From assembly GCF_048403405.1 (NCBI RefSeq), contig NZ_CP183129.1: a stretch of 64,000 nucleotides of DNA; one strand, 5' to 3'. Positions 1-64,000 of this stretch are shown in pieces. The number at the start of each line of letters is the position of its first letter. Positions within the stretch are counted from its first letter, which is position 1. Under the pieces are notes generated by a model, which searched no databases, had not been told where the DNA came from, and worked only from the letters and a program-made list of their open reading frames with translations. Both the position numbers and the translations under genes were made by a program. The DNA comes from Escherichia coli (GTDB taxonomy: Bacteria; Pseudomonadota; Gammaproteobacteria; Enterobacterales; Enterobacteriaceae).

Positions 1-8
1 GGATTGAG

Positions 9-833
9 TTATCGCATTATGCCCATGAAGCCATGTACGCCCATATACACACCAACTAAGCCAATCAACAGACTGGAAAAATAGGGGGCGCGTTTAGCGA
101 GAGTGTTAAATCCGCTCCAGCGTTTTGCGACCTGCTGAACGCTGATTGCTGCGCCAACGCCTACGGTGACAAGCGTTAACGCCAGGCCAATGCTGAAACT
201 GACGACCAGTGTTGCGCCCAGTGTCAGGGCTTTCAACTGAATGCATATCAACAGCACGGTAATTGCTGCCGGGCAGGGGATAAGGCCACCGGTTAAGCCA
301 AATAGCAAAATTTGCCAGTTGGTGACCTCTCTACCATCAAAGCGTCGTTTAATGTCATTGGCATGGGCTCGTGCATGGGCATCCTGATACTCGCCATGTT
401 CGTGATGGTGATGATGTCCATGGTCGTGGTGATCTTCGTGATCGTGGTGATGATGCTCATGATCATGCTCGTGCATATTCTCCAGCCAGTTTCGTTCGCC
501 GCGCCAGGTACGCCAGAACATCCAGAACGCGGTGCCAATAATGATCACTGCGGAAATCAACTGGAGCCACGGTTCTGCTGATTGAGCAGTAAAGCGCTTG
601 CTGATCACCATCCCGCCAAAGGCAATCAACCAGACCACTGCGGTATGCGAAATGGTTGCTGCCAGTCCGAGCATCACCGCCTGTTTAATGGTGCCTTTGA
701 TGGCGATGATAAACGCCGCCATCATCGTTTTTGAGTGCCCTGGTTCCAGGCCATGAAGCGCACCAAGTAAGATGGCGCTGGGGATGAAGAACCAGGCGTT
801 TCCTTGCTGAAGAAGAGTTGTAAATTCGGTCAT
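9..833 (-). CDS. rcnA: Ni/Co efflux permease RcnA, 274 aa, with a His-rich cytoplasmic loop
   Basis: ORF track 9..833 (-); sequence recognised as E. coli RcnA including the HEHDHEHHHHDHEDHHDHGHHHHHEH tract; divergent from rcnR. Confidence 0.9.
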   Translation of the reverse strand: MTEFTTLLQQGNAWFFIPSAILLGALHGLEPGHSKTMMAAFIIAIKGTIKQAVMLGLAATISHTAVVWLIAFGGMVISKRFTAQSAEPWLQLISAVIIIGTAFWMFWRTWRGERNWLENMHEHDHEHHHHDHEDHHDHGHHHHHEHGEYQDAHARAHANDIKRRFDGREVTNWQILLFGLTGGLIPCPAAITVLLICIQLKALTLGATLVVSFSIGLALTLVTVGVGAAISVQQVAKRWSGFNTLAKRAPYFSSLLIGLVGVYMGVHGFMGIMR

Positions 834-870
834 GATAATAATTCTTAGTATTAATTCGGCAATCTGATTC

Positions 871-905
871 TACTCCCCCCCAGTACCTGATACTACCCCC
901 CAGTA
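871..905. promoter_or_regulatory. Two RcnR operator-like sites, TACT-C7-AGTA (871..885) and TACT-A-C6-AGTA (891..905), in the rcnA-rcnR divergent promoter region
   Basis: Motifs read directly in the intergenic sequence; RcnR is known to bind TACT-G6-N-AGTA type sites. Confidence 0.6.
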
Positions 906-953
906 GATTAATAGTGCTATGATTTTTCATATTCTTATTAACCAGGTGTTGCC

Positions 954-1226
954 ATGTCTCATACCATCCGTGATAAACAGAAACTGAAAGCGCGTGCCAG
1001 TAAGATTCAGGGCCAGGTCGTGGCGCTCAAGAAAATGCTCGACGAGCCGCACGAATGCGCTGCAGTTTTACAACAGATTGCTGCTATCCGTGGCGCGGTA
1101 AACGGTCTGATGCGGGAAGTGATTAAAGGTCATCTGACGGAACACATCGTTCACCAGGGGGATGAGCTAAAACGTGAAGAAGATCTGGATGTCGTTCTGA
1201 AGGTGCTGGATTCTTATATCAAATAA
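954..1226 (+). CDS. rcnR: Ni/Co-responsive transcriptional repressor RcnR, 90 aa
   Basis: ORF track 954..1226 (+); CsoR/RcnR-family sequence; divergent from rcnA. Confidence 0.9.
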
Positions 1227-1317
1227 TTTATTAACGCGATTGTAAAACTGCGGTTTTTACTCGTTTACAACGCGTGCGCTGGACATTACCATCCTCCTCT
1301 GCGATTTATCATCGCAA

Positions 1318-1448
1318 TCAAACGACTCGGGGTGCCCTTCTGCGTGAAGGCTGAGAAATACCCGTATCACCTGATCTGGATAATGCCAGCGTAGGGAAGT
1401 CACGGACCACCAGGTCATTGCTTCTTCACGTTATGGCAGGAGCAAACT
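1318..1448 (+). promoter_or_regulatory. TPP (thi-box) riboswitch in the thiM leader
   Basis: Sequence ...CGACUCGGGGUGCCCUUCUGCGUGAAGGCUGAGAAAUACCCGUAUCACCUGAUCUGGAUAAUGCCAGCGUAGGGAAGUC... matches the E. coli thiM TPP aptamer as recalled; it ends at the thiM SD and ATG (1449). Confidence 0.85.
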
Positions 1449-2237
1449 ATGCAAGTCGACCTGCTGAGTTCCGCGCAATCTGCGCACGCGTTACATCTTT
1501 TTCACCAACATTCCCCTCTTGTGCACTGCATGACCAACGATGTGGTGCAAACCTTTACTGCCAATACCTTGCTGGCGCTCGGTGCATCCCCAGCGATGGT
1601 TATCGAAACCGAAGAGGCCAGTCAGTTTGCGGCTATCGCCAGTGCGTTGCTGATTAACGTTGGCACGCTGACGCAGCCACGCGCACAGGCGATGCGTGCC
1701 GCCATTGAACAGGCAAAACGCTCTCAAACACCCTGGACGCTTGATCCAGTAGCGGTGGGTGCACTCGATTATCGCCGCCGTTTTTGTCTGGAACTTCTGT
1801 CTCATAAGCCAACCGCCATACGTGGTAATGCTTCGGAAATCATGGCATTAGCTGGCGTTGCTAATGGTGGACGGGGAGTGGATACCACTGACGCCGCAGC
1901 TAATGCGATACCCGCTGCACAAACACTGGCACGGGAAACTGGCGCAATCGTCGTGGTCACTGGCGAGATGGATTATGTTACCGATGGACATCGTATCATT
2001 GGTATTCACGGTGGCGATCCGTTAATGACCAAAGTGGTAGGAACTGGCTGTGCATTATCGGCGGTTGTCGCTGCCTGTTGTGCGCTACCAGGCGATACGC
2101 TGGAAAATATCGCATCTGCCTGTCACTGGATGAAACAAGCCGGAGAACGCGCAGTCGCCAGTAGCGAGGGGCCAGGCAGTTTTGTTCCACATTTCCTTGA
2201 TGCGCTCTGGCAATTGACGCCGGAGGTGCAGGCATGA
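1449..2237 (+). CDS. thiM: Hydroxyethylthiazole kinase, 262 aa
   Basis: ORF track; recognised ThiM sequence; stop overlaps thiD start (ATGA). Confidence 0.9.
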
Positions 2238-3034
2238 AACGAATTAACGCTCTGACGATTGCCGGTACTGATCCGAGTGGTGGTGCGGGGATTCAGGCCG
2301 ATCTTAAAACCTTCTCGGCACTTGGCGCTTATGGTTGCTCAGTGATTACTGCACTGGTGGCGCAAAATACCCGTGGCGTACAGTCGGTGTATCGCATTGA
2401 GCCTGATTTTGTCGCCGCCCAGCTCGATTCGGTGTTCAGCGATGTGCGAATCGACACCACTAAAATCGGTATGTTGGCGGAAACCGATATTGTTGAAGCG
2501 GTGGCAGAAAGGTTGCAACGTTATCAGATCAAAAACGTGGTACTTGATACCGTTATGCTGGCAAAAAGCGGCGACCCGCTGCTTTCACCTTCGGCGGTTG
2601 CTACGCTGCGCAGTCGATTATTGCCACAGGTTTCATTAATAACGCCAAACTTGCCCGAAGCTGCCGCCTTGCTCGACGCGCCACACGCGCGCACCGAACA
2701 GGAAATGCTGGAACAAGGGCGATCGCTGTTGGCGATGGGCTGTGGCGCAGTGCTAATGAAAGGTGGTCATCTGGATGATGAGCAAAGCCCGGACTGGCTG
2801 TTTACCCGCGAGGGTGAACAACGGTTTACCGCACCGCGCATTATGACCAAAAACACCCACGGCACTGGTTGTACACTCTCTGCGGCGTTGGCTGCACTAC
2901 GCCCGCGCCATACAAACTGGGCAGACACCGTCCAGGAGGCAAAAAGCTGGCTTTCATCGGCGTTAGCCCAGGCCGACACGCTGGAAGTTGGTCACGGTAT
3001 TGGTCCGGTTCACCACTTCCACGCGTGGTGGTGA
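2234..3034 (+). CDS. thiD: Hydroxymethylpyrimidine/phosphomethylpyrimidine kinase, 266 aa
   Basis: ORF track; recognised ThiD sequence; translationally coupled to thiM. Confidence 0.9.
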
Positions 3035-3098
3035 GCACCTTACTATAGCTGCTTTGGTTATTGTCAGTATTTGGCGCTGACATTCAGGGATGAAACCA

Positions 3099-3917
3099 AT
3101 GCAGCTGAGAATCATCAGTCGAAAAAAATTCACCGCTTTATTATGCGCTCTTGGGCTAATTTCCATCGTTGCAATTTATCCGCGTCAGACGGTGAATTTT
3201 TTCTACTCGACAGCAATTCAGATTAAAGACTACATCCACTTCTACGGTTATCGCCCGGTTAAATCTTTCGCTATTCGCATTCCTGCCAGTTACACCATTC
3301 ATGGTATTGATGTTTCACGCTGGCAGGAGCGAATCGACTGGCAGCGGGTGGCAAAAATGCGCGACAACGGTATTCTCTTGCAGTTTGCCTTTATCAAGGC
3401 GACGGAAGGCGAAAAGCTGGTGGACCCCTATTTTTCGCGTAACTGGCAACTAAGCCGCGAAAATGGCCTGCTGCGCGGGGCGTATCATTATTTCTCCCCG
3501 TCGGTATCCGCTTCAGTTCAGGCGCGATTATTTCTGCAAACGGTGGATTTTGCCCACGGCGATCTCCCTGCCGTGCTGGACGTAGAAGAACGGGGAAAAT
3601 TATCGGCAAAAGAATTACGCAAGCGGGTAAGTCAGTGGCTAAAAATGGTCGAAAAACGCACGGGAAAAAAGCCAATTATTTACTCAGGAGCCGTTTTTTA
3701 TCACACGAATCTGGCGGGCTATTTTAATGAATATCCGTGGTGGGTGGCTCACTATTATCAACGTCGCCCGGACAATGACGGCATGGCCTGGCGCTTCTGG
3801 CAGCATTCCGACCGTGGACAGGTAGATGGCATTAATGGTCCGGTGGATTTTAATGTGTTTAATGGCACGGTGGAGGAGTTGCAGGCATTCGTTGATGGGA
3901 TTAAAGAAACGCCTTAA
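3099..3917 (+). CDS. yegX: GH25-family lysozyme-like muramidase with N-terminal hydrophobic anchor
   Basis: ORF 3090..3917; matches E. coli YegX as recalled; start placed at the second Met (MQLRII) to give 272 aa, start uncertain. Confidence 0.75.
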   Translation: MQLRIISRKKFTALLCALGLISIVAIYPRQTVNFFYSTAIQIKDYIHFYGYRPVKSFAIRIPASYTIHGIDVSRWQERIDWQRVAKMRDNGILLQFAFIKATEGEKLVDPYFSRNWQLSRENGLLRGAYHYFSPSVSASVQARLFLQTVDFAHGDLPAVLDVEERGKLSAKELRKRVSQWLKMVEKRTGKKPIIYSGAVFYHTNLAGYFNEYPWWVAHYYQRRPDNDGMAWRFWQHSDRGQVDGINGPVDFNVFNGTVEELQAFVDGIKETP

Positions 3918-3968
3918 ATAAGAAGCAGTGATATACTCCCACCAGATTCCCCGGCAGGAAAAAGACAA

Positions 3969-4715
3969 ATGGAACAAGCGCATACCCAGCTGATTGCCCA
4001 ACTGAACGAACGTATTTTAGCGGCGGATAACACGCCGCTTTATATTAAGTTTGCCGAAACGGTAAAAAATGCCGTGCGCAGCGGGGTGCTGGAGCATGGC
4101 AATATTTTACCCGGTGAGCGTGATTTAAGTCAGTTAACCGGCGTTTCGCGCATTACGGTGCGCAAGGCGATGCAGGCGCTGGAAGAAGAGGGCGTGGTGA
4201 CGCGTTCGCGTGGTTACGGTACGCAGATCAACAACATCTTCGAATACTCGTTGAAAGAAGCGCGAGGTTTTTCTCAGCAGGTGGTATTGCGCGGGAAAAA
4301 GCCCGATACGCTATGGGTTAACAAGCGTGTCGTGAAATGTCCCGAAGAAGTCGCGCAGCAGCTGGCGGTCGAAGCAGGAAGTGATGTCTTTTTGCTTAAG
4401 CGTATTCGCTATGTCGATGAAGAAGCGGTATCGATTGAGGAATCGTGGGTTCCGGCGCATTTAATTCATGATGTTGATGCCATCGGAATTTCTCTTTATG
4501 ACTACTTCCGCAGCCAGCACATTTACCCACAACGTACGCGTTCCCGCGTTAGCGCCCGGATGCCGGATGCCGAGTTTCAGTCACATATTCAGTTAGATAG
4601 CAAAATACCGGTGCTGGTGATCAAGCAAGTGGCGCTTGACCAACAGCAACGGCCTATTGAGTACAGCATCAGCCACTGTCGCAGCGATCTATACGTTTTT
4701 GTGTGCGAGGAGTAG
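3969..4715 (+). CDS. yegW: GntR/HutC-family transcriptional regulator, 248 aa
   Basis: ORF track; N-terminal HTH and C-terminal UTRA-like region; matches YegW as recalled; 3' end overlaps convergent yegV. Confidence 0.8.
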   Translation: MEQAHTQLIAQLNERILAADNTPLYIKFAETVKNAVRSGVLEHGNILPGERDLSQLTGVSRITVRKAMQALEEEGVVTRSRGYGTQINNIFEYSLKEARGFSQQVVLRGKKPDTLWVNKRVVKCPEEVAQQLAVEAGSDVFLLKRIRYVDEEAVSIEESWVPAHLIHDVDAIGISLYDYFRSQHIYPQRTRSRVSARMPDAEFQSHIQLDSKIPVLVIKQVALDQQQRPIEYSISHCRSDLYVFVCEE

Positions 4716-5654
4716 TTCCTCGCGCGTTGGCGCACAATCACCGCCCCGATGCCCGACAACCCACGACGCCACTGCATTGCCCAGTAATACGGCATCCGCC
4801 AGTGGCAGACCAGAGGCCAGCCCGGCAAGTACGCCACCTGCATGACTGTCGCCCGCCCCAATGGTGTCTACAACTTGCGTTGGAAATGCCGGAATGCAGC
4901 CAGAAGCGTCGTTGCTGAAATACCATGCGCCCTCTTTATCGAGACGAATGATCAACGGCGCGGCAAATTTCTCCTGCCATTGCTTGCCAAGTGTTGTTAT
5001 CTCTGCGGATAAAGCAAAACGTTCGGCGGCAATCTCAGCCTCCTGACGATTGAGTGACACTAAAGGTCGACAGGCCATGATCCGCGCCAGTAATGCGTCC
5101 GGGATATCGCCAATACGTGGGCCAAAATCGATAAACGGCGTCACGTCTTGCAGCTTTTCCAGCCATTCCACTAACAATTCGCCGCAGGGCGAGGCCAGTT
5201 GATAACCGGAAAAATAGAGCAGGCTGCCAGGTGCAACGGTTAATCGCGCCAACCATTGGCGATTCCACTGATTTTCCACACCGCTGAACGACATAAACGT
5301 GCGTTCACCATCCGGCTCAACCAGCGCCAGACACCAGCCGTTATCGCCTTCGGCGTTATCGATCAGGCTGATTAAGCCCTCTTTTGCCATCCGGTTGCGA
5401 ATAATCTCCGCCCACACGCCCTGACCGAGCGGCAAGGCATTACCCGCTTCGATGCCGAGGCGCTTTAACGCCACGACAATATTCAGTGCGCAGCCGCCAA
5501 CGTTAACGCTCTGCTGTTTCAGTTCGATATCGCACCCACGCCAGGGGAGGGCATAAGCGTCGGCGATCACATCAATGACCGCCGCGCCGACGACCATCAC
5601 CGACTGACGCGTGGTTAATTCAGGCAGCAGCGTGTGTAATCGAGCGCCGCTCAT
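4689..5654 (-). CDS. yegV: PfkB-family carbohydrate/nucleoside kinase, 321 aa
   Basis: ORF track; ribokinase-like motifs (DTIGAGD near C-terminus); matches YegV as recalled. Confidence 0.8.
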   Translation of the reverse strand: MSGARLHTLLPELTTRQSVMVVGAAVIDVIADAYALPWRGCDIELKQQSVNVGGCALNIVVALKRLGIEAGNALPLGQGVWAEIIRNRMAKEGLISLIDNAEGDNGWCLALVEPDGERTFMSFSGVENQWNRQWLARLTVAPGSLLYFSGYQLASPCGELLVEWLEKLQDVTPFIDFGPRIGDIPDALLARIMACRPLVSLNRQEAEIAAERFALSAEITTLGKQWQEKFAAPLIIRLDKEGAWYFSNDASGCIPAFPTQVVDTIGAGDSHAGGVLAGLASGLPLADAVLLGNAVASWVVGHRGGDCAPTREELLLAHKNV

Positions 5655-6655
5655 ACCGCCTCCCGTTGTTGACGATATTTCGCCAGCGCTGTGGCATAGC
5701 GGTTGAAATCAAGCTGATTTACCGCATCCAGTTCCGCCTTTAACGCAGGATCGATAGCGTTAACGCCATGCAACGCGCCACAAATTGCTGTCGCCATAGC
5801 ACCGATGGTGTCTGTGTCGCCGCCAAGGTTAGCGCACAGGACGGCGCAACGGTTCGGGGCGGTTTGTGCCAGTTCAACCAGCGCAATGGCGCACGGAACG
5901 GACTCAATAGTGCTGGTACCTGCGCCAACGACCTGGTAAAGCTGTTCGCTGGCGGATTCGGTGCCGTCGGCATTGCGCACAATTTTCAGCGCAATCTCCA
6001 GACGTGCTGCCAGTGAGGCGCTGAAGGTAGTGATGCGTTTTTGTTGAGCATGTCGCGCAATTGAAGGCAGTGAATCAACAATTGCTGACCAGCTTTCTCC
6101 GTCAATGGCACGAGAAATCGCCCATGCGATGACTACCGCCCCCGCAACCGCCAGATCGGATTTATGTGTCGGGCTGGAGGCCAGCGCCACATCATCAATA
6201 AAGGAATCAACATCACGCGCCGGAAGCAAACAACCTAATGGCGAGACGCGCATCGCTGCGCCGTTGGTCACGCCGTTATTTTCCAGTTCAGCAACGGGTT
6301 TACCGTCGCGAATGGCGTTAAGCGCAATCTTCGAGGTCGGACCTAGTACGTTTTTGTTAAAGGCGTCGAAACGCAGCGCCCAGTCGAGAATATTACGCCC
6401 AATCAGATCCGGATCGATCTTGCCTTCACGTTCCAGTAACGCATCTGCCAGACACAGCGCCATCGAGGTATCGTCGGTGAATTCGGCGCGGTTAAAATAA
6501 CAGGCTGCGTTATTCTCCTTTGGTCCAGGCAGAAAACGATCAATCCAGCCAAAGTGTGCTTTAACGCGGCTGCGTGGCCAAAGCTCGGAGGGCATCCCCA
6601 TCGCATCCCCTAACGCCTGCCCATAAAGAGCACCGAGAATACGTTCTGTTTTCAT
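5651..6655 (-). CDS. yegU: ADP-ribosylglycohydrolase-family protein, 334 aa
   Basis: ORF track; matches YegU as recalled; stop/start overlaps with yegV and yegT. Confidence 0.8.
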   Translation of the reverse strand: MKTERILGALYGQALGDAMGMPSELWPRSRVKAHFGWIDRFLPGPKENNAACYFNRAEFTDDTSMALCLADALLEREGKIDPDLIGRNILDWALRFDAFNKNVLGPTSKIALNAIRDGKPVAELENNGVTNGAAMRVSPLGCLLPARDVDSFIDDVALASSPTHKSDLAVAGAVVIAWAISRAIDGESWSAIVDSLPSIARHAQQKRITTFSASLAARLEIALKIVRNADGTESASEQLYQVVGAGTSTIESVPCAIALVELAQTAPNRCAVLCANLGGDTDTIGAMATAICGALHGVNAIDPALKAELDAVNQLDFNRYATALAKYRQQREAV

Positions 6656-7929
6656 TTAACTTCCCCTTGTGTCAACGCAATATCGCGATCATCGACCTTG
6701 ATAGCCGTAATTTCGTTGTCGGATTCGCGGAAAAAAATCATGAACAGCACGGCGATAATGGCAATCATCACCGCGCCAAAAGTCCACATCCCGGACCAGT
6801 TGAAAGTCAGTCCGTTTACCGGTTCCTGATAAGCGAACATCTTTTCCATCATCACACCGCCAAGACGATAGCCGAGCAAACTGCCGAAGCCCTGGCAGCA
6901 GAGCGTGATCAGCCCCTGCGCAGCGGTACGCATATGCACGGGGGCTTTTTTATCGACATAGATGTAAGCGGTAACGTAGTAAAAATCGTAACTTACTCCA
7001 TGCAGCAAAATGCCGAGGAACAGTAACGCGTAGGTGAAATATTCATCCGCACTACCGTAAATAAAGAAGCCATAGCGGATCGCAGCGGTGACCAGACCAA
7101 GTAATAATACCTTTTTGATACCAAAGCGTTTGGTAAAAAACGGCAATGCCAGCATAAAGAAGATTTCAGAAAACTGGCCGAGCGTCATCCAGCCAGTGGC
7201 GTTTTTCATACCGACTTCGGTCAGATAACCGTTGGCAAAGATGTAATAGAACGCCAGTGGCATCGCAAACAGGAATGAACAGAAGAAAAAGACGAGGAAG
7301 TTTTTATCGCGCAGCAGGATCAGCGCATCCAGGCCGAGCATGACTTTAATGTCCATTTTGCCGGTGCTTTTTGGCGGCGTGTCGGGCAGGAAAAACGCAA
7401 ACACACCGAGCAGAGCAGAACTTCCGGCGGTAATCAGCAGCGGGATGTTAGTCGGAGAGATATCGGCATAACCCAGCATTTGCGGCAAAAATCCACATGC
7501 CAGACCGGAGGCAATCCAGCCGATAGTGCCCATCACACGAATGCGTGGGAAATCACGCTCCACATCCGGCACGTTGGCAAAAGCGATACTGTTAGTCAGC
7601 GCAATGGTCGGCATATAGGTTAGCGAGTAGGCCAGCAGTAACGGGAAGAACCCGGCAAAAGTGGTCTGTTGCGCAGCGAAATACATCAGCGCCGCACCAG
7701 CGAACATCAATACCGCCAGCACTTTCTGCGCCGAGAAAAAGCGGTCAGTGATGGAGCCAACCAGAATTGGCGACAGGATCGCCGCAATGGCGGTACAGGC
7801 ATACGACCAGCCAATTTCTCCGGCACTAAAACCGCTTTTACTTAACCACAACCACAATGGCACAAACCACGCGCCCCAGATAAACCATTCAACAAACATC
7901 ATGAACGACAGCTTTGCTGTTGTTTTCAT
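6652..7929 (-). CDS. yegT: MFS nucleoside:H+ symporter-family transporter, 425 aa
   Basis: ORF track; polytopic membrane protein; matches YegT as recalled. Confidence 0.8.
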   Translation of the reverse strand: MKTTAKLSFMMFVEWFIWGAWFVPLWLWLSKSGFSAGEIGWSYACTAIAAILSPILVGSITDRFFSAQKVLAVLMFAGAALMYFAAQQTTFAGFFPLLLAYSLTYMPTIALTNSIAFANVPDVERDFPRIRVMGTIGWIASGLACGFLPQMLGYADISPTNIPLLITAGSSALLGVFAFFLPDTPPKSTGKMDIKVMLGLDALILLRDKNFLVFFFCSFLFAMPLAFYYIFANGYLTEVGMKNATGWMTLGQFSEIFFMLALPFFTKRFGIKKVLLLGLVTAAIRYGFFIYGSADEYFTYALLFLGILLHGVSYDFYYVTAYIYVDKKAPVHMRTAAQGLITLCCQGFGSLLGYRLGGVMMEKMFAYQEPVNGLTFNWSGMWTFGAVMIAIIAVLFMIFFRESDNEITAIKVDDRDIALTQGEVK

Positions 7930-8185
7930 CTTTTAATTCCTTCATGACAGGTAATGTAAGGTACGCGATGACAATACCATTTAATGATACCTTTTAAATA
8001 CCTTTGCGGTGAAAACTTGACCGCGGTAACATTTTTTCTGATGAATCGAGCCAACAGAAAACGCTGAAAAAACATCCAAAAGATGGAAAAACTCGCCTGT
8101 AAAGACCAGGATTATGATTGCCCGCAAAAGGTGGGCCAGGACAATCCATAGCCGATATCCAATCGGAATTTACGGGAGCATAGTA

Positions 8186-9238
8186 ATGACAGATATTGCG
8201 CAGTTGCTTGGCAAAGACGCCGACAACCTTTTACAGCACCGTTGTATGACTATTCCTTCTGACCAGCTTTATCTCCCCGGACATGACTACGTAGACCGCG
8301 TGATGATTGACAATAATCGCCCGCCAGCGGTGTTACGTAATATGCAGACGTTATACAACACCGGGCGTCTGGCTGGCACAGGATATCTTTCTATTCTGCC
8401 GGTTGACCAGGGCGTTGAGCACTCTGCCGGAGCTTCATTTGCCGCTAACCCGCTCTACTTTGACCCGAAAAACATTGTTGAACTGGCGATCGAAGCGGGC
8501 TGTAACTGTGTGGCGTCAACTTACGGCGTGCTGGCGTCGGTATCGCGGCGTTACGCGCATCGCATTCCATTCCTCGTCAAACTTAATCACAACGAGACGC
8601 TAAGTTACCCGAATACCTACGATCAAACGCTGTATGCCAGCGTGGAGCAGGCCTTCAACATGGGCGCGGTGGCGGTTGGTGCGACTATCTATTTTGGTTC
8701 GGAAGAGTCACGTCGCCAGATTGAAGAAATTTCTGCGGCTTTTGAACGTGCGCACGAGCTGGGCATGGTGACTGTGCTGTGGGCCTATTTGCGTAACTCC
8801 GCCTTTAAGAAAGATGGCGTTGATTACCATGTTTCCGCCGACCTGACTGGTCAGGCGAACCATCTTGCGGCAACCATAGGTGCAGATATCGTCAAACAAA
8901 AAATGGCGGAAAATAACGGCGGCTATAAAGCAATTAATTACGGTTATACCGACGATCGCGTGTACAGCAAGTTAACCAGCGAAAACCCGATTGATCTGGT
9001 GCGTTATCAGTTAGCTAACTGCTATATGGGCCGGGCTGGGTTGATAAACTCCGGCGGTGCTGCAGGCGGTGAAACTGACCTCAGCGATGCAGTGCGTACT
9101 GCGGTTATCAACAAACGCGCTGGCGGAATGGGGCTGATTCTTGGACGTAAGGCGTTCAAGAAATCGATGGCTGACGGCGTGAAACTGATTAACGCCGTGC
9201 AGGACGTTTATCTCGATAGCAAAATTACTATCGCCTGA
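8186..9238 (+). CDS. fbaB: Class I fructose-bisphosphate aldolase, 350 aa
   Basis: ORF 8114..9238; start moved to [10 protein letters not shown] to match the FbaB N-terminus as recalled. Confidence 0.85.
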
Positions 9239-9276
9239 TACGCCTTATACGAACAGCACTACCCCGTATGACGGAA

Positions 9277-9302
9277 AAGGCGTTTACGTCGCATCCGGCA
9301 TA
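9277..9302. repeat. REP-like palindromic element
   Basis: aggcgtttacgtcgcatccggcat resembles the E. coli REP consensus. Confidence 0.5.
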
Positions 9303-9323
9303 AAAACACGCGCACTTTGCTAC

Positions 9324-9352
9324 GGCTTCCCTATCGGGAGGCCGTTTTTTTG
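9324..9352 (+). terminator. Rho-independent terminator downstream of fbaB
   Basis: Imperfect stem cggcttccc/gggaggccg with 4-nt loop followed by T7. Confidence 0.65.
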
Positions 9353-9411
9353 CCTGTCATTCTGATTAATTTTCGAATTGTCGTTTTTGTGATCATTATC
9401 TCGACATTTGA

Positions 9412-11611
<2,200 letters not shown>

Positions 11612-11620
11612 GGACGGTAT

Positions 11621-12073
11621 ATGACTAACCTGTTTGTTCGTAGCGGAATTTCTTTTGTCGATCGTAGCGAAGTTTTAACCCATATCGGTAATGAGATGCT
11701 CGCGAAAGGTGTGGTTCATGATACCTGGCCACAGGCATTAATTGCCAGAGAAGCAGAATTCCCTACCGGGATAATGCTTGAGCAGCACGCCATTGCAATA
11801 CCGCATTGTGAGGCGATTCATGCTAAGTCGTCAGCCATTTATCTGTTAAGGCCAACAAATAAAGTTCATTTTCAGCAAGCGGATGATGATAACGACGTGG
11901 CGGTATCGTTGGTTATTGCGTTAATTGTGGAAAATCCGCAGCAGCAATTGAAACTTTTACGCTGTTTATTTGGCAAGTTACAACAGCCCGATATCGTCGA
12001 GACACTAATCACTCTTCCTGAAACCCAGTTAAAGGAATACTTCACAAAGTATGTTTTAGATTCAGACGAATAA
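11621..12073 (+). CDS. gatA: Galactitol PTS EIIA component, 150 aa
   Basis: ORF track; position and size in the gat operon. Confidence 0.85.
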   Translation: MTNLFVRSGISFVDRSEVLTHIGNEMLAKGVVHDTWPQALIAREAEFPTGIMLEQHAIAIPHCEAIHAKSSAIYLLRPTNKVHFQQADDDNDVAVSLVIALIVENPQQQLKLLRCLFGKLQQPDIVETLITLPETQLKEYFTKYVLDSDE

Positions 12074-12103
12074 ATCCCTCTGTAACAATAAAAAGGACTA
12101 TTT

Positions 12104-12388
12104 ATGAAACGCAAGATTATTGTCGCTTGCGGAGGCGCGGTTGCGACCTCTACGATGGCGGCGGAAGAAATTAAAGAGTTGTGTCAGAGTCATAATATTC
12201 CTGTTGAATTAATCCAGTGTCGGGTTAATGAAATAGAAACCTATATGGATGGTGTGCATTTGATATGTACTACCGCCAAAGTTGACCGTAGTTTTGACGA
12301 TATTCCGTTAGTTCACGGCATGCCTTTTGTTTCTGGTGTCGGTATCGAAGCATTACAAAATAAAATTCTGACTATCTTACAGGGGTGA
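12104..12388 (+). CDS. gatB: Galactitol PTS EIIB component, 94 aa
   Basis: ORF track; conserved Cys near N-terminus ([10 protein letters not shown]); operon context. Confidence 0.85.
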
Positions 12389-12391
12389 CCT

Positions 12392-13747
12392 ATGTTTTCA
12401 GAAGTCATGCGTTATATTCTCGACCTCGGCCCTACAGTGATGCTGCCGGTTGTCATCATTATTTTTTCTAAAATATTAGGCATGAAGGCAGGCGATTGCT
12501 TTAAAGCGGGTCTGCATATCGGGATTGGCTTTGTTGGCATTGGCCTTGTGATTGGCTTAATGCTGGATTCCATTGGTCCGGCGGCGAAAGCGATGGCGGA
12601 AAATTTCGACCTGAATCTGCATGTGGTCGATGTCGGCTGGCCGGGCTCTTCACCAATGACCTGGGCGTCGCAAATTGCGCTGGTGGCGATTCCGATTGCG
12701 ATTCTGGTTAACGTGGCGATGTTACTGACCCGTATGACGCGGGTGGTAAATGTTGATATCTGGAATATCTGGCATATGACCTTCACCGGCGCGTTGCTGC
12801 ATCTGGCAACCGGTTCATGGATGATAGGGATGGCGGGTGTGGTAATTCACGCGGCGTTTGTTTATAAGCTCGGCGACTGGTTTGCCCGCGATACCCGAAA
12901 TTTCTTTGAGCTGGAAGGCATTGCTATTCCGCACGGTACGTCGGCGTATCTGGGGCCGATTGCGGTGCTGGTCGATGCTATCATTGAGAAAATCCCAGGC
13001 GTTAACCGAATTAAATTTAGTGCCGATGATATTCAGCGCAAGTTTGGCCCATTTGGCGAACCTGTCACCGTGGGTTTTGTGATGGGGCTGATTATCGGCA
13101 TCCTCGCGGGTTACGATGTCAAAGGTGTATTGCAGCTGGCGGTAAAAACGGCAGCAGTTATGCTGTTGATGCCACGGGTGATTAAACCCATCATGGATGG
13201 TTTAACGCCTATCGCTAAGCAGGCCCGTAGTCGTTTACAGGCGAAGTTCGGCGGTCAGGAGTTCCTGATTGGCCTTGATCCGGCGTTGCTGCTGGGGCAT
13301 ACGGCGGTGGTATCGGCAAGCCTGATTTTTATCCCGCTCACCATTTTAATTGCTGTTTGTGTTCCGGGTAATCAGGTACTGCCGTTTGGCGACCTTGCCA
13401 CCATCGGTTTCTTTGTGGCGATGGCGGTCGCCGTGCATCGTGGAAATCTGTTCCGCACCTTAATCTCGGGTGTCATCATTATGAGCATCACCCTGTGGAT
13501 CGCGACGCAAACTATTGGTTTGCACACCCAACTGGCGGCTAACGCTGGGGCGTTAAAAGCCGGAGGCATGGTGGCATCAATGGATCAGGGCGGTTCTCCC
13601 ATTACCTGGTTACTGATTCAGGTTTTCTCCCCGCAAAATATTCCCGGTTTCATTATTATCGGTGCCATTTATCTTACCGGTATTTTCATGACCTGGCGTA
13701 GAGCGCGTGGTTTTATTAAACAAGAGAAAGCCGTTCTCGCAGAATAA
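12392..13747 (+). CDS. gatC: Galactitol PTS EIIC permease, 451 aa
   Basis: ORF track; polytopic membrane protein; operon context. Confidence 0.85.
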   Translation: MFSEVMRYILDLGPTVMLPVVIIIFSKILGMKAGDCFKAGLHIGIGFVGIGLVIGLMLDSIGPAAKAMAENFDLNLHVVDVGWPGSSPMTWASQIALVAIPIAILVNVAMLLTRMTRVVNVDIWNIWHMTFTGALLHLATGSWMIGMAGVVIHAAFVYKLGDWFARDTRNFFELEGIAIPHGTSAYLGPIAVLVDAIIEKIPGVNRIKFSADDIQRKFGPFGEPVTVGFVMGLIIGILAGYDVKGVLQLAVKTAAVMLLMPRVIKPIMDGLTPIAKQARSRLQAKFGGQEFLIGLDPALLLGHTAVVSASLIFIPLTILIAVCVPGNQVLPFGDLATIGFFVAMAVAVHRGNLFRTLISGVIIMSITLWIATQTIGLHTQLAANAGALKAGGMVASMDQGGSPITWLLIQVFSPQNIPGFIIIGAIYLTGIFMTWRRARGFIKQEKAVLAE

Positions 13748-13794
13748 TTTTTACCTGAGGGGGAGTTTATCCCCCTTAACAATCAGGAGTTTTT

Positions 13795-14835
13795 ATGAAA
13801 TCAGTGGTGAATGATACTGATGGTATCGTGCGCGTTGCAGAAAGCGTCATTCCTGAAATTAAACATCAGGATGAGGTACGGGTAAAAATTGCCAGCTCGG
13901 GCTTATGTGGTTCCGATTTACCCAGGATATTTAAAAATGGTGCACATTATTATCCAATAACGTTAGGCCATGAATTTAGCGGCTATATTGATGCGGTGGG
14001 ATCCGGTGTTGATGATTTACACCCTGGCGATGCGGTTGCCTGTGTGCCGTTATTACCCTGTTTTACTTGTCCAGAGTGTTTGAAAGGGTTTTATTCCCAG
14101 TGCGCAAAATATGATTTTATTGGCTCACGGCGTGATGGTGGGTTTGCCGAATATATTGTCGTTAAGCGGAAAAATGTCTTTGCTCTACCTGCGGATATGC
14201 CTATTGAGGATGGGGCTTTTATTGAGCCGATTACCGTTGGCCTGCATGCTTTTCATTTAGCGCAAGGTTGTGAGAATAAAAACGTTATTATTATTGGTGC
14301 CGGAACCATTGGCCTGCTGGCTATTCAGTGCGCTGTCGCGCTGGGAGCAAAGAGTGTGACGGCTATCGACATTAGCTCAGAAAAACTGGCACTGGCAAAA
14401 TCTTTCGGTGCGATGCAAACATTTAACAGCCTTGAAATGAGCGCGCCGCAAATGCAGGGCGTTTTACGCGAGCTGCGCTTTAATCAGCTTATCCTCGAGA
14501 CGGCTGGCGTCCCGCAAACCGTCGAACTGGCGGTAGAGATTGCCGGGCCTCATGCCCAGCTGGCGCTGGTGGGCACGTTGCATCAGGATTTGCATTTAAC
14601 ATCGGCAACGTTTGGCAAAATATTACGTAAAGAGCTGACGGTTATCGGCAGTTGGATGAACTACTCCAGCCCTTGGCCGGGGCAGGAGTGGGAAACGGCG
14701 AGCCGGTTGCTGACAGAACGTAAGTTAAGCCTGGAGCCATTAATCGCTCACCGTGGAAGCTTTGAAAGCTTCGCCCAGGCGGTGCGTGACATCGCTCGTA
14801 ATGCTATGCCGGGCAAAGTGTTGCTCATTCCCTGA
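13795..14835 (+). CDS. gatD: Galactitol-1-phosphate 5-dehydrogenase (Zn-dependent MDR family), 346 aa
   Basis: ORF track; Zn-ADH motifs (GHEFSG, GAGTIGL). Confidence 0.85.
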   Translation: MKSVVNDTDGIVRVAESVIPEIKHQDEVRVKIASSGLCGSDLPRIFKNGAHYYPITLGHEFSGYIDAVGSGVDDLHPGDAVACVPLLPCFTCPECLKGFYSQCAKYDFIGSRRDGGFAEYIVVKRKNVFALPADMPIEDGAFIEPITVGLHAFHLAQGCENKNVIIIGAGTIGLLAIQCAVALGAKSVTAIDISSEKLALAKSFGAMQTFNSLEMSAPQMQGVLRELRFNQLILETAGVPQTVELAVEIAGPHAQLALVGTLHQDLHLTSATFGKILRKELTVIGSWMNYSSPWPGQEWETASRLLTERKLSLEPLIAHRGSFESFAQAVRDIARNAMPGKVLLIP

Positions 14836-14840
14836 AACCG

Positions 14841-14863
14841 CGGGCCAGCGTGATGCTGGCCCG
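14841..14863 (+). terminator. Perfect 9-bp stem-loop (cgggccagc-gtgat-gctggcccg) between gatD and gatR; possible attenuator or weak terminator
   Basis: Read from sequence; no strong T-run follows, so function is uncertain. Confidence 0.35.
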
Positions 14864-14934
14864 GTATTGTGCAAAACAGATCATTCACCAATGGTCCCCC
14901 TTCGTTTACACTAGCCACAATTGAATATGGGTAA

Positions 14935-15714
14935 ATGACGATGAATTCATTCGAGCGAAGGAATAAGATCATCCAATTAGTGAATGAACAGGGAACCGTG
15001 CTTGTTCAGGATCTGGCGGGAGTATTTGCTGCCTCGGAAGCGACAATCCGTGCCGATTTGCGCTTTCTCGAACAAAAAGGCGTAGTTACGCGCTTTCATG
15101 GCGGTGCGGCGAAAATAATGTCCGGTAATAGTGAAACCGAGACTCAGGAAGTTGGGTTTAAAGAGCGATTTCAGCTCGCCAGTGCGCCAAAAAACAGAAT
15201 AGCGCAGGCGGCAGTCAAAATGATCCACGAAGGGATGACCGTTATTCTCGACAGCGGAAGTACCACAATGCTTATCGCCGAAGGTTTAATGACCGCCAAA
15301 AATATCACGGTGATTACCAACAGTCTCCCGGCGGCGTTTGCCCTTTCCGAAAATAAAGACATTACTCTGGTCGTCTGTGGTGGGACCGTCCGCCATAAAA
15401 CACGCTCGATGCATGGTTCCATTGCCGAGCGTTCATTGCAGGATATTAATGCCGATTTAATGTTTGTCGGTGCTGATGGTATTGATGCGGTTAATGGTAT
15501 TACGACCTTTAATGAAGGTTATTCGATTAGCGGGGCAATGGTCACAGCCGCAAATAAAGTGATTGCCGTTCTCGATTCATCGAAATTTAATCGTCGCGGT
15601 TTTAATCAGGTACTGCCAATCGAAAAAATCGACATTATTATTACCGACGATGCTGTGTCAGAGGTGGATAAACTGGCATTGCAGAAGACACGGGTGAAAT
15701 TAATTACGGTGTAG
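14935..15714 (+). CDS. gatR: DeoR-family repressor of the gat operon; intact here
   Basis: ORF track 259 aa (start may be 14941); N-terminal HTH and C-terminal DeoR sugar-binding domain; no IS interruption. Confidence 0.8.
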   Translation: MTMNSFERRNKIIQLVNEQGTVLVQDLAGVFAASEATIRADLRFLEQKGVVTRFHGGAAKIMSGNSETETQEVGFKERFQLASAPKNRIAQAAVKMIHEGMTVILDSGSTTMLIAEGLMTAKNITVITNSLPAAFALSENKDITLVVCGGTVRHKTRSMHGSIAERSLQDINADLMFVGADGIDAVNGITTFNEGYSISGAMVTAANKVIAVLDSSKFNRRGFNQVLPIEKIDIIITDDAVSEVDKLALQKTRVKLITV

Positions 15715-15726
15715 TATTGTTCTGTA

Positions 15727-15758
15727 TGCCGGATAAGGTTTTTACACCGCATCCGGCA
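15727..15758. repeat. REP-like palindromic element between gatR and yegS
   Basis: tgccggataaggtttttacaccgcatccggca resembles the REP consensus. Confidence 0.5.
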
Positions 15759-15795
15759 TTACGGATTCTCCCTGGTTCAAGAGAGAATAGTTTGA

Positions 15796-16695
15796 TTAAC
15801 GCAATAATGGACAATCTGGTGGTAATCGACAACGCAACGCCGCCGGAAGTATTTCAATATGGAAGTTTTGCCCACTCAACGGTTCGCCATCAAGATTAAA
15901 AGTGATTTCGTGTGGGGCTTGTATATCAAACCACGACGAAGCGCCTTCGATAATATTCGGGTTATCTTCGTCAGATTTTAAGGTTGATACGAGAGCTGGA
16001 AGAATTTCATCGCCGGTAAAAATGCGCAGTTGCAGCAGGCCATCGTTAATTAACGCGTTCGGGCACAATTGCTGACCGCCACCGGCCTGACGCCCGTTAC
16101 CAATACCAATGACCAGGGCGTCACCTTGCCAGTGAAAGTTTTCACCGCGGATCTCACAACGGTCCGGTTGCAGAGTATCCATGCGCATTAAGCCATGAAT
16201 GATGTAAGAGACGCCACCCAGCGCGGCTTTTAATTTTTCCGGCGTTTCTGTGGTAATACGCGTCCCAAATCCGCCTGTCGCCATATTAATAAAACAGGTT
16301 TGTTTGTTGACCTGCGCCATATCTATCGCAATGGCGTCACCGGCAATTGCCAGTTTCAGCGCCTTATCCAGTGCCTCAGGAATCCTTACACTGGTGGCAA
16401 AATCATTGGCGGTTCCTAATGGCAAAATTCCTAGCGCGGGTATGTCATCCCCCTCACACTGAATCAACGCCGTAGAAACTTCATTAATGGTGCCATCGCC
16501 ACCACCGGCAATCACCGTTGCGACGCTCAACTTCCGGGCCTCCTCTACATATCGTGCGGCATCGCCTTTCTCCCAAGTGACCCGCACATGGATCGTCATT
16601 CCTTCCTCACGCAACAGCATAATTGCTTCGCGCAATGGTAAATTGTCAGTACTTTTGCCATTAAGAATCAGTAAGCTGGCGGGAAATTCTGCCAT
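15796..16695 (-). CDS. yegS: Lipid kinase (DAGK-catalytic-domain family), 299 aa
   Basis: ORF track; GGDGT motif; matches YegS as recalled. Confidence 0.85.
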
Positions 16696-17109
16696 GATCG
16701 TATGTGCCTTTATGATTGGTCTGTAGATAGTGTAGAGCAGAAAAGAAAAGGTGGAGTCAGAACAGGATGAAAGTCGGAGGATAAAAAATCAGTTCAAGTA
16801 TGGAGGATTCGGTGGTTACCACCAGGAGCTTGCAATGGGGACAGTGAATGTTAACGGTAGCCATAGGTAAATTTCAAAAAAGAGCATATACCTAATATTC
16901 AACTAAACAGTGGCATCTTCAATATACTATTAAAAATATATTAACCCCCCCATGGGGTTACCCGGAAGGGCCTCCGTGTATGTAATTCCTACTTATGTAG
17001 GAAATGTTGTACAGAACATTTATTATAATCCTATTCAATTATAATAATCATGCCATTATTATATTTAAACACCAGAGCGTGTCGTTGGTATTTAATGGGG
17101 GAAGGTGAG

Positions 17110-17427
17110 ATGAAAAAGATAGCTGCTATATCATTAATTAGTATTTTTCTTATGTCTGGTTGTGCTGTGCATAATGATGAAACAAGTATCGGTAAATTTG
17201 GTCTTGCATATAAAAGTAATATTCAGCGTAAACTCGATAACCAATACTACACCGAAGCCGAAGCTTCTTTAGCCAGGGGCAGAATTTCTGGTGCAGAAAA
17301 TATAGTAAAAAATGATGCAGCTCATTTCTGTGTTACTCAGGGCAAAAAAATGCAGATAGTTGACCTGAAGACAGAAGGTGCAGGATTACATGGCGTCGCT
17401 CGTCTGACATTCAAATGTGGAGAGTGA
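17110..17427 (+). CDS. yegR: Small putative lipoprotein, 105 aa
   Basis: ORF 17050..17427; start placed at MKKIAAISL with lipobox LMSGC; AT-rich gene. Confidence 0.7.
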   Translation: MKKIAAISLISIFLMSGCAVHNDETSIGKFGLAYKSNIQRKLDNQYYTEAEASLARGRISGAENIVKNDAAHFCVTQGKKMQIVDLKTEGAGLHGVARLTFKCGE

Positions 17428-17584
17428 GAATATTTTTTGGTAAGCGTCAAACATGCGCGTTCTGATTGTGCGTAGCCGGAACCTGTACGAGCACGATGCC
17501 GTTAAGTGAAAGGCATCGTGCTATGAAGGGGGATTCTATCGATGTGGTCAATGGAAGACGGTGACCAGGATACGGCTTATGCAT

Positions 17585-17611
17585 AAAAAATAAGCCCGTG
17601 TAAGGGAGATT
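17585..17611. other. Phage P2 attB core-like sequence (aaaaaataagcccgtgtaagggagatt) at the cyaR 3' end, unoccupied
   Basis: 27-mer read from sequence; matches the P2 attachment core as I recall it; no prophage genes flank it here. Confidence 0.5.
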
Positions 17612-17671
17612 ACACAGGCTAAGGAGGTGGTTCCTGGTACAGCTAGCATTTTATGGGTTATGTTTTTCAGC
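17585..17671 (-). ncRNA. cyaR: CyaR (RyeE) Hfq-dependent sRNA
   Basis: Reverse complement reads GCUGAAAAACAUAACCCAUAAAAUGCUAGCUGUACCAGGAACCACCUCCUUAGCCUGUGUAAUCUCCCUUACACGGGCUUAUUUUUU, matching E. coli CyaR as recalled. Confidence 0.85.
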
Positions 17672-17755
17672 GAAACGGATGATAACCTTAATAAATGCAG
17701 CTGTATGTGATCGGTTTCTAAGAATTTTCCATCCGGGAAAAATAATCGAAATTAA

Positions 17756-19117
17756 TCACTTACCGTGGGGGTTACGCGTGGTTTCCCCGGAGAAATTACG
17801 CATCAGGAGCGCGTAATTTAGCTCAAGATCCTGCGGCACCGGGATCCACACAGTATAACCATCGCCTGGTGCGACCGGCATAGCTTCACCTTTGGCGTTT
17901 TCCATATGCTCAAGGGTAAAGTTAATGTTGCCTTGCGGCGTCATCAGCTCAAGGCTGTCGCCAACGGAGAATTTATTTTTCACCGCTACCGCCGCGAGGT
18001 CGCCCTTGCGCTCACCGGTAAACTCACCAACAAACTGCTGGCGGTTAGAAACTGAATAACCGTATTCGTAGTTCTGATAATCGTCGTGAGTATGACGACG
18101 CAGGAAACCTTCGGTATAGCCACGATGCGCCAGACCTTCCAGAGTTTCCAGCAGGCTGGTATCGAATGGTTTGCCCGCAGCGGCATCATCGATAGCTTTA
18201 CGATAAACCTGTGCGGTGCGTGCGCAATAGTAGAAAGATTTGGTACGGCCTTCGATTTTCAGCGAATGCACGCCCATTTTGGTCAGGCGTTCTACATGGG
18301 CGATGGCGCGCAGATCTTTCGAGTTCATGATGTAAGTGCCGTGCTCATCTTCAAACGCGGTCATATACTCGCCCGGACGCTGGGCTTCTTCGATCATAAA
18401 CACTTTGTCAGTTGGTGCGCCGATACCCAGCGTCGGCTCAACATTTTGCACCGGAATCGGCTCGTACTTGTGTACGATGTTGCCAACGTCATCTTCTTTC
18501 CCTTCCTGGACGTTGTACTCCCAGCGGCAGGCGTTGGTGCAGGTGCCCTGGTTCGGGTCGCGCTTGTTGATATAGCCAGAGAGCAGGCAGCGACCGGAGT
18601 AGGCCATGCACAGCGCGCCGTGAACGAAGATCTCGATCTCCATATCCGGCACCTGATTACGAATCTCTTCAATCTCTTCCAGCGACAGCTCGCGAGAGAG
18701 GATCACGCGGGTCAGTCCCATTTGCTGCCAGAATTTCACCGTCGCCCAGTTCACGGCGTTAGCCTGTACCGAGAGATGGATCGGCATTTCAGGGAAGTGC
18801 TCGCGCACCAGCATAATCAGCCCTGGATCGGACATAATCAGCGCATCCGGCCCCATTTCCACCACCGGTTTCAGGTCACGGATAAAGGTTTTCAGCTTGG
18901 CGTTGTGCGGTGCAATGTTGACCACGACATAAAACTTTTTCCCCAGCGCATGGGCTTCATTAATGCCGAGCTGAAGATTTTCGTGGTTGAATTCGTTGTT
19001 GCGCACACGCAGGGAGTAACGTGGCTGGCCCGCATAAACAGCATCTGCGCCATAAGCGAAAGCGTAACGCATATTTTTCAGCGTTCCCGCCGGGGAAAGG
19101 AGTTCCGGTTTAAACAT
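17756..19117 (-). CDS. yegQ: Peptidase U32-family protein (tRNA uridine hydroxylase TrhP family), 453 aa
   Basis: ORF track; matches YegQ as recalled. Confidence 0.85.
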   Translation of the reverse strand: MFKPELLSPAGTLKNMRYAFAYGADAVYAGQPRYSLRVRNNEFNHENLQLGINEAHALGKKFYVVVNIAPHNAKLKTFIRDLKPVVEMGPDALIMSDPGLIMLVREHFPEMPIHLSVQANAVNWATVKFWQQMGLTRVILSRELSLEEIEEIRNQVPDMEIEIFVHGALCMAYSGRCLLSGYINKRDPNQGTCTNACRWEYNVQEGKEDDVGNIVHKYEPIPVQNVEPTLGIGAPTDKVFMIEEAQRPGEYMTAFEDEHGTYIMNSKDLRAIAHVERLTKMGVHSLKIEGRTKSFYYCARTAQVYRKAIDDAAAGKPFDTSLLETLEGLAHRGYTEGFLRRHTHDDYQNYEYGYSVSNRQQFVGEFTGERKGDLAAVAVKNKFSVGDSLELMTPQGNINFTLEHMENAKGEAMPVAPGDGYTVWIPVPQDLELNYALLMRNFSGETTRNPHGK

Positions 19118-19264
19118 AATTCTCTCGTTCTGATGACAGGTCAGATCCGCTTCACCTGATGAAGCGGCCAGGGGAGTGCCCCCACTTTAAGGGCGGGCAT
19201 TGTAGCGCTGTAGGGGGGAGCTGGTAAAGCGCCAGACGCCAACAACACGCGCCCGGCATCGTAA

Positions 19265-19597
19265 TTACGTATTGTCTTTCACCGTCTGGCTTGTGCCATT
19301 GGCTTTAACGGAGGCAATTCCGGTTTCACGAGATTGCGCGGTGGCGTACATCTGGCTGGAGCCGATAATTTGATGATTGGCGGCTTTCAGATTGAAATAG
19401 AATTTGCCGTTGCTTGCCGTTTTTTTCTCATAGCGTTCTTCTTGCGGGCTGTTGCTACGCACCGACGCGATACCCTTTTCCGCAGAGGCTTTTGAGGTAT
19501 ACAGCTCGCTGGTGAGGATAGTCTCACCATTGCCCGCTTTTAGCACAAACCGGAACTGATTATCACTGCTCTTACTGAGTTCAAACCAACCAGCCAT
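19265..19597 (-). CDS. yegP: UPF0339/DUF1508 tandem-repeat protein, 110 aa
   Basis: ORF 19265..19636; start placed at MAGWFELSK; internal duplication visible (…FVLKAGNGETI… / …FNLKAANHQII…). Confidence 0.75.
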   Translation of the reverse strand: MAGWFELSKSSDNQFRFVLKAGNGETILTSELYTSKASAEKGIASVRSNSPQEERYEKKTASNGKFYFNLKAANHQIIGSSQMYATAQSRETGIASVKANGTSQTVKDNT

Positions 19598-19776
19598 AAT
19601 GACTCCTTGATTGAAATTGCGTATCGAAAACAGCATCTAAAGGTACTGTTTGCCAATTAAAGTATGAGCGATTTTCTGGTGCCTGCCAGGGCGGAGAGAT
19701 CATGTCAGTTTGCTGACCATGCGTGGGATAATGTTGCCGGATCTGGTCTGAAGGCCATCTCCGGCAGGTAAAAATG

Positions 19777-20499
19777 TTAAACGATGCGGCAGGCGTCGGC
19801 TTCCCAGCGGTAACCGACGCCGTAAACGGCACGGATAAAGGACTGTTCGGCGTCGAGAGATTCCAGCTTGCGACGCAGGTTTTTAATGTGGCTGTCGATG
19901 GTGCGGTCGGTTACTACGCGGTAGTCGTCATAAAGATGATTGAGCAATTGCTCGCGGGAGAACACTTTTCCTGGTTCATGAGAGAGCGTTTTCAGCAGAC
20001 GAAATTCCGCAGGCGTCAGGTCAAGCATTTTTCCGCGCCATGAAGCCTGAAAACGACCTTCGTCGATAATCAACGGGCTTTCAGCATCCTGTTGCTGCAA
20101 CTCACGCTGCGGTTTGCAACGGCGCAAAATGGTTTTGACGCGCGCTACCACTTCCCGTGGGCTGTACGGCTTGCAGATATAATCATCTGCGCCAATTTCC
20201 AGCCCCAGCAGGCGGTCGATCTCTTCGATTTTTGCTGTCACCATCACGATCGGAATGTCAGAAAAACGACGAATTTCCCGACACAGCGTCAGGCCATCGG
20301 TGCCAGGGAGCATCAGATCCAGCAGGATCAGATCCGGTGGTGTCTGGCGCACATACGGCAGTACCTGATCGCCGTGGCTAATCAACGTTGGCGCATAGCT
20401 CGCAGCACGCAGATAATCAATGAGTAACTGCCCCAGCTTCGGTTCATCTTCCACGATCAAAATACGCGGTGTGTTTTCGTCGATTGGTAACTCGGTCAT
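19777..20499 (-). CDS. baeR: OmpR-family response regulator BaeR, 240 aa
   Basis: ORF track; receiver domain plus winged-helix; operon context. Confidence 0.9.
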
Positions 20500-21899
20500 A
20501 CTTCTCTCTGTAAATCCCGTTCCAGCGGTAACTCTACTGTAATGCTTACCCCGCCAAAAGGCGAATGGGCAGCAATAATGCGGCCATTATGTGCTTCAAC
20601 AATGTTCAGGCAAATCGCCAGCCCCAGCCCGGAACCGCCGCTGGCACGGTTGCGGGAGCCTTCGGTGCGATAAAAACGTTCAAACAATTTTTGTAGTTGA
20701 TCGTCACTGACACCCGGCGCACTGTCGGCAAAGGTCAGGCGCACCGTTTTGTCGTGCTGCCCGGCAGAGATTTTCAGGCTGCCGCCGCTGTCAGTGTAGC
20801 GCAGGCTGTTTTCAAGTAAGTTATTGAATAACTGCATTAAACGGTCGCGATCGCCAAATACAGTAATACTGTCTGGCAGGGAAAATTGCAGTTTCAGGCC
20901 ACGGCTGGCGAATCGTTCGCGAAATGCGCCGCCCGCCACTTCCAGCAGTGGGATCAAATCTACCGGTGCTTTTTGATAGGCGAGAGCGCCTTCATCAGAC
21001 ATCGACAACTGATGAAGATCGTCAACCAGTTTGGTCAGTGTACCGACCTCCGCCTGTAAAGACGCCACCGTCTCCGGCGTGAATTTACGCACGCCATCCT
21101 GAATGGCTTCCAGTTCACCGCGCAGCACCGCTAATGGCGTACGCAGTTCGTGAGAAATATCGGCCATAAAATCGCGCCGCATTTGCTGGTTTTTCTCCAG
21201 CGTGCTGGCAAGCTGGTTGAAGTCTTGCGCCAGTTTGCCCAGTTCATCTTCACTGGTGGGCGTTACGCGGGTAGTGAAATCGCCCGCCGCCAGTTTGTGC
21301 GTGCCGTCCACCAGCCGTTTTACCGGTGCCAGCAAACCACGCGCCAGCAGAAAGGTAGCGAGTGCCGCGAGTAACGTTGCCAGAGCGACAATCAGCCAGC
21401 TGGTTTGCCGCTGTTGTTTATCGAAATTGATATCAGTATTGCGGGTCAGTCGCTCAACAGGGGAGGCAATCACCGCGCCCACTTCCGCACCGTTGACCAG
21501 AATGGGTCGCCGTGTACCGTCAGGTGGAATCGGCGCTCGCGGACCAACCAGCACTTTGTTGTTTTGATCAACCACCCAGAACTGGGTACGCCAGCCGTGC
21601 GGTGGCATACCCGGGCCGGGTTTATCTTCCGAATTATCGTGTTCAAATGAACGCAGGATCTGAAAGACAAAGCGATCATTGTTGCGCAGGAAGCGCCAGT
21701 TGCCATGCTGCGCATACTGCTCGCCAAGCGCATCACTTAACAGTTGTAATCGCTGTTCATTACCATGCTTGATGTAATCAATAAAGCCACGCTCAAAACT
21801 GATACGCACCGCCCAGTGCATACTGATCAGCAAGACAATGCAGGTGGCGAAAATCGCCAGAAACAGTTTGCCGGTAATACCGGGTCGCCAGAACTTCAT
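20496..21899 (-). CDS. baeS: Envelope-stress sensor histidine kinase BaeS, 467 aa
   Basis: ORF track; HAMP/HisKA/HATPase motifs (HELRTPL); overlaps baeR start. Confidence 0.9.
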
Positions 21900-23311
21900 T
21901 GCGCGCTCCTTTTTCGCCGCGAAATAGCTACATTTTGATGCGTATCGTTCGGCACTCTGGCAAAGATGAACGCCGGAAGGGCAATGATAAACGCCATGCT
22001 AAGCCAGGTGTACATAAAGACGGTTTGTGTGGTGCCGCTGTCGACGCTGACATGCTGCGAACCAAAAAGTCCCAGCAACAGCCCGGCGATGGTGACGCCG
22101 ATACTCATCGACAATTGCATAATCATCGACAGCAGGCTGTTTCCGCTGCTCGCCAGATTGTCCGGGAGATCTTTCAGCGTCAGGGTGTTCATGGAGGAGA
22201 AACGCGTCGAGTTGACCATCCCTTGTAAAAACAGGACGAACGGCAAAACGTAGTACCAGCCCAGCAGGGCGGTAGTCATAAACAACAGGGTGACCAGCGA
22301 CAGACCCAGCGTGGTCGCCACCAGTACCCGACGATAACCAAAGCGATTCACCACCTGTACCACAATTCGCTTCATCCCCATGCTGCCGAGCACCATCGGG
22401 ATCATCATCAGTCCGGCATGAAACGGTGAGAAGCCAAGGCCAATTTGCAGGAAAACCGGCGTCATAAAGGGCAACATGCCGCTACCGATACGTCCGGCAA
22501 AACTCCCCGCCAGGCCCAGCGAAAAGGTACGAGTACGGAACAGTTTCAGACTGAAAAGAGCGCGGTTGTTATTTCTGGCGTGCAGCAGATAAAGCACCAG
22601 TGCTACCACGCCAACTGCGACCAGGCCAGCAATCGCCAGCGGCGATAAACCTGTACCTTTACTGCCGTCCAGCGCCAGGGTTAATACCGCCATGCCAACC
22701 GCCAGCAATAAAAAGCCGAAGAGATCAAAGCGCCGCGTCTGCATGGTGTAGTTCGGCATTAACATCAGTGTGGCGATCGCACCGATAATCCCCACCGGAA
22801 TGTTGATCAAAAAGATCCAGTGCCAGGAGGCGTACTCCACCAGCAGGCCGCCGAGCGCCGGACCGAGCAGCGGCCCGACCTGACCGGGTAACGTGACAAA
22901 GGTCATCGCCGCCATATATTGCTCGCGCGGTACGATTTTCATCACCGTCAACCTGCCGACCGGCACCATCATCGCACCGCCAACGCCCTGTAACGCGCGT
23001 GCCAGCAACAGTTCGTTCAGCGTGCCGGAAAGCGCGCAAAACAGTGAACCGAGAGTAAACAGCACGATGGCGGTAAAGAAAATATTGCGCACGCCGACTT
23101 TGTCCGCCAGCCAGCCGCTGGCAGGCAACATCACCGCCACGGTCAGCACATAAGAGACAATGACCATGTGCATATGCAACGGACTTTCCCCGAGGCTTTG
23201 CGCCATTGAGGGAAGGGCGGTGTTAACGATGGTGGTGTCCAGCGACTGCATAAAGAAGCCGAAAGCCACAATCCACAATTGCCAGCGGGTGCTGTCGGGA
23301 AGATCTGTCAT
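21896..23311 (-). CDS. mdtD: MFS efflux transporter MdtD, 471 aa
   Basis: ORF track; polytopic MFS protein; operon context. Confidence 0.85.
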
Positions 23312-26300
23312 TTACTCGGTTACCGTTTGTTTAGGTTTACGCGAAAAACGCAGCCGCAGACGGTCGAAAAAGAGATACACCACCGGCGTGGTATACAGCG
23401 TCAGGAGCTGACTCATTACCAGACCGCCGACAATGGTGATCCCCAGGGGTTGCCGCAGCTCCGAGCCGTCACCGCCCGACAATACCAGCGGCAGCGCGCC
23501 AAACAGTGCTGCCAGGGTGGTCATCATAATCGGGCGAAAACGCAGCAGACAGGCCTGGAAAATAGCTTCCTGCGGCGTCAGGTTACCGTGCCGTTGGGCT
23601 TCAAGCGCAAAATCGACCATCATAATGGCGTTTTTCTTCACGATGCCGATTAATAGCATGATCCCTATCAGGGCGATTAGGCTGAACGGGGCATTGAACA
23701 GCTCCAGCGCCAGCAGCGCTCCAACGCCCGCCGAGGGCAGGGTGGAGAGAATCGTCAGCGGATGTACGTAACTCTCGTAAAGGATACCCAGCACGATATA
23801 CACCGTGGCGATGGCGGCGATAATCAGGATCACCTGCGAGTTCATCGTCTCCTGGAATACCTGCGCCGTGCCGGCAAAACTGCCGCGCACCGTCGAAGGC
23901 ACGCCAAGTTGCGTCATTGCGCGATCGATCGCCGCACTGGCGTCCGAGAGCGATTTCCCGGTCGGCAGGTTGAACGAGATGGTCGAGGCTGCCGATAATC
24001 CCTGATGATTCACCGATAGTGGGGCATTCGCCGGTTGCCATTTAGCGAAATACGACAGCGGGATCGCTTTTCCTTCGTTATTGATAACGAACATTTTTTC
24101 CAGCGCGCTGATGTCCTGGGTATAGCGCGGATCCACTTCCATCACCACTTTATACTGGTTCATCGGCTGGTAAATGGTCGAGATTTGCCGCTGACCGAAG
24201 GCGTTATTTAAAAGGCTGTTGGCGGCCTGTACATCGATTCCCAGCCGTGCCATGGTGTCGCGGTCGTAAACCAGATTCATCTCCGCGCCGTTATCCTGCT
24301 GATCGGAGTTCACGTCCGCCAGTTCCGGCAACGTCGCCAGTTTTTTGCGGATTTTCGGCTCCCATTCGCGCAGTGCCGCCAGGTCGTCGGATAACAACGT
24401 GTACTGGTAGCTGGCGTTCGACTGACGCCCACCAACGCGAATATCCTGTACCGCCATCAGGAACAGATTCGCCCCCGGTTCTTTCGCCAGTTTTACGCGC
24501 AGACGGTCGATAATTTGCTGCGCCGTTTCGCTGCGTTCGTCGCGTGGCTTGAGGGTGATAAACATCATCCCACTGTTCACCCGCGAACCGCCGGTAAAGC
24601 CGGTGACATTATCCACCGCCGGATCGTCACGGATAATTTTCATAAAATCCTGCAACTTACCGCGCATCGCCTGAAACGAAATACTCTGATCCGCCTGTAT
24701 CCCGCCCATCAACACGCCGGTGTCCTGCTCCGGGAAGAAGGTTTTCGGGATCGAGATATACAGCCAGATATTCAGCGCAATGGTGCCAAGCAGCACCACG
24801 CCCACCAGACGGGTATGATTGAGCACCCATTTCAGCGACTTGCCATAGCCTTGTTGCAGGGCTACCAACATGCGACCAAAACCACGCAGTCGCTTTTGCT
24901 CGCGCGGCTTGCTGGCTTTCAGCATCCAGCCACACATCATCGGCGTTAGCGTCAGGGAAACCAGCAACGAAATACCAATGGCGACAGAAAGCGTCACGGC
25001 AAACTCGCGTAACAGTCGGCCCGGCAATCCGCCCATCAACAGCAGCGGTAGGAACACCGCCACCAGTGACAGACTCATCGACAGCACCGTAAAACCGACT
25101 TCGCGAGTACCTTGTAGCGCGGCCTGTAGCGGTTTCATCCCCGCTTCCAGATGACGGGCAATGTTTTCCAGCACCACGATGGCGTCATCCACCACAAAGC
25201 CAGTGGCGATGGTGAGCGCCATTAACGAAAGGTTATTGAGACTGAATCCGCACAGGTACATCGCCGCAAACGTACCAATCAGCGAAACCGGCACCGCAAC
25301 GGCGGGAATAATAGTGGCGCGACCCGAGCGCAGGAATAAAAAGACCACCAGAATCACCAGCGCCACCGAGATAATCAGCGTTTGCTCGACTTCTTCCAGC
25401 GAGGCGCGAATGGTGGGGGAGCGATCCTGGGCAATTTGCAGATCAATTGCCGCCGGAATGGTTTCCTGCAACTCCGGTAATTTTGCCCGGATGCTGTCAA
25501 CCGTCTGGATAATATTGGCTTCCGGCAGCTTGCGGATCATCAGCAAAATAGCCGGTTTGGCGTTGGTCATCCCGGCGTTGCGCACATCCTGCACCGAGTC
25601 GGTCACCGTCGCCACATCGCCCAGACGAACCGCGCCGCCGTTGTTGTAATGAATAATCAGCGGCTGATATTCAGCGGCGGTTTTTAGCTCATCGTTGGTC
25701 TGGATCTGCCAGCGGTGAGTGCTATCTTCCAGCGCCCCCTGCGGTTTACGCACGTTGGCATTGCTGATGGCGCTGCGCACATCGTCCAGCGACACGCCCT
25801 GATTAAACAGCGCCTGCGGATTCAGCCCGACGCGTACGGCGGGCAGCGAGCTGCCGCCAACATCGACATCACCGACACCGTCGATTTGCGAAATCGTCGG
25901 AGCCAGCTGCGTCGAGGCGAAATCGTACAGTTCACCCTGCGAATAAGTATCGGACGTTAGCGTGAGGATCATAATTGGCGCATCCGACGGGTTCGCTTTG
26001 CGATAGGTCGGGCGGCTGGGCATCCCGCTGGGCAGCAAACTTTGTGCAGCGTTGATCGCCGCCTGCACATCGCGCGCTGCGCCGTTGATATCCCGGTCAA
26101 AATCAAACTGCAAAATAATGCGCGTGCTGCCGAGCGAACTACTGGAGGTCATTTCACTAACCCCGGCAATGCGCCCAAGTGAGCGCTCCAGCGGCGTGGC
26201 AACGGAAGACGCCATTGTTTCTGGTGACGCACCGGGCAGCGAGGCGCTGACCATAATCACCGGAAAATCGACCTGCGGCAGCGGGGCGACCGGCAGCATA

Positions 26301-26389
26301 CGGAAGCCCAGTATGCCGCACAGGGTAATGGCGACCGACAGTAAAATCGTCGCCACCGGGCGGTAAATGAAGAGGGCAAAAAACTTCAC
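23312..26389 (-). CDS. mdtC: RND multidrug efflux pump subunit MdtC, 1025 aa
   Basis: ORF track; AcrB-like sequence; abuts mdtD and mdtB. Confidence 0.9.
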
Positions 26390-29300
26390 TTACGCCTCCT
26401 CTTCATGACGGGCAAAGCGGCTTTTGGTCCACAATGCCAGGCGGTCGAATAGCAGATAAATCACTGGCGTGGTAAACAGAGTCAGCACCTGGCTGACAAT
26501 CAGACCGCCGACCATGCCGATACCTAACGGACGACGCAGTTCCGCGCCGACCCCGGTACTCAACATCAGCGGCAGCGCGCCAAGCAGTGCCGCCAGAGTG
26601 GTCATCAGGATCGGACGAAAACGCAACAGACAAGCCTGGTAAATAGCTTCGCGCGGCGACATGCCTTGCTCGCGCTCAGCAGCCAGCGCGAAGTCGATCA
26701 TCATGATGGCGTTCTTCTTCACGATACCGATTAGCAAAATAATGCCGATAATTGCAATCACATCCAGTTCGCTACCGGCAATCATTAACGCCAGCAGTGC
26801 GCCGACCCCTGCGGTGGGTAGCGTCGAGAGAATGGTGATCGGGTGAATAAAGCTCTCGTACAGAATGCCGAGCACGATATACATCGCCACCACCGCCGCG
26901 ACAATCAGCCAGACAGTGCTGCCCAGCGCCGACTGGAAGGCGAGGGTGCTGCCCTGGAACTGCGTGGTGATATCCACTGGCAGATTCAGCGTCTTTTCGG
27001 TGTCCATAATCGCCTGCACCGCATCGCCCAGCGAATAGTTATCCGGTACGTTAAAGGAGATGGTCGTTACCGGGAACTGATCCAGATGGTTGATGGAAAG
27101 CGGCGCAAAACGCTGCTCAATTTTGGCAATTGAGCTTAACGGCACCACGCCACCGTCGCTGCTGGTCAGGCGAATGGTATCCAGCGCCGCAAGCCCTGGG
27201 GTATTTTCGGTATTGTGCTCCAGCACCACGCGATACTGGTTGGCCTGAGTATAAATGGTGGAAATCAGCCGCTGACCAAACGCGTTGTACAGGGCGTTAT
27301 CGACATCCGCCATACTGATCCCCAGACGGCTGGCGCTGTCCCTGTCGACATTGACATACGCCACCAGCCCTTTGTCCTGCCAGTCGCTGGAGACATCAGA
27401 AAGCTGTGGCAGCTGCTGGAGTTTTTCCATCAACTGTGGCACCCAGGTACTGAGCGCATCCAGTGACGTGGCCTGCAAGGTAAACTGGTACTGGGTGCGG
27501 CTGACCTGAGTATCGATGGTCAGGTCCTGCGTTGGTTGCAGGAAGAGATCGACGCCCGGCACTTTATCCACCGCCGTTTGCAGACGGGCGATGACTTTTT
27601 GCACCCGGTCATCTCGTTCATCCAGTGGTTTGAGGTTGATCTGCAAACGCGCACTGTTCAGCGACGGGTTAGTGCCATCAACGCCAACAAATGAGGTCAG
27701 GCTTTGCACTGCCGGATCCTGCAAAATCACATCCGCGACCTGGCGTTGCCGCTGGGCCATATTGGCAAAGGAGCTGGATTGCGGTGCCTGCAAAGTGCCC
27801 TGAATAATGCCGTTGTCCTGTACCGGGAAGAAACCTTTCGGAATGAATACCCACAAGAGAACACTAAGCAGCAGCGTGCTGAGTGCCACGCTTAAGGTCA
27901 GCCACGGATGATTCAGCACTTTCGCCAGTCCACGACCATAGGCGGCGATTATCCTGTCGAACATTTTCTCCGAGGCTCGGGAGAAGCGATTCTGTTTACG
28001 CAGCGACTCCTGGCTGAGCATCCGCGCGCACATCATCGGCGTCAGAGTCAGCGACACCACGGCTGAGATCAAAATCGCGACTGCCAGAGTAATAGCAAAT
28101 TCGCGGAACAGTCGCCCGACGATATCGCCCATAAATAGCAGTGGGATCAACACTGCAATCAGTGAGAAGGTCAGCGAGATAATGGTAAAGCCGATTTCAC
28201 CCGCGCCTTTGAGCGCCGCCGCCAACGGTTTTTCGCCTTTTTCGATATAGCGGGAAATGTTTTCGATCACCACGATGGCGTCATCGACCACAAATCCGGT
28301 GGCGATAGTTAACGCCATCAGCGTCAGGTTATTGATTGAAAAATCGAGAAACACCATGACCGCGAAGGTGCCGATTAACGACAGCGGCACTGCGACGCCG
28401 GGAATGATAGTCGCCGGAATATTACGCAAAAACAGGTAGATAATCATGACTACCAGCGCGATAGCCATCATCAATTCAAACTGAGTATCATCGACGGATG
28501 CGCGAATATTGGTGGTACGGTCAGAAAGTACCGTCACTTTTACCGATTTCGGCAAACTCTCGGTGAGTTGTGGCAGCATCTGCCGGATGCTGTCGGCGGT
28601 GGAGATAATGTTAGCACCGGGCTGGCGCTGAACATTCATCACGATGGCCTGTTCTTTGTTCGCCCACGCGCCGAGCCAGCTGTTTTCTGCGCCTTGTTCT
28701 ACGGTTGCGACATCGCCAAGACGAATCGGCGCGCCGTTCTGGTAGGCGATGATCAGCTGGCGATACTCTTCGGCGGATTGCATCTGGTCGTTCGCGGAAA
28801 GCGTGACCGCACGGGAAGGGCCGTCGAGGCTACCTTTTGCCGAGTTAACGTTAGCGCCGGTAATAGCGGTGCGCACGGTTTCGCTGGTCAGGCCGAGGGC
28901 GGCAATCGCCTGAGCGTTAAGTTTGACACGAACAGCCGGACGCTGGCCGCCGGAAAGCGTCACCAGGCCGACACCGGAAATCTGCGAGATTTTCTGCGCG
29001 ACGCGGGTTTCCACCATATCTTCCACTTGCGTCATTGGCATGGCGGTTGAGGTGACGGCGAGCGTCATGATTGGTGGATCTGCCGGGTTCACTTTGCTGT
29101 AAACCGGCGGGTTAGGCAGATCGCTCGGCAACAAGTTGGTCGCAGCGTTAATCGCGGCCTGCACTTCCTGCTCGGCGACATCCAGCGGTAATGTTAGCTG
29201 GAACTGTAAGGTGATAACTGACGCACCGCCGGAACTTTGCGACGACATCTGTTTCAGGCCAGACATCTGCCCAAACTGGCGTTCAAGCGGCGCGGTAACG

Positions 29301-29512
29301 GCAGAGGTCATGACATCCGGGCTCGCACCTGGGTAGAGCGTGACTACCTGAATGGTCGGATAGTCCACTTCCGGCAGCGCCGAAACGGGCAGGGCTCTAT
29401 AACCGATAATCCCAGCGAGTAAGATCGCCACCATCAGCAGCGTGGTGGCGACAGGACGCATAATAAACAGGCGCGACGGGCCGCCTGTGCTGCTCGGGGG
29501 TAACACCTGCAT
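26390..29512 (-). CDS. mdtB: RND multidrug efflux pump subunit MdtB, 1040 aa
   Basis: ORF track; AcrB-like paralogue of mdtC. Confidence 0.9.
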
Positions 29513-30759
29513 CAGGAGCGTGCTCCTTTTTTCGCGTATTCGCGGCTGGTGGCTTTCTCTTCCGGAGTGGTGGCGCTCTGGGCTTCCACTACTTCCACTT
29601 TCGCCCCTTCGGTCAGGCGATCAATGCCGTCTGTCACTACGCGGTCGCCCGCAGAAATACCTGCGCGGATCACCACTTTCTGACTGTCCTGAATGCCCGG
29701 CGTCACCAGATGTTTGCTGACCTTGTTTTCGCTATTCAGCACCCAGACAAAATGGCCTTCGTTGCCCATTTGCAGAGCGGCGGTGGGGATCACCACGGCG
29801 TTTTGTTCGGTGTCGACTAACATACGCGCGTTAACAAACTGATTGGGAAACAGCGCATCATCCTGATTATTAAAGCGTGCTTTCACTTTAATCGTACCGG
29901 TAGTGGCATCGATTTGGTTATCGAGGCTTAACAGCGTGCCTTCACTTAATTTCTTCGAGTTGGTGCGATCCCAGGCTTCTACCACCAGCGGTTTTCCGGT
30001 TTTTTGCGCCTGTACTACGGTAGCGATATCGCTTTCCGGCAGGGTAAAGAGCAAATCGATAGGATGCGTCTGGGTGATCACCACAATCCCGGTGGTATCA
30101 CCACTGGAGATTTGGTTACCAACATCAACCTGCTTGAGACCAACGCGACCATCGATTGGTGCGGTGATGCGGCTCCAGTCGAGCTGCAGCTGCGCGCTGG
30201 CGACGCTTGCTTCATCAGCCTTAATGGTGCCTTCGGTTTCACTGACCAGCGCCTGTTGGGCATCCAGCTCCTGGCGGGAGACAAGATTGGTTTTTGCCAG
30301 TTGTTGATAACGCGCCAGGTCACGGCGGGCGTTGGCAAGCGTGGCTTTATCTTTTGCCAGTTGGCCCTGGGCTTGTGCTAATGCAACTTTGAACTGGCTT
30401 GGGTCAATTTCTGCCAGTAAATCGCCTGCTTTGACCTGCTGGCCTTCCTGGAAATGTAACGCCATCAGTTGACCGTCCACGCGGCTGCGCACCGTAACGG
30501 TATTAGCGGCGGTAATGGTGCCAAGCCCGGTGAGATAACGTGGCACAGCTTGTTCTACGGCAGTCGCCGCCTGAACCGGGGCTAATGGGCCGGCACGCAT
30601 ACCACGGCGACCACCCGCTGGCGATTGCTGCGCTTGTTTCGTCGCCCCTGGGGCTGCACTCTGGGAGTCATTGCGGCCTTGCCAGAACCAGAATGCGGCG
30701 ATGGCGGCGATAACCAACACGATTACGATTACCCAACGGGATTTATAACTGCCTTTCAT
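29512..30759 (-). CDS. mdtA: Membrane fusion (periplasmic adaptor) protein MdtA, 415 aa
   Basis: ORF 29512..30906; start moved to MKGSYKSRW to match MdtA length as recalled. Confidence 0.85.
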
Positions 30760-30812
30760 CGTTAAGAGTTTCTCTTCCTGAAACGTTTCACGGAATGATA
30801 CTAGTGTAGCCA

Positions 30813-30830
30813 GCCAATAAGGGAGAAAAA
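30813..30830 (-). promoter_or_regulatory. BaeR box upstream of mdtA (TTTTTCTCCCTTATTGGC on the minus strand)
   Basis: 17/18 match to the BaeR consensus TTTTTCTCCATDATTGGC as recalled; about 55 bp upstream of the mdtA start. Confidence 0.6.
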
Positions 30831-30989
30831 TGGAGGAATTATGAAACACTGTCGGGAATCGTCTGAATGACGGGCACATTTGCGAGCACGCATCCAGTAA
30901 TAACACATGAAACTATTTTATCTGCAAGTTAGCGATAGACTGCTTGCATGGCGAAAGGAGGTAAGCCGCCGTTTTCAGCGGGACGCTGA

Positions 30990-31128
30990 AACGGGAAAGC
31001 CCCTCCCGAGGAAGGGGCCTTAAATAAGGAAAGGGTCATGATGAAGCTACTCATCATCGTGGTGCTCTTAGTGATTAGCTACCCAGCATACTAAGACTAC
31101 CAGGGCGGGGGAAACCCCGCTCTACCCT
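30990..31128 (-). ncRNA. Sib-family antisense sRNA (type I antitoxin), copy 1; ends approximate
   Basis: Minus-strand promoter-like TTGACA-17-TACTTT near 31135..31165 and hairpin gcccct/aggggc plus U-rich tail near 30995..31018; fully overlaps ibs copy 1. Confidence 0.5.
31038..31094 (+). CDS. Ibs-family type I toxin peptide, copy 1 (MMKLLIIVVLLVISYPAY)
   Basis: 18-codon ORF with SD aaggaaagggtc upstream; Ibs-like hydrophobic peptide. Confidence 0.75.
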   Translation: MMKLLIIVVLLVISYPAY

Positions 31129-31317
31129 CACTCCTGAAAGTATGCCTTCACGATAAGATTGTCAATCTGCAGGCTTTGCAGTCTGCGATCCTGCCAGCAA
31201 ATATTCTTTGCGAGACGTTACGCAATAATCACACTGGAAACTATTTTATCCGCAAGTCAGCGATAGACTGCATACAGGGCGAAAGGAGGTAAGCCGACGA
31301 TTTCAGCGGGACGCTGA

Positions 31318-31456
31318 AACGGGAAAGCCCCTCCCGAGGAAGGGGCCTTAAATAAGGAAAGGGTCATGATGAAGATACTCATCATCGTGGTGCTCTTAGT
31401 GATTAGCTACCCAGCATACTAAGACTACCAGGGCGGGGGAAACCCCGCTCTACCCT
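31318..31456 (-). ncRNA. Sib-family antisense sRNA, copy 2; ends approximate
   Basis: Same elements at equivalent positions in repeat unit 2. Confidence 0.5.
31366..31422 (+). CDS. Ibs-family type I toxin peptide, copy 2 (MMKILIIVVLLVISYPAY)
   Basis: Same position within repeat unit 2. Confidence 0.75.
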   Translation: MMKILIIVVLLVISYPAY

Positions 31457-31646
31457 CACTCCTGAAAGTATGCCTTCACGATAAGATTGTCAATCCGCAG
31501 GCTTTGCAGTCTGCGATCCTGCCAGCAAATATTCTTTGCGAGTCGTTACGCAATAATCACAGAGGAAACTATTTTGGTCACGCGTTAGCGATAGACTGCA
31601 TTCAGGGCGAAAGGAGGTAAGCCGACGATTTCAGCGGGACGCTGAA

Positions 31647-31790
31647 ACGGGAAACCCTCTCCCGGAGAAGAGGGCTTTTAATAAGGAAAGGGTTATGATG
31701 AAGCACGTCATCATACTGGAGATACTCTTAGTGATTAGCTTCCAGGCTTACTAAGAACACCAGGGGGAGGGAGAAACCTCTCCCTAACCC
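31647..31790 (-). ncRNA. Sib-family antisense sRNA, copy 3; ends approximate
   Basis: Equivalent position in unit 3; minus-strand TTGACA-17-TAATTT promoter-like element near 31800..31830. Confidence 0.45.
31695..31754 (+). CDS. Ibs-family type I toxin peptide, copy 3 (MMKHVIILEILLVISFQAY), IbsA-like but with an internal Glu
   Basis: 19-codon ORF in repeat unit 3; GAG codon read directly from sequence. Confidence 0.7.
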   Translation: MMKHVIILEILLVISFQAY

Positions 31791-31974
31791 TCACTCCTGA
31801 AATTATGTCACTCCGCCCTTAGTGTCAATCGACGGCTCTCCGTTCTTGCGAGGCGAATAGCAAAATTTTCTGCGCCGCCGGGCCTAATTCTGAAAGTTTC
31901 TTCGTTTGCTCTTATTTCATTATTGCAATCGGTATGATACCGGGCCTCAATAATTCTCTAAGAAAGGATTTCTT

Positions 31975-32634
31975 ATGAGCGAACAAATCACGTTTGCCAC
32001 CAGCGATTTTGCCAGTAACCCGGAACCACGTTGCCCCTGCATTTTGCTGCTGGATGTTTCTGGTTCTATGAACGGTAGACCTATTAATGAACTTAACGCC
32101 GGATTGGTTACCTTTCGCGATGAGCTGCTTGCCGATTCGCTGGCCTTAAAAAGAGTGGAACTCGGCATTGTGACGTTCGGCCCGGTGCATGTGGAACAAC
32201 CCTTTACCAGCGCCGCTAATTTTTTCCCGCCCATCCTGTTTGCCCAGGGCGATACACCAATGGGCGCTGCCATTACCAAAGCCCTGGATATGGTAGAGGA
32301 GCGGAAACGTGAGTATCGTGCAAATGGTATTTCGTATTATCGCCCGTGGATTTTCCTGATCACCGATGGCGCTCCAACCGATGAGTGGCAGGCTGCCGCC
32401 AACAAAGTGTTTCAGGGGGAAGAAGATAAGAAGTTTGCCTTCTTTTCCATCGGTGTTCAGGGGGCGGATATGAAGACTTTGGCACAAATCAGCGTTCGTC
32501 AGCCTTTGCCACTGCAGGGATTACAATTCCGTGAACTGTTTAGCTGGTTATCCAGTTCGCTGCGTTCGGTTTCCCGCTCCACGCCGGGAACGGAAGTTGT
32601 GCTGGAAGCGCCAAAAGGCTGGACGTCAGTGTGA
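31975..32634 (+). CDS. yegL: von Willebrand factor A (TerY-like) domain protein with MIDAS motif, 219 aa
   Basis: ORF track; DVSGS MIDAS motif at nt 32053..32067; matches YegL as recalled. Confidence 0.8.
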
Positions 32635-33392
32635 GCTGGCGTCTGGTCTATGCATCAACCGTTGGAACGTCGCACATCAGCGCGGACTTGCCTTGCCAGG
32701 ATGCCTGCCAGATGCAGGTTGCCTGGTTAAATGACCAGCAGCCATTATTGTCGGTATTTGTCGCCGATGGCGCAGGTAGCGTCTCGCAGGGTGGCGAAGG
32801 TGCGGAGCTTGCCGTTAATGAAGCGATGGCTTATATGATGCAAAAATTGCAGGGCGGGGAATTGGGGCTTAATGATGTCCTCGCAACGGATATTGTGCTG
32901 ACCGTTCGTCAGCGACTTTTTGCCGAGGCGGAAGCCAAAGAATTAGCTGTTCGCGATTTTGCCTGCACGTTTATGGGATTGATTTCATCAGCTAATGGCA
33001 CCCTGATTATGCAGATTGGCGATGGCGGCGTGGTGGTAGATTTGGGGCACGGTCTGCAACTGCCGCTCACGCCGATGGTAGGTGAATATGCCAATATGAC
33101 ACACTTCATTACTGATGAAGATGCCGTTTCCAGACTGGAAACTTTCACCAGCACTGAGCGTGCGCATAAAGTTGCAGCATTTACGGATGGTATCCAGCGG
33201 CTGGCGTTAAATATGCTGGATAATTCTCCCCATGTGCCTTTCTTTACCCCGTTTTTCAATGGGCTGGCGTCAGCAACGCAGGAACAACTCGATTTATTAC
33301 CTGAATTGTTAAAGCAGTTTTTGTCCAGCCCGGCGGTAAACGAGCGTACGGATGATGATAAAACGTTGGCACTGGCGCTGTGGTTACCATGA
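32631..33392 (+). CDS. yegK: PP2C-family Ser/Thr protein phosphatase, 253 aa, GTG start
   Basis: ORF track; GTGA overlap with the yegL stop; PP2C-like Asp-rich motifs (VADGAGS, GDGG); YegK (PphC) as recalled. Confidence 0.8.
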
Positions 33393-35329
33393 AACCCACT
33401 TTATATACTGCTACTGGTGAGTGCGTTACGCCAGGCTGTGAACTGGGCAAAGGTGGCGAAGGCGCGGTTTATGATATCGAGGAGTTTGTCGATAGCGTCG
33501 CCAAGATTTATCACACGCCGCCACCCGCCTTAAAACAGGACAAACTTGCCTTTATGGCTGCGACAGCTGACGCACAGTTGCTGAATTATGTCGCCTGGCC
33601 GCAGGCAACGCTTCACGGTGGACGAGGCGGAAAAGTTATCGGTTTTATGATGCCAAAAGTTTCTGGTAAAGAACCGATTCATATGATCTATAGCCCGGCA
33701 CATCGTCGCCAGAGTTACCCTCATTGTGCGTGGGATTTTCTACTCTATGTTGCGCGTAATATTGCTTCATCTTTTGCTACGGTTCACGAGCACGGGCATG
33801 TCGTGGGTGACGTAAACCAGAACAGCTTTATGGTAGGCCGTGACAGCAAAGTGGTGTTGATTGATAGCGACTCCTTTCAGATTAACGCCAACGGCACACT
33901 GCATTTATGCGAAGTCGGCGTGTCGCATTTTACGCCGCCAGAGCTGCAAACCTTGCCATCATTTGTCGGCTTTGAACGCACCGCGAATCACGATAATTTT
34001 GGCCTTGCGTTGCTGATTTTTCACGTCTTGTTTGGTGGTCGGCATCCTTATTCCGGTGTACCGCTTATCTCTGATGCGGGTAATGCGCTGGAGACGGATA
34101 TTGCCCATTTCCGTTATGCCTACGCGTCAGATAATCAGCGACGTGGTTTAAAACCGCCGCCACGATCTATTCCGCTGTCGATGTTACCGGGCGATGTTGA
34201 AGCCATGTTTCAGCAGGCATTCACGGAAAGTGGCGTGGCAACCGCGCGTCCGACGGCAAAAGCGTGGGTAGCGGCACTTGATTTACTACGCCAACAGTTA
34301 AAGAAATGTACCGTTTCGGCAATGCATGTTTACCCCGGTCATTTGACTGACTGCCCGTGGTGTGCGCTGGATAATCAAGGCGTTATCTATTTTATTGATC
34401 TCGGCGAAGAGGTCATTACCACCGGCGGTGATTTTGTGCTGGCGAAAGTCTGGGCAATGGTGATGGCGTCAGTAGCACCACCAGCATTGCAACTGCCATT
34501 ACCCGATCATTTCCAACCGACTGGCAGGCCGCTTCCTTTAGGCCTGTTACGGCGTGAATACATCATTCTGATTGAGATCGCACTGTCAGCGTTATCGCTG
34601 CTGCTTTGCGGCCTTCAGGTAGAACCGCGTTATATCATTTTGGTTCCCGTGCTGGCGGCTATCTGGATTATTGGCAGCCTGACAAGCAAAGCGTACAAAG
34701 CAGAAATCCAGCAACGTCGTGAGGCGTTTAATCGCGCGAAAATGGACTATGACCATTTAGTAAGCCAGATCCAACGGCTGGGCGGGCTGGAAGGTTTTAT
34801 CGCCAAACGGGCGATGATCGAAAAAATGAAGGACGAAATTCTCGGGTTACCGGAAGAGGAGAAACGCGCTCTGGCAGCACTTCATGACACTGCAAGGGAA
34901 CGGCAGAAGCAGAAGTTTCTGGAGGGATTTTTTATTGATGTTGCCTCTATTCCCGGCGTTGGCCCTGCGCGTAAAGCGGCGTTACGGTCTTTTGGTATTG
35001 AAACAGCCGCAGATGTTACCCGTCGTGGCGTTAAGCAAGTGAAAGGGTTTGGCGACCATCTGACCCAGGCGGTTATCGACTGGAAAGCGAGTTGTGAACG
35101 CCGTTTTGTGTTCAGGCCGAACGAAGCGGTAACGCCTGCAGACAGACAAGCGGTACTGACTAAAATGGCCGCCAAACGACATCGGCTGGAATCGACGTTG
35201 ACTGTCGGCGCGACAGAGTTGCAGCGATTCCGCCTTCAAGCTCCAGCACGGACCATGCCGTTGATGGAACCGTTACGTCAGGCGGCAGAAAAACTGGCTC
35301 AGGCGCAGGCTGAATTAAGCCGTTGCTGA
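33380..35329 (+). CDS. yegI: Atypical membrane Ser/Thr protein kinase with C-terminal helix-hairpin-helix region, about 646-649 aa
   Basis: ORF track; start may be 33380, 33383 or 33389, all overlapping the yegK stop; Gly-rich loop GKGGEGAVY, VAKIY Lys, HGHVVGDVNQN catalytic-loop-like, DSDSF; two predicted TM helices; HhH-like IPGVGPARKAALRSFGI. Confidence 0.8.
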   Translation: MVTMKPTLYTATGECVTPGCELGKGGEGAVYDIEEFVDSVAKIYHTPPPALKQDKLAFMAATADAQLLNYVAWPQATLHGGRGGKVIGFMMPKVSGKEPIHMIYSPAHRRQSYPHCAWDFLLYVARNIASSFATVHEHGHVVGDVNQNSFMVGRDSKVVLIDSDSFQINANGTLHLCEVGVSHFTPPELQTLPSFVGFERTANHDNFGLALLIFHVLFGGRHPYSGVPLISDAGNALETDIAHFRYAYASDNQRRGLKPPPRSIPLSMLPGDVEAMFQQAFTESGVATARPTAKAWVAALDLLRQQLKKCTVSAMHVYPGHLTDCPWCALDNQGVIYFIDLGEEVITTGGDFVLAKVWAMVMASVAPPALQLPLPDHFQPTGRPLPLGLLRREYIILIEIALSALSLLLCGLQVEPRYIILVPVLAAIWIIGSLTSKAYKAEIQQRREAFNRAKMDYDHLVSQIQRLGGLEGFIAKRAMIEKMKDEILGLPEEEKRALAALHDTARERQKQKFLEGFFIDVASIPGVGPARKAALRSFGIETAADVTRRGVKQVKGFGDHLTQAVIDWKASCERRFVFRPNEAVTPADRQAVLTKMAAKRHRLESTLTVGATELQRFRLQAPARTMPLMEPLRQAAEKLAQAQAELSRC

Positions 35330-35341
35330 GCCAGTTTTCAA

Positions 35342-36694
35342 TTAACGAAACACCACTTCCGCCCAGCGTGCCAGCCCGGCGGTGACGGAGCCAAAGTCAT
35401 CGCCGCCTGCAATCGGAATGCCCGGCAACTGTTCTGCCAGCGCCTTTTTAATCAGCGGTGAACGGGCGCTACCGCCGGTCAGGTAGATAACGTCCGGTTT
35501 TTCCTGGGCGTTATCCAGGGCCAGTTGCACCTGTTCCAGAATCCGCGCCAGTGGCTGGCTGAGGGCGCTTTCCAGCCCTTGCTGGCTAATCAGCGTAGCC
35601 AGTTCATCGCTGATAAACGGCAGTGAGGCGCGGGTTTCCGCTACGCTTGAAAGCGCAATTTTGCTCTCTTCTGCGCTACGTACCAGGCGATAGCTTAAAC
35701 GCTGACGCCAGACTTTCTGTAACAGGGCCACTTTTTCCGGTTCGCGGGCATCGCGTACCAGATCGTTAAGCAGACGACCGTTGGCACTACTGTAGAAATC
35801 ACTTTGCGCAGGGACGTCGTTGATGGCAACCGCATTCCACCACGGCAGAATCGGCAGGGCGATGCCTTTTTCGGTTTCGCCCCCCATGCCCAGTAACGGC
35901 ATCAGGTTTTTAAACGCCAGTGCGATATCCAGATCGTTACCGCCAATACGGCAACCACTGTGACCCAGCAGGCTGGCTTCACGATCGAGACGCGAACGCC
36001 ACTGCGGCCCCATCAGCAGCAATGAACAGTCAGTCGTACCACCGCCGATATCCACCACCAGCACCCGTTTTTCTTCCTGCAAGGTGGCTTCGTAATCCAG
36101 CCCAGCCGCGACCGGCTCGTACTGGAATACCACATCCTTAAACCCGGCACGCTTCGCCGCGCGTTCCAGAATCCCCTGCGCCTGGGTGTTTGCTTCATCG
36201 CCGCCAAGCCCCTGGAAGTTGATAGGGCGACCAATTACCGCCTGAGTAATCGCATCCGGCAGCTGTGCCTGCGCCTGCTGGCGAATGTGCAACATCATTG
36301 CGCAGACCAGATCCTCAAACAGCGCTACCTGCTGCGGTTTTAAGCCGCTGGCACCGAGGAACGATTTTGGTGATTTCACAAACCACACTTCTTCTGGATC
36401 ATCAATGTACTGTGCCAGTGAGGAAAGACCGAACTGCACGCTTTTCGCCGTAACATCGATATCTTCTTCGCGGTTATAACGAATCGCCCGACGCAACAGC
36501 GCCTGCGTTTCATCGTCGTCTGCCGGAACATCATGATGGCGGTACAGCCATTCGCTTACCGCTTCACGCGTTGGCGCGCAAAGCATTGAAGGCAGCAGCG
36601 TGCTGTCGTTTTCCATTTTCAGTAATTGCGGCTTACCGTCGCGCATGACCGCCACTGAACAGTTTGCTGTACCGTAATCAAAACCAATAAACAC
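35342..36694 (-). CDS. yegD: Hsp70/actin-fold ATPase-domain protein, 450 aa, GTG start
   Basis: ORF 35342..36757; start moved to GTG (VFIGFDYGTANC) to match YegD length as recalled; convergent with yegI with a 12-bp gap. Confidence 0.8.
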   Translation of the reverse strand: MFIGFDYGTANCSVAVMRDGKPQLLKMENDSTLLPSMLCAPTREAVSEWLYRHHDVPADDDETQALLRRAIRYNREEDIDVTAKSVQFGLSSLAQYIDDPEEVWFVKSPKSFLGASGLKPQQVALFEDLVCAMMLHIRQQAQAQLPDAITQAVIGRPINFQGLGGDEANTQAQGILERAAKRAGFKDVVFQYEPVAAGLDYEATLQEEKRVLVVDIGGGTTDCSLLLMGPQWRSRLDREASLLGHSGCRIGGNDLDIALAFKNLMPLLGMGGETEKGIALPILPWWNAVAINDVPAQSDFYSSANGRLLNDLVRDAREPEKVALLQKVWRQRLSYRLVRSAEESKIALSSVAETRASLPFISDELATLISQQGLESALSQPLARILEQVQLALDNAQEKPDVIYLTGGSARSPLIKKALAEQLPGIPIAGGDDFGSVTAGLARWAEVVFR

Positions 36695-36766
36695 GAAATA
36701 ATCCCCATGCCGGTGAAGAAGGGGCGTGACTTTAGCGAAATGTTGCCGTCGCGACAACCGGAATAT

Positions 36767-36779
36767 GAAAGCAAAGCGT
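36767..36779 (+). promoter_or_regulatory. Ada-box-like motif (aaagcaaagcgta) upstream of alkA
   Basis: Read from sequence about 50 bp upstream of the alkA ATG; alkA is Ada-regulated in E. coli; exact consensus match not verified. Confidence 0.35.
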
Positions 36780-36827
36780 AGCGTCTGAATAACGTTTATG
36801 CTGAAAGCGGATTAACAAGGAGATGCG

Positions 36828-37685
36828 ATGTATACCCTGAACTGGCAGCCGCCGTATGACTGGTCGTGGATGTTGGGATTTCTCGCCGCCCGTGCGGTGA
36901 ACGGTGTGGAAACGGTCGCTGACGATTATTATGCCCGTAGTCTGGCGGTGGGCGAATATCGCGGCGTGGTGACTGCTATTCCGGATATAGCCCGCCATAC
37001 TCTGCACATAAATTTAAGTGCAGGTTTAGAACCTGTTGCCGCAGAGTGTCTGGCGAAAATGAGCCGCCTGTTTGATCTGCAATGTAACCCGCAGATTGTT
37101 AACGGTGCGTTGGGCAAGTTAGGCGCGGCGCGGCCCGGATTGCGTTTACCCGGCAGTGTTGATGCTTTTGAGCAGGGCGTGCGGGCGATTTTAGGCCAAC
37201 TGGTGAGCGTGGCGATGGCGGCAAAATTGACCGCCAGAGTGGCACAGCTTTATGGCGAACGGCTGGATGATTTTCCGGATTATGTCTGCTTCCCCACGCC
37301 TCAGCGGCTGGCAGCAGCCGACCCGCAGGCATTAAAAGCGTTAGGTATGCCGTTGAAACGGGCAGAGGCGCTGATTAATCTGGCAAATGCGGCGCTGGAG
37401 GGCACCTTACCAATGACAATTCCGGGCGACGTAGAGCAAGCGATGAAAACGCTGCAAACTTTTCCGGGTATCGGGCGCTGGACGGCGAATTATTTCGCCT
37501 TACGTGGCTGGCAGGCGAAAGATGTTTTCCTGCCGGATGATTATCTGATTAAACAGCGATTTCCGGGAATGACACCGGCACAAATCCGCCGTTATGCCGA
37601 ACGCTGGAAGCCCTGGCGTTCTTATGCGCTGTTGCATATCTGGTATACGGAAGGCTGGCAACCAGACGGAACGGACGAATTGTAG
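36828..37685 (+). CDS. alkA: 3-methyladenine DNA glycosylase II, 285 aa
   Basis: ORF track; recognised AlkA sequence; C-terminus (…WQPDGTDEL) differs slightly from the K-12 protein as recalled. Confidence 0.9.
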   Translation: MYTLNWQPPYDWSWMLGFLAARAVNGVETVADDYYARSLAVGEYRGVVTAIPDIARHTLHINLSAGLEPVAAECLAKMSRLFDLQCNPQIVNGALGKLGAARPGLRLPGSVDAFEQGVRAILGQLVSVAMAAKLTARVAQLYGERLDDFPDYVCFPTPQRLAAADPQALKALGMPLKRAEALINLANAALEGTLPMTIPGDVEQAMKTLQTFPGIGRWTANYFALRGWQAKDVFLPDDYLIKQRFPGMTPAQIRRYAERWKPWRSYALLHIWYTEGWQPDGTDEL

Positions 37686-37708
37686 GCCTGATACGCCGCA
37701 TCAGGCGA
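37681..37708. repeat. REP-like hairpin (gcctgat-acgccgc-atcaggc) between convergent alkA and dgcE
   Basis: Perfect 7-bp inverted repeat read from sequence; REP-like. Confidence 0.5.
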
Positions 37709-37722
37709 TGGGGAAGCACGCC

Positions 37723-40700
37723 TCAGTTAATCGCGAAATAACTGCTATTCACCAGCAAATCCAGCGGTTGGGCATCGGCAATCACATCGCCATAAATCAG
37801 ATCGACGCCGATGCCAGAAAGCGTATCCATCACCAGGGGTAAAACTACTGGCCCGGCGATGGTCTTCATCCCGAGCCGCTGAGCGTGCCCCTGAATGATC
37901 GTAATCAGCATCTCATCCATCAAATTTCCCTGCACGTTGGCGCATAACTCACCATCAAGTAGCAGGTAATCTGCCATATTCGCTTTCAGCGAGTTGAAGA
38001 TTTGCAGATCGCGGCCCACCTGACTGAATACGATCCGACATCCCGCCAGCCGCAGTTTTTGCACGTTTTCTGCGTGATCTAAAATCGCGTCTGCCGGAAT
38101 AATCAGATGTAATAACCGTGGTGGTAGAGGGCTATTTTCCAGCTGCTCAATTAGTTCATTCACCAGCGTGGCGCTACTCAAACCGGCAACGGAAAGCGGG
38201 AGGGCGATGCTTATACCTTTACTGGCAACCGCTTTGGCGGCCTGCTGGAAAAAATCGTGGAATACCCGTCGGTCAAGAGCATGGCTAAGTGCCGGATCGC
38301 TGAAGCTACGACGAAATGTTTGTTCATCAATAATCTCGCCTTCGCAACTCCAGAGCTTAAGTGAAATCAGCCACAAATTACGCGCTTGCGGGATCCGCGG
38401 CGAAGCGACACCGTGGGCGATCATCATCAACTGATTCTCTTTAATCATCCGCCACTGTTCATCAAGCGACATCACCGCCCGTTCGCTATTTGTGGCAGCT
38501 TGCTGCGGTTCGTAAACCGTCACCCGGCCCCGTCCACCATTTTTGGAGGCATAACAGGCGATATCGGCCTGCGACATCACTTCAGCCGCCTGATGATTGT
38601 TGTCATCAATCAAGGTAATCCCGGCACTGGCACCTACCCGATGTACTCGTCCTTCCCAGATAAAGTGATAGTCATTCACGGCGCTGATAATGCGTGTAGC
38701 GATAAAACGCGCACTTTCGACATTACAATCTGGCAGCAGCAGACCAAATTCATCGCCACCGAGTCGCGCCAGCACGTCGCTGGAGCGCAGCATACTCAGC
38801 ATCAATGACGCCAGTTCGCGCAGTAAAGCGTCGCCAGCGGCGTGCCCGGCGCTGTCATTCACCGCTTTAAAGCGATCAAGATCGATAAACACCAGTGCAT
38901 GTCGCTGATGTGTACTGTTTACCGTTTGCAGCAGGATGCGTAGTTGCTTCTCAAAACTGGCGCGATTGGCGAGATGCGTCAGTGCATCATGGGAGGCGCT
39001 GTAGCTCAGCTGGCGCAGCATTTTGCGCGATTCGGTGACGTCCTGAATCACCAGAACCGAACCAATATTGCTGCCGTCCAGAGTACTTAACGGCGTAATA
39101 CTGTAATGCACGTCGTAGCTGCCGCCGCTTCGGCAGTGCAACACCACATCTTGTTCAATCGCGGAACGTGAGGTGTCGGCACTGTAAATGTTCTCCATTA
39201 ATGGTCCGTTGTCGCCAAAAGTAATATGCAACACCGTCAGGAGCGGAACACCTAACGCTTCTTCCTGCGTCCAGCCGCTCATCTTCTCCGCCACCGGATT
39301 CATAAAGGTAATTTTCATCGCCATATCAATACAGACCACGGCTTCACCGATGGAATCAAGCGTAATGTGCAGGCGCTCTTTTTCCTGAAACAATGCCTCG
39401 TTAAGCTGTTTAACCTCGGTCATATCCATATTAATGCCGAGCAGACGTTCGACTTCGCCTTCTTTATTCAGTACCCGGTTGGCGAGGGCGCGGATATGGC
39501 GGATGCCATCTTTCACGGCAATGCGAAATTCCAGCTTAAAGGGCGAGCGTGATTGCAATGAATCGCGAATCACTTTTTCGGCGTGCTGGCGATCTTCCGG
39601 CAGCACGCACTCGTACCACACCTGCCAGTTCGGTTTGATATGCGGAGGAATTTCATACAGCTCGAACATCCGCTTATCCCAGCTAAAAATATTCGGCTTT
39701 AGCTCCCACTCCCAGATGCCAATCCCGCCCGCTTCGTTAGCCAGCGTGATGCGCTCCATCAGTTGCTGATTCACCTGTTCGGTGCGTTTTAGCTCGTTAA
39801 TGTCTTCAATCTGAGCGATAAAATAGAGCGGCGTACCATCGGTGTGGCGCACCAGTGAGACGGCAAGCAACGCCCAGACAACATCGCCATTGCGGTTGTA
39901 GTAGCGTTTTTCCATTGAATAGGTGTTTATTTCACCGCTGATCAGCTTTTCAACCTGTTGCAGATCTTTATTGAGATCCTCCGGCCAGGTCAGTTGCTGA
40001 AAGGTGAGTCCGCGCAGCTCTTCCTGACTGTAACCGAGAAACTGGCAGAGTGCTTTGTTGGATTGCAGCCATTGCCCCTCGGTGCCCACTAATGCCATGC
40101 CGATGGCGGAATATTCCATGGCGTTACGAAAACGGGTTTCGCTTTCGGAAATGTGTTTGCGTTCCGCACGAAAGGCATACATCACCATGGTCATGATGTT
40201 GGCGGGCAGCAGGATCAGCAAAAACGGTAGCCACGGCATATGGCTCATCAGGTATGTACGCGGCGTAGCAAGCAGGGAGGGATCCGCGGCCATCATCAGT
40301 GACACCATCATCACCGTGGTAAGGAAGATCAAAAAGGCTTCCATTCGTGGCAGGCGCACGGCGCTCCACATCAACAGCACAATAATGAAAGTAAAAGGCC
40401 ACGGCAGATACAGCATCGAAAGCCAGCTTAACGTCAGTGTGATGGCTAACGTGAGCAGCGACTCAAAAAGCAACCGTGGGTTGCGATGGCGCAGCAGATA
40501 GTGTGGTTTAAATAACAATCCCAGCGGCACCAGTGCCAGTGCGCCGATGGATTCTGACAGTACCCATATCAAAAATGCCCTGAGAGGATCGTCTCCGGGC
40601 GTCAGCAGGATAACCAGAACACCCCCTAACAGAGGTGGAACAATGGCGCTGCCGAGTGCCAGACGCAGCCAGTCAGCCAGATTTTGCAATGGGTTATACC

Positions 40701-41040
40701 ACGGCAGCAATTTACGCAGTAGCACTGCCCCGACCACGGCTTCAACAATATTGATGGTCGTCCAGGTCATGTTCAGCGAGCTGGTGGAAAAAAGCAGGAT
40801 GGATGCGGCGATATTTCCCAGCGAGCAGCTCAGCGCAATCCCCGGCCACATGCGCCCGGCATGGCGATAAAACGCCACCATCATGATGGACGTCGGGAAC
40901 CACAGTGGGGCGAGTTGGGTGCCAAACTGCGAAAGCTCAAGCGAGAAAAGGGTAAAGATAAACGAGACTAAACCTAAACTGACCAGGTGAAGCAGCGGGT
41001 GGGGCAGGGCAATTAATACATGCTGTGATTGTTTGCTCAT
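37723..41040 (-). CDS. dgcE: Multidomain c-di-GMP protein (membrane sensor, PAS, GGDEF, EAL), 1105 aa
   Basis: ORF track; GGDEF motif (RLGGDEFGLLL) present; matches YegE/DgcE as recalled. Confidence 0.9.
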   Translation of the reverse strand: MSKQSQHVLIALPHPLLHLVSLGLVSFIFTLFSLELSQFGTQLAPLWFPTSIMMVAFYRHAGRMWPGIALSCSLGNIAASILLFSTSSLNMTWTTINIVEAVVGAVLLRKLLPWYNPLQNLADWLRLALGSAIVPPLLGGVLVILLTPGDDPLRAFLIWVLSESIGALALVPLGLLFKPHYLLRHRNPRLLFESLLTLAITLTLSWLSMLYLPWPFTFIIVLLMWSAVRLPRMEAFLIFLTTVMMVSLMMAADPSLLATPRTYLMSHMPWLPFLLILLPANIMTMVMYAFRAERKHISESETRFRNAMEYSAIGMALVGTEGQWLQSNKALCQFLGYSQEELRGLTFQQLTWPEDLNKDLQQVEKLISGEINTYSMEKRYYNRNGDVVWALLAVSLVRHTDGTPLYFIAQIEDINELKRTEQVNQQLMERITLANEAGGIGIWEWELKPNIFSWDKRMFELYEIPPHIKPNWQVWYECVLPEDRQHAEKVIRDSLQSRSPFKLEFRIAVKDGIRHIRALANRVLNKEGEVERLLGINMDMTEVKQLNEALFQEKERLHITLDSIGEAVVCIDMAMKITFMNPVAEKMSGWTQEEALGVPLLTVLHITFGDNGPLMENIYSADTSRSAIEQDVVLHCRSGGSYDVHYSITPLSTLDGSNIGSVLVIQDVTESRKMLRQLSYSASHDALTHLANRASFEKQLRILLQTVNSTHQRHALVFIDLDRFKAVNDSAGHAAGDALLRELASLMLSMLRSSDVLARLGGDEFGLLLPDCNVESARFIATRIISAVNDYHFIWEGRVHRVGASAGITLIDDNNHQAAEVMSQADIACYASKNGGRGRVTVYEPQQAATNSERAVMSLDEQWRMIKENQLMMIAHGVASPRIPQARNLWLISLKLWSCEGEIIDEQTFRRSFSDPALSHALDRRVFHDFFQQAAKAVASKGISIALPLSVAGLSSATLVNELIEQLENSPLPPRLLHLIIPADAILDHAENVQKLRLAGCRIVFSQVGRDLQIFNSLKANMADYLLLDGELCANVQGNLMDEMLITIIQGHAQRLGMKTIAGPVVLPLVMDTLSGIGVDLIYGDVIADAQPLDLLVNSSYFAIN

Positions 41041-41357
41041 TACCGCTTTATCCGCAAGACCAGGTCGCCAGTATTCGTTTCTGTGTTTATGCTAGTACAA
41101 AAGTTTTACATTTTATATGCGAATTGCTCATAAAGTGACGTAAAGGCGGATAATTTGCGCAACTGCGTATAACAATTTTTACCTTGTATAAAACTGATCA
41201 ACGTAATTTGCCACCGGGAATTCTTCGTCAACAATTAACTCTGAGCGCGCGGCAACGCTATTCGACTGGTATCAGGCGGATGAAATCCCTATAATTGCCG
41301 CGTTTGGCGCTTCGTCGCCCCCTTCCTAACATCCAGGTTAATCAGGTCGCTAAATAT

Positions 41358-41999
41358 ATGACTGATCAGTCTCATCAGTGCGTCATTATCGGTATCGCTG
41401 GCGCATCGGCTTCCGGCAAGAGTCTTATTGCCAGTACCCTTTATCGTGAATTACGTGAGCAAGTCGGTGATGAACACATCGGCGTAATTCCCGAAGACTG
41501 CTATTACAAAGATCAAAGCCATCTGTCGATGGAAGAACGCGTTAAGACCAACTACGACCATCCCAGCGCGATGGATCACAGCCTGCTGCTTGAGCATTTA
41601 CAAGCGTTGAAACGCGGCTCGGCAATTGACCTGCCGGTTTACAGCTATGTTGAACATACGCGTATGAAAGAAACGGTGACGGTTGAGCCGAAGAAGGTCA
41701 TCATTCTCGAAGGCATTTTGCTGCTGACGGATGCGCGTTTGCGTGACGAACTTAACTTCTCAATTTTCGTTGATACCCCGCTGGATATCTGCCTGATGCG
41801 CCGCATTAAGCGTGACGTTAACGAGCGTGGGCGTTCAATGGATTCAGTGATGGCGCAATATCAAAAAACCGTGCGTCCGATGTTCCTGCAATTCATTGAG
41901 CCTTCTAAACAATATGCGGACATTATCGTGCCGCGCGGCGGGAAAAACCGCATCGCCATCGATATATTGAAAGCGAAAATAAGTCAGTTCTTTGAATAA
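41358..41999 (+). CDS. udk: Uridine/cytidine kinase, 213 aa
   Basis: ORF 41295..41999; start moved to MTDQSHQC; P-loop [11 protein letters not shown]. Confidence 0.9.
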
Positions 42000-42090
42000 G
42001 CTTGATAAATTGTGTACCGTTCAGTGATAACCTGGTATGCCCTTGACGTAATTGGCGTTAAGGGAGTGATGCGCGAAAGGAGAAAATGCC

Positions 42091-42672
42091 ATGCGTCTGT
42101 GTGACCGAGATATTGAAGCCTGGCTTGATGAAGGCCGTTTGTCGATCAACCCACGTCCGCCAGTGGAGCGTATTAACGGCGCGACGGTGGATGTGCGCCT
42201 GGGCAATAAATTTCGTACCTTCCGTGGTCACACGGCAGCGTTTATCGATCTGAGCGGTCCCAAAGATGAAGTGAGCGCCGCGCTTGACCGCGTGATGAGC
42301 GATGAGATCGTTCTCGATGAAAGCGAGGCGTTCTATCTTCACCCAGGAGAGCTGGCGCTGGCGGTGACGCTGGAGTCGGTGACGCTGCCAGCCGATCTGG
42401 TGGGCTGGCTGGACGGGCGTTCTTCACTGGCGCGTCTGGGGCTGATGGTGCACGTCACCGCGCACCGTATCGATCCGGGCTGGTCTGGCTGCATTGTGCT
42501 GGAGTTCTACAACTCCGGTAAGCTGCCGCTGGCGCTGCGTCCGGGCATGTTAATTGGTGCGCTGAGCTTTGAGCCGCTTTCCGGCCCGGCGGCGCGACCT
42601 TACAACCGCCGTGAAGATGCGAAATATCGCAACCAGCAGGGCGCGGTAGCCAGCCGAATCGATAAAGACTAA
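42091..42672 (+). CDS. dcd: dCTP deaminase, 193 aa
   Basis: ORF track; recognised Dcd sequence. Confidence 0.9.
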
Positions 42673-42693
42673 TTCAGGCCCATTGAGGATACC

Positions 42694-44547
42694 ATGAGAC
42701 GATTTCTGACGACGCTGATGATACTCCTGGTCGTGCTGGTGGCCGGGTTATCTGCGTTAGTGTTGCTGGTGAATCCGAATGATTTCCGCGACTATATGGT
42801 CAAGCAAGTTGCTGCACGTAGCGGTTATCAATTGCAGCTCGACGGGCCACTGCGTTGGCACGTCTGGCCGCAGCTTAGTATCCTCTCCGGGCGAATGTCT
42901 CTCACCGCCCAGGGCGCGAGCCAGCCACTGGTTCGCGCCGACAACATGCGTCTGGACGTGGCGCTTTTACCACTACTGAGTCATCAACTGAGCGTTAAGC
43001 AGGTGATGCTAAAAGGGGCAGTGATCCAACTGACGCCGCAGACGGAAGCGGTGCGCAGTGAAGACGCTCCGGTTGCACCGCGCGACAATACCTTGCCGGA
43101 TCTGTCAGACGATCGCGGATGGTCGTTTGATATATCCAGTCTTAAGATGGCGGACAGCGTGCTGGTGTTCCAGCATGAAGATGACGAGCAGGTGACAATC
43201 CGCAATATCCGCCTGCAAATGGAACAAGATCCCCAACATCGTGGCTCATTTGAGTTCTCCGGGCGGGTTAATCGCGATCAGCGCGACCTCACGATATCCC
43301 TTAACGGTACGGTAGATGCTTCTGATTATCCGCATGATTTAACGGCGGCTATTGAACAAATTAACTGGCAGTTGCAGGGTGCAGATTTACCAAAACAAGG
43401 TATTCAGGGGCAGGGGAGTTTCCAGGCCCAGTGGCAGGAGTCACATAAACGCCTTTCATTTAACCAAATTAGTTTGACCGCCAATGACAGTACGCTGAGC
43501 GGGCAAGCACAGGTCACGCTGACAGAGAAACCGGAATGGCAGCTGAGACTGCAATTCCCGCAACTGAATCTTGACAACCTCATCCCGCTTAAAGAAACAG
43601 CGAACGGTGAAAACGGTGCCGCGCAGCAAGGGCAGAGCCAATCCACGTTGCCGCGCCCGGTCATTTCTTCGCGTATTGATGAACCGGCCTATCAGGGATT
43701 GCAAGGCTTTACGGCTGATATTTTGTTGCAGGCCAGTAACGTGCGCTGGCGCGGAATGAATTTTACAGATGTTTCCACGCAAATGACCAACAAGTCGGGT
43801 TTGCTGGAAATTACTCAACTGCAGGGCAAGCTTAACGGTGGACAGGTTTCGCTGCCGGGCACGCTGGACGCGACATCAATAAATCCGCGGATAAACTTCC
43901 AGCCACGGCTGGAAAACGTTGAGATTGGCACCATTCTGAAGGCGTTTAACTATCCGATTTCGTTGACTGGAAAGATGTCACTGGCTGGTGATTTCTCCGG
44001 TGCTGACATAGATGCCGACGCATTCCGCCACAACTGGCAAGGACAGGCACATGTCGAAATGACCGACACACGCATGGAAGGGATGAACTTCCAGCAGATG
44101 ATTCAGCAAGCGGTAGAACGTAATGGTGGTGATGTGAAGGCCGCTGAAAACTTCGATAACGTAACGCGTCTTGACCGCTTTACCACCGATTTGACGTTGA
44201 AGGATGGCGTCGTGACGTTAAACGACATGCAAGGTCAATCGCCAGTGCTGGCGCTGACAGGGGAAGGCATGTTGAATCTGGCAGATCAAACCTGCGACAC
44301 CCAGTTTGACATTCGTGTGATTGGTGGCTGGAACGGAGAAAGCAAACTGATTGATTTCCTCAAAGAAACGCCAGTACCGCTGCGGGTTTATGGCAACTGG
44401 CAGCAACTCAATTACAGCCTGCAAGTGGATCAGTTACTGCGCAAACATCTACAGGACGAAGCGAAACGTCGCCTGAATGACTGGGCCGAGCGGAATAAAG
44501 ATTCCCGCAATGGCAAAGATGTGAAGAAGTTGCTGGAGAAGATGTAA
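42694..44547 (+). CDS. asmA: Outer-membrane assembly protein AsmA, 617 aa
   Basis: ORF track; N-terminal TM anchor; matches AsmA as recalled. Confidence 0.85.
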   Translation: MRRFLTTLMILLVVLVAGLSALVLLVNPNDFRDYMVKQVAARSGYQLQLDGPLRWHVWPQLSILSGRMSLTAQGASQPLVRADNMRLDVALLPLLSHQLSVKQVMLKGAVIQLTPQTEAVRSEDAPVAPRDNTLPDLSDDRGWSFDISSLKMADSVLVFQHEDDEQVTIRNIRLQMEQDPQHRGSFEFSGRVNRDQRDLTISLNGTVDASDYPHDLTAAIEQINWQLQGADLPKQGIQGQGSFQAQWQESHKRLSFNQISLTANDSTLSGQAQVTLTEKPEWQLRLQFPQLNLDNLIPLKETANGENGAAQQGQSQSTLPRPVISSRIDEPAYQGLQGFTADILLQASNVRWRGMNFTDVSTQMTNKSGLLEITQLQGKLNGGQVSLPGTLDATSINPRINFQPRLENVEIGTILKAFNYPISLTGKMSLAGDFSGADIDADAFRHNWQGQAHVEMTDTRMEGMNFQQMIQQAVERNGGDVKAAENFDNVTRLDRFTTDLTLKDGVVTLNDMQGQSPVLALTGEGMLNLADQTCDTQFDIRVIGGWNGESKLIDFLKETPVPLRVYGNWQQLNYSLQVDQLLRKHLQDEAKRRLNDWAERNKDSRNGKDVKKLLEKM

Positions 44548-44558
44548 GACAAGTTATG

Positions 44559-44588
44559 CAGATGGCGGCGTCAATTTGTCGCCATCTG
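44559..44588. terminator. Stem-loop (cagatggcg-12 nt-cgccatctg) followed by tatttat; candidate terminator between convergent asmA and the antitoxin gene
   Basis: Perfect 9-bp inverted repeat read from sequence. Confidence 0.45.
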
Positions 44589-44599
44589 TATTTATAGCA

Positions 44600-44890
44600 C
44601 TAAGCAGCATGTGGATATTGAATTTCAATACGTTGAATATGCAATCCTGCATGAGCCATCATGGTGATCAATTTATCGATACTAAAGATCTGGATCTTAC
44701 CTCTGGCAAGTTCAGATATGCGAGGTTGAGTGACCCCTAAAGCAGACGCTGCCTGGGCCTGGCTAAACCCTTGTTGTTCAATCCAGTTATTAATGATCGT
44801 TACAAGTTCGGCACGGATCCGCATATTTTCCGCTTGTTCAGGGGTGTCACTCACCGCATCCCACACACTATCAAAGGTTTCAATTTTCAT
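44600..44890 (-). CDS. HTH (XRE/Cro-C1) antitoxin, HigA-like, 96 aa
   Basis: ORF 44600..44908; ATG at 44890 (MKIETFDS) preferred over the upstream TTG; HTH segment QAQAASALGVTQPRISELARGK; overlaps toxin stop by 11 nt. Confidence 0.75.
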   Translation of the reverse strand: MKIETFDSVWDAVSDTPEQAENMRIRAELVTIINNWIEQQGFSQAQAASALGVTQPRISELARGKIQIFSIDKLITMMAHAGLHIQRIEIQYPHAA

Positions 44891-45218
44891 TTTTCCGCTC
44901 CTGAACAAGTTCTTTATAGCGTCGTTTGGCTAAATCAACATCCGATTGACTGGTAGTCTGTGTTTTCTTTTGAAAACAATGCAATACGTAAACCGCTTCT
45001 TCAAATTTTGCGATATACATGACGCGATAGATCCCATCAGCATCGCGAGTACGAATCTCTCGCACACCAGGGCCGATAGTTGAAAAAGGTTTCCAGTCGT
45101 ATGGGTTTAACCCTTGTTGGATCCTGTCGAGTTGATAGCCAATTTCCTGTCGAGACGATTCTGGAAATGCGCGTAAATCGTCAAGACTGGTATCAAGAAA
45201 AGCCAGCTTTTTTCTCAT
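44880..45218 (-). CDS. RelE/ParE-superfamily toxin (HigB/Gp49-like), 112 aa
   Basis: ORF track; small basic protein upstream of and overlapping an HTH antitoxin (toxin-first order typical of HigBA); SD aaggatggag upstream. Confidence 0.7.
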   Translation of the reverse strand: MRKKLAFLDTSLDDLRAFPESSRQEIGYQLDRIQQGLNPYDWKPFSTIGPGVREIRTRDADGIYRVMYIAKFEEAVYVLHCFQKKTQTTSQSDVDLAKRRYKELVQERKNEN

Positions 45219-45255
45219 TACTCCATCCTTAGATTATACTAAATTTTGTATAAAT

Positions 45256-45284
45256 CAAATGCGCAGTTTGAACCTGCGCATTTG
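45256..45284. promoter_or_regulatory. Perfect 11-bp inverted repeat (caaatgcgcag-7 nt-ctgcgcatttg) beside the toxin promoter (-10 TATAAT at 45233..45238, minus strand); candidate autoregulatory operator and/or yegH terminator
   Basis: Read directly from sequence; lies between the yegH stop (45293) and the toxin start (45218). Confidence 0.5.
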
Positions 45285-45292
45285 ATGTTTTA

Positions 45293-46876
45293 TCACACTT
45301 CGTACTCCATCTCGCCATCCTTACGTAGCGGAATAATTTGCACCTTCTGCACGCGATGGCTTTCCACCTGCAACGTTTTAAGCAAATAATCCCCCACCTG
45401 AACTTCTTCGCCAGGTTTTGGAATACGCTGCAAATATTCCATCAATAGCCCGGCAATGGTGTGATATTCACGTTTTTCATCCAGCGGCAGCGGCACATAT
45501 TGCACCAGATCTTCCAGCGGCATATGACCATTCGCCGTCCAGGAACCGTCGGCATTCTTCTGAATATCATGGCGGGCGTCGATCTCTTCCACTTCATTCG
45601 GTAAGTTACCGGCAATGGTTTCTGTGACGTCACTTAATGTCACAATCCCTTCCACCGAGCCAAACTCATCCACTACAAAAGCAAAGTGTGTGCGGGCATT
45701 ACGGAACTGCTCCAGGGCAGGTAACAACGGCAAGGTTTCCGGGAACACCAGCGGCTGGCGAATCAACACCCGCAGGTTGAGCGGTTCGCCGCGCAGTGAC
45801 TGTTGTAGCAGGTCGATAACGTGAACAACACCGAGCAAATCTTCCGCGTCATCGCCATCAGTAACCACCAGTCGCGTGTGCTGATTTCGCTCCAGCAACT
45901 GGCGGATCTCGTCTTCCGGCGCGTTGAGATCGATATGCTCAATATCGTGGCGCGACGTCATAATGCTGCTGACGGTACGCTGGTTAAGATTAAGTACCCG
46001 CTCAATCATCCGCCGTTCCTGCGGATTAAAGATTTGCTGGTTACCATGATCCACCAGCATAGACGCGGTTTCGGCGTCCAGTTCCGCATCTTCTTTTTGC
46101 CCGCTAAGCAGGCGCATTACCGCTTCGGTAGTCCGCTGGCGCAGCGTCTGGTTAGCGGAAAGAAAACGTCGCCGGTTAAAGATAGCCAACTGATTGAGCG
46201 CCTCGATCATCACCGAGAAACCAATAGCAGCGTACAGGTAGCCTTTCGGAATGACGAAGCCGAAACCTTCTGCCACCAGGCTAAAGCCAATCATCAACAG
46301 GAAGCTTAAGCAGAGAATAACGATCGTCGGGTGACTGTTAACAAATTGCGTTAACGGCTTGCTGGCCATCAACATCAGGCTGATAGCGATAACGACGGCG
46401 GCCATCATGACCAGTAAATGGTCGACCATCCCGACGGCGGTAATCACCGAGTCGAGTGAGAAGATGGCGTCCAGTACCACAATTTGTGTCACCACCCCCC
46501 AGAACTTCGCACCTTTGCGTTGTGTGGGGTTATTGCTGTCTTTCCCCTCCAGCCGTTCGTTCAGCTCCATCGTGGCTTTGAACAGCAGGAAGAAACCACC
46601 AAACAGCATGATTAAATCGCGGGCGCTAAAGGTAAACGAGCGGAAGCTGAACAGCGGTTGAGTCAGGGTGACCAGCCAGGAGATTGACGCCAGCAGTAAC
46701 AGGCGCATTAACATCGCCAGCAGCAGCCCGGTAACCCGTGCGCGGTCGCGCTGCTTCGGCGGTAGTTTTTCGGCGAGGATGGCAATAAAGACCAGGTTAT
46801 CAATGCCGAGGACCAGTTCGATCACAATCAGCGTGATTAACCCGGCCCAGATAGACGGATCGGCAATCCATTCCAT
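45293..46876 (-). CDS. yegH: TerC-family integral membrane protein with CBS/CorC C-terminal domains, 527 aa
   Basis: ORF 45293..46942; start moved to MEWIADPS; matches YegH as recalled. Confidence 0.8.
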
Positions 46877-47344
46877 AGTAAGTACAAAACCTATTCGTTG
46901 TATGACAAATGTCACAATTCGATCATGGATAAATCGGGGCAAAAATGCAATGTTGCAGCACTATTTATCTCATATTATTTGAGGGTAATAACCTCACATT
47001 ACCCCTGAATTAAAAGTGGTAATAATAAAACATTATTTAAGAAATATCGCATGTGGAGACACTATATTAAATATTGTCAACCTAAAGAAACTCCTAAAAA
47101 CCATATTGAATGACACTTAATATAATTCTTAAAAATAGCCAATTGCCGAATTGTTACCTTGCCTGCTATTCCGTTAGCTGTAACACTTCCTCCTGCATTA
47201 TTGGAGAGCCAATATTCAATTACCATAATGTCACCTTATATTCGGAAGTTAATTTCCGCAATAACCCTTTCTCATCAACGACTGTATGTTGAGAGGGTTT
47301 TAAAAATTAAGCTAAATCAGTGTATTGGTAGCTAAAAAGCCAGG

Positions 47345-47356
47345 GGCGGTAGCGTG
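47345..47356 (+). promoter_or_regulatory. ops element (GGCGGTAGCGTG) within a JUMPStart-like leader upstream of wza
   Basis: Exact ops 12-mer read from sequence about 180 bp upstream of the wza ATG; RfaH-dependent antitermination site in polysaccharide operons. Confidence 0.7.
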
Positions 47357-47534
47357 TCTGGATGCCTGAAAGACCAGTCTGAATTATTCTGTCAATAGCC
47401 TGCGGATGAAATCAATTTTTTTAGGACTGATGCCAGTTAAATTTTTATTCAATTAACTGCAAGGTAAATGTGCATGGCGACATTGCTATTAATAGTGCAC
47501 AGGATAATTACTCTGCCAAAGTGATAAATAAACA

Positions 47535-48674
47535 ATGATGAAATCCAAAATGAAATTGATGCCATTATTGGTGTCAGTAACCTTGATAAGCGGTTGCACA
47601 GTACTTCCGGGCAGCAATATGTCGACGATGGGGAAAGACGTCATCAAACAGCAGGACGCTGATTTCGATCTCGACAAAATGGTGAATGTTTATCCGCTGA
47701 CCCCGCGCCTGATTGATCAATTACGCCCACGCCCCAACGTAGCGCGCCCCAATATGACGCTGGAAAGCGAGATCGCGAATTACCAGTATCGCGTCGGGCC
47801 GGGGGACGTTCTTAATGTCACCGTCTGGGATCACCCGGAACTCACCACGCCAGCCGGTCAGTACCGCAGCTCCAGCGACACCGGCAACTGGGTACAGCCT
47901 GACGGCACCATGTTCTACCCGTATATCGGCAAGGTTCACGTCGTGGGGAAAACGCTCGCTGAAATCCGCAGTGATATTACCGGGCGCTTAGCGACGTACA
48001 TCGCTGACCCGCAGGTGGACGTTAATATCGCCGCCTTCCGCTCGCAAAAAGCCTATATCTCCGGTCAGGTGAATAAATCCGGTCAACAGGCGATTACCAA
48101 CGTGCCACTGACCATTCTCGATGCCATCAACGCCGCAGGTGGCCTGACCGACACCGCTGACTGGCGCAACGTGGTGCTAACACACAATGGTCGTGAAGAG
48201 CGCATTTCTTTGCAGGCGCTGATGCAAAACGGCGACCTCAATCAGAACCGACTGCTTTACCCCGGCGATATTCTTTACGTGCCACGTAATGATGATCTGA
48301 AAGTGTTTGTGATGGGTGAAGTGAAGAAACAGAGCACCCTGAAAATGGACTTTAGCGGTATGACCCTGACTGAAGCCCTGGGTAATGCTGAAGGCATCGA
48401 CATGACCACCTCCAACGCCAGCGGCATCTTTGTCATTCGTCCGCTGAAAGGCGAGGGCGGGCGTAATGGCAAGATTGCCAATATCTACCAGCTGGATATG
48501 TCCGATGCCACGTCGCTGGTGATGGCGACAGAATTCCGCCTGCAACCTTATGACGTGGTGTATGTCACCACCGCCCCGGTTTCCCGCTGGAACCGTCTGA
48601 TCAATCAGTTGCTGCCAACTATTAGCGGTGTCCGTTACATGACGGATACAGCCAGCGACATTCATAACTGGTAA
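47535..48674 (+). CDS. wza: Outer-membrane polysaccharide export lipoprotein Wza, 379 aa
   Basis: ORF track; lipobox LISGC; recognised Wza sequence. Confidence 0.9.
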
Positions 48675-48679
48675 TCGTC

Positions 48680-49123
48680 ATGTTTAACAACATCTTAGTT
48701 GTCTGTGTCGGCAATATTTGCCGTTCTCCGACGGCGGAACGCTTACTGCAACGTTATCACCCGGAGCTAAAAGTGGAGTCCGCTGGACTCGGCGCGCTGG
48801 TCGGTAAGGGCGCTGATCCTACCGCTATCAGCGTCGCCGCAGAACATCAACTGTCTCTGGAAGGTCACTGTGCACGGCAAATCAGCCGCCGCCTGTGTCG
48901 CAACTACGACCTGATTTTGACCATGGAAAAGCGCCATATCGAACGCTTATGCGAGATGGCACCCGAGATGCGCGGCAAAGTGATGCTGTTTGGTCACTGG
49001 GATAACGAATGTGAAATCCCCGATCCGTATCGCAAAAGCCGGGATACGTTTGCAGCGGTGTACACATTACTTGAACGGTCTGCCCGCCAGTGGGCGCAGG
49101 CATTGAACGCAGAGCAGGTATAA
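48680..49123 (+). CDS. wzb: Low-molecular-weight protein-tyrosine phosphatase Wzb, 147 aa
   Basis: ORF track; CVGNICRS P-loop. Confidence 0.9.
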   Translation: MFNNILVVCVGNICRSPTAERLLQRYHPELKVESAGLGALVGKGADPTAISVAAEHQLSLEGHCARQISRRLCRNYDLILTMEKRHIERLCEMAPEMRGKVMLFGHWDNECEIPDPYRKSRDTFAAVYTLLERSARQWAQALNAEQV

Positions 49124-49125
49124 GA

Positions 49126-51288
49126 ATGACAGAAAAAGTAAAACAACATGCCGCTCCGGGAACGGGCAGTGATGAAATCGATATTGGTCGCCTGGTCGGC
49201 ACCGTCATTGAAGCGCGCTGGTGGGTAATTGGCATCACCGCCGTATTTGCCCTCTGTGCCGTGGTTTACACCTTCTTCGCCACGCCGATTTATAGTGCCG
49301 ACGCACTGGTACAAATCGAGCAAAACAGCGGCAATTCGTTAGTGCAGGACATTGGTTCGGCATTAGCCAACAAACCGCCAGCATCGGACGCCGAGATCCA
49401 GTTGATTCGTTCGCGTCTGGTGCTTGGTAAAACGGTGGACGATCTCGACCTCGATATTGCAGTGAGCAAAAACACGTTCCCGATTTTCGGTGCGGGCTGG
49501 GATCGCCTGATGGGACGCCAGAACGAGACGGTAAAAGTGACCATCTTTAACCGCCCGAAAGAGATGGCGGATCAGGTGTTTACGCTTAATGTGCTGGACG
49601 ATAAAAACTACACTCTGAGCAGCGATGGCGGCTTTAGCGCCCGTGGGCAAGCGGGCCAGATGCTGAAAAAAGAAGGCGTCACGCTGATGGTTGAAGCTAT
49701 TCACGCCCGCCCGGGCAGTGAGTTTACCGTCACCAAATACTCCACGCTGGGGATGATCAATCAACTGCAAAACAGCCTGACGGTAACGGAGAACGGCAAA
49801 GACGCAGGCGTACTGAGCCTGACTTATACCGGTGAAGATCGCGAACAGATCCGCGACATTCTTAACAGCATCGCCCGTAACTATCAGGAACAAAATATTG
49901 AGCGCAAATCGGCGGAAGCGTCGAAAAGCCTCGCTTTCCTCGCGCAACAGTTACCGGAAGTACGTAGCCGCCTTGATGTTGCCGAAAACAAACTGAATGC
50001 CTTCCGTCAGGATAAAGATTCTGTTGATCTGCCGCTGGAAGCGAAAGCGGTGCTCGATTCGATGGTGAACATCGACGCGCAGTTGAACGAACTGACCTTT
50101 AAAGAGGCGGAAATCTCCAAGCTGTACACCAAAGTTCACCCGGCGTACCGCACGCTGCTGGAGAAACGGCAGGCGCTGGAAGACGAAAAAGCCAAACTTA
50201 ATGGTCGCGTAACGGCGATGCCGAAAACCCAGCAGGAAATTGTCCGTCTGACCCGCGATGTCGAGTCTGGTCAGCAGGTCTATATGCAACTGCTGAATAA
50301 AGAGCAGGAGCTGAAAATCACCGAAGCCAGCACCGTCGGCGATGTGCGCATTGTTGACCCGGCAATCACCCAGCCTGGTGTGCTAAAACCGAAGAAAGGG
50401 CTGATTATCCTTGGGGCGATTATCCTCGGCCTGATGCTCTCTATCGTGGGTGTGCTGCTGCGCTCGTTGTTTAATCGCGGCATTGAAAGCCCGCAAGTGC
50501 TGGAAGAACACGGCATTAGCGTTTATGCCAGCATCCCGCTGTCGGAGTGGCAGAAAGCGCGCGATAGCGTCAAAACCATCAAAGGGATTAAACGCTATAA
50601 ACAGAGCCAGCTACTGGCGGTGGGGAATCCAACCGATCTGGCGATTGAAGCCATCCGTAGTCTGCGTACCAGTCTGCACTTTGCGATGATGCAGGCACAG
50701 AACAATGTGTTGATGATGACCGGGGTTAGCCCGTCAATCGGTAAAACCTTTGTCTGCGCCAACCTGGCGGCGGTGATTAGCCAGACCAATAAACGGGTGT
50801 TGTTGATCGACTGCGATATGCGCAAAGGCTACACCCACGAGCTGTTGGGCACTAATAACGTTAATGGCCTGTCGGAAATTCTGATTGGACAGGGCGATAT
50901 TACTACCGCTGCTAAACCGACCTCTATTGCCAAATTTGACCTGATCCCGCGCGGTCAGGTGCCGCCAAATCCTTCTGAACTGTTAATGAGCGAACGCTTT
51001 GCCGAACTGGTGAAGTGGGCGAGTAAAAACTACGACCTGGTGTTGATTGATACGCCGCCGATTCTGGCAGTGACCGATGCGGCAATTGTTGGTCGTCATG
51101 TCGGAACCACGTTGATGGTGGCGCGTTATGCGGTCAACACATTGAAAGAAGTGGAAACCAGTCTGAGCCGCTTTGAGCAAAACGGTATTCCGGTGAAAGG
51201 GGTGATTCTGAACTCCATCTTCCGCCGCGCCAGCGCGTATCAGGATTATGGCTATTACGAATACGAATATAAGTCGGATGCGAAATAA
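49126..51288 (+). CDS. wzc: Tyrosine autokinase / polysaccharide co-polymerase Wzc, 720 aa
   Basis: ORF 49090..51288; start moved to MTEKVKQH; Walker A GVSPSIGKT; C-terminal Tyr cluster YQDYGYYEYEYKSD. Confidence 0.9.
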   Translation: MTEKVKQHAAPGTGSDEIDIGRLVGTVIEARWWVIGITAVFALCAVVYTFFATPIYSADALVQIEQNSGNSLVQDIGSALANKPPASDAEIQLIRSRLVLGKTVDDLDLDIAVSKNTFPIFGAGWDRLMGRQNETVKVTIFNRPKEMADQVFTLNVLDDKNYTLSSDGGFSARGQAGQMLKKEGVTLMVEAIHARPGSEFTVTKYSTLGMINQLQNSLTVTENGKDAGVLSLTYTGEDREQIRDILNSIARNYQEQNIERKSAEASKSLAFLAQQLPEVRSRLDVAENKLNAFRQDKDSVDLPLEAKAVLDSMVNIDAQLNELTFKEAEISKLYTKVHPAYRTLLEKRQALEDEKAKLNGRVTAMPKTQQEIVRLTRDVESGQQVYMQLLNKEQELKITEASTVGDVRIVDPAITQPGVLKPKKGLIILGAIILGLMLSIVGVLLRSLFNRGIESPQVLEEHGISVYASIPLSEWQKARDSVKTIKGIKRYKQSQLLAVGNPTDLAIEAIRSLRTSLHFAMMQAQNNVLMMTGVSPSIGKTFVCANLAAVISQTNKRVLLIDCDMRKGYTHELLGTNNVNGLSEILIGQGDITTAAKPTSIAKFDLIPRGQVPPNPSELLMSERFAELVKWASKNYDLVLIDTPPILAVTDAAIVGRHVGTTLMVARYAVNTLKEVETSLSRFEQNGIPVKGVILNSIFRRASAYQDYGYYEYEYKSDAK

Positions 51289-51317
51289 CGACGCCTGCAT
51301 TCGCACCGCCCCGTAGG

Positions 51318-51350
51318 CCGGATAAGGCGTTCACGCCGCATCCGGCAAGC
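51318..51350. repeat. REP-like element between wzc and wcaA
   Basis: aggccggataaggcgttcacgccgcatccggca resembles the REP consensus. Confidence 0.5.
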
Positions 51351-51380
51351 AAACCAGCTCATAAGCCGGGAGAACAACCT

Positions 51381-52220
51381 ATGAAAGACAATCCGCTGAT
51401 TTCAATCTATATGCCGACCTGGAACCGTCAACAACTGGCGATTCGGGCGATAAAATCGGTCCTGCGCCAGGACTACAGTAACTGGGAGATGATCATCGTG
51501 GATGATTGCTCCACCTCCTGGGAACAACTACAACAGTACGTCACCTCCCTCAACGATCCGCGTATCACTTACATTCACAACGACATTAACAGCGGGGCGT
51601 GCGCGGTACGTAACCAGGCGATTATGCTGGCGCAAGGGGAATACATCACCGGGATCGATGATGATGATGAATGGACACCCAACCGCCTGAGCGTCTTCCT
51701 CGCCCATAAACAGCAACTGGTCACTCACGCCTTTTTGTACGCTAACGACTACGTTTGCCAGGGCGAAGTCTATTCCCAACCGGCAAGCTTGCCGCTGTAT
51801 CCCAAATCGCCGTATTCACGCCGCCTGTTCTACAAACGCAATATCATTGGCAATCAGGTCTTTACCTGGGCGTGGCGTTTCAAAGAGTGCTTGTTCGATA
51901 CCAAACTGAAAGCGGCACAGGATTACGACATCTTCCTGCGGATGGTGGTGGAGTACGGCGAACCGTGGAAAGTGGAAGAGGCGACGCAGATCCTGCATAT
52001 CAATCATGGTGAAATGCAGATCACCTCGTCACCGAAAAAATTCTCCGGATACTTCCACTTTTACCGCAAGCACAAAGACAAATTCGACCGCGCCAGCAAA
52101 AAATATCAGCTGTTTACCCTCTACCAGATCCGCAATAAACGCATGACCTGGCGCACTTTGCTGACGCTGCTGTCGGTGCGTAACGGCAAACGTCTGGCTG
52201 ATGGTATTCGGGGGCGCTAA
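51381..52220 (+). CDS. wcaA: Colanic acid glycosyltransferase (GT2), 279 aa
   Basis: ORF track; recognised WcaA sequence. Confidence 0.85.
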   Translation: MKDNPLISIYMPTWNRQQLAIRAIKSVLRQDYSNWEMIIVDDCSTSWEQLQQYVTSLNDPRITYIHNDINSGACAVRNQAIMLAQGEYITGIDDDDEWTPNRLSVFLAHKQQLVTHAFLYANDYVCQGEVYSQPASLPLYPKSPYSRRLFYKRNIIGNQVFTWAWRFKECLFDTKLKAAQDYDIFLRMVVEYGEPWKVEEATQILHINHGEMQITSSPKKFSGYFHFYRKHKDKFDRASKKYQLFTLYQIRNKRMTWRTLLTLLSVRNGKRLADGIRGR

Positions 52221-52222
52221 AG

Positions 52223-52711
52223 ATGCTGGAAGATCTGCGCGCCAACAGCTGGAGTTTACGTCCGTGCTGCATGGTTCTTGCCTATCGCGTCGCTCATTTT
52301 TGTTCGGTGTGGCGCAAAAAGAACGTCCTCAACAATCTGTGGGCGGCCCCGCTGCTGGTGCTGTATCGCATTATCACCGAATGCTTTTTCGGTTATGAAA
52401 TCCAGGCCGCCGCGACCATAGGCCGACGCTTTACTATCCATCACGGTTACGCCGTGGTGATCAATAAAAACGTGGTCGCGGGGGATGATTTCACCATTCG
52501 TCACGGCGTCACTATCGGCAATCGTGGTGCCGATAACATGGCATGTCCACACATTGGCAACGGCGTCGAACTCGGTGCCAACGTCATTATTCTTGGTGAT
52601 ATCACGCTTGGTAACAACGTCACCGTGGGCGCGGGCAGCGTGGTGCTCGACTCTGTCCCGGACAACGCGCTGGTGGTGGGAGAAAAAGCGCGAGTGAAGG
52701 TAATTAAATGA
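52223..52711 (+). CDS. wcaB: Colanic acid acetyltransferase (hexapeptide repeat), 162 aa
   Basis: ORF track; left-handed beta-helix repeats. Confidence 0.85.
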   Translation: MLEDLRANSWSLRPCCMVLAYRVAHFCSVWRKKNVLNNLWAAPLLVLYRIITECFFGYEIQAAATIGRRFTIHHGYAVVINKNVVAGDDFTIRHGVTIGNRGADNMACPHIGNGVELGANVIILGDITLGNNVTVGAGSVVLDSVPDNALVVGEKARVKVIK

Positions 52712-53925
52712 ATATTCTGCAATTCAATGTGCGACTGGCGGAAGGCGGGGCAGCAGGTGTGGCGTTAGATCTCCACCAGCGTGCGCTGCAACAGGGGCTG
52801 GCATCACATTTTGTCTACGGCTACGGCAAAGGCGGCAAAGAGAGCGTCAGCCATCAGAACTATCCGCAGGTCATCAAACATACGCCGCGGATGACCGCGA
52901 TGGCGAACATTGCGTTGTTTCGTCTGCTTAATCGCGATCTGTTCGGCAATTTCAATGAGTTATATCGTACCATTACTCGCACACCGGGCCCGGTGGTTCT
53001 GCATTTTCATGTGCTGCACAGCTACTGGTTGAATCTTAACAGCGTGGTGCGCTTTTGCGAAAAAGTGAAAAACCATAAACCGGATGTCACTCTGGTCTGG
53101 ACACTGCACGACCACTGGAGCGTTACCGGACGCTGCGCCTTTACCGACGGTTGCGAAGGCTGGAAAACGGGCTGCCAGAAATGCCCGACCTTAAATAATT
53201 ATCCGCCGGTGAAGATTGATCGCGCACACCAACTGGTGGCGGGTAAACGCCAGTTATTCCGCGAGATGCTGGCACTGGGCTGTCAGTTTATTTCCCCCAG
53301 CCAGCATGTGGCTGATGCTTTCAATAGTCTGTACGGTCCAGGGCGTTGCCGGATTATCAATAACGGTATTGATATGGCAACCGAAGCGATTCTGGCGGAC
53401 TTGCCTCCGGTACGCGAAACCCAGGGCAAGCCGAAAATCGCGGTGGTGGCGCATGACCTGCGTTACGACGGCAAAACTAACCAGCAACTGGTACGCGAGA
53501 TGATGGCGCTGGGCGACAAAATCGAACTGCATACTTTCGGTAAGTTCTCGCCGTTCACCGCTGGTAACGTTGTTAATCACGGCTTTGAAACTGACAAACG
53601 TAAACTGATGAGCGCGCTCAACCAGATGGATGCGCTGGTGTTCAGTTCTCGCGTCGATAACTACCCGCTGATTTTGTGTGAGGCGCTATCAATTGGTGTG
53701 CCGGTGATTGCCACCCATAGCGATGCGGCGCGTGAAGTGCTGCAAAAATCCGGCGGTAAAACCGTCAGCGAAGAAGAGGTGCTGCAACTGGTGCAGTTAA
53801 GCAAACCGGAAATTGCGCAGGCGATATTTGGTACCACGCTGGCTGGGTTTAGCCAACGCAGCCGCGCCGCCTACAGTGGACAACAGATGCTGGAGGAGTA
53901 TGTCAACTTCTATCAGAATCTGTAG
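52708..53925 (+). CDS. wcaC: Colanic acid glycosyltransferase (GT4), 405 aa
   Basis: ORF track; overlaps wcaB stop. Confidence 0.85.
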   Translation: MNILQFNVRLAEGGAAGVALDLHQRALQQGLASHFVYGYGKGGKESVSHQNYPQVIKHTPRMTAMANIALFRLLNRDLFGNFNELYRTITRTPGPVVLHFHVLHSYWLNLNSVVRFCEKVKNHKPDVTLVWTLHDHWSVTGRCAFTDGCEGWKTGCQKCPTLNNYPPVKIDRAHQLVAGKRQLFREMLALGCQFISPSQHVADAFNSLYGPGRCRIINNGIDMATEAILADLPPVRETQGKPKIAVVAHDLRYDGKTNQQLVREMMALGDKIELHTFGKFSPFTAGNVVNHGFETDKRKLMSALNQMDALVFSSRVDNYPLILCEALSIGVPVIATHSDAAREVLQKSGGKTVSEEEVLQLVQLSKPEIAQAIFGTTLAGFSQRSRAAYSGQQMLEEYVNFYQNL

Positions 53926-55117
53926 CTACCTACTGCTGCCGCTGATTTACCTGCTGGTTAACGTCAAAATAGCCCAGCTTGGCGAAAGTTTCCCCATTAC
54001 CATCGTCACTTTTTTACCCGTCTTGTTACTGCTGTTTTTAGAGCGCATCAACGTTAAAAAATTGATGATTGCCTTAGGGGTTGGTGCGGGACTCACGGCG
54101 TTTAACTACCTGTTTGGTCAGTCGTTGGATGCCAGTAAATACGTCACTTCAACCATGCTGTTTGTCTATATTGTGATCATTATTGGCATGGTGTGGAGTA
54201 TTCGTTTTAAAACAATTTCGCCACACAACCATCGCAAGATATTACGTTTCTTTTATCTGGTGGTCGGGCTGGTGGTGGCGCTGGCGGCGGTGGAGATGGC
54301 GCAAATTATCCTCACCGGCGGTAGCAGTATTATGGAGTCGATTTCGAAATATCTGATTTACAGCAACAGCTATGTGCTGAATTTCATTAAATTCGGCGGC
54401 AAGCGCACGACAGCACTTTATTTCGAACCGGCATTTTTCGCTCTGGCATTAATCTCAATTTGGCTCAGCATCAAACAGTTTGGTATCAAAACGCCTAAAA
54501 CCGATGCTATGATTCTCGCAGGGATAATATTATCCGGATCGTTTTCAGGGGTTATGACCTTTATCCTTTTTTATTTGCTGGAGTGGGCATTTCAATATCT
54601 GAATAAAGAGGCGATTAAGAAAAAGTTACCGTTAGCATTGGTTTCTCTGGCTGTATTCCTGGTTGGTGTGGTAATCGCGTTTCCTTATATTTCCACCCGT
54701 CTGGGTGATTTAGGCACGGAAGGTTCGTCATCGTATTATCGTATTGTCGGTCCGCTGGTGATGGTCGGTTATTCTTTGACCCATATTGACGGTGTAGTCA
54801 GATTTGGCTCACTTTATGAATATGTCGCATCATTCGGAATATTTAACGGTGCGGATGTCGGAAAAACCATAGACAATGGTTTGTATCTGCTGATTATTTA
54901 TTTTTCCTGGTTCGCAGTGTTTTTATCGCTGTGGTACATGGGGAAAGTGATAAAAATGATGATCAACGCTTTTGGTGATAACCGCAATTTTCGCGTGCAA
55001 TTATATTTTTTTACTCCGGTATCGCTGTTTTTTACCGGTTCGATATTTAGCCCGGAATATGCATTTTTAATCGTCTGTCCGTTTATTTTGCGAAAAGCGT
55101 TAAATATTACGAGGTAA
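53900..55117 (+). CDS. wcaD: Colanic acid polymerase (Wzy-like), 405 aa
   Basis: ORF 53813..55117; start moved to [10 protein letters not shown]; polytopic membrane protein. Confidence 0.8.
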
Positions 55118-55127
55118 GAATAAGAAC

Positions 55128-55874
55128 ATGTTGCTTAGCATAATCACTGTCGCGTTTCGTAACCTCGAAGGGATAGTCAAAACACATGCCTCGCTGGCGC
55201 ATCTAGCGCAGGTGGACGATATCAGCTTCGAATGGATTGTTGTCGATGGCGGTTCCAACGACGGTACCCGTGAGTATCTGGAAAATCTCAAGGGTATCTA
55301 TAACCTACGCTTTGTCAGCGAGCCAGATAACGGTATCTACGACGCCATGAACAAGGGCATTGCGATGGCACAAGGCAAGTTCGCGTTGTTTCTCAACTCG
55401 GGCGATATTTTTCATCAGGATGCCGCAAATTTTGTCCGTAAGTTAAAAGTGCAAAAAGATAACGTGATGATCACCGGCGATGCGCTGCTGGATTTTGGCG
55501 ACGGGCATAAAATTAAACGTAGCGCCAAACCGGGCTGGTATATTTACCACAGCCTGCCCGCCAGTCATCAGGCGATATTTTTCCCGGTGTCCGGCTTGAA
55601 GAAATGGCGTTATGACCTGGAATATAAAGTTTCTTCCGACTACGCGCTGGCGGCCAAAATGTATAAAGCCGGTTATGCATTTAAAAAACTCAATGGCCTG
55701 GTGTCTGAATTTTCCATGGGTGGGGTATCTACCACCAATAATATGGAATTGTGTGCTGATGCCAAAAAAGTCCAACGGCAAATATTACATGTGCCTGGCT
55801 TCTGGGCAGAATTATCCTGGCATTTACGCCAGCGTACTACCTCAAAGACGAAAGCCTTATATAACAAAAGCTGA
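55128..55874 (+). CDS. wcaE: Colanic acid glycosyltransferase (GT2), 248 aa
   Basis: ORF track. Confidence 0.85.
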
Positions 55875-55889
55875 ATATAAGGGAAAACG

Positions 55890-56438
55890 ATGCAGGATTT
55901 AAGTGGGTTCTCGGTGCCGAAAGGGTTCCGGGGCAGCAATGCTATTAAAGTGCAATTATGGTGGGCGGTACAGGCAACAATATTTGCCTGGTCGCCACAA
56001 GTATTGTATCGCTGGCGGGCATTTTTATTACGTTTATTCGGCGCAAAAATAGGAAAAAACGTAGTTATTCGTCCGTCAGTAAAAATTACCTATCCGTGGA
56101 AATTAACCTTAGGTGATTACGCGTGGGTCGGCGATGAGGTCAATTTATATACCCTCGGTGAAATAACCATTGGCGCACATTCGGTGATATCGCAAAAAAG
56201 TTATTTATGCACCGGGAGCCACGACCATGCAAGTCAACATTTCACCATTAACGCCACGCCTATTGTGATTGGCGAGAAATGCTGGCTGGCGACAGATGTT
56301 TTTGTTGCCCCTGGCGTCACGATCGGCAACGGCACCGTCGTGGGTGCGCGAAGCAGTGTTTTTAAATCGCTTCCGGCAAATGTGGTTTGCCGGGGGAACC
56401 CCGCAGTGGTGATACGCAAACGCGTTGAAACTGAATAA
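55890..56438 (+). CDS. wcaF: Colanic acid acetyltransferase (hexapeptide repeat), 182 aa
   Basis: ORF track. Confidence 0.85.
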   Translation: MQDLSGFSVPKGFRGSNAIKVQLWWAVQATIFAWSPQVLYRWRAFLLRLFGAKIGKNVVIRPSVKITYPWKLTLGDYAWVGDEVNLYTLGEITIGAHSVISQKSYLCTGSHDHASQHFTINATPIVIGEKCWLATDVFVAPGVTIGNGTVVGARSSVFKSLPANVVCRGNPAVVIRKRVETE

Positions 56439-56464
56439 ATTCAAAAAATACAGAGGAATAAGAC

Positions 56465-57586
56465 ATGTCAAAAGTCGCTCTCATCACCGGCGTAACCGGA
56501 CAAGACGGTTCTTACCTGGCAGAGTTTCTGCTGGAAAAAGGTTACGAGGTGCATGGTATTAAGCGTCGCGCATCGTCATTCAACACCGAGCGCGTGGATC
56601 ACATTTATCAGGATCCGCACACCTGCAACCCGAAATTCCATCTGCATTATGGCGACCTGAGTGATACCTCCAACCTGACGCGCATTTTGCGTGAAGTGCA
56701 GCCGGATGAAGTGTACAACCTGGGCGCAATGAGCCACGTTGCGGTTTCTTTTGAGTCACCGGAATATACCGCTGACGTCGACGCGATGGGTACGCTGCGT
56801 CTGCTGGAGGCGATCCGCTTCCTCGGTCTGGAAAAGAAAACCCGTTTCTATCAGGCTTCCACCTCTGAACTGTATGGTCTGGTGCAGGAAATTCCGCAGA
56901 AAGAAACCACGCCGTTCTATCCACGCTCTCCGTATGCGGTCGCCAAACTGTACGCCTACTGGATCACCGTTAACTACCGCGAATCCTACGGCATGTACGC
57001 CTGTAACGGTATTCTCTTCAACCATGAATCCCCGCGCCGCGGCGAAACCTTCGTTACCCGCAAAATCACCCGCGCAATCGCCAACATCGCCCAGGGGCTG
57101 GAATCGTGCCTGTACCTCGGCAATATGGATTCCCTGCGTGACTGGGGCCATGCCAAAGACTACGTAAAAATGCAGTGGATGATGCTGCAACAGGAACAAC
57201 CGGAAGATTTCGTTATTGCCACCGGCGTTCAGTACTCCGTGCGTCAGTTCGTGGAAATGGCGGCAGCACAACTGGGCATCAAACTGCGCTTTGAAGGTAC
57301 GGGCGTTGAAGAGAAGGGCATTGTGGTTTCCGTCACCGGGCATGACGCGCCGGGCGTTAAACCGGGTGATGTGATTATCGCCGTTGATCCGCGTTACTTC
57401 CGTCCGGCTGAAGTTGAAACGCTGCTCGGCGACCCGACCAAAGCGCACGAAAAACTGGGCTGGAAACCGGAAATCACCCTCAGAGAGATGGTGTCTGAAA
57501 TGGTGGCTAATGACCTTGAAGCGGCGAAAAAACACTCTCTGCTGAAATCTCACGGCTACGACGTGGCGATCGCGCTGGAGTCATAA
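56465..57586 (+). CDS. gmd: GDP-mannose 4,6-dehydratase, 373 aa
   Basis: ORF track; SDR motifs GVTGQDGSY. Confidence 0.9.
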
Positions 57587-57588
57587 GC

Positions 57589-58554
57589 ATGAGTAAACAA
57601 CGCATTTTTATCGCTGGCCATCGCGGGATGGTCGGTTCCGCCATCAGGCGGCAGCTCGAACAGCGCGGTGATGTGGAACTGGTATTACGCACCCGCGACG
57701 AGCTGAACCTGCTGGACAGCCGCGCGGTGCATGATTTCTTTGCCAGCGAACGTATTGACCAGGTCTATCTGGCGGCGGCGAAAGTGGGCGGCATTGTTGC
57801 CAACAACACCTATCCGGCAGATTTCATCTACCAGAACATGATGATTGAGAGCAACATCATTCACGCCGCGCATCAGAACGACGTGAACAAACTGCTGTTT
57901 CTCGGATCGTCCTGTATCTACCCGAAACTGGCAAAACAGCCGATGGCAGAAAGCGAGTTATTGCAGGGTACGCTGGAGCCGACTAACGAGCCTTATGCTA
58001 TTGCCAAAATCGCCGGGATCAAACTGTGCGAATCTTACAACCGCCAGTATGGACGCGATTATCGCTCGGTCATGCCGACCAACCTGTATGGCCCGCATGA
58101 CAACTTCCACCCGAGTAATTCGCATGTGATCCCTGCATTGCTGCGTCGCTTCCACGAGGCGACGGCACAGAATGCACCGGACGTGGTGGTGTGGGGCAGC
58201 GGTACACCGATGCGCGAATTTCTGCACGTCGATGATATGGCGGCGGCGAGCATTCATGTGATGGAGCTGGCGCACGAAGTCTGGCTGGAGAACACCCAAC
58301 CGATGCTGTCGCACATTAACGTCGGCACGGGCGTTGACTGCACTATCCGCGAGCTGGCGCAAACCATCGCCAAAGTGGTGGGTTACAAAGGTCGGGTGGT
58401 TTTTGATGCCAGTAAACCGGATGGTACACCGCGCAAACTGCTGGATGTGACACGCCTGCATCAGCTTGGCTGGTATCACGAAATCTCACTGGAAGCGGGG
58501 CTCGCCAGCACTTACCAGTGGTTCCTTGAGAATCAAGACCGCTTTCGGGGGTAA
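57589..58554 (+). CDS. fcl: GDP-L-fucose synthase, 321 aa
   Basis: ORF track; NAD(P)-binding GHRGMVGSA. Confidence 0.9.
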
Positions 58555-58556
58555 TG

Positions 58557-59036
58557 ATGTTTTTACGTCAGGAAGACTTTGCCACGGTAGTGCGCTCTAC
58601 TCCGCTTGTCTCTCTCGACTTTATTGTCGAGAACAGTCGCGGCGAGTTTCTGCTTGGCAAAAGAACCAACCGCCCGGCGCAGGGTTACTGGTTTGTGCCG
58701 GGAGGGCGCGTGCAGAAAGACGAAACGCTGGAAGCCGCATTTGAGCGGCTGACGATGGAGGAACTGGGGCTGCGTCTGCCGATAACAGTAGGCCAGTTTT
58801 ACGGTGTCTGGCAGCACTTTTATGACGATAACTTCTCCGACACGGATTTCACCACTCACTATGTGGTGCTCGGTTTTCGCTTCAGAGTCGCTGAAGAAGA
58901 TCTGTTACTGCCGGATGAGCAGCATGACGATTACCGCTGGCTGACGCCGGACGCGTTGCTCGCCAGTGACAATGTTCACGCTAACAGCCGCGCCTATTTT
59001 CTCGCTGAGAAGCGTGCCGGAGTTCCCGGATTATGA
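58557..59036 (+). CDS. gmm: GDP-mannose mannosyl hydrolase (Nudix), 159 aa
   Basis: ORF 58554..59036; second Met chosen as start. Confidence 0.85.
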
Positions 59037-60256
59037 AAATACTGGTCTACGGCATTAACTACTCGCCGGAGTTAACCGGCATCGGCAAGTACACCGGCGA
59101 GATGGTGGAATGGCTGGCGGCACAAGGTCATGAGGTGCGGGTTATTACCGCACCGCCTTACTACCCGCAATGGCAGGTGGGCGAGAACTATTCCGCCTGG
59201 CGGTACAAACGAGAAGAGGGGGCCGCCACGGTGTGGCGCTGCCCGCTGTACGTGCCAAAACAGCCGAGCACCCTGAAACGCCTGTTGCATCTCGGCAGTT
59301 TTGCCGCCAGCAGTTTCTTTCCGCTGATGGCGCAACGTCGCTGGAAGCCGGATCGCATTATCGGCGTGGTGCCAACGCTGTTTTGCACGCCGGGAATGCG
59401 CCTGCTGGCGAAACTGTCTGGTGCGCGCACGGTGCTGCATATTCAGGATTACGAAGTGGACGCCATGCTGGGGCTGGGCCTTGCCGGAAAAGGCAAAGGC
59501 GGCAAAGTGGCACAGCTGGCGACGGCGTTCGAACGTAGCGGACTGCATAACGTCGATAACGTCTCCACGATTTCGCGTTCGATGATGAATAAAGCCATCG
59601 AAAAAGGCGTGGCGGCAGAAAACGTCATCTTCTTCCCCAACTGGTCGGAAATCGCCCGTTTTCAACATGTTGCAGACGCCGATGTTGACGACCTTCGTAA
59701 CCAGCTTGCCCTGCCGGATAACAAAAAAATCATTCTTTACTCCGGCAATATTGGTGAAAAGCAGGGGCTGGAAAACGTTATTGAAGCTGCCGATCGCCTG
59801 CGCGATGAACCGCTTATTTTTGCCATTGTCGGGCAGGGCGGCGGCAAAGCGCGGCTGGAAAAAATGGCGCAGCAGCGTGGACTGCGCAACATGCAATTTT
59901 TTCCGCTGCAATCATATGACGCTTTACCCGCACTGCTGAAGATGGGCGATTGCCATCTGGTGGTGCAAAAACGCGGCGCGGCAGATGCCGTATTGCCGTC
60001 GAAACTGACCAATATTCTGGCGGTAGGCGGTAACGCGGTGATTACTGCTGAAGCCCACACAGAACTGGGACAGCTTTGCGAAACCTTTCCGGGCATTGCG
60101 GTTTGCGTGGAACCGGAATCGGTCGAGGCGCTGGTGGCGGGGATTCGTCAGGCGCTCCTGCTGCCCAAACACAACACGGTGGCACGTGAATATGCCGAAC
60201 GCACGCTCGATAAAGAGAACGTGTTACGTCAATTTATAAATGATATTCGGGGATAA
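59033..60256 (+). CDS. wcaI: Colanic acid glycosyltransferase (GT4), 407 aa
   Basis: ORF track; overlaps gmm stop. Confidence 0.85.
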
Positions 60257-60258
60257 TT

Positions 60259-61695
60259 ATGGCGCAGTCGAAACTCTATCCAGTTGTGATGGCAGGTGGC
60301 TCCGGTAGCCGCTTATGGCCGCTTTCCCGCGTACTTTACCCCAAGCAGTTTTTATGCCTGAAAGGCGATCTCACCATGCTGCAAACCACCATCTGCCGCC
60401 TGAACGGCGTGGAGTGCGAAAGCCCGGTGGTGATTTGCAATGAGCAGCACCGCTTTATTGTCGCGGAACAGCTGCGTCAACTGAATAAACTCACCGAGAA
60501 CATTATTCTCGAACCGGCAGGGCGTAACACTGCACCTGCCATTGCGCTGGCGGCGCTGGCGGCAAAACGTCATAGCCCGGAGAGCGACCCGTTAATGCTG
60601 GTCTTGGCGGCGGATCATGTGATTGCCGACGAAGACGCGTTCCGTGCCGCCGTGCGTAATGCCATGCCGTATGCCGAAGCGGGTAAGCTGGTCACCTTCG
60701 GCATTGTGCCGGATCTACCTGAAACCGGATATGGCTATATTCGTCGCGGTGAAGTGTCGGCGGGCGAGCAGGATACGGTGGCCTTTGAAGTGGCGCAGTT
60801 TGTCGAAAAACCGAATCTGGAAACCGCTCAGGCCTATGTGGCAAGCGGCGAATATTACTGGAACAGCGGTATGTTCCTGTTCCGTGCCGGACGCTATCTC
60901 GAAGAACTGAAAAAATATCGCCCGGATATTCTCGATGCCTGCGAAAAAGCGATGAGCGCCGTCGATCCGGATCTCGATTTTATTCGTGTGGATGAAGAAG
61001 CGTTTCTGGCCTGCCCGGAAGAGTCGGTGGATTACGCGGTCATGGAACGCACGGCAGATGCCGTTGTGGTGCCGATGGATGCAGGCTGGAGCGATGTCGG
61101 CTCCTGGTCCTCTTTATGGGAGATCAGCGCCCACACCGCCGAGGGCAACGTTTGCCATGGCGATGTGATTAATCACAAAACTGAAAACAGCTATGTGTAT
61201 GCCGAATCTGGCCTGGTCACCACCGTCGGGGTGAAAGATTTGGTGGTAGTGCAGACCAAAGATGCGGTGCTGATTGCCGACCGTAATGCGGTGCAGGATG
61301 TGAAAAAAGTGGTCGAGCAGATCAAAGCTGATGGTCGCCATGAGCATCGGGTGCATCGCGAAGTGTATCGTCCGTGGGGCAAATATGACTCTATCGACGC
61401 GGGCGACCGCTATCAGGTGAAACGCATCACCGTGAAACCGGGCGAAGGCTTGTCAGTACAGATGCACCATCACCGCGCGGAACACTGGGTAGTGGTCGCG
61501 GGAACGGCAAAAGTCACTATTGACGGTGATATCAAACTGCTTGGTGAAAACGAGTCCATTTATATTCCGCTGGGGGCGACGCACTGCCTGGAAAACCCGG
61601 GGAAAATTCCGCTCGATTTAATTGAAGTGCGCTCCGGCTCTTATCTCGAAGAGGATGATGTGGTGCGCTTCGCGGATCGCTACGGACGGGTGTAG
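60259..61695 (+). CDS. cpsB: Mannose-1-phosphate guanylyltransferase, 478 aa
   Basis: ORF track; recognised ManC/CpsB sequence. Confidence 0.9.
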
Positions 61696-61795
61696 CCGTT
61701 GAATAATCAACCGGATTAATTCTCCGGTAAATAACGAAAAAACAAAATTGGCCGTTTCGGTCAGGGCCAACTATTGCCTGAAAAAGGGTAACGAC

Positions 61796-63166
61796 ATGAA
61801 AAAATTAACCTGCTTTAAAGCCTATGATATTCGCGGGAAATTAGGCGAAGAACTGAATGAAGATATCGCCTGGCGCATTGGTCGCGCCTATGGCGAATTT
61901 CTCAAACCGAAAACCATTGTGTTAGGCTGTGATGTCCGCCTCACCAGCGAAACCTTAAAACTGGCGCTGGCGAAAGGTTTACAGGATGCGGGCGTCGATG
62001 TGCTGGATATTGGCATGTCCGGCACCGAAGAGATCTATTTCGCCACGTTCCATCTCGGCGTGGATGGTGGCATTGAAGTTACCGCCAGCCATAACCCGAT
62101 GGATTACAACGGCATGAAGCTGGTGCGCGAGGGGGCCCGCCCGATCAGCGGTGATACCGGACTGCGCGATGTCCAGCGTCTGGCAGAAGCCAACGACTTC
62201 CCTCCCGTTGATGAAACCAAACGCGGTCGCTATCAGCAAATCAATCTGCGTGACGCTTACGTTGATCACCTGTTCGGTTATATCAACGTCAAAAACCTCA
62301 CGCCGCTCAAGCTGGTGATCAACTCCGGGAACGGCGCAGCGGGTCCGGTGGTGGACGCCATCGAAGCCCGCTTTAACGCCCTCGGCGCACCTGTGGAATT
62401 GATCAAAGTGCACAACACGCCGGACGGCAATTTCCCCAACGGTATTCCTAACCCGCTGCTGCCAGAATGTCGCGACGACACTCGCAATGCGGTCATTAAA
62501 CACGGCGCGGATATGGGCATTGCCTTTGATGGCGATTTTGACCGCTGTTTCCTGTTTGACGAAAAAGGGCAGTTTATCGAGGGTTACTACATTGTCGGTT
62601 TGCTGGCAGAAGCGTTCCTCGAAAAAAATCCCGGCGCGAAGATCATCCACGATCCGCGTCTCTCCTGGAACACCGTTGATGTGGTGACTGCCGCAGGCGG
62701 TACGCCGGTAATGTCGAAAACCGGACACGCCTTTATTAAAGAACGTATGCGCAAGGAAGACGCCATCTACGGTGGCGAAATGAGCGCCCACCATTACTTC
62801 CGTGATTTCGCTTACTGCGACAGCGGCATGATCCCGTGGCTGCTGGTCGCCGAACTGGTGTGCCTGAAAGGAAAAACGCTGGGCGAACTGGTGCGCGACC
62901 GGATGGCGGCGTTTCCGGCAAGCGGTGAGATCAACAGCAAACTGGCACAACCTGTTGAGGCGATTAACCGCGTGGAACAGCACTTTAGCCGCGAGGCGCT
63001 GGCGGTGGATCGTACCGATGGCATCAGCATGACCTTTGCCGACTGGCGCTTTAATCTGCGCTCCTCCAACACCGAACCGGTGGTGCGGTTGAATGTGGAA
63101 TCACGCGGTGATGTGCCGCTGATGGAAGCGCGAACGCGAACTCTGCTGACGTTGCTGAACGAGTAA
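61796..63166 (+). CDS. cpsG: Phosphomannomutase, 456 aa
   Basis: ORF 61748..63166; start moved to [10 protein letters not shown]; active-site TASHNP. Confidence 0.9.
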
Positions 63167-63220
63167 TGTCGGATCTTCCCTTACTCCACTGCGGGTAAGG
63201 GGTTAAAAACAGGAACAACG

Positions 63221-64000
63221 ATGACAAATCTAAAAAAGCGCGAGCGAGCGAAAACCAATGCATCGTTAATCTCTATGGTGCAACGCTTTTCAGATATCAC
63301 CATCATGTTTGCCGGACTATGGCTGGTTTGCGAAGTGAGCGGACTGTCATTCCTCTACATGCACCTGTTGGTGGCGCTGATTACGCTGGTGGTGTTCCAG
63401 ATGCTGGGCGGCATCACCGATTTTTATCGCTCATGGCGCGGTGTTCGGGCATCGACAGAATTTGCTCTGTTGCTACAAAACTGGACGTTAAGCGTGATTT
63501 TCAGCGCCGGACTGGTGGCGTTTAACAATGATTTCGACACGCAACTGAAAATCTGGCTGGCGTGGTATGGACTGACCAGCATCGGACTGGTGGTTTGCCG
63601 TTCGTGTATTCGCATTGGGGCGGGCTGGCTGCGTAATCATGGCTATAACAAACGCATGGTCGCCGTAGCGGGGGATTTAGCCGCCGGACAAATGCTGATG
63701 GAAAGCTTCCGTAATCAGCCGTGGTTAGGGTTTGAAGTGGTGGGCGTTTACCACGACCCGAAACCGGGCGGCGTTTCTAACGACTGGGCGGGCAATCTGC
63801 AACAACTGGTCGAGGATGCGAAAGCGGGCAAGATTCATAACGTCTATATCGCGATGCAGATGTGCGACGGCGCGCGAGTGAAAAAACTGGTCCATCAACT
63901 GGCGGACACCACCTGTTCGGTGCTGCTGATCCCCGATGTCTTTACCTTCAACATTCTCCATTCCCGTCTCGAAGAGATGAACGGCGTACCGGTGGTGCCG
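63221..64000 (+). CDS. wcaJ: Undecaprenyl-phosphate glucose phosphotransferase WcaJ, 5' portion only (runs off the window)
   Basis: Open frame from ATG 63221 to the window end (MTNLKKRERAKTNASL…); absent from the ORF track because no stop is reached. Confidence 0.8.
   Translation, partial: MTNLKKRERAKTNASLISMVQRFSDITIMFAGLWLVCEVSGLSFLYMHLLVALITLVVFQMLGGITDFYRSWRGVRASTEFALLLQNWTLSVIFSAGLVAFNNDFDTQLKIWLAWYGLTSIGLVVCRSCIRIGAGWLRNHGYNKRMVAVAGDLAAGQMLMESFRNQPWLGFEVVGVYHDPKPGGVSNDWAGNLQQLVEDAKAGKIHNVYIAMQMCDGARVKKLVHQLADTTCSVLLIPDVFTFNILHSRLEEMNGVPVVP

What the first reader, a model, noticed from the sequence alone, without database searches (positions are those of the whole stretch)
31695..31754. 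Third Ibs copy carries a Glu in the middle of the hydrophobic toxin
Copy 3 translates to MMKHVIILEILLVISFQAY. An acidic residue at position 9 of a 19-residue membrane-inserting peptide is unexpected. It could attenuate toxicity, or be a tolerated variant whose Sib partner co-varies.
Basis: seen in the sequence. Interest (0 to 1): 0.45.

Follow-up and report, generated by a model that had tools for sequence, protein, structure and literature searches.

The report
Rare Glu variant of IbsA toxin
The small ORF is the well-known E. coli membrane toxin gene ibsA carrying a real but rare single-base variant (Val9 to Glu, 15 of 5,426 complete genomes) that most likely weakens an already dispensable toxin, so it is a minor natural curiosity rather than a new system.

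Summary
Window 31695-31754 (+) encodes MMKHVIILEILLVISFQAY. It is the third, yegL-proximal unit of a three-unit ibs/Sib type I toxin-antitoxin array between mdtA and yegL, and the orthologue of K-12 ibsA. K-12 IbsA has Val9, so the Glu comes from one transversion (GTG to GAG, window 31720).

The allele is real and rare. An allele-specific 39-mer finds it in 15 of 5,426 complete E. coli genomes, against 4,459 with Val9. RefSeq already holds the peptide as WP_072146903.1. Fourteen carriers share one distinctive ibsA-yegL-alkA haplotype; the fifteenth holds it as a roughly 370-bp recombinant patch.

In 46 Ibs peptides sampled from other enterobacterial species, position 9 of the 19-mers is V, I or A, and no acidic residue occurs in the core. 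Hydrophobicity scales put the cost at +3 to +4 kcal/mol, or about +0.6 if the Glu is protonated. An attenuated toxin is therefore the most likely reading, but it is untested.

The "co-varying Sib partner" is trivial, because SibA is transcribed from the same DNA. The base is SibA nt 73, outside the TRD1/TRD2-equivalent regions. It breaks one pair of a conserved stem in both RNAs. This is a known system and the interest is low.

The parts
29512..30759 (-). mdtA (5' flank gene of the array)
   Evidence: ORF listed. The start codon at 30757-30759 is read. The position matches annotated mdtA in identical loci.
31038..31094 (+). ibs copy 1, IbsB-like (MMKLLIIVVLLVISYPAY; F15Y relative to K-12 IbsB)
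   Evidence: Translation. Annotated as WP_001386901.1 'Ibs family toxin' in identical loci.
31023..31165 (-). Sib RNA of unit 1 (the Rfam model includes the promoter-proximal bases)
   Evidence: RF00113, 141.6 bits.
31366..31422 (+). ibs copy 2, IbsB-like (MMKILIIVVLLVISYPAY)
   Evidence: Translation. WP_012767742.1 in identical loci.
31351..31493 (-). Sib RNA of unit 2
   Evidence: RF00113, 140.8 bits.
31695..31754 (+). ibsA orthologue with Val9Glu (MMKHVIILEILLVISFQAY)
   Evidence: 18 of 19 residues match K-12 IbsA. Annotated as gene ibsA, WP_072146903.1, in 15 genomes.
31720..31720 (+). The SNP: T-to-A, codon 9 GTG to GAG; equals SibA nt 73, A to U
   Evidence: Unit alignment (relative position 25). 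SibA mapping.
31649..31792 (-). SibA antitoxin RNA, with ends placed by gap-free homology to the annotated 144-nt K-12 SibA
   Evidence: It differs from K-12 SibA at only 3 nt (21, 73, 138). The Rfam hit 31680-31828 scores 145.9 bits.
31716..31721 (+). 5' arm (CUGGAG; canonical CUGGUG) of a conserved stem in ibsA mRNA, mirrored in SibA
   Evidence: Folds. Family covariation CUGGUG/CACCAG versus CUGAUUG/CAAUCAG.
31758..31763 (+). 3' arm (CACCAG) of that stem, just after the stop codon
31772..31772 (+). Second derived SNP (G to A; SibA nt 21, 5' hairpin), present in all ten E9 sequences examined (nine fetched genomes plus the window) and in none of the five V9 comparators
   Evidence: relative position 77.
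31975..32634 (+). yegL (3' flank gene). It starts the 5.5-kb haplotype block that travels with the E9 allele.

Best explanation
This is the ibsA/SibA unit of the chromosomal ibs/Sib type I toxin-antitoxin array between mdtA and yegL in an E. coli whose locus resembles that of strain 042. It carries a rare, lineage-restricted missense SNP (GTG to GAG, Val9Glu). Shown: the allele is genuine, it has a single origin on one haplotype, and it is moved by homologous recombination. Everything else in the unit is canonical, namely the start region, the SibA promoter region, the SibA RNA and the other two ibs copies. Inferred: Ibs peptides act as single-pass membrane helices whose toxicity depends on the aliphatic centre. 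A carboxylate at position 9 splits the 10-residue aliphatic run into 4 + 5 and costs about 3-4 kcal/mol of membrane partitioning. The peptide is therefore most likely a hypomorph, with weaker insertion and weaker depolarisation or target binding. Such an allele can drift because ibsA is dispensable: about 17% of complete genomes have no ibsA-type unit at this locus, the array varies from 2 to 4 units, and K-12 cells lacking SibA are reported to be viable while still expressing ibsA. The Sib partner does not 'co-vary' in any meaningful sense. It is the antisense of the same DNA, and full complementarity is preserved by construction. The changed base lies 5-6 nt outside the TRD1-equivalent region and outside TRD2, so repression should persist.
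For: Identity and anatomy. Frequency: the E9 39-mer is in 15 of 5,426 genomes and the V9 39-mer in 4,459. In metagenome contigs, a Glu/Asp codon (GAN) at codon 9 gave 0 matches and the Val9 version gave 20. Single origin: the ten E9 sequences examined (nine fetched genomes plus the window) share derived bases at relative positions 25 and 77. Exactly 14 genomes match the 5.5-kb right flank at 100% and all 14 are E9 carriers; the next best match is 97.8%. Strain AF39 shares only -117..+248 around the ORF. Recombination at the array: TUM14771 and 3059 have an identical 24-kb left flank but a two-unit array with canonical IbsA. Conservation: position 9 is V31/I7/A1 in 39 19-mers, and no D or E occurs at positions 5-14 of 46 peptides. 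Hydrophobicity: +2.99 (Hessa) and +4.09 (Wimley-White, charged) kcal/mol. Literature: the hydrophobic centre determines IbsC toxicity, and at least 10 hydrophobic residues are needed (Mok 2010 as summarised in PMC8309996 and PMC9860968). Dispensability: about 927 genomes have only IbsB-like units. SibA-deficient cells are viable and ibsA expression is harmless in delta-ibsA/sibA cells (PMC2943612). RNA mapping.
Against: No toxicity measurement exists for this allele, and I found no paper that mentions it. Ibs toxicity is unusually tolerant of sequence change. [quoted passage not shown] The Ala scan of Salmonella IbsA found only H3 and L11 essential, so the side chain at position 9 is not specifically required (bioRxiv 10.1101/2025.05.26.656083). 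A protonated Glu costs only about +0.6 kcal/mol. The allele is fixed in its haplotype with no second disabling mutation in the ORF, which does not look like ongoing decay.
Confidence: 0.6

Rival explanations
1. Functionally neutral variant. The Glu is protonated in the bilayer or snorkels, the peptide still inserts, and on overexpression it is as toxic as canonical IbsA.
For: Protonated Glu costs only +0.57 kcal/mol on the octanol scale. IbsC tolerates extensive mutation and even frameshifts. Position 9 was not essential in the Salmonella IbsA Ala scan. The ORF, its start region and SibA are otherwise intact, and the allele is stably inherited in 15 genomes from several countries and hosts.
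Against: No acidic residue is seen in the core of 46 natural homologues, and position 9 is strictly V, I or A. Reviews state that the hydrophobic centre determines toxicity. An alanine scan does not probe charge.
Confidence: 0.25
2. Altered or gained function. A mid-membrane carboxylate drives helix-helix association, or makes insertion pH-dependent, or changes the contact with the Fo a/b subunits of ATP synthase that a 2025 preprint reports as IbsA targets. The allele would then be kept by selection.
For: Leads only. Salmonella IbsA is reported to bind the Fo a and b subunits and block proton translocation. Charged and polar residues are reported as functional in another type I toxin, TisB (title of PMC11449926; not read). 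From general knowledge, polar residues in transmembrane helices promote oligomerisation and carboxylates give pH-gated insertion. The allele is fixed across all 14 genomes with its haplotype.
Against: There is no direct evidence. The allele is very rare (0.3%) and shows no sign of spreading beyond one haplotype plus one recombinant patch. On a helical wheel E9 (80 degrees) does not lie on the K3/L11 face (200/280 degrees). Zero variation over the 5.5-kb flank shows that the carriers share very recent ancestry at this locus, so fixation needs no selection.
Confidence: 0.07
3. The relevant effect is on RNA, not peptide. The SNP removes the fifth pair (U-A) of a conserved six-pair stem (CUGGUG/CACCAG). 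That stem closes the TRD1-bearing hairpin of SibA and its mirror image in ibsA mRNA, so the SNP would change antisense pairing kinetics or RNA stability.
For: The predicted MFE rises by 4.0 kcal/mol for SibA and by 3.0-4.4 kcal/mol for ibsA mRNA segments, and the stem is lost in the MFE fold. The stem is supported by covariation across species, CUGGUG/CACCAG versus CUGAUUG/CAAUCAG. A second derived SNP in SibA (nt 21) is linked to it.
Against: The four-pair core annotated by Rfam (CUGG/CCAG) stays intact, and the unit gives the best SIB_RNA score of the three (145.9 bits). The base lies outside the TRD1 and TRD2 equivalents, either of which suffices for repression in SibC. Predicted TRD accessibility is unchanged. 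Cognate complementarity is perfect by construction. One homologue (L105, Ala9, GCG) also breaks this pair naturally.
Confidence: 0.06
4. Sequencing or assembly artefact in the window.
For: None.
Against: The identical allele is present in 15 independent complete assemblies, and eight are 100% identical to the window over the whole 1,216-nt intergenic region.
Confidence: 0.01

Closest known systems
IbsA/SibA of E. coli K-12 (b4667/b4436), type I toxin-antitoxin pair
   Same: Same genomic position next to yegL. 18 of 19 residues are identical. SibA is 141/144 nt identical. The sequence is identical to K-12 from 39 nt upstream of the start codon to the SNP, and from relative position 78 to 232, which includes the SibA promoter region.
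   Different: Val9Glu (SibA A73U), plus SibA C21U and C138G. The array has three units here against two in K-12.
IbsC/SibC of E. coli K-12, the experimentally dissected member
   Same: 19-aa peptide of the same architecture. The antisense RNA has two recognition domains, TRD1 within the ORF and TRD2 over the translation initiation region. The hydrophobic centre is reported as the determinant of toxicity.
   Different: A paralogue at another locus. Position 9 is Ile. The primary mutagenesis paper (Mok 2010) could not be read here, so whether a charged residue at position 9 was tested is unknown.
Salmonella Typhimurium IbsA (bioRxiv 10.1101/2025.05.26.656083)
   Same: 19-aa Ibs peptide with residue 3 basic and Leu11. 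It is described as a bacteriostatic membrane toxin that lowers ATP and membrane potential.
   Different: Located at the yqiK-rfaE locus. It is reported to act by binding the Fo a/b subunits. Only an Ala scan was done, and no charged substitutions are reported in the sections read.
Natural Ibs copies with a disrupted core in other species (Citrobacter amalonaticus R7; C. braakii P11; L131 G10/P13; L123 T13)
   Same: Otherwise canonical Ibs ORFs carrying one or two non-hydrophobic residues within positions 5-14. This shows that such variants do segregate in nature.
   Different: None has an acidic residue, none is at position 9, and their activity is also untested.

Membership tests
Ibs/Sib type I toxin-antitoxin system | Cis-encoded antisense Sib RNA of about 140 nt that overlaps the whole toxin ORF and its initiation region | tested here: met
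   RF00113 SIB_RNA at 31680-31828 (-), 145.9 bits against a gathering score of 56, full model 1-147. 141/144 nt identical to annotated K-12 SibA.
Ibs/Sib type I toxin-antitoxin system | 18-19 codon ORF of the form MM-[K/R]-x, then an aliphatic core, then S-[F/L/Y]-x-[A/T]-Y | tested here: met
   MMKHVIILEILLVISFQAY fits the family pattern at every position except 9, compared with position-specific counts from 39 19-mers.
Ibs/Sib type I toxin-antitoxin system | Uninterrupted hydrophobic core (positions 5-14) | tested here: not met
   Glu at position 9 cuts the aliphatic run from 10 residues to 4 + 5. 42 of 46 sampled homologues have a fully hydrophobic core and none has an acidic residue. This is a property of the typical member rather than a formal criterion for membership.
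Ibs/Sib type I toxin-antitoxin system | Tandem repeat units in a conserved intergenic region | tested here: met
   Three units with 328-332 nt spacing between mdtA and yegL, the same site as sibA/sibB in K-12.
Ibs/Sib type I toxin-antitoxin system | The peptide is toxic when overexpressed and is repressed by its cognate Sib RNA | not testable with these tools
   Needs inducible expression and co-transformation assays. No published data on this allele were found.
IbsA orthologue (as opposed to IbsB/C/D/E) | yegL-proximal unit, His4 and a Phe-Gln-Ala-Tyr tail, 19 residues | tested here: met
   18/19 identity with K-12 IbsA, against the 18-residue IbsB-like peptides of units 1 and 2. PGAP assigns the gene symbol ibsA in all the carrier genomes listed.

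The most novel reading that the evidence does not exclude
The mid-helix Glu is not a defect. It would convert IbsA into a conditionally active toxin, for example one that inserts or oligomerises only when protonated, or one that contacts the proton path of the Fo a subunit differently. Selection would then have retained it on a haplotype that recombination is spreading among clinical E. coli lineages.
Probability: 0.06. Interest if true: 0.55.

Novelty: already known. Interest (0 to 1): 0.2.

Why it matters
As it stands, this matters little. It is a catalogued allele (WP_072146903.1) of a well-studied toxin-antitoxin gene, present in about 0.3% of complete E. coli genomes. Its modest value is as a ready-made natural experiment. 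It is a single charged residue in the centre of a 19-residue membrane toxin, available in isolates such as MS 69-1. Comparing it with an E9V revertant would test how strictly Ibs toxicity, and the recently proposed binding to ATP synthase Fo, depends on an unbroken hydrophobic helix. The locus also shows that the ibs/Sib repeat array is a junction for homologous recombination, with a variable number of units.

Tried and rejected
- **Protein-database tools:** They refuse a 19-aa query (listing of cluster members; the search for homologous proteins). Pfam, NCBIfam, structure prediction and exact-sequence contig look-ups also have minimum lengths above 19 aa. I therefore used allele-specific 39-mers, in which every 28-nt megablast seed spans the SNP, and a DNA-pattern scan of species-representative genomes.
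- **Primary papers not held:** Mok et al. 2010 (PMC3009890) and Fozo et al. 2008 (PMC2597788) are not in the library. Their content is cited only through later papers.
- **Promoter scan:** The simple sigma-70 scan found no site in 31500-31980. SibA promoter integrity is instead argued from identity to K-12 between relative positions 78 and 232.
- **Metagenome scans:** A Glu/Asp codon at position 9 gave 0 matches and the Val9 control gave only 20. This confirms rarity and adds nothing else.
- **Compensation between the two linked SNPs:** In the mRNA a possible U26/G78 wobble pair would become A/A, and in SibA A73/C21 becomes U/U. Neither change restores a pair.
- **Gene conversion from a paralogue:** No K-12 Ibs (A, B, C) and none of the sampled homologues has Glu9.
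- **Not attempted:** Sequence types of the carrier strains could not be determined here.

Full report
**Observation.** Window 31695-31754 on the + strand reads ATGATGAAGCACGTCATCATACTGGAGATACTCTTAGTGATTAGCTTCCAGGCTTACTAA and translates to MMKHVIILEILLVISFQAY*. The reverse strand has no ORF there.

**Anatomy of the locus.**
- The ORF lies in a 1.2-kb intergenic region between mdtA (-, start codon at 30757-30759) and yegL (+, 31975-32634).
- The region holds three tandem units spaced 328-332 nt apart.
- Each unit has a short ibs ORF on the + strand: 31038-31094 (MMKLLIIVVLLVISYPAY), 31366-31422 (MMKILIIVVLLVISYPAY) and 31695-31754.
- Each unit also has a full-length Rfam SIB_RNA match on the - strand, at 141.6, 140.8 and 145.9 bits against a gathering score of 56.
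- In K-12 the same intergenic region holds two units. sibA/ibsA lies next to yegL and sibB/ibsB lies next to mdtA.
- The third unit here is therefore the ibsA/SibA orthologue, and units 1 and 2 are IbsB-like.

**Comparison with the reference.** K-12 IbsA is MMKHVIILVILLVISFQAY. The window differs by one residue, Val9Glu, caused by one transversion (GTG to GAG, window 31720).

**Frequency.**
- I used 39-nt queries centred on the SNP, so that every 28-nt megablast seed has to contain it.
- The Glu allele is present in 15 of 5,426 complete E. coli genomes and the Val allele in 4,459. That is 0.34% of genomes scored for either allele.
- About 927 further genomes match this unit at only 80-95% identity. 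The two I examined (FY26 and SCU-313) have only IbsB-like ORFs there and no ibsA-type unit.
- In metagenome contigs, a Glu/Asp codon (GAN) at position 9 was found 0 times and the Val codon 20 times.
- RefSeq already holds the E9 peptide as WP_072146903.1, with gene symbol ibsA and product 'type I toxin-antitoxin system Ibs family toxin'.
- Carriers come from human blood, urine, wound, colon and rectal swab. One comes from a mountain pygmy possum, and one more carries no host or source entry. Where a country is given, it is the USA, Japan, Italy, the UK or Australia.
- The allele is therefore real and not an assembly error.

**Origin and spread.**
- Within the ibsA/SibA unit, the E9 genomes examined differ from their nearest Val9 relatives at only two positions in every comparison. 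These are the V9E base and a G-to-A change 52 nt downstream (window 31772, SibA nt 21). Depending on the comparator, one or two further positions also differ (relative positions 145 and 249). Both derived bases are present in all ten E9 sequences examined.
- The 5.5 kb to the right (yegL to alkA) is 100% identical in exactly 14 genomes, and all 14 are E9 carriers. The next best genome is at 97.8%.
- The fifteenth carrier, AF39, shares only -117 to +248 around the ORF and is about 2-3% divergent on both sides. This indicates a short recombinant patch rather than a recurrent mutation.
- To the left (mdtABC and units 1-2) the carriers fall into at least four haplotypes that are 100-170 SNPs apart.
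- Two genomes, TUM14771 and 3059, are identical to the window over the 24 kb further left. Yet they have a two-unit array with canonical IbsA and a different right flank.
- The repeat array is therefore a recombination junction. Unit number varies from 2 to 4, and E9 travels with the right-hand block.
- The window matches strains 4621, MS 69-1, TUM1226 and OX030728 in every segment tested.

**How unusual the Glu is within the family.**
- Protein tools reject 19-aa queries.
- This gave 46 Ibs peptides, 39 of them 19-mers with 34 unique sequences, from Citrobacter, Kluyvera, Pseudocitrobacter, Salmonella, E. albertii and others.
- Position 9 of the 19-mers is V (31), I (7) or A (1).
- No Asp or Glu occurs anywhere in positions 5-14 of any peptide.
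- Only four peptides have any non-hydrophobic core residue: R7, P11, T13, and G10 with P13.
- E9 is therefore a clear outlier, although single disruptive core residues do occur naturally.

**Expected biophysical effect.**
- V to E at a central position costs +2.99 kcal/mol on the Hessa 2005 biological scale.
- It costs +4.09 kcal/mol on the Wimley-White octanol scale if the Glu is charged, and only +0.57 if it is protonated.
- The longest aliphatic run falls from 10 residues to 5.
- On a helical wheel E9 (80 degrees) is not on the K3/L11 face (200/280 degrees).

**Literature.**
- Reviews summarising Mok et al. 2010 state that the hydrophobic centre of IbsC determines toxicity, and that residues 6-19 with at least 10 hydrophobic residues are required.
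- Against this, ibsC is said to tolerate extensive mutation and remains toxic even when frame-shifted.
- An Ala scan of Salmonella IbsA found only H3 and L11 essential. That preprint proposes inhibition of the Fo a/b subunits as the mechanism.
- Han et al. [quoted passage not shown]
- I found no paper that mentions this allele.

**RNA level and the 'co-variation' idea.**
- SibA is the antisense transcript of the same DNA, so it necessarily carries the complementary change (A73U). This is not compensatory evolution.
- Aligned to SibC, nt 73 lies 5-6 nt 3' of the TRD1 equivalent (+46 to +68) and outside TRD2 (+99 to +115). Either domain alone suffices for repression in SibC.
- The base does take part in a six-pair stem, CUGGUG (31716-31721) with CACCAG (31758-31763). 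This stem closes the TRD1-bearing hairpin in SibA and its mirror image in ibsA mRNA.
- The stem is supported by covariation across species: CUGGUG/CACCAG in IbsA-type units against CUGAUUG/CAAUCAG in Ile9 units.
- The SNP converts its fifth pair into U-U in SibA and A-A in the mRNA. The predicted MFE rises by 4.0 kcal/mol for SibA and by 3.0-4.4 kcal/mol for mRNA segments. Predicted TRD and Shine-Dalgarno accessibility do not change.
- The Rfam four-pair core stays intact, and this unit scores best of the three.

**Interpretation.**
- Most likely (about 0.6): a rare, single-origin, hitch-hiking missense allele that weakens a toxin which E. coli can do without.
- Next (about 0.25): functionally neutral.
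- Small probabilities: an altered-function peptide, for example protonation-gated or oligomerising (about 0.07), or a primarily RNA-level effect (about 0.06).
- Artefact is excluded.
- Shown: identity, rarity, haplotype structure, family-wide conservation and RNA mapping.
- Inferred: every statement about toxicity.

**Novelty and interest.** The system, the gene and even this peptide sequence are already in public annotation. Nothing categorically new is present. The allele is a convenient natural test case for how strictly Ibs peptides need an unbroken hydrophobic helix. I score interest at 0.2.

Noticed in passing
window 30760-31975; loci L004, L017, L139, L140: The ibs/Sib array between mdtA and yegL varies from 2 to 4 units among E. 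coli genomes and acts as a recombination junction. Strains TUM14771 and 3059 are identical to the window over 24 kb on the left, but carry a two-unit array with canonical IbsA and a different right flank.
   Followed up: partly
window 31800-37300: The yegL-pphC-yegI-yegD-alkA block is 100% identical in only 14 of 5,426 genomes, all of them E9 carriers. It is at most 97.8% identical to every other genome, so it is an unusually distinct haplotype of unknown source.
   Followed up: partly
window 32631-35329: yegJ is absent. pphC (32631-33392) and yegI (33380-35329) overlap directly, as in most E9 carriers and in strains 1190 and SW4848. Strains 042, AF39, SW071620, TUM14771 and 3059 have yegJ between them.
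   Followed up: no
window 31772: A second derived SNP (G to A; SibA nt 21, in the 5' hairpin) is present in all ten E9 sequences examined and in none of the Val9 comparators. It converts a predicted G-C pair to G-U in SibA. It is not compensatory with the V9E base.
   Followed up: partly
window 31716-31721 with 31758-31763; loci L021-L131: A stem closes the 3' two-thirds of the ibs ORF, mirrored in Sib. It covaries across species: CUGGUG/CACCAG against CUGAUUG/CAAUCAG. The first base of codon 9 (G for Val, A for Ile) therefore co-changes with a base just downstream of the stop codon.
   Followed up: partly
loci L085, L092, L131, L123, L105: Some natural Ibs homologues in Citrobacter and relatives carry disruptive or unusual core residues. 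They are R7 (MMKYVIRLVILLVISLPAY), P11 (MMKQVIILVIPLVISLPAY), G10/P13, T13 and A9. They may be decaying copies.
   Followed up: no
window 31038-31094: Copy 1 differs from K-12 IbsB by F15Y (MMKLLIIVVLLVISYPAY against ...SFPAY). Copy 2 additionally has L4I.
   Followed up: no
window 17588-17673 (-), 1318-1414 (+), 47318-47356 (+), 61742-61791 (+): Other Rfam matches in the window: CyaR/RyeE sRNA, a TPP riboswitch, a JUMPstart element (in the stretch whose matches include colanic-acid genes such as wzc and cpsB) and an algC RNA motif.
   Followed up: no
locus L002 11128-11984: alkA is annotated as frameshifted in E9 carrier WP4-S18-ESBL-07 but is intact in the other carriers.
   Followed up: no

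Follow-up and report, generated by a model that had tools for sequence, protein, structure and literature searches.

The E. coli genes yegL, pphC (yegK) and yegI make up a three-gene Ser/Thr phospho-switch, self-contained and of the TerY-P type. By the sequence homology of all three encoded proteins and by their shared gene order, the operon is a true relative of the TerY-P triads. We propose for it a role in conflict or stress responses to invading DNA or phage, as a switch that is tethered to the membrane, linked to DNA and near-silent in E. coli; we place the probability of this reading, which is drawn from the roles of other TerY-P triads, at roughly 0.45. The locus itself is already named, annotated and partly characterised (Rajagopalan and Dworkin); of the very few Ser/Thr kinases and phosphatases known from this species, YegI and PphC are two. 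Published work on the operon is confined to the biochemistry of these two enzymes and, as an earlier reading made from the sequence only had supposed, the module has no assigned function (bioRxiv 10.1101/303594, 10.1101/819920; PMC13232886).

Organization of the operon and architecture of its products

The window, i.e. the whole 64,000-nucleotide stretch of E. coli DNA that was analysed, carries three co-directional genes on its + strand at 31975-35329, as given by its ORF listing. The genes and the RNA array upstream of them are:

31023..31828, − strand: three tandem SIB antitoxin RNAs (Rfam RF00113, three matches of 141-146 bits)
31975..32634, + strand: yegL, TerY-type vWA protein of 219 aa (ORF listing, Pfam VWA)
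32631..33392, + strand: pphC (yegK), PP2C-type Ser/Thr phosphatase of 253 aa with a GTG start (ORF listing, Pfam PP2C_2)
33389..35329, + strand: yegI, atypical Hanks-type Ser/Thr kinase of 646 aa (sequence, identical named protein)

The overlapping stop and start codons described by the sequence-only reading are exact to the base. The yegL/pphC junction is GTGA, in which the TGA of yegL is overlapped by the GTG start of pphC, and the pphC/yegI junction is ATGA, in which the TGA of pphC is overlapped by the ATG of yegI. An arrangement of this kind goes far beyond chance. From these overlaps, we reasonably infer that the three genes are translationally coupled. The listed yegI frame spans 33380-35329 (+), and its actual start is the ATG at 33389; public records contain an identical 646-aa ‘protein kinase YegI’. 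No recognisable Shine-Dalgarno sequence precedes this start. The ibs/sib locus that had been placed next to the operon consists of three SIB RNA/ibs copies lying directly upstream of yegL, between mdtA and yegL, with the ibs toxin ORFs on the opposite (+) strand. Overall, the neighbours of the operon are mdtAB, sib/ibs, yegD and alkA, with no ter genes among them.

YegL matches Pfam VWA (2e-9) as well as VWA_2. Its MIDAS motif, which had been called intact, is DVSGS at residues 27-31 (D27-x-S29-x-S31) together with T94 and D131, and all five residues are invariant in 18/18 paired sequences spanning the diversity from archaea to bacteria. Both tails, N-terminal (1-16) and C-terminal (204-219), show high conservation, yet have low pLDDT and are predicted to be disordered. 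With a median identity of 66.5% to its bacterial and archaeal homologues, the vWA protein is, at the sequence level, by far the most conserved member of the triad. PphC, named ‘protein-serine/threonine phosphatase PphC’ in RefSeq, is a PP2C phosphatase as predicted (Pfam PP2C_2, 1.8e-50), and removes phosphates from YegI in vitro (bioRxiv 10.1101/303594).

YegI is built from the following segments, all on the + strand:

33389..34294, + strand: kinase domain, aa 1-302 (invariant columns, Foldseek, hhalign)
34298..34378, + strand: zinc ribbon, aa 304-330 (ligands C307, H313, C322 and C325)
34556..34681, + strand: membrane hairpin, aa 390-431 (hydropathy, AF2 helices, published PhoA-LacZ topology)
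34682..34921, + strand: cytosolic helical, coiled-coil-like segment, aa 432-511 (AF2 helices)
34931..35101, + strand: (HhH)2 module, putatively binding DNA without sequence specificity, aa 515-571 (Pfam HHH_5, motifs)
35135..35323, + strand: C-terminal long helix, aa 583-645 (single helix in the AF2 model)

The AF2 model of YegI has a mean pLDDT of 93.9 and a pTM of 0.80. The protein was rightly described as an atypical membrane Ser/Thr kinase: it has a kinase fold and two hydrophobic helices, and Pfam Pkinase finds no match in YegI itself, although 28 of 34 relatives are matched at E<=0.001. Foldseek matches to PknB, BRAF and Src have E-values of ~1e-7 to 1e-6 and target-normalised TM-scores of 0.65-0.73 (for PknB 5u94, E=4.6e-7 and TM-score 0.69, normalised to target). 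The G-loop (20-25), K39 and D141 are present, while the canonical HRD and DFG motifs are replaced by VGD and DSD (sequence; bioRxiv 10.1101/819920), the latter as D159-S-D161-S162; K39, D141, D159, D161 and S162 are invariant in the family alignment. The zinc ribbon, modelled as two short strands and a helix, has CHCC ligands (C307, H313, C322 and C325) that are invariant in sets of 75 and of 34 diverse relatives.

The hydrophobic helices span residues 389-408 and 414 onwards in the AF2 model (~390-431 by hydropathy). The loop between them is only 5 residues long, and the protein therefore lacks a periplasmic sensor domain. Beyond it, helices 414-465, 467-485, 487-500 and 502-511 are modelled with pLDDT >90. 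The (HhH)2 module matches Pfam HHH_5 (E=0.0025; 9.8e-6 for the best of the relatives), carries the conserved glycine motifs GIGP...PGFG and weakly matches the N-terminal HhH domain of Rad51; public names of the family include ‘helix-hairpin-helix domain-containing protein’. At the same position, some relatives have a topoisomerase-type zinc finger, and in others SH3 or TPR domains replace the module. Published work established that YegI is an active kinase and a two-pass membrane protein, from its PhoA-LacZ topology (bioRxiv 10.1101/819920), and that it autophosphorylates on Ser, with PphC removing those phosphates (bioRxiv 10.1101/303594, 10.1101/819920). YegI is anchored in the inner membrane, and the kinase domain, the zinc ribbon, the coiled coil and the (HhH)2 module all lie on its cytoplasmic side. 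When a fused chain of YegL, PphC and YegI(1-345) was modelled with AF2, the pTM was only 0.46, and a confident complex of the three is therefore not predicted.

Conservation, spread and genomic setting

Of 5426 complete E. coli genomes, 5416 (99.8%) have the operon, which is chromosomal, single-copy and at a fixed site; its reading frames are intact in ~5400 of the 5426. Between Escherichia species, dN/dS is 0.03-0.09 for yegL, 0.13-0.18 for pphC and 0.11-0.18 for yegI; by this sequence measure, purifying selection acts on all three genes in the genus. Divergence of the triad does not exceed that of the flanking mdtB. In 1934 genomes (36%), yegJ is inserted between pphC and yegI. The operon is essentially unexpressed: PphC is present at 0.004 ppm (PMC9841429), and a sequence scan upstream of the operon found no consensus promoter. 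Weak stationary-phase expression has been described (bioRxiv 10.1101/819920), as have regulatory links of yegJ and yegD (PMC13232886).

Triads of the YegLKI type occur in at least 510 species of many bacterial phyla and of Methanomicrobiales archaea, and the family comprises >3000 clusters at 50% identity from bacteria and methanogenic archaea. The vWA-PP2C-kinase order is kept in every related locus for which upstream DNA is available. No conserved fourth gene was found: among 85 loci, flanking gene families are shared only within single lineages, the largest being present at 10 loci, all from Competibacteraceae, and linkage to yegD is confined to Escherichia. Plasmid records with the triad number 83, of which 46 are conjugative, and one copy is cargo adjoining a Tn7-like element. 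Identity is 91% within Escherichia and, with no intermediates, falls to 62% in Klebsiella spallanzanii. The three genes are an indivisible, horizontally spreading unit, and the clade is very large, both bacterial and archaeal.

Among 76 related loci, at least 13 have defence genes as neighbours (~17%, a raw share uncorrected for background). One set of loci has GmrSD, a type I RM system and SymE as neighbours; other neighbours are BrxR, JetB, ScoMcrA and an SLFN-type helicase; AbiH and a KAP NTPase; a type I RM system and Mrr; Gabija-like genes, Hxs and DUF262; and a type I REase. A full Gabija system (GajA 3e-215, GajB 1e-221) lies near one related triad. Many lineages, among them Paraburkholderia, Competibacteraceae and Methanoregula, hold the triad in stable non-defence contexts. 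DUF4236 proteins recur in the ter cluster and beside some of the triads. These defence neighbours, the membership of YegLKI in so large a clade with an always intact triad, the dominance of the vWA protein in conservation, and a kinase that combines a membrane hairpin, a coiled coil and (HhH)2 are the new findings of this analysis.

Proposed function and alternative explanations

In the switch that we propose, the (HhH)2 tail of YegI would tether the kinase to membrane-proximal DNA, either foreign DNA entering the cell or chromosomal DNA that has been perturbed. Binding to DNA would lead to dimerisation of YegI and to its trans-autophosphorylation, and PphC would hold the switch off. Through its MIDAS metal site and conserved disordered tails, YegL would bind or gate either the kinase in its phosphorylated form or the targets of the kinase, and the output would be phosphorylation of further proteins. 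In Escherichia, the cassette would have been gained once and then fixed, as a core operon flanked by mdtA and yegD that is almost silent under laboratory conditions. We count in favour of the proposal the homology of the triad, the self-contained cassette, its mobility, the defence neighbours, the low dN/dS, a link to DNA, and the TerY-P literature, in which other triads protect against T7-like phages (PMC7699616, PMC10889362). The DNA link consists of the (HhH)2 module, the topoisomerase-type zinc finger of relatives, and the classification of overproduced YegL and YegI as ‘DNA-damage-up’ proteins (bioRxiv 10.1101/354589). Counting against it, the E. coli operon is not known to have a phage, plasmid or stress phenotype, and the core status of the operon (5416/5426, fixed site) is atypical for defence systems. 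The mdtB-like divergence, the raw ~17% share of defence neighbours, the PADLOC non-match (see below), the pTM of 0.46, the near-absent expression, the splitting by yegJ, and the replacement of HhH by SH3 or TPR in some relatives also weigh against it. An antiviral role for the YegLKI clade is not established.

The core, single-copy, chromosomal status of the operon would suit a housekeeping signalling system, in which the membrane-anchored kinase, the phosphatase and a vWA adaptor report the state of the envelope or nucleoid (for example transertion, DNA damage or stationary phase) and tune host proteins, with no role against phages or plasmids. This is possible but somewhat doubtful. The operon evolves like its flank under purifying selection, several other lineages hold the triad in stable, lineage-specific contexts, recognisable defence neighbours are absent from most related loci, and the stationary-phase expression and the yegJ/yegD regulatory links fit host signalling. 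Mobility of the kind seen here, with a patchy spread across phyla and domains, plasmids and a Tn7-like element, is however rare for housekeeping modules; the triad recurs beside RM, Gabija, AbiH and BrxR, homologous TerY-P triads have demonstrated anti-phage activity (PMC7699616, PMC10889362), and no growth phenotype or substrate of the operon is reported in the literature. If the operon is neither anti-phage nor anti-plasmid, TerY-P-like triads would include housekeeping signalling modules, and caution would be due in calling defence from domain architecture alone.

MIDAS sites bind acidic or phosphorylated protein ligands more often than they sense free metal, which speaks against a third explanation, namely that YegL senses a metal ion through its MIDAS and switches the kinase and phosphatase in response to metal or tellurite-type chemical stress, as in the ter operon. 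Sensing of metals was the original hypothesis for TerY-P triads in the summary given by PMC11090510, and it would agree with the homology of YegL to TerY of tellurite-resistance plasmids, the invariant MIDAS motif, the preference of YegI for Mn2+ (bioRxiv 10.1101/819920) and the DUF4236 proteins shared by the ter cluster and some triads. Nevertheless, terZABCDEF, terW and terX are absent beside the triad in E. coli and in the ~80 related loci examined, and the operon is not known to have a tellurite phenotype, making this explanation quite improbable.

It is very unlikely that the operon is a silent remnant, a once-mobile cassette fixed in Escherichia and now unused there: no expression condition is reported in the literature, PphC is scarce, 36% of genomes have yegJ between pphC and yegI, and lines from long-term evolution are said to show recurrent mutations in yegI (bioRxiv 10.1101/303594), but the frames are intact in nearly all genomes, dN/dS stays at 0.03-0.18 even between Escherichia species, and both enzymes are active in vitro (bioRxiv 10.1101/303594, 10.1101/819920).

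The conflict or stress switch remains our preferred reading. Extended to the whole clade, it would make triads of the YegLKI type a family with an immune or anti-mobile-DNA role, very large and missed by current defence catalogues, which would sense DNA at the inner membrane face as phages inject their genomes or plasmids enter, and would respond with Ser/Thr phosphorylation; we regard this extension as unlikely, if worth stating. Were it true, a silent immune module would belong to the core genome of nearly all E. coli; an anti-phage or anti-plasmid role would likewise mean a core, near-silent immune system in E. coli and a large family outside catalogues of the PADLOC type.

Relation to TerY-P triads and other known systems

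The identification of the operon as a TerY-P triad, made from gene composition by the sequence-only reading, is borne out by the homology of all three proteins to the triad of ter plasmids, in the same order. YegL is 32% identical to TerY1 of the ter plasmid pRAO166a over 181 aa (E=7e-27), and matches ‘tellurium resistance protein TerY’ by tblastn at 1e-15 to 1e-16. PphC is 26% identical to the ter-linked PP2C (E=5e-6), and the YegI family profile aligns with the ter-linked kinase with an hhalign probability of 99.0% (E=5.3e-18), covering both the kinase and the zinc ribbon, which aligns with the CxxC region of that kinase. The ter-cluster triad of IncHI2/IncU-type plasmids shares the vWA, PP2C, kinase order of yegL-pphC-yegI, but has three TerY paralogues (TerY1/2/3) and TerX, a PP2C with a ~320-aa N-terminal extension, and a kinase of 499 aa that lacks the membrane hairpin and the HhH domain. 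In addition, it lies inside the ter gene cluster, whereas no ter genes adjoin the operon of E. coli. Of the features of the broad TerY-P class of Anantharaman, Iyer and Aravind (2012), as these are related in PMC11090510 and PMC4978471, the MIDAS vWA, the adjacent PP2C, the kinase-zinc ribbon fusion and the vWA-PP2C-kinase order are present. A link to ter genes or to DNA-processing/restriction modules is absent in E. coli, and a proximity to restriction or defence genes is seen at the 13 or more of 76 related loci counted above.

The sequence-only reading had looked to defence-system profiles as a check, and here the outcome formally went against it: the PADLOC TerY model (PADLOC-DB v2) matched YegL only partially (E=0.013, 13 bits), no PADLOC family matched PphC, and YegI gave no TerY-P kinase match, only weak ones to the PD-T4-6 and MkoA kinases (2e-4 to 5e-3). 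In a control search, the same TerY-P profiles also missed the canonical ter-operon triad; they are thus too narrow, so that the negative result is uninformative and cannot refute TerY-P identity. PADLOC and DefenseFinder similarly miss the ‘TerY-P variant’ of P. aeruginosa (Costa et al. 2024, PMC10889362), a three-gene TerY-P-like cassette that protects against Autographiviridae with little cell death. Scans with its primers gave no matches, and no P. aeruginosa proteins are among the close matches of the YegI family; the variant is probably a different clade from YegLKI.

The TerY-P system of Gao et al. (2020) shares its three domain types with YegLKI and is a stand-alone three-gene cassette active against T7-like phages (PMC7699616, PMC11090510); no anti-phage report for yegLKI was found in a literature search. 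Its kinase ends in an OB fold (PMC11090510), which the C-terminus of YegI lacks, having instead the zinc ribbon, membrane hairpin, helices and (HhH)2. The TerY-P modules of type II/III-A CoCoNuT (McrBC-like) systems comprise a TerY-like vWA, a PP2C and a kinase fused C-terminally to a zinc ribbon (PMC11090510), a junction that they have in common with YegI. They differ in being accessories of a large restriction operon, while triads of the YegLKI type have no conserved partner genes and possess a membrane anchor and an HhH tail.

Finally, YegI and PphC resemble the PknB-PstP and PrkC-PrpC pairs, which are adjacent and co-transcribed and in which the phosphatase acts on the autophosphorylated kinase (bioRxiv 10.1101/303594), and the fold of YegI matches that of PknB-type kinases. 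PknB and PrkC, however, have one transmembrane helix and extracellular PASTA sensors, whereas YegI has a hairpin with both ends in the cytosol and no outside domain; YegI carries DSD in place of DFG, and the PknB-PstP and PrkC-PrpC pairs operate with no obligatory vWA partner.

Layout and setting of the operon

Three co-directional open reading frames (ORFs), on the plus strand, lie exactly where the sequence-only reading had placed its vWA/phosphatase/kinase triad, namely:

31975-32634, plus strand: yegL, ORF call
32631-33392, plus strand: pphC (also known as yegK), ORF call with a GTG start
33389-35329, plus strand: yegI, 646 amino acids

The longest ORF over yegI spans 33380-35329, with the ATG at 33389 taken as the true start; public records hold an identical 646-residue protein named 'protein kinase YegI'. 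The overlapping stop and start codons of that reading are likewise seen in the sequence: the first junction, GTG TGA, is a four-base overlap that includes the pphC GTG, and in the second, CC ATG A, the start codon of yegI overlaps the TGA of pphC. The Shine-Dalgarno sequence is AAGGA for yegL and a distant AAGG for pphC, while inspection of the sequence recognised none for yegI. Given the overlaps, translational coupling of the three genes is a sensible expectation. No consensus sigma-70 site was found upstream of yegL in a promoter scan. The pphC start (32627-32634), with its distant AAGG, lies in a GUGUG context, and pphC is among the sites with predicted ambiguous initiation (PMC9841429). 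At the other end of the operon, the stop codons of yegI and yegD are convergent and just 12 bases apart (35330-35341), with no terminator-like hairpin between them. The yegD ORF as called (35342-36757) is longer than its family model, which covers only residues 22-471, so the real yegD start is probably downstream.

The triad had also been said to adjoin the ibs/sib locus. Between mdtA and yegL, the stretch 30906-31830 indeed holds three copies, in tandem, of a sib/ibs type I toxin-antitoxin pair, and their ibs ORFs and SIB RNAs lie immediately upstream of the operon:

31023-31165, minus strand: first SIB RNA
31351-31493, minus strand: second SIB RNA
31680-31828, minus strand: third SIB RNA

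Where this strain has three copies, a K-12-like genome (L092) carries two annotated ibs genes.

At the DNA level, E. coli WP4-S18-ESBL-07 is a 100% match. The triad, annotated in RefSeq as yegL, pphC and yegI, is found as a single chromosomal copy in 5416 of the 5426 complete E. coli genomes. It should be noted that in 1934 of the 5426, K-12 among them, a small gene, yegJ, separates pphC from yegI; it is inserted in the opposite orientation (L092, 3058-3519) and destroys the ATGA overlap (33389-33392 in the window, which carries the uninterrupted pphC-yegI form). One record has an IS1 inside yegJ. Unusual divergence of the triad within E. coli was considered and rejected, its identity-band profile being the same as that of the mdtB flank.

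Domain composition of YegL, PphC and YegI

YegL matches the Pfam VWA profile (2e-9) and its MIDAS site is intact and invariant in the family, while PphC matches PP2C_2 (1.8e-50); the vWA protein and the phosphatase in second place had thus been correctly recognised. Across the family, YegL stays closest to its E. coli counterpart, with a median identity of 66.5% (compared to 40.7% for PphC and 39.1% for YegI), which makes the so far uncharacterised vWA protein the most constrained part of the triad. Its two ends are conserved and predicted to be disordered:

31975-32022, plus strand: YegL N-terminal tail, residues 1-16
32584-32631, plus strand: YegL C-terminal tail, residues 204-219

From E. 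coli to distant phyla, Q4, F7, F12, A13, N15, E17 and R19 are invariant on the N-terminal side, and S200, S202, P204, G205, P213, G215 and W216 on the C-terminal side, even though AlphaFold2 gives the tails a pLDDT below 50. Since such a pattern is typical of docking and phospho-acceptor peptides, the tails are candidates for motifs of either kind. A fused-chain AlphaFold2 model of YegL, PphC and YegI(1-345) was computed from a shallow alignment, with 18 sequences paired as in nature, and judged on pLDDT and pTM alone; its domains are folded (mean pLDDT 81.5), but at a pTM of 0.46 no confident complex is predicted.

YegI was modelled with AlphaFold2 from 75 relatives, giving a confident structure (mean pLDDT 93.9, pTM 0.80) with the following parts:

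Residues 1-302: kinase domain
Residues 304-330: small zinc ribbon, followed by a linker
Residues about 390-431: two hydrophobic helices with a five-residue join
To residue 511: long helices
Residues 515-571: two helix-hairpin-helix (HhH) motifs
Residues 583-645: single long terminal helix

The Pfam kinase profile does not match YegI, whose sole Pfam match is HHH_5 (residues 515-550, E=0.0025), and this fits the label 'atypical'. A Foldseek search with the full-length protein returned kinases only, namely Hanks kinases including PknB and BRAF. Together with the hydrophobic helices, these results agree with the earlier description of an atypical membrane Ser/Thr kinase. Among relatives at 33-62% identity, K39, D141, D159, D161 and S162 are invariant, as are the zinc ligands C307, H313, C322 and C325, and the HhH glycine motifs are conserved. 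Both the zinc ribbon and the (HhH)2 module count as conserved features of YegI. A sequence search of the C-terminal third against the PDB gave only a weak match, to the N-terminal HhH of Rad51 (E=0.28).

Both enzymes of the pair are active. YegI is a Mn2+-preferring kinase in which VGD and DSD replace HRD and DFG; it autophosphorylates on S153, S160 and S162 with second-order kinetics, and it spans the membrane twice with both ends cytoplasmic (bioRxiv 10.1101/819920). The kinase is anchored in the membrane and oriented towards the cytoplasm. PphC, a PP2C-like phosphatase, is active too and dephosphorylates YegI that has autophosphorylated (bioRxiv 10.1101/303594). Residues 145-146 of YegI (33821-33826) are N145-S146 in E. 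coli and its closest relatives, while in most of the family position 146 holds the canonical Asn of the catalytic loop (GDVNQGN); the lack of this Asn noted in the literature is specific to the E. coli clade rather than to the whole family.

Distribution, neighbours and likely role

With a cut-off of E<=1e-30, 3187 representatives of 50%-identity clusters are relatives of YegI, most of them about 646 residues long. In a scan of one genome per species, the triad occurs in at least 510 species, which span Proteobacteria, Actinobacteria, Planctomycetota, Acidobacteria, Cyanobacteria, Clostridiales and Synergistaceae, as well as the archaeal Methanomicrobiales. The order vWA, PP2C, kinase is kept at every related locus with upstream DNA, and the three genes form an indivisible unit. 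Their flanks hold no conserved fourth (effector) gene, and linkage to yegD is confined to Escherichia. In kinases related to YegI, SH3, TPR or topoisomerase-type zinc-finger domains can take the place of the C-terminal module. The family is carried by 83 plasmid records, 46 of them conjugative, and one copy adjoins a Tn7-like element; phage-borne copies are essentially absent from 50,697 phage records. The sole exception is MT836238.1, a human faecal contig of 11.7 kb that is titled 'Bacteriophage sp.' and carries no annotation. At 5431-7860 it encodes a vWA protein resembling YegL (44% identity) and, some 900 bases away, a kinase domain resembling that of YegI (27% identity).

At least 13 of 76 non-redundant loci have defence genes as neighbours of the triad, a raw count from a limited query set, uncorrected for background.

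Defence genes flanking YegLKI-type triads
Klebsiella spallanzanii: GmrSD, type I RM, SymE
Piscinibacter: BrxR, JetB, ScoMcrA and others
Chromobacterium: AbiH, KAP NTPase
Metagenome contig: type I RM, Mrr
Rhizobium rhizogenes plasmid: Gabija-like genes, Hxs, DUF262
Pseudomonas alcaligenes: complete Gabija system
Cyanobacterium: type I REase

The association with defence is recurrent but not dominant. Most triad loci have no defence neighbours, and in several lineages the triad has settled in a stable context unrelated to defence.

We propose that YegI is drawn by its HhH tail to membrane-proximal DNA, where it would dimerise and trans-autophosphorylate; PphC would reset it, YegL may read or gate the phospho-state, and substrates would then be phosphorylated by the switch. 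The role we consider likeliest is that of a conflict or stress response directed at DNA that is foreign or damaged (probability about 0.45). Overproduced YegL raises endogenous DNA damage, as does YegI (bioRxiv 10.1101/354589). The main rival is a host-directed housekeeping signal, which we regard as somewhat less likely. A metal or tellurite sensor is clearly less probable again. Within Escherichia, dN/dS is 0.03-0.09 for yegL, 0.13-0.18 for pphC and 0.11-0.18 for yegI, which indicates purifying selection. The abundance of PphC is 0.004 ppm (PMC9841429). A silent remnant is the least likely of these readings. The literature gives no inducing condition, substrate or phenotype, in keeping with the sequence-only reading, which named no function for the module as a whole.

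Relation to TerY-P systems

TerY-P-like architecture had been claimed for the operon, to be checked against PADLOC profiles. The PADLOC TerY-P profiles gave nothing significant: YegL matched only TerY (E=0.013), YegI had only weak generic kinase matches and PphC none. As controls, we used the triad of the ter plasmid pRAO166a (TerY1, TerX, TerY2, TerY3, PP2C, kinase) and a Rhizobium plasmid triad, and the profiles miss both. Because they overlook even the canonical, eponymous ter-operon triad, the negative result was rejected as a refutation of TerY-P identity. Direct comparison with the ter triad does reveal homology of all three proteins: YegL and TerY1 share 32% identity (E=7e-27), PphC and the ter PP2C domain 26% (E=5e-6), and the alignment of the YegI family profile with the ter kinase runs to 318 columns and takes in the zinc ribbon (hhalign probability 99.0%, E=5e-18). 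In addition, the gene order is the same.

DUF4236 proteins occur beside terW in the IncHI2 ter cluster (L010, 7838-9046) and also recur beside YegLKI-type triads (4 of 148 nearest-neighbour ORFs); they form a five-locus flank cluster, and the loci named for DUF4236 flanks are L018, L024, L027, L056, L072 and L074.

The operon already has an annotation and has been characterised in part, and a specialist would not be very surprised by the finding; we found no paper that ties yegL to TerY, and none that ties yegI to the long-term evolution experiment. The work turns an orphan E. coli kinase/phosphatase pair into a directly testable system.

As for the 'TerY-P variant' of P. aeruginosa (PMC10889362), an exact scan of metagenome contigs with its two published sequencing primers gave no match, and the closest relatives listed for a YegI homologue from Pseudomonas include no P. 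aeruginosa protein; that variant is probably of a different clade from YegI. The kinase of the Gao-type anti-phage family modelled in PADLOC ends in an OB fold (PMC11090510), whereas YegI does not and so falls outside this narrower family, its architecture differing from the described TerY-P versions. Judged by the homology of all three proteins and their shared order, yegL-pphC-yegI nevertheless belongs to TerY-P, broadly defined, as far as the 2012 Anantharaman definition, taken here second-hand, conveys it.

Follow-up and report, generated by a model that had tools for sequence, protein, structure and literature searches.

Gene organization at the yegL–pphC–yegI locus

The locus described here lies in a 64-kb (64,000-nucleotide) stretch of Escherichia coli DNA, hereafter the window, and comprises a triad of closely packed genes on the plus strand: yegL (31975..32634), encoding a vWA-domain protein; pphC, also named yegK (32631..33392), encoding a PP2C-type Ser/Thr phosphatase; and yegI (33389..35329), encoding a 646-aa protein reported to be a Ser/Thr kinase. 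The open reading frames agree with the annotation of strain GN02461, which is 100% identical to the window over positions 31000-37500 (most other complete E. coli genomes are 95-97% identical there). In Pfam searches YegL matches VWA at 8.7e-10 and VWA_2 at 2.4e-7, PphC matches PP2C_2 at 1.6e-50, and YegI matches no family; YegI does weakly match the PADLOC kinase models PD-T4-6 (2.3e-4) and MkoA.

The genes overlap at both internal junctions. The GTG start of pphC overlaps the yegL stop by 4 nt (GTGA), and the pphC stop overlaps the yegI start as ATGA (33389..33392, plus strand), an undisrupted version of the site at which K-12 carries yegJ; the PGAP annotation of GN02461 gives the same pphC/yegI overlap. 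yegI could instead start at an in-frame GTG at 33380, in which case the overlap would be 13 nt rather than 4 nt. Beyond yegI, a 12-bp spacer (35330..35341), equal in length to that of K-12, separates its stop from the convergent stop of yegD (35342..36694, minus strand), an HSP70-family gene by Pfam match and annotation that forms the conserved flank of the triad insertion site. The original prediction had given the same overlap (4-13 nt) and spacing (12 bp), and the reading frames and junction sequence bear it out. No promoter-like or terminator-like sites were found at the pphC/yegI junction, which, together with the overlapping stops and starts, argues that yegL, pphC, and yegI are most likely expressed as one transcript with coupled translation.

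Upstream of yegL are three tandem ibs toxin genes of the type I toxin-antitoxin Ibs family (31038-31094, 31366-31422, and 31695-31754). Their number varies by strain: two copies in K-12 and 8178, three in the window and O157:H7, and four in O121:H19.

The K-12 junction carries a 785-bp segment

In K-12 MG1655 the order is yegD, yegI, yegJ, pphC, yegL (yegI–yegJ–pphC being b2070-b2072), with yegJ (b2071, 153 aa, DUF2314) on the strand opposite to yegI and pphC, in agreement with the original prediction. The K-12 YegJ protein scores 2.2e-25 for Pfam PF10077, a match that concerns K-12 only because the gene is absent from the window: the best tblastn hit to YegJ anywhere in the 64 kb has an E-value of 1.8 over 11 aa, the K-12 785-bp segment finds no blastn match there, and the window pphC/yegI junction holds no scars of yegJ or of the AT-rich spacer that accompanies it in K-12. 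Pairwise blastn of the window against the K-12 region, a comparison of the kind proposed in the original prediction, recovers the same flanking genes and the same outer triad boundaries at 95-97% identity and a single break in colinearity, at which 50 bp of the window (33384..33433, plus strand; the last 3 pphC codons and the first 15 yegI codons) are represented by 785 bp in K-12. The overlapping junction of the window is thus not found in K-12, nor does yegJ lie elsewhere in the window.

The 785-bp segment has a G+C content of 37%, versus 52% for the region, and replaces coding sequence on both sides. On the pphC side the final three codons differ, WAE* in K-12 versus WLP* in the window. Between pphC and yegJ lies a perfect hairpin with an 11-bp stem (-19 to -22 kcal/mol), in which a strict scan found no intrinsic terminator, the T-run being missing. 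An AT-rich spacer of about 200 bp precedes the K-12 yegI 5' end (spacer and 5' end at 4936-5045 of the K-12 locus L001, with the sequence pattern ATGAARACAAATATAAAAGTATTTACATC), which encodes MKTNIKVFTSTGELTTLGR, a peptide that fits the family N-terminal motif xTxxGxxxxLGRELGKGGEG yet differs from the Escherichia form and is two codons longer than the window version (17 versus 15). The allele boundary on the yegI side is knife-edged, at GAACTGGGC; upstream of it, 51 nt in yegJ-bearing sequences align codon by codon with 45 nt in yegJ-free sequences at only about 63% identity, with 19 substitutions and a 6-nt indel. The ends of the 785-bp segment show no convincing sign of terminal inverted repeats or of target-site duplications; the best inverted pair, with 71% complementarity, is internal to it.

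In K-12, pphC and yegI are uncoupled by the opposite-strand yegJ, the hairpin, and the AT-rich promoter spacer. The insert contains 8 promoter-like sites versus 2.8 expected, and genomic SELEX has placed constitutive RpoD promoters for yegI and yegJ, along with H-NS, in the yegI<>yegJ spacer (PMC3946193). Since the insert brings both promoters and an H-NS-bound spacer, expression of the K-12 kinase probably does not depend on that of the phosphatase and is probably subject to silencing by H-NS.

That K-12 and B strains differ in layout is already known, and as a finding it is ordinary. The layouts of REL606 and MG1655 were shown side by side by Rajagopalan, Nagle & Dworkin 2018 (Fig. 4A; bioRxiv 10.1101/303594; J Bacteriol 2018), the ATGA overlap in REL606 and O157:H7 was reported by Rajagopalan & Dworkin 2020 (bioRxiv 10.1101/819920; FEBS Lett 2020), and a 2026 RNA Biology paper states that yegJ occurs only in K strains (PMC13232886). 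What is new here is the polarity of the change, its breakpoints, and its frequency, with yegJ in about 36% of genomes and not limited to K strains. The window resembles E. coli B REL606 and O157:H7 in having yegI directly 3' of pphC with an ATGA overlap and no yegJ, and differs from them by point differences only, such as Cys for Arg at YegI residue 17, and by a pphC allele that is distinct in its hypervariable 5' half. The codon at that yegI position (33437-33439) is TGT (Cys) in the window, Arg in 7 of 8 other Escherichia sequences with the yegJ-free junction, and His in E69; Arg is also the commonest residue there across 75 homologues, in which the motif reads G-R-E-L-G-K-G-G just before the glycine-rich loop.

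Two alleles of the junction in E. coli

We compared a 300-bp query centered on the pphC/yegI junction with 5426 complete E. coli genomes. A contiguous, yegJ-free junction, defined as at least 80% of the query covered in one piece at 97-100% identity, is present in 3471 of them (about 64%), including O157:H7, in which one genome aligns through the window junction at 97%. The K-12 785-bp segment is present in 1934 of the 5426 (about 36%), at 94-100% identity and always at the pphC/yegI locus; among the matches listed, yegJ-bearing genomes matched the junction query only at positions 1-125 or 176-300, on either side of the allele-specific stretch. Carriers of yegJ include ST69 O15:H18, O121:H19, and K-12 derivatives, and non-carriers include O157:H7, O91, and 55989. 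The presence of yegJ in about 36% of complete E. coli genomes, among them ST69 and O121:H19, corrects the statement that the gene is confined to K strains (PMC13232886).

We aligned 13 sequences, five yegJ-bearing and eight yegJ-free, across the locus. Outside the allele-specific stretch the two classes show no fixed differences. Flanking sequences diverge as much within a class as between classes, by about 2-3%, with values of about 3% for yegL and 3' pphC and about 2% for the 300 bp of yegI that follow the boundary. Diversity within the yegJ segment is 3.1%, the same as in the flanks, and both classes share flanking polymorphisms such as GAGGAG/AATGAG. The layout difference is peculiar neither to the window strain nor to K-12; the presence or absence of yegJ is an old two-allele polymorphism, and recombination has completely reassorted its flanks.

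The 5' half of pphC (window 32631-33075) is hypervariable in E. coli, with 6-8% nucleotide divergence within each class versus 2-3% in the flanks, and the PphC of Escherichia lineage E69 is only 82% identical in protein. The activity of PphC reportedly differs between B and K strains, a difference that the hypervariable half fits.

The contiguous junction is probably the ancestral state

Two explanations had been offered for the missing gene, that K-12 carries an insertion splitting the operon or that the window strain has undergone a clean deletion, and the relatives of the triad separate them. PphC relatives were scanned in one genome per species, giving 79 loci, in 75 of which both genes could be delimited. 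The yegL–pphC–yegI order is kept in these 75, which span many phyla (Proteobacteria, Actinobacteria, Firmicutes, Planctomycetes, Chloroflexi, Cyanobacteria, and others; taxa include Burkholderiales, Pseudomonas, Frankia, and Paenibacillus), and the three-gene cluster moves as a unit across these distant taxa. Phosphatase and kinase genes lie close together in 74 of the 75 triads, with -34 to +92 nt between the PP2C stop and the kinase start, and the 4-nt overlap recurs in Klebsiella spallanzanii and about 18 further triads. The one exception, a Melainabacteria MAG (L070 6784-7977), has a same-strand 397-aa TPR-repeat gene between phosphatase and kinase. A YegJ relative was found within about 6 kb in none of the 79 loci.

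Polarity was read from these triads together with four non-coli Escherichia lineages, E. albertii, Salmonella, and Citrobacter. In the four lineages (E1V33, MOD1-EC7003, E. whittamii, and E69) the triad adjoins yegD and alkA, and the junction is contiguous with nearly the same 50 bp as in the window, the overlap being ATGA in the first two and GTGA in the last two. The 50 bp are more divergent in the more distant E. whittamii and E69, as vertical descent predicts. In Salmonella enterica and Citrobacter freundii the order is alkA–yegD–ibs–mdtA, and both the triad and yegJ are missing. In E. albertii, yegD is followed by ibs, also without yegJ, and between the ibs repeats and yegD is a scar made up of yegL codons 6-23 fused to the final 70 nt of yegI (CP099910.1, L102 7374-7433, matching window 31991-32043 and 35260 onward). 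This scar implies that the triad is older than the split between E. albertii and E. coli and indicates that E. albertii lost it through a deletion of about 3.2 kb. Because the outgroup Escherichia lineages have the contiguous junction, phosphatase and kinase genes abut throughout the family, and Salmonella, Citrobacter, and E. albertii have no yegJ, we take the contiguous junction to be ancestral and the yegJ-bearing form to be derived within E. coli.

The alternative, that the K-12 layout is ancestral in E. coli and that the window lineage lost yegJ with fusion of pphC and yegI, draws on the age and diversity of the yegJ-bearing alleles (94-100% identity), on their occurrence in backgrounds as different as K-12, ST69 O15:H18, and O121:H19, and on the close yegJ between yegD and mdtA in Superficieibacter described below. 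Such a deletion would have had to recreate an exact ATGA along with 15 yegI codons that match those of other Escherichia species exactly or almost exactly, thereby arriving at a tight PP2C/kinase junction that is the norm across the family. The yegJ-free form is moreover the majority form in E. coli (64%) and the only form in the four non-coli lineages, and the interval holds no yegJ in Salmonella, Citrobacter, or E. albertii. We regard this history as extremely improbable. A clean deletion in this strain, as originally proposed, is rejected, the yegJ-free junction being shared with the outgroups and normal for the family. The converse proposal, an insertion in K-12 that split the operon, finds support in both the outgroups and the architecture of the family, with the refinement that the event was not a pure insertion, since both gene ends were replaced as well.

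The closest triads outside Escherichia are in Burkholderiales (L006, L008, and L009) and a single Klebsiella species, K. spallanzanii (L007 2686-6055), with PphC 63-66% identical; the Klebsiella and Burkholderiales triads are not next to yegD. The patchy distribution of the triad suggests horizontal transfer.

A second yegJ at the same address

Among Enterobacteriaceae, a close yegJ was otherwise found only in Superficieibacter electus (GCA_002915575.1) and a related metagenome scaffold, with 75% amino acid and nucleotide identity to K-12. In both, yegJ (L082 5001-5462 and L083 5001-5462) lies in the yegD–mdtA interval in the K-12 orientation, without a triad. Blastn against K-12 with a word size of 7 matched only yegD, yegJ together with about 100-140 bp upstream of it, a sib-like patch, and mdtA, and the same search found no remnants of yegI, pphC, or yegL. 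Superficieibacter, with yegJ and no triad, and the window, with the triad and no yegJ, thus have opposite contents in the same interval. Across taxa, the yegD–mdtA interval holds nothing, yegJ, the triad, or both. Downstream of yegJ, L082 has SUKH, Tli3, and Imm52 immunity-type genes in place of mdtA.

This shared address raises the possibility that yegJ was already between yegD and mdtA when the triad arrived, the K-12 layout being a rearrangement or a triad assembled around yegJ and the yegJ-free form a replacement by an incoming contiguous triad. The interval and the orientation relative to yegD and mdtA are the same in K-12 and Superficieibacter, nucleotide identities are compatible with orthology (75% for yegJ, 79% for yegD, and 76.5% for mdtA), and the similarity reaches about 100-140 bp upstream of yegJ. 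However, both E. coli alleles have identical outer triad boundaries (the 12-bp yegI/yegD spacer and the yegL upstream region), which points to one triad insertion; the nearest outgroups, E. albertii with its triad scar, Salmonella, and Citrobacter, have no yegJ; and no single known rearrangement both puts a gene between overlapping genes and supplies a homologous kinase 5' end diverged by 37%. Because the nearer outgroups are without yegJ and the outer triad boundaries are common to both E. coli alleles, we do not think that yegJ was resident at the arrival of the triad, and we consider this history quite unlikely on the sequence comparisons, if somewhat less so than a deletion. Simple insertion leaves the shared yegD–mdtA address unexplained, and we keep a small probability for local rearrangement or for a functional link between YegD and YegJ.

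Origin of the yegJ-bearing allele

Our preferred reading, to which we give a probability of roughly 85%, is that the window retains the original uninterrupted operon and that the K-12 form is derived from it by a 785-bp module replacing 50 bp. An early Escherichia ancestor would have acquired the triad, in the yegD–ibs/sib–mdtA interval, and in the window lineage nothing would have been lost at the pphC/yegI junction. In one E. coli lineage the AT-rich module would then have replaced the 50 bp, bringing a new pphC end, the hairpin, yegJ and its upstream DNA of about 100-140 bp, the H-NS-bound promoter spacer, and a diverged yegI 5' end, and thereby uncoupling the kinase from the phosphatase and giving yegI its own promoter. 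Both alleles would have persisted in E. coli since, with recombination of their flanks.

As to the source of the module, we infer that recombination may have brought it in from a diverged triad in which yegJ already separated phosphatase and kinase, since identity at the yegI 5' end is about 63% beside flanks differing by 2-3%. No donor of the 785-bp module was found in the neighborhoods of eight YegJ relatives (among them P0017, P0016, P0023, P0094, P0026, P0011, and P0038), which belong to E. coli of the K-12 type (in some cases poorly assembled), show the Superficieibacter yegD–yegJ–mdtA arrangement, or are unrelated contexts. Outside the K-12-type E. coli contigs, these neighborhoods contained no triad and no DUF2314 gene beside a kinase, and no sampled triad has a DUF2314 gene between phosphatase and kinase. 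Because no split triad is among those sampled, the argument for import is the 51 nt of diverged but homologous kinase sequence, and given the polarity we hold the odds of this step to be about even.

With the same polarity, the change could instead have arisen in situ, yegJ entering as a fragment by illegitimate recombination and 17 yegI codons then diverging rapidly under selection for independent initiation. The absence of a split-triad donor among the 79 loci and the eight YegJ-relative neighborhoods would be expected under such a model, as would the lack of terminal inverted repeats or target duplications, and the AT-richness of the new yegI codons suits a start that is no longer coupled. 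However, evolution in place within one species would produce far less change than is seen: the 51 nt differ by 19 substitutions and a 6-nt indel and end sharply at GAACTGGGC, whereas the adjoining flanks differ by only about 2-3%. The new peptide also keeps the family motif. We consider an in-situ origin unlikely, though a more serious contender than deletion or a resident yegJ.

Under replacement of the junction by the module, K-12 carries a derived minority form and would be an atypical reference for work on YegI and PphC. With replaced gene ends, promoters, and an H-NS-bound spacer, expression and stoichiometry of the kinase and phosphatase probably differ between the allele classes, and the allele difference bears on the interpretation of the published PphC activity differences and of the recurrent yegI mutations reported from long-term evolution.

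Function and resemblance to TerY-P systems

PphC is a PP2C phosphatase (bioRxiv 10.1101/303594), and YegI is an autophosphorylating inner-membrane kinase with Hanks motifs (bioRxiv 10.1101/819920) that PphC dephosphorylates (bioRxiv 10.1101/303594, 10.1101/819920). Robust expression of the pphC–yegI locus was not detected under laboratory conditions (bioRxiv 10.1101/303594). YegJ binds RNase E, and its overproduction damages the envelope and induces yegD (PMC13232886).

The gene content recalls the TerY-P triad, composed of a TerY-like vWA protein, a PP2C phosphatase, and a Ser/Thr kinase, which the CoCoNuT preprint (PMC10542128) credits to Anantharaman et al. 2012, with TerY-P-like defense modules credited to Gao et al. 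2020 by the same source; a TerY-P triad island is described in H. pylori (PMC4978471). Like that triad, the window cluster is compact, with a PP2C gene adjoining the vWA gene, and its YegL carries a VWA domain; the third gene, yegI, encodes the reported kinase. Unlike TerY-P systems, it has no flanking tellurite-resistance or restriction genes. YegL and PphC match no PADLOC model at E <= 0.01, and the matches of YegI are only the weak ones to PD-T4-6 and MkoA, so we call the cluster TerY-P-like and not a defense system: its architecture is, as far as domain content and gene order indicate, TerY-P-like without membership in a defense family. We know of no defense phenotype for the yegL–pphC–yegI cluster. 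The vWA ternary conflict systems of Kaur et al. 2020 (PMC7159879), in which PP2C is mentioned just once, were also considered, and the cluster was not assigned to them.

A broader proposal, which we offer as speculative and unlikely to hold in full, is that the two layouts are a selected ancient polymorphism in which the TerY-P-like module would alternate between coupling and an uncoupled, promoter-independent state silenced by H-NS, the yegJ module deriving from an unsampled split-triad lineage and YegJ working with YegD. A partnership of this kind is suggested by the adjacency of yegD and yegJ in Superficieibacter and by the induction of yegD on yegJ overexpression in K-12 (PMC13232886), and if true it would explain why yegJ appears twice in the yegD–mdtA interval.

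In Escherichia sp. E1V33, a 1-nt insertion (L003, about 6025-6050) splits the yegI frame into two tblastn pieces, which suggests a pseudogene. Recurrent yegI mutations have also been reported from the long-term evolution experiment, whose B strain is yegJ-free. Taken together, the E1V33 frameshift, these mutations, and the deletion in E. albertii suggest that the kinase is often dispensable or costly.

Follow-up and report, generated by a model that had tools for sequence, protein, structure and literature searches.

The window, a 64,000-nucleotide stretch of Escherichia coli DNA, carries yegI together with yegL and pphC, three genes whose products are among the few eukaryote-like phosphosignaling proteins of this species. 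Our analysis places all three in the TerY-P triad family and identifies a zinc finger, a stalk, and an (HhH)2 domain as the conserved noncatalytic parts of the YegI kinase. We hypothesize that the stalk presents the (HhH)2 domain to DNA near the inner membrane and that YegI may thereby be activated; we give this explanation, which joins the triad kinase, the stalk/(HhH)2 architecture, and DNA-induced activation, a probability of about 0.45. Most of the individual elements, namely, the kinase activity, the membrane topology, and the HhH-kinase family name, are already known from the literature and from database names.

The yegL-pphC-yegI triad and its relatives

The open reading frame that the earlier note had placed at 33380-35329 (+) exists and is E. 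coli yegI, annotated in RefSeq as "protein kinase YegI", and its GTG start at 33380 lies three codons upstream of the annotated ATG. There is little doubt that translation begins at the ATG at 33389, which shares the tetranucleotide ATGA with the stop codon of pphC, an overlap described for non-K-12 strains (bioRxiv 10.1101/819920), and which yields the 646-aa RefSeq protein. The full coding sequence is thus 33389..35329 (+; 646 aa plus stop), and the residue numbers in the earlier note are 3 too high as a consequence; all motif positions nevertheless fall within the ranges given there. The segment has 100% identical copies in E. coli genomes, and the YegI of the window matches one database entry exactly, the remaining E. 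coli entries being 95 to 98% identical. The family is large (>3,000 clusters at 50% identity), and the conservation figures reported here refer to 113 representative relatives with 32 to 62% identity, in which the kinase motifs, CPWC, the hydrophobic hairpin, the helical stretch, and the HhH are conserved beyond what chance would give. E. coli YegI was characterized by Rajagopalan and Dworkin (bioRxiv 10.1101/819920; journal version in FEBS Lett 2020). Their preprint contains no occurrence of helix-hairpin, HhH, zinc, or cysteine and does not mention a coiled-coil stalk or a vWA partner, and our literature search on COG4248, COG4245, and YegL found nothing relevant.

The first gene of the triad, yegL (31975..32634, +), encodes a TerY-type vWA protein of 219 aa with the MIDAS motif DVSGS, as identified from its open reading frame, its annotation, and BLASTP matches to TerY. 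The second, pphC (yegK; 32631..33392, +), encodes a PP2C-type Ser/Thr phosphatase of 253 aa, identified by PF13672 and BLASTP. The 4-nt overlaps of pphC with both yegL and yegI imply that the three genes form one operon, and PphC is reported to dephosphorylate YegI. Each of the three proteins has its homolog in the TerY/PP2C/kinase set of a Klebsiella pneumoniae ter plasmid, and the gene order is shared: YegL shares 27% identity over 188 aa with the TerY vWA protein (BLASTP E value, 1e-18), PphC matches the PP2C of that triad (BLASTP E value, 6e-6), and residues 202 to 338 of YegI align with the ter-plasmid kinase through the zinc site (E value, 2e-5). The vWA-PP2C-kinase triad was intact in 10/10 non-E. 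coli loci examined, and PF13672 PP2C_2 was present in all homologous loci. TerY matches occurred on 2,330 plasmids, most of them in ter clusters with genes annotated as TerY-C or VWA. PADLOC returned no TerY-P match for YegL, PphC, or YegI, only weak generic kinase matches (PD-T4-6 and MkoA); this result is uninformative, because the canonical ter-plasmid triad likewise received no TerY-P match. We regard yegL-pphC-yegI firmly as a branch of the TerY-P-type vWA-PP2C-kinase triads. The TerY-P triad goes back to Anantharaman, Iyer, and Aravind (2012), as cited in PMC4978471 and PMC11090510; the latter describes proposals that such triads are metal-sensing phosphorylation switches and mentions related TerY-P kinases with OB-fold or zinc-ribbon C termini. 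TerY-P is reported to protect against T7-like phages (Gao et al., 2020; cited in PMC7699616).

Outside E. coli, triad loci are often on plasmids or beside defense genes. The neighbors were an SLFN-type helicase, a McrA-like protein, an SNase, BrxR, and JetB at one locus, AbiH and a KAP NTPase at another, GmrSD and HsdR at a third, and AbiEii at a further one; no defense neighbors were found at 3 of the 10 non-E. coli loci examined. Of 83 plasmids with a match, 46 were typed as conjugative. The distribution is patchy across bacterial classes, and the 60% identity between Escherichia and Betaproteobacteria indicates horizontal transfer. A search of phage genomes gave one weak partial match, and the family is therefore not phage-borne. 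In E. coli itself, the cassette is near-universal and sits at a fixed locus (5,416 of 5,426 complete genomes carry the yegI locus), and the composition profile of the window, with ordinary G+C, shows no sign of recent transfer. A promoter and terminator scan of 31600-35500 gave counts at chance level. According to the literature, the operon is split by yegJ in K-12 and is barely expressed in the laboratory.

Kinase domain, predicted zinc site, and membrane hairpin

YegI is a divergent but active Hanks-type Ser/Thr kinase, and the Hanks-like N-terminal region proposed in the earlier note is borne out by motifs in place, invariant residues, a kinase fold in the model, and published activity. The domain spans aa 1-298 (33389..34282, +) on the basis of fold match, profile matches, and published mutagenesis and activity and, in the 646-aa numbering, contains GKGGEGAVY at aa 20-28 (G-loop, 20-25), VAKIY at aa 37-41 with K39, HGHVVGDVNQN at aa 135-145 with the catalytic D141/N143, and DSDSF at aa 159-163 (D159-S-D-S162). 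K39, D141, N143, and D159 are invariant in the 113 relatives. In the full-length model (pLDDT, 95; pTM, 0.85), the best Foldseek matches were kinase domains, including those of PknB, CaMKII, and BRAF (target-normalized TM-score, 0.65 to 0.73; 0.6 to 0.73 with Src and Aurora included), and a family profile searched against the PDB matched the kinases TTK, RSK, and PknE (E value, about 1e-5). At the level of single sequences, Pfam Pkinase had no match in E. coli YegI and matched 94/113 relatives at E≤0.001, a PDB sequence search with E. coli YegI alone gave nothing significant (the NleH1 N-lobe at E value 0.065), and the only NCBIfam matches were weak ones to lanthionine synthetases, in their kinase parts.

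The canonical HRD catalytic-loop and DFG motifs are absent from YegI, which has VGD-VNQNS and DSD instead; the family consensus reads H-V-I-G-D-V-N-Q-G-N at the catalytic loop and D-C-D-S-F-Q at the DFG position. The preprint notes the DSD in place of DFG and presents the missing catalytic-loop Asn as a YegI feature (bioRxiv 10.1101/819920), whereas in our alignment N146 is the family consensus (81/113) from which E. coli YegI deviates. Despite these noncanonical motifs, the kinase is active and Mn2+ preferring, the purified protein autophosphorylates when no DNA is added, activity is lost in the K39D and D141N mutants, S162 is essential, and the kinetics are consistent with dimer formation (bioRxiv 10.1101/819920). 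Of the autophosphorylation sites reported there, S602 and S644 are not conserved in the family.

Directly after the kinase domain lies a predicted zinc-binding finger (aa 299-345; 34283..34423, +) with the pattern C307-x5-H313-x8-C322-P-W-C325. The CPWC motif (aa 322-325, nt 34352-34363, +) recognized in the earlier note is present and invariant and makes up half of this four-ligand C-x5-H-x8-C-x2-C arrangement, so that CPWC is strongly predicted to be part of a C-H-C-C zinc site. C307, H313, C322, and C325, as well as W324, are invariant in the 113 relatives; the finger appears in the predicted model as strands 304-306 and 314-316 followed by helix 323-329, and the site aligns with the C-x4-C...CPYC of the ter-plasmid TerY-P kinase. 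A linker (34424..34552, +) with a short helix at aa 351-360, delineated from the predicted model and the family alignment, follows; its position 355 is W in 88% of relatives and R in the E. coli YegI of the window.

The linker leads into a transmembrane helical hairpin (aa 389-435; 34553..34693, +) with TM1 at about 389-408, a loop at about 409-417, and TM2 at about 418-435. These roughly 45 residues (~390-435) are the sole hydrophobic stretch in the family, Kyte-Doolittle windows exceed 1.6 across them, and the predicted model has helices at 389-408 and from 418 onward. The two membrane helices noticed earlier thus agree in hydropathy and model with the published topology, two-pass and N-in/C-in, in which PhoA-LacZalpha fusions at 340, 390, 439, and 646 were cytoplasmic and those at 414 and 432 were periplasmic or in the membrane (bioRxiv 10.1101/819920). 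Only about 8 residues of E. coli YegI are periplasmic; in some relatives, an additional transmembrane helix is followed by extracytoplasmic SH3_3, SH3_4, TPR, or LprI-like domains. The SH3 and TPR domains hint at the envelope, rather than DNA, as the sensed compartment.

The predicted stalk and (HhH)2 domain

Beyond the hairpin, there is strongly predicted to be an antiparallel coiled-coil stalk whose two arms flank an (HhH)2 domain. The outward arm consists of three consecutive helices (aa 437-511; 34697..34921, +) in a cytoplasmic antiparallel coiled coil, and the return arm is a single helix (aa 583-645; 35135..35323, +) that carries S602 and S644 in the predicted model. The coiled-coil-like stretch described in the earlier note is present, and it is refined here to one arm of a predicted stalk that pairs with the C-terminal helix. 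Between the arms, the (HhH)2 domain (aa 515-571; 34931..35101, +) contains the hairpins G523-V-G525 and G553-F-G555 and the basic residues R528, K529, and K566; the segment IPGVGPARKAALRSFGI (aa 521-537, nt 34949-34999, + in the 646-aa numbering) includes the first of these hairpins. In the C-terminal model (pLDDT, 97), the (HhH)2 domain has five helices; the models place short helices or turns at about aa 515-571, and each hairpin connects two helices. Structure prediction, which had been proposed as a check, thus yields both the HhH domain and the two-helix membrane hairpin.

The glycines of the hairpins are well kept (G523 in 83/113, G525 in 103/113, G553 in 104/113, and G555 in 101/113 relatives), the basic residues at 528, 529, and 566 beside them are conserved, and no nonkinase part of the family is as constant as the stalk-plus-HhH module. 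The textbook HhH of the earlier note is accordingly present and conserved, but there are two motifs (GVG at 523-525 and GFG at 553-555) rather than one, and the single-protein Pfam match is weak: HHH_5 on E. coli YegI reaches an i-E of 0.0025 and is found in 36/113 relatives at E≤0.1. PDB sequence matches of the HhH were likewise weak and fell on the HhH regions of L32e, REV1, Pol IV, and UvrC. The coiled coil dominated the fold searches run on the 210-residue C-terminal model, which gave a local Foldseek match to yeast Rad51 (3lda) at a probability of 0.97 over 75 columns and an E value of 0.55. The HhH region carries a mildly positive net charge (mean, +2.3).

A possible DNA-responsive kinase, its alternatives, and comparison with known systems

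The HhH tip of YegI probably binds DNA. The suggestion of the earlier note that YegI couples the sensing of DNA or nucleotides to phosphorylation is plausible in view of the conserved GhG hairpins and flanking basic residues, a topoisomerase-type zinc ribbon in one relative, the OB-fold or zinc-ribbon C termini described for related TerY-P kinases, and the DNA damage seen on overproduction: a Sphingobium homolog has a second DNA-binding domain, Zn_ribbon_Top1, added after the stalk, and a DNA-damage screen lists both YegI and YegL as DNA-damage-up on overproduction. The HhH could equally serve as a DNA tether for the kinase or for protein contacts. The idea of DNA sensing is not new, since source annotations already name the family [quoted passage not shown], and our literature search found no nucleic acid binding or DNA-dependent kinase activity for YegI or its relatives.

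Under our tentative main explanation, the (HhH)2 domain would bind the backbone of DNA near the inner membrane without sequence specificity, and several stalks on one DNA molecule would bring kinase domains together; this proximity could allow trans-autophosphorylation of the activation segment (S162) and switch the kinase on, PphC would reset YegI, and YegL, via its metal-ion site, may be the partner or substrate that relays the signal. By analogy with TerY-P modules, the cassette would probably serve the cell in reacting to DNA that is foreign or damaged, as when a phage or plasmid enters or under DNA stress, and not in housekeeping. The defense genes beside several triad loci, the conjugative plasmids, the sign of horizontal transfer, and the protection by TerY-P against T7-like phages point toward such a conflict role. 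Several observations speak against it. The HhH match to solved (HhH)2 domains is local and statistically weak (see the Foldseek and Pfam values above), and the HhH region has only a mildly positive net charge. The YegI cassette, near-universal, at a fixed locus, barely expressed, and split by yegJ, would be unusual for an active defense system, and defense neighbors are absent at three non-E. coli loci. Because YegI autophosphorylates without added DNA, DNA is not strictly required. A bolder version, which we consider quite unlikely, is that YegI is a membrane-tethered counterpart of PKR in which phage, conjugative, or broken DNA at the cytoplasmic face of the inner membrane is captured by several stalks and so clusters the kinases and triggers trans-autophosphorylation, YegL passes the signal on to growth arrest or defense, PphC acts as off-switch, and the hairpin, stalk, and (HhH)2 domain form a portable sensor with kinase-less copies beside HxsBCA radical-SAM operons. 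If YegI were indeed a DNA-activated kinase, a nucleic acid-sensing Ser/Thr kinase would be added to bacterial immunity and a very large family would be explained.

The autophosphorylation without DNA would also fit a different arrangement, somewhat unlikely in our view, in which the HhH is a localization device, DNA-bound targets are phosphorylated near the membrane, and the switch is a metal or ligand acting via the YegL vWA/MIDAS or an envelope signal acting via the hairpin. The SH3_3, SH3_4, TPR, and LprI-like domains of relatives look like true sensors, a metal-sensing switch has been proposed for TerY-P triads (PMC11090510), and DNA damage from YegI or YegL overproduction fits action on DNA-bound proteins; on the other hand, E. 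coli YegI has no obvious envelope sensor in its few periplasmic residues, and the stalk-plus-HhH module is more constant in the family than any candidate sensor domain. Presence at one locus of ordinary composition in nearly all E. coli genomes, three homologous non-E. coli loci without defense neighbors, and the homologous triad in the tellurite-resistance (ter) cluster would suit a domesticated Escherichia housekeeping module for stress signaling in stationary phase, under metal or oxidative stress, or after DNA damage that takes no part in defense against mobile elements. We judge this reading unlikely, given that the family is patchily distributed, with identities of about 60% between bacterial classes, and given the frequent plasmid carriage, the restriction or abortive-infection neighbors, and the tolerated disruption of the operon by yegJ in K-12.

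Some (HhH)2 domains, e.g., that of ERCC1-XPF, serve as protein interfaces, and hairpins usually decay in HhH domains that do not bind DNA. A protein-protein interface in YegI, for stalk dimerization or docking of YegL or PphC and with no nucleic acid binding, would be in line with the weak database scores, the modest positive charge, and the kinetics consistent with dimer formation, but the hairpins are kept in 73% (G523) and about 90% (G525, G553, and G555) of the 113 relatives and one lineage carries a fusion to a second DNA-binding domain, so we consider it very unlikely.

The TerY-P triad is one of the closest known systems. As in TerY-P, adjacent and co-oriented genes encode a vWA protein, a PP2C, and a Ser/Thr kinase in yegL-pphC-yegI, a zinc-binding module follows the kinase at the same aligned position, and triads of the yegLKI type often adjoin restriction or abortive-infection genes. 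The differences lie in the zinc site, which is C-H-C-C rather than four Cys, and in the remainder of the kinase: the ter-plasmid protein (499 aa) has a short soluble C terminus, whereas YegI has the membrane hairpin, the coiled-coil stalk, and the (HhH)2 domain. Further, YegL lacks the TerY-C domain, PphC has 253 aa versus 577 aa for the ter-plasmid PP2C, and, unlike for TerY-P, no antiphage or tellurite phenotype is reported for yegLKI in the literature examined.

Eukaryotic kinases of the PKR type are soluble, carry double-stranded RNA (dsRNA)-binding domains, and are activated by nucleic acid. YegI resembles them as a kinase joined to a putative sequence-independent nucleic acid-binding module and, in our proposal, in ligand-induced proximity and trans-autophosphorylation; unlike PKR, it is membrane bound and has HhH rather than dsRNA-binding domains, and homology is limited to the kinase fold. 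ComEA is a membrane-anchored (HhH)2 DNA receptor with its HhH outward and with no enzymatic domain. Like ComEA, YegI anchors an (HhH)2 domain at the cytoplasmic membrane, whereas its C terminus is cytoplasmic and its HhH lies between the arms of a stalk and is coupled to a kinase.

The yegL-pphC-yegI locus

The open reading frame at 33380-35329, attributed to YegI in the earlier note, is real, and the annotated 646-residue protein begins at the 33389 ATG, which shares an ATGA (33389-33392) with the stop codon of pphC. The residue numbers of that note are therefore 3 too high; those used here count from this ATG. The segment from 31900 to 35400 is annotated as yegL (31975-32634, vWA protein), pphC (32631-33392, PP2C phosphatase), and yegI (33389-35329, protein kinase YegI), all on the plus strand, with convergent yegD; it is 100% identical in several complete E. 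coli genomes and is carried by 5,416 of 5,426 genomes. The same pphC/yegI overlap has been described for non-K-12 strains (bioRxiv 10.1101/819920), and as no yegJ lies between the two genes, the window, a piece of E. coli chromosome, derives from a strain of the non-K-12 type. The K-12 operon is split by an oppositely oriented yegJ, whose product reportedly binds RNase E. The E. coli cassette is fixed, has an ordinary G+C content in the composition profile, and is barely expressed (bioRxiv 10.1101/819920 among other sources).

The gap of about 1 kb between mdtA and yegL holds three full-length SIB RNA copies in tandem on the minus strand (Rfam RF00113, 141 to 146 bits; 31023-31165, 31351-31493, and 31680-31828). 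SIB RNAs are the antitoxin RNAs of Sib/Ibs type I toxin-antitoxin loci, and relative to K-12, which has two copies here (SibA and SibB), this strain appears to have one extra repeat. Two genes downstream of yegI, an open reading frame on the plus strand (36828-37685, 285 residues), which by its sequence looks like the DNA glycosylase gene alkA, encodes a single HhH motif (LQTFPGIGRWTANYFALRG) unrelated to that of YegI; the closeness of the two HhH-bearing genes appears to be a coincidence. Nine Escherichia records labeled as plasmids contain yegI at >90% identity, and for three of them (H9 to H11, i.e., NZ_CP114132.1, CP137936.1, and NZ_CP083887.1), the sizes (43 to 439 kb) and annotation suggest either pieces of chromosome carried by large plasmids or contigs that were assigned wrongly.

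Architecture and conservation of YegI

Every motif listed in the earlier note was found in the 646-residue sequence, namely, the G-loop GKGGEGAVY (residues 20 to 28), VAKIY (37 to 41), HGHVVGDVNQN (135 to 145), DSDSF (159 to 163), CPWC (322 to 325), and the HhH motif IPGVGPARKAALRSFGI (521 to 537), together with a second G-hydrophobic-G hairpin, GFG (553 to 555), absent from that note. Searching 1.84 billion cluster representatives exhaustively yielded 9,554 relatives at E ≤ 1e-3 and 3,187 at E ≤ 1e-30, and 113 relatives of like overall length with 32 to 62% identity were aligned. K39, K52, D141, N143, D159, C307, H313, C322, W324, and C325 are invariant in this alignment, and the hairpin glycines are retained in 83 to 104 of the 113 sequences; the motifs are thus under selection and not chance occurrences.

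The full-length model (AlphaFold2, 113-sequence alignment) is confident (mean pLDDT 95, pTM 0.85), and Foldseek matched it to protein kinase domains in the PDB, including PknB, CaMKII, BRAF, Src, and Aurora, with target-normalized TM-scores of about 0.6 to 0.73. PDB kinases were also matched by the family profile at the sequence level, and Pfam Pkinase matches 94 of the 113 relatives, with no match for E. coli YegI itself. YegI autophosphorylates with second-order kinetics, prefers Mn2+, depends on K39 and D141, carries DSD in place of DFG (a change to DFG is not tolerated), and is phosphorylated at S153, S160, S162, S602, and S644 (Rajagopalan and Dworkin, bioRxiv 10.1101/819920); it is reportedly dephosphorylated by PphC. 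YegI has thus been shown to be an active, autophosphorylating, membrane-anchored kinase with a cognate phosphatase. The published account describes it as lacking the catalytic-loop Asn (bioRxiv 10.1101/819920). The family consensus for this loop is G-D141-V-N143-Q-G-N146, with N146 in 81 of 113 relatives and N145-S146 in E. coli (33806-33826), and that for the activation segment is D-C-D-S-F-Q, with Cys160 in 97 of 113 and the reported phosphosite S160 in E. coli (33863-33880). As E. coli YegI departs from its family at both positions, neither the missing Asn nor the S160 phosphosite is a general family feature. S162 is near-invariant (112 of 113), in agreement with its essential role, and the two phosphosites near the C terminus, S602 and S644, vary among relatives.

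C-terminal to the kinase C-lobe, the model places short strands (304 to 306 and 314 to 316) and a helix from residue 323, with C307 and H313 on the strand hairpin and C322 and C325 at the helix N terminus; judged from secondary structure, such a predicted arrangement typifies treble-clef-like zinc fingers. There follow a linker with a short helix, a helix at 389 to 408, and, beyond a loop of some 8 residues, another helix running from 418 through the membrane to 465. Residues 389 to 435 form the sole strongly hydrophobic stretch in YegI, and the region at about 390 to 435 is the sole hydrophobic one conserved family-wide. PhoA-LacZα fusions at 340, 390, 439, and 646 were cytoplasmic and those at 414 and 432 periplasmic/membrane (bioRxiv 10.1101/819920), a pattern that gives YegI two membrane passes and cytoplasmic N and C termini. 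Hydropathy, model, and published topology therefore bear out the two transmembrane helices proposed earlier.

A separate model of residues 437 to 646 (pLDDT 97) contains three successive helices (437 to 465, 467 to 485, and 487 to 511), short helices and turns at 515 to 571, and an unbroken 63-residue helix (583 to 645), with the long helices forming an antiparallel coiled-coil stalk. Structure prediction, proposed earlier as a check on the HhH fold, places both hairpins in the small domain at 515 to 571; the Pfam and Foldseek matches are weak. Pfam HHH_5 matches E. coli YegI with an i-E of 0.0025 and 36 of 113 relatives at E ≤ 0.1; sub-threshold PDB sequence matches all fall on HhH regions, of L32e, REV1, Pol IV, and UvrC; and a local Foldseek match of the HhH-end model to yeast Rad51 (3lda) has a probability of 0.97 over 75 columns and an E of 0.55, the aligned part of Rad51 not being displayed. 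The Rad51 N-terminal domain is itself an (HhH)2 domain. Resting on two conserved GhG hairpins and these three weak matches, the (HhH)2 identity is well supported but not rigorously proven.

Many family members are named "helix-hairpin-helix domain-containing protein" by NCBI, and JGI uses [quoted passage not shown] which is the COG4248 description; with kinase activity and topology published, a kinase joined to two transmembrane helices and an HhH was hence already known. The YegI preprint makes no mention of the HhH, the cysteines, or zinc (bioRxiv 10.1101/819920), and no published comment on the CxxC was found in the sources consulted.

Variants and neighbors in the family

Domain-wise HMMs delineate a constant core of kinase, zinc finger, stalk, HhH, and tail; the membrane anchor shifts position. 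In some relatives, a single transmembrane helix after the tail, leading into a long extension, replaces the hairpin; others keep the hairpin and add to it a third transmembrane helix with an extension. The kinase and HhH are cytoplasmic in all these topologies. The extracytoplasmic extensions carry bacterial SH3 (SH3_3, SH3_4), TPR, and LprI-like domains (examples among the longer members are P0149, P0170, P0171, P0175, P0202, P0220, P0224, P0248, and P0259), which suggests that some family members sense the envelope. A 719-residue homolog on Sphingobium sp. RAC03 plasmid pBSY17_2 (locus L018, 7956-10112) continues beyond its tail into a C4 zinc ribbon of the topoisomerase type (Pfam Zn_ribbon_Top1, i-E 1.4e-7), which gives this end of the protein a predicted second DNA-binding domain. 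A kinase-less 293-residue protein of conjugative Agrobacterium plasmids (L013, 5776-6657, A. tumefaciens pAt, NZ_CP042276.1; L014, 5719-6600) has the membrane hairpin, stalk, and (HhH)2 domain and is 27% identical to YegI residues 428 to 630 (203 residues, E 1e-20), so that stalk plus HhH is a separable module. Its gene lies directly 3' of hxsB-hxsC-hxsA (His-Xaa-Ser radical-SAM) and 5' of an SH3-domain gene, an unexplained link that would tie the module to Hxs systems by gene neighborhood.

Ten non-E. coli loci were opened, with kinases sharing about 29% to 60% identity with YegI; at every one, the kinase gene follows genes for a vWA protein and a PP2C_2 protein, and the flanking genes differ from locus to locus. 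Neighbors of the defense type are SLFN-type helicase, MazG, McrA-like/NOV_C, HIT, SNase, BrxR, and JetB genes in Piscinibacter; AbiH, KAP NTPase, and TniQ genes in Chromobacterium; GmrSD_N and HsdR genes on a metagenome contig with Spo0E-like proteins among the neighbors; AbiEii and UvrD-type helicase genes on a Mesorhizobium plasmid; exonuclease/ATPase, tyrosine recombinase, and GIY-YIG nuclease genes at L018, on a conjugative plasmid. On a Pseudomonas megaplasmid, the cassette lies among plasmid backbone genes, and the neighbors at three loci are ordinary. Family matches occur on 83 plasmids, 46 of them typed as conjugative, and the family is essentially absent from phage genomes. From >90% within Escherichia, identity falls directly to values near 62% (some Klebsiella) and near 60% (Betaproteobacteria), which implies horizontal spread.

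Possible function and relation to TerY-P triads

A zinc finger and a stalk bearing an (HhH)2 domain are strongly predicted for YegI. This domain would bind the DNA backbone, and several stalks on one DNA molecule would favor trans-autophosphorylation, which would fit the second-order kinetics; PphC may reset the kinase, and YegL may be its partner or substrate. The E. coli proteins listed in bioRxiv 10.1101/354589 as raising endogenous DNA damage if overproduced include both YegI (at least 5-fold) and YegL, the latter with a strong phenotype, and these phenotypes hint at DNA as independent experimental pointers. The neighboring efflux proteins MdtA and MdtB are in the same list, so membrane-protein overload may contribute to the YegI phenotype, which should be weighed cautiously.

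We assign the explanation combining architecture, triad, and DNA-induced mechanism a probability of about 0.45; architecture and triad membership alone are highly probable. The earlier suggestion of DNA or nucleotide sensing was a reasonable one, already implicit in database names: the putative DNA binding of the HhH domain is somewhat favored, and DNA-induced activation is a tentative and rather doubtful proposal. The purified kinase autophosphorylates without DNA, and SH3 and TPR variants suggest envelope signals for part of the family; both count against a strict sensor and speak for an HhH that tethers YegI rather than senses, a reading we consider unlikely on balance. We give a smaller chance to a domesticated stress module without a defense role and regard an HhH serving as a protein interface as improbable. 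These rivals cover different aspects and are not all mutually exclusive. YegI is an already known protein, and its putative activation by DNA is the part worth an experiment.

Judged by sequence comparison, the yegL-pphC-yegI cassette is a TerY-P-type triad. The best plasmid matches of YegL are TerY vWA proteins in tellurite-resistance (ter) clusters, and on a Klebsiella plasmid, the last three genes of such a cluster encode, in order, TerY (vWA plus TerY-C), a PP2C phosphatase, and a kinase. By pairwise BLASTP, YegL matches the ter-plasmid TerY (E 1e-18, 27% identity, 188 residues), PphC the PP2C (E 6e-6), and YegI residues 202 to 338 the kinase (E 2e-5). PADLOC recognized neither YegL, PphC, and YegI nor the canonical ter-plasmid triad, so its negative result for the former means nothing. 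The kinase alignment spans the zinc site, where the ter-plasmid kinase has C-x4-C...CPYC opposite the C...H...CPWC of YegI. The CoCoNuT paper (PMC11090510) describes TerY-P as having three components: a vWA protein resembling TerY, a PP2C phosphatase, and a Ser/Thr kinase C-terminally fused to a zinc ribbon. The CPWC pointed out earlier, with its invariant C322, W324, and C325, is thus not a CxxC motif on its own but the second half of a family zinc module. According to the CoCoNuT paper (PMC11090510), the zinc ribbon gives way to an OB fold in the antiphage TerY-P modules that Gao et al. described as stand-alone units and that, per a commentary, act against T7-like phages.

Follow-up and report, generated by a model that had tools for sequence, protein, structure and literature searches.

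A predicted Gp49/HTH_37 toxin-antitoxin cassette fills the asmA-yegH spacer in a subset of Escherichia coli

The spacer between asmA and yegH in the 64,000-nucleotide stretch of E. coli DNA analysed here (the window; contig NZ_CP183129.1) carries an ordinary Gp49/HTH_37 toxin-antitoxin (TA) pair, a module of a type described before and with both of its genes already annotated. Very probably it works as a type II system, in which the toxin would be an A-site mRNase, the HTH_37 antitoxin would bind and neutralize it, and the operon would be repressed at a palindrome lying over the -10 box. About one in six complete E. coli genomes carry the cassette, and in these the antitoxin gene is kept almost without exception while the toxin gene is often broken.

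Results

A two-gene module between asmA and yegH

A sequence-only reading of the window had described two overlapping minus-strand open reading frames of 112 and 96 codons at this site, and both are present:

44880..45218, minus strand: toxin gene, 112 aa; ATG at 45218, stop at 44880
44600..44890, minus strand: antitoxin gene, 96 aa; ATG at 44890, stop at 44600
44548..45292, minus strand: whole strain-variable cassette, 745 bp, the entire asmA-yegH spacer of this allele
42694-44547, plus strand: asmA, neighbour of the cassette
45293-46876/46942, minus strand: yegH, neighbour of the cassette

The toxin-first order and the 11-nt overlap (44880-44890, both genes on the minus strand) that had been pointed out can be read directly from the coordinates, and a Shine-Dalgarno motif precedes each gene, in agreement with the strong motif claimed: the toxin gene has AGGA/GGAG at 45229-45221, and the antitoxin gene has GGAG at 44901-44898, with a spacing of 7 nt to the ATG. 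The mechanical list of open reading frames places the antitoxin start further out, at TTG 44908; in homologues and in the PGAP annotation the protein starts at MKIETF. The predicted toxin is basic (pI 9.0) and the antitoxin acidic (pI 5.5). Both genes are already labelled correctly in RefSeq, the toxin as WP_001227700.1 (PGAP "RelE/ParE family toxin") and the antitoxin as WP_000687871.1, and identical proteins are recorded on at least 1000 contigs. The gene context is udk-dcd-asmA on one side and yegH-wza on the other; no transposase, integrase or phage genes flank the pair, as had been noted from the letters.

The cassette replaced an ancestral spacer

An alignment of spacer alleles delimits the cassette sharply: similarity to other E. 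coli ends exactly at the asmA stop (44547) and at the yegH stop (45293). The GC content of the cassette is 42%, against 52% for asmA, yegH and the whole window. In K-12 MG1655 the asmA-yegH spacer is 273 bp long, holds no genes, and consists of a REP-like unit followed by what is left of a 388-bp non-coding sequence, here called element X: its first 195 bp and its last 23 bp. Other E. coli spacers contain the full REP+X arrangement (451 bp), the REP unit alone (67 bp, in CFT073) or further deletions. In E. fergusonii, E. whittamii and Escherichia sp. E4742, every locus examined is of the REP+X type and lacks any cassette-like sequence, which makes REP+X ancestral and the TA cassette a derived replacement that arose within E. 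coli. The allele comparison shows that the cassette took the place of all the ancestral sequence lying between the asmA and yegH stop codons. The insertion between asmA and yegH that had been proposed is therefore not a clean one, and a simple insertion into an empty site is ruled out, since the whole REP+X spacer was replaced. The same proposal took the interval to be empty in K-12: both genes are indeed absent from MG1655, but the interval itself is occupied by REP and truncated element X.

Plasmid-borne and phage-borne relatives

More than 6700 relatives of the toxin were found in the protein collection, and a scan of species-representative genomes confirmed at least 574 encoding stretches; among the matches listed, none of the homologues in these genomes exceeds 70% identity. 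In 79 of the 80 best species-level loci an antitoxin homologue lies directly downstream on the same strand, so that, judged from gene neighbourhood, the Gp49/HTH pairing is conserved across Proteobacteria and beyond. The nearest relatives outside E. coli are found in Salmonella (79-80% amino-acid identity for the toxin, 72-78% for the antitoxin), where they adjoin tra/exclusion genes or an IncFII repA, on conjugative/IncFII plasmids (loci L092 and L096). The core that these plasmid copies have in common with the E. coli cassette runs from 45258 to 44613, about 645 bp at 73-74% nucleotide identity, and homologues on Pantoea plasmids are 66% identical at the nucleotide level. The toxin also matches the phage family phrog_2523 (E=3.6e-36); M. 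abscessus prophages encode homologues with 56% identity, and phage N15 encodes gp49, with 32%. Because of the low GC content, the plasmid-borne nearest relatives and the absence from the Escherichia relatives examined, these comparisons provide evidence for horizontal acquisition of the cassette within E. coli.

The toxin is predicted to be a Gp49-family mRNA endonuclease

The Pfam search that had been suggested as a check assigned the 112-aa protein to Gp49 (PF05973; 102.3 bits, E=1.5e-29) over residues 13-102 and over the full model (positions 1-90 of 90); PF05973 is present in 120 of the 120 toxin homologues among the matches listed. In the same scan HigB_toxin, HigB-like_toxin (PF05015), RelE and ParE_toxin were absent at E<=10, with one spurious extra match, and NCBIfam TIGR02683 (upstrm_HI1419 toxin) scored 24.8 bits, under its cut-off of 62.85. 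Gp49 is one of 13 RelE/ParE families, with about 22,000 members; it is characterized by toxin-then-antitoxin gene order and by ribosome-dependent mRNA degradation (PMC11980606).

An AlphaFold2 model of the single toxin chain, built from 52 homologues, was obtained with high confidence (pLDDT 92.7, pTM 0.85). It displays a beta-alpha-alpha-beta4 topology followed by a long C-terminal helix (residues 91-111); Gp49-like toxins typically have such an extended alpha3 (PMC9098466). Foldseek against the PDB returned M. tuberculosis HigB1 (7awk/7nbu) as the best match (TM 0.68), followed by S. pneumoniae HigB, T. thermophilus RelE, ParE2 (5cw7, 5czf; TM 0.43-0.52), V. cholerae HigB2 and YafQ. The top matches have a probability of 1.00 and define a RelE-like alpha/beta fold. 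The description of the protein as a HigB/Gp49-like member of the RelE/ParE toxins therefore holds, on its full-length Gp49 match and its RelE/HigB fold, the name HigB being valid in a loose sense only.

By sequence, S. pneumoniae HigB is the sole PDB entry detectable for the toxin (E=0.001-0.02), and a profile search at E<=10 gave no alignment to HigB1 (7awk). Since the HigB1 alignment was unobtainable, the residue mapping rests on S. pneumoniae HigB and on published equivalences. Toxin residues R65, F82 and K84 align with S. pneumoniae HigB R73, F90 and K92, which correspond to M. tuberculosis HigB1 R77, F93 and K95 and to RelE R61 and R81; toxicity is lost when those HigB pocket residues are mutated (PMC9098466). 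E54-x-R56, placed by motif, fits the E66-x-R68 motif of HigB1. None of the five residues (E54, R56, R65, F82 and K84) varies among the 52 aligned toxin sequences. The counterparts of HigB1 N73 and K99, mapped by spacing only, appear to be D61 and T88 and are not conserved, so that the catalytic pocket (RelE K54/R61/R81) is matched only in part. The C-terminal helix carries a positive charge, unlike the negative helix of M. tuberculosis HigB2 and HigB3. The toxin is best described as a predicted ribosome-dependent mRNA endonuclease of the HigB-like branch of the RelE/ParE superfamily.

An HTH_37 antitoxin and its putative operator

The 96-aa partner had been called an XRE-type helix-turn-helix protein, and the data bear this out: it matches Pfam HTH_37 (PF13744; E=4.9e-22), with weaker hits to HTH_3 and HTH_31, and in its AlphaFold2 model (pLDDT 88.8) five helices form an XRE fold. 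The Gp49 and HTH_37 matches of the two proteins are both far beyond chance. NCBIfam TIGR02607 (HigA antitoxin) scored 16.3 bits, under its cut-off of 47.7. The nearest folds are 2o38 and 2a6c, both uncharacterised HTH_37 proteins; 2a6c is also found by sequence (E=3e-14) and superposes on the model with a TM of 0.84 (normalised to target length) at 41% identity. Further fold matches include the HipB, S. pneumoniae HigA and M. tuberculosis HigA2 antitoxins.

Upstream of the toxin gene and at both ends of the cassette, the following elements were located:

45234..45253, no strand assigned: putative operator, palindrome TTATAC-N8-GTATAA over the -10 box; core ATACAAAATTTAGTAT at 45236-45251
45233..45238, minus strand: perfect -10 hexamer TATAAT, read from sequence
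45254..45286, no strand assigned: inverted repeat that forms a hairpin with a 13-bp stem, placed between the TA promoter and the end of yegH
44556..44591, no strand assigned: inverted repeat that forms a hairpin in the gap where asmA and the antitoxin gene converge

The right arm of the palindrome provides the -10 box TATAAT. No good -35 lies 16-18 nt from this hexamer, and a sigma-70 consensus scan of the minus strand yielded no full site, only the perfect -10; as the consensus scan is silent, the promoter is placed on the TATAAT hexamer and on a family-wide TTGC..N17..TATAAT arrangement. The operator 21-mer is identical upstream of the Salmonella plasmid homologues, where the surrounding sequence is unrelated.

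The 120 nt upstream of 80 species-level loci were searched for two 16-mer palindromes with up to 3 mismatches, and 72 of the 80 loci match either the palindrome ATACAAAATTTTGTAT (form A) or its swapped-arm form GTATAAAATTTTATAC (form B), as compared with 1 of 1377 background windows. The palindrome centre is mostly 23-25 nt ahead of the start codon. Arm order tracks the type of antitoxin: form A occurs in 63 of 67 loci with the short type, and form B in all 12 loci with a divergent, N-terminally extended (long-type) antitoxin. A palindrome that is conserved and co-varies with the antitoxin type is good comparative evidence for the antitoxin's operator, and this pattern suggests that the 45234-45253 palindrome serves as such.

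Both terminal hairpins are far stabler than their shuffled sequences; they belong to the E. coli cassette alone and form no part of the plasmid-type module. The hairpin at 45254-45286 (RNA fold -24.2 kcal/mol, z=-6.1) is probably a yegH terminator or an insulator, and that at 44556-44591 (fold z of -5.3 for the plus and -3.1 for the minus strand) is likely a bidirectional terminator. No known RNA families were found within the cassette at gathering thresholds.

The toxin gene decays while the antitoxin gene is retained

That the module is variable between strains, as first supposed, is evident from 5426 complete E. coli genomes, of which about 909 (~17%) are carriers. At a coverage of >=80%, the cassette occurs in 792 genomes, the antitoxin gene in 908 and the toxin gene in 790. 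Carriers include O157:H7 Sakai (ECs_2869, annotated "toxin RelE", and ECs_2870), O55:H7, S88 and Shigella dysenteriae. Strain CLSC36 matches the window with 100% identity over a 1301-bp region, but it is rejected as the source of the window, because the first 50 kb differ and its parDE pair between yegQ and yegP has no counterpart here. Among E. coli records labelled "plasmid", three match the cassette at 98-99%. The one inspected, a 43-kb record (H73), carries the chromosomal udk-dcd-asmA context and is therefore a chromosomal fragment; on this one record of the three (the other two are of 365 and 438 kb), a plasmid location in E. coli is rejected.

The toxin gene is broken, with the antitoxin intact, in roughly 20% of carriers, through at least 4 different lesions. 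About 119 genomes hold only a partial toxin gene, mostly its 3' half fused to element X at position 64, an allele (L008 type) in which the promoter and operator are also lost. A recurrent frameshift allele (L006, annotated "frameshifted") arises from a 23-bp deletion between two 9-bp direct repeats; it is present in about 60 records, counted as the toxin matches that show 90-95% identity. The repeats that flank this deletion are:

45123-45131 and 45146-45154, no strand assigned: 9-bp direct repeats CCTGTCGAG

IS1 interrupts the toxin gene in at least 2 strains, 5' truncations of the gene are also seen, and one strain has lost nearly the whole cassette. The antitoxin is intact in 908 of the 909 carriers, and no toxin-only genome occurs among the matches listed. 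An active toxin whose antitoxin cannot be the first to go should leave just such dead toxins beside intact antitoxins; the population pattern is one of textbook toxin-first decay. Between E. coli lineages the antitoxin evolves with a dN/dS of 0.04, and the comparison with the Salmonella homologues gives a dN of 0.12-0.18 with synonymous sites saturated; these substitution rates indicate purifying selection on the pair.

Discussion

In the mechanism that we favour, the toxin would enter the ribosomal A site and cleave mRNA there, as M. tuberculosis HigB1 does, and the antitoxin would bind and neutralize it directly. Alone or together with the toxin, the antitoxin would also occupy the 45234-45253 palindrome and repress transcription. 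The ~645-bp core came horizontally from a plasmid-type module and, with the two flanking hairpins, took the place of the older REP+X spacer in a portion of E. coli strains.

The operon logic of this scheme, a RelE-superfamily toxin followed by an XRE-HTH antitoxin, is that of K-12 HigBA (YgjN/YgjM) and of Proteus vulgaris Rts1 HigBA, whose toxins belong to different Pfam families (HigB_toxin and HigB-like_toxin PF05015). Both of these systems are autoregulated at palindromes that overlap the promoter. The closest structural parallel is M. tuberculosis HigB1 (Rv1955), a ribosome-dependent A-site mRNase (PMC9098466). It belongs to the Gp49 family as well, and the two proteins have in common a RelE-like beta-sheet, the long alpha3 and an E-x-R, R, F-x-K pocket pattern; identity between them is only 18-20%, and the TAC system of HigB1 is tripartite, with a SecB-like chaperone whose gene is absent here. 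S. pneumoniae HigBA (6af3/6af4) resembles the present pair in its aligned R/F/K residues and in the HigA chains among the antitoxin fold matches. The sequence similarity is weak and partial (the C-terminal 40 residues), and the antitoxin belongs to a different sequence family. Modules of Tn3-family transposons (Tn4662a, TnPosp1 and others) combine exactly PF05973 and PF13744 in toxin-first order, as here (PMC7157771), and the founder pairs N15 gp49-gp48 and pAMI2 tad-ata have the same Pfam pair and the same order; N15 gp49, pAMI2 tad-ata and A. baumannii HigBA are validated relatives (PMC5906591). The Tn3, N15 and pAMI2 modules reside on transposons, plasmids or a prophage, whereas the asmA-yegH module is chromosomal, has hairpins of its own and is free of mobility genes. 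With the Salmonella plasmid homologues, the operator 21-mer is identical and everything outside the ~645-bp core is unrelated.

The pocket and population data also bear on whether the toxin is active, and on which target. The protein could be an attenuated or non-toxic Gp49 homologue that forms, with its HTH partner, a small autoregulated pair or neutral baggage. M. tuberculosis HigB2 and HigB3 provide the precedent, being Gp49-family proteins that are non-toxic and devoid of some pocket residues (PMC9098466), and the loss of the N73 and K99 counterparts (on the spacing-based mapping), the chromosomal location and the weak -35 would fit. We nevertheless hold this improbable: the five other pocket residues are invariant in all 52 homologues, the C-terminal helix is positive rather than negative as in HigB2 and HigB3, disruption of the toxin in about a fifth of the carriers with the antitoxin kept in nearly all is what an active toxin should leave behind, and the closest relatives sit beside plasmid replication and transfer genes, the usual sites of addiction modules. 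That an active toxin would instead be a ParE-like gyrase poison, and not an mRNA endonuclease, is hardly credible. The ambiguous PGAP label "RelE/ParE family" and the presence of ParE2 among the fold matches speak for a poison of this kind; against it, the TM of ParE2 falls well short of that of HigB1, Pfam gives Gp49 and not ParE_toxin, the RelE-type pocket residues R65, F82 and K84 are conserved, and toxin-then-antitoxin order with an HTH partner is the HigBA pattern, ParDE having the antitoxin first and of the RHH type.

A separate matter is what the module is for, and here the alternatives are compatible with the mRNase/HTH_37 mechanism. It may be the remnant of an addiction system, or its main role might, as a tentative possibility, be abortive-infection defence against phages or anti-addiction when related plasmids enter the cell. 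A defence function is discussed for the toxins of RelE/ParE-superfamily TA modules (PMC11980606), the phrog_2523 match and the homologues in prophages and phage N15 agree with a phage connection, and an operator that the Salmonella plasmid copies share in full would suit an anti-addiction role. Against defence, PADLOC-DB models gave weak partial matches only (NsnC, E=0.0024; PDC-M64C, E=6.9e-5), none of them convincing, and no defence island surrounds the cassette. The more specific idea that the cassette, and especially its orphan antitoxins, acts as an anti-addiction or immunity element against plasmids that bear the 79-80% identical module and the same operator strikes us as rather doubtful. 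If it were true, the repeated disruption of the toxin gene, with the antitoxin strictly kept, would reflect selection and not a mere order of decay, and the two operator/antitoxin classes over 80 species would amount to naturally orthogonal repressor-operator pairs.

The discovery value of the module is small, its genes being correctly annotated and its family well described. The comparative data nonetheless predict the operator position precisely. No papers were found on ECs2869, ECs2870, Z3229 or Z3230, nor any experimental work on this module, and a literature search on the asmA-yegH toxin found only a paper on O-antigen switching, in which the module is unmentioned. Since the module is present in O157:H7, O55:H7, S88 and many clinical lineages and absent from K-12, the latter offers a clean test host for the predicted mRNase toxin and its antitoxin. 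The polymorphic spacer also adjoins the colanic-acid/O-antigen recombination hotspot and could act as a lineage marker.

The older asmA-yegH spacer

Sequence comparison indicates that asmA and yegH were ancestrally separated by a REP/naRNA4-like unit together with a 388-bp non-coding element, hereafter element X. This REP+X spacer, displaced by the toxin-antitoxin (TA) cassette in the window, was located in four comparison loci from other genomes, all outside the window:

L003:749-1199, REP+X spacer
L101:4855-5305, REP+X spacer
L102:4855-5313, REP+X spacer
L103:4855-5388, REP+X spacer

Element X repeatedly matched the Rfam family TwoAYGGAY at 29-31.5 bits, below the gathering score of 43, and the strand of this sub-threshold match tracked the orientation of the element. 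In the spacers of Escherichia sp. E4742 and E. whittamii, element X is inverted and flanked by two inverted REP copies. Over its full 451 bp, the spacer of E. fergusonii matches one E. coli allele at 97.8% identity, even though AsmA is just 87% identical between the two species at the protein level.

Hybrid and mosaic alleles

Two loci carry parts of both spacer types. In L008 (L008:1501-2391), positions 1-502 of the TA cassette are fused to positions 64-451 of X, an arrangement that keeps the antitoxin and the 3' half of the toxin, without the promoter, and that was found in about 100 or more genomes. In L009 (L009:2501-2900), TA positions 1-104 are fused to X positions 82-348, with a deletion reaching into yegH. 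Because microhomology at the L008 and L009 junctions is absent or short, these alleles suggest illegitimate recombination between two unrelated spacer alleles, TA and X.

Divergence along the cassette itself is mosaic. Compared with O157:H7 Sakai, the window has 7 synonymous differences in the antitoxin gene (compared part, 44600-44890; dS 0.126, 97.1% nucleotide identity) and none in the toxin gene (compared part, 44891-45218; 99.4%). Population-wide, identities fall mainly at 95-99% in the antitoxin half and mainly at 99% or above in the toxin half. This unequal divergence of the two halves suggests a recombination breakpoint within the operon.

Variation in operator, antitoxin and toxin

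A sub-clade of the toxin family (L027, L028, L061, L064, L069, L072, L075, L082-L084, L087 and L089) is paired with a longer, divergent HTH antitoxin, alignable just from residue ~21-25 on, at 30-36% identity. The putative operator of this sub-clade, a palindrome over the toxin -10 box, has its arms swapped (GTATAAAATTTTATAC). On these sequences, the long-antitoxin sub-clade looks like a natural switch of repressor-operator specificity.

The toxin of strain NDM2 (L011:5338-5676) carries W42C, at a residue at least 90% conserved in the family alignment, and this substitution may represent a further inactivating toxin allele. For this locus, the incomplete gene table in PLSDB lists no antitoxin CDS.

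Other loci

Strain CLSC36, the closest to the window and identical to it across the TA region, has a TA pair of parD/parE type in its yegQ-yegP interval (L100:18789-19383). The corresponding interval of the window (17756-19636, compared with L100) lacks this pair, which shows that CLSC36 is not the source of the window. The yegQ-yegP interval is another strain-variable TA site, 25 kb from the asmA-yegH cassette.

At the mdtA-yegL site, the window holds three tandem copies of the type I antitoxin Sib RNA (31023-31828, 141-146 bits each); two ibs toxins are annotated there in CLSC36, and K-12 has two Sib copies (sibA and sibB).

Between yegH and wza, the PGAP annotation places a hypothetical ORF of 49 aa (WP_162829205.1, 47077-47226), a short distance upstream of the colanic-acid operon's JUMPstart element (47318-47356, 57.3 bits).
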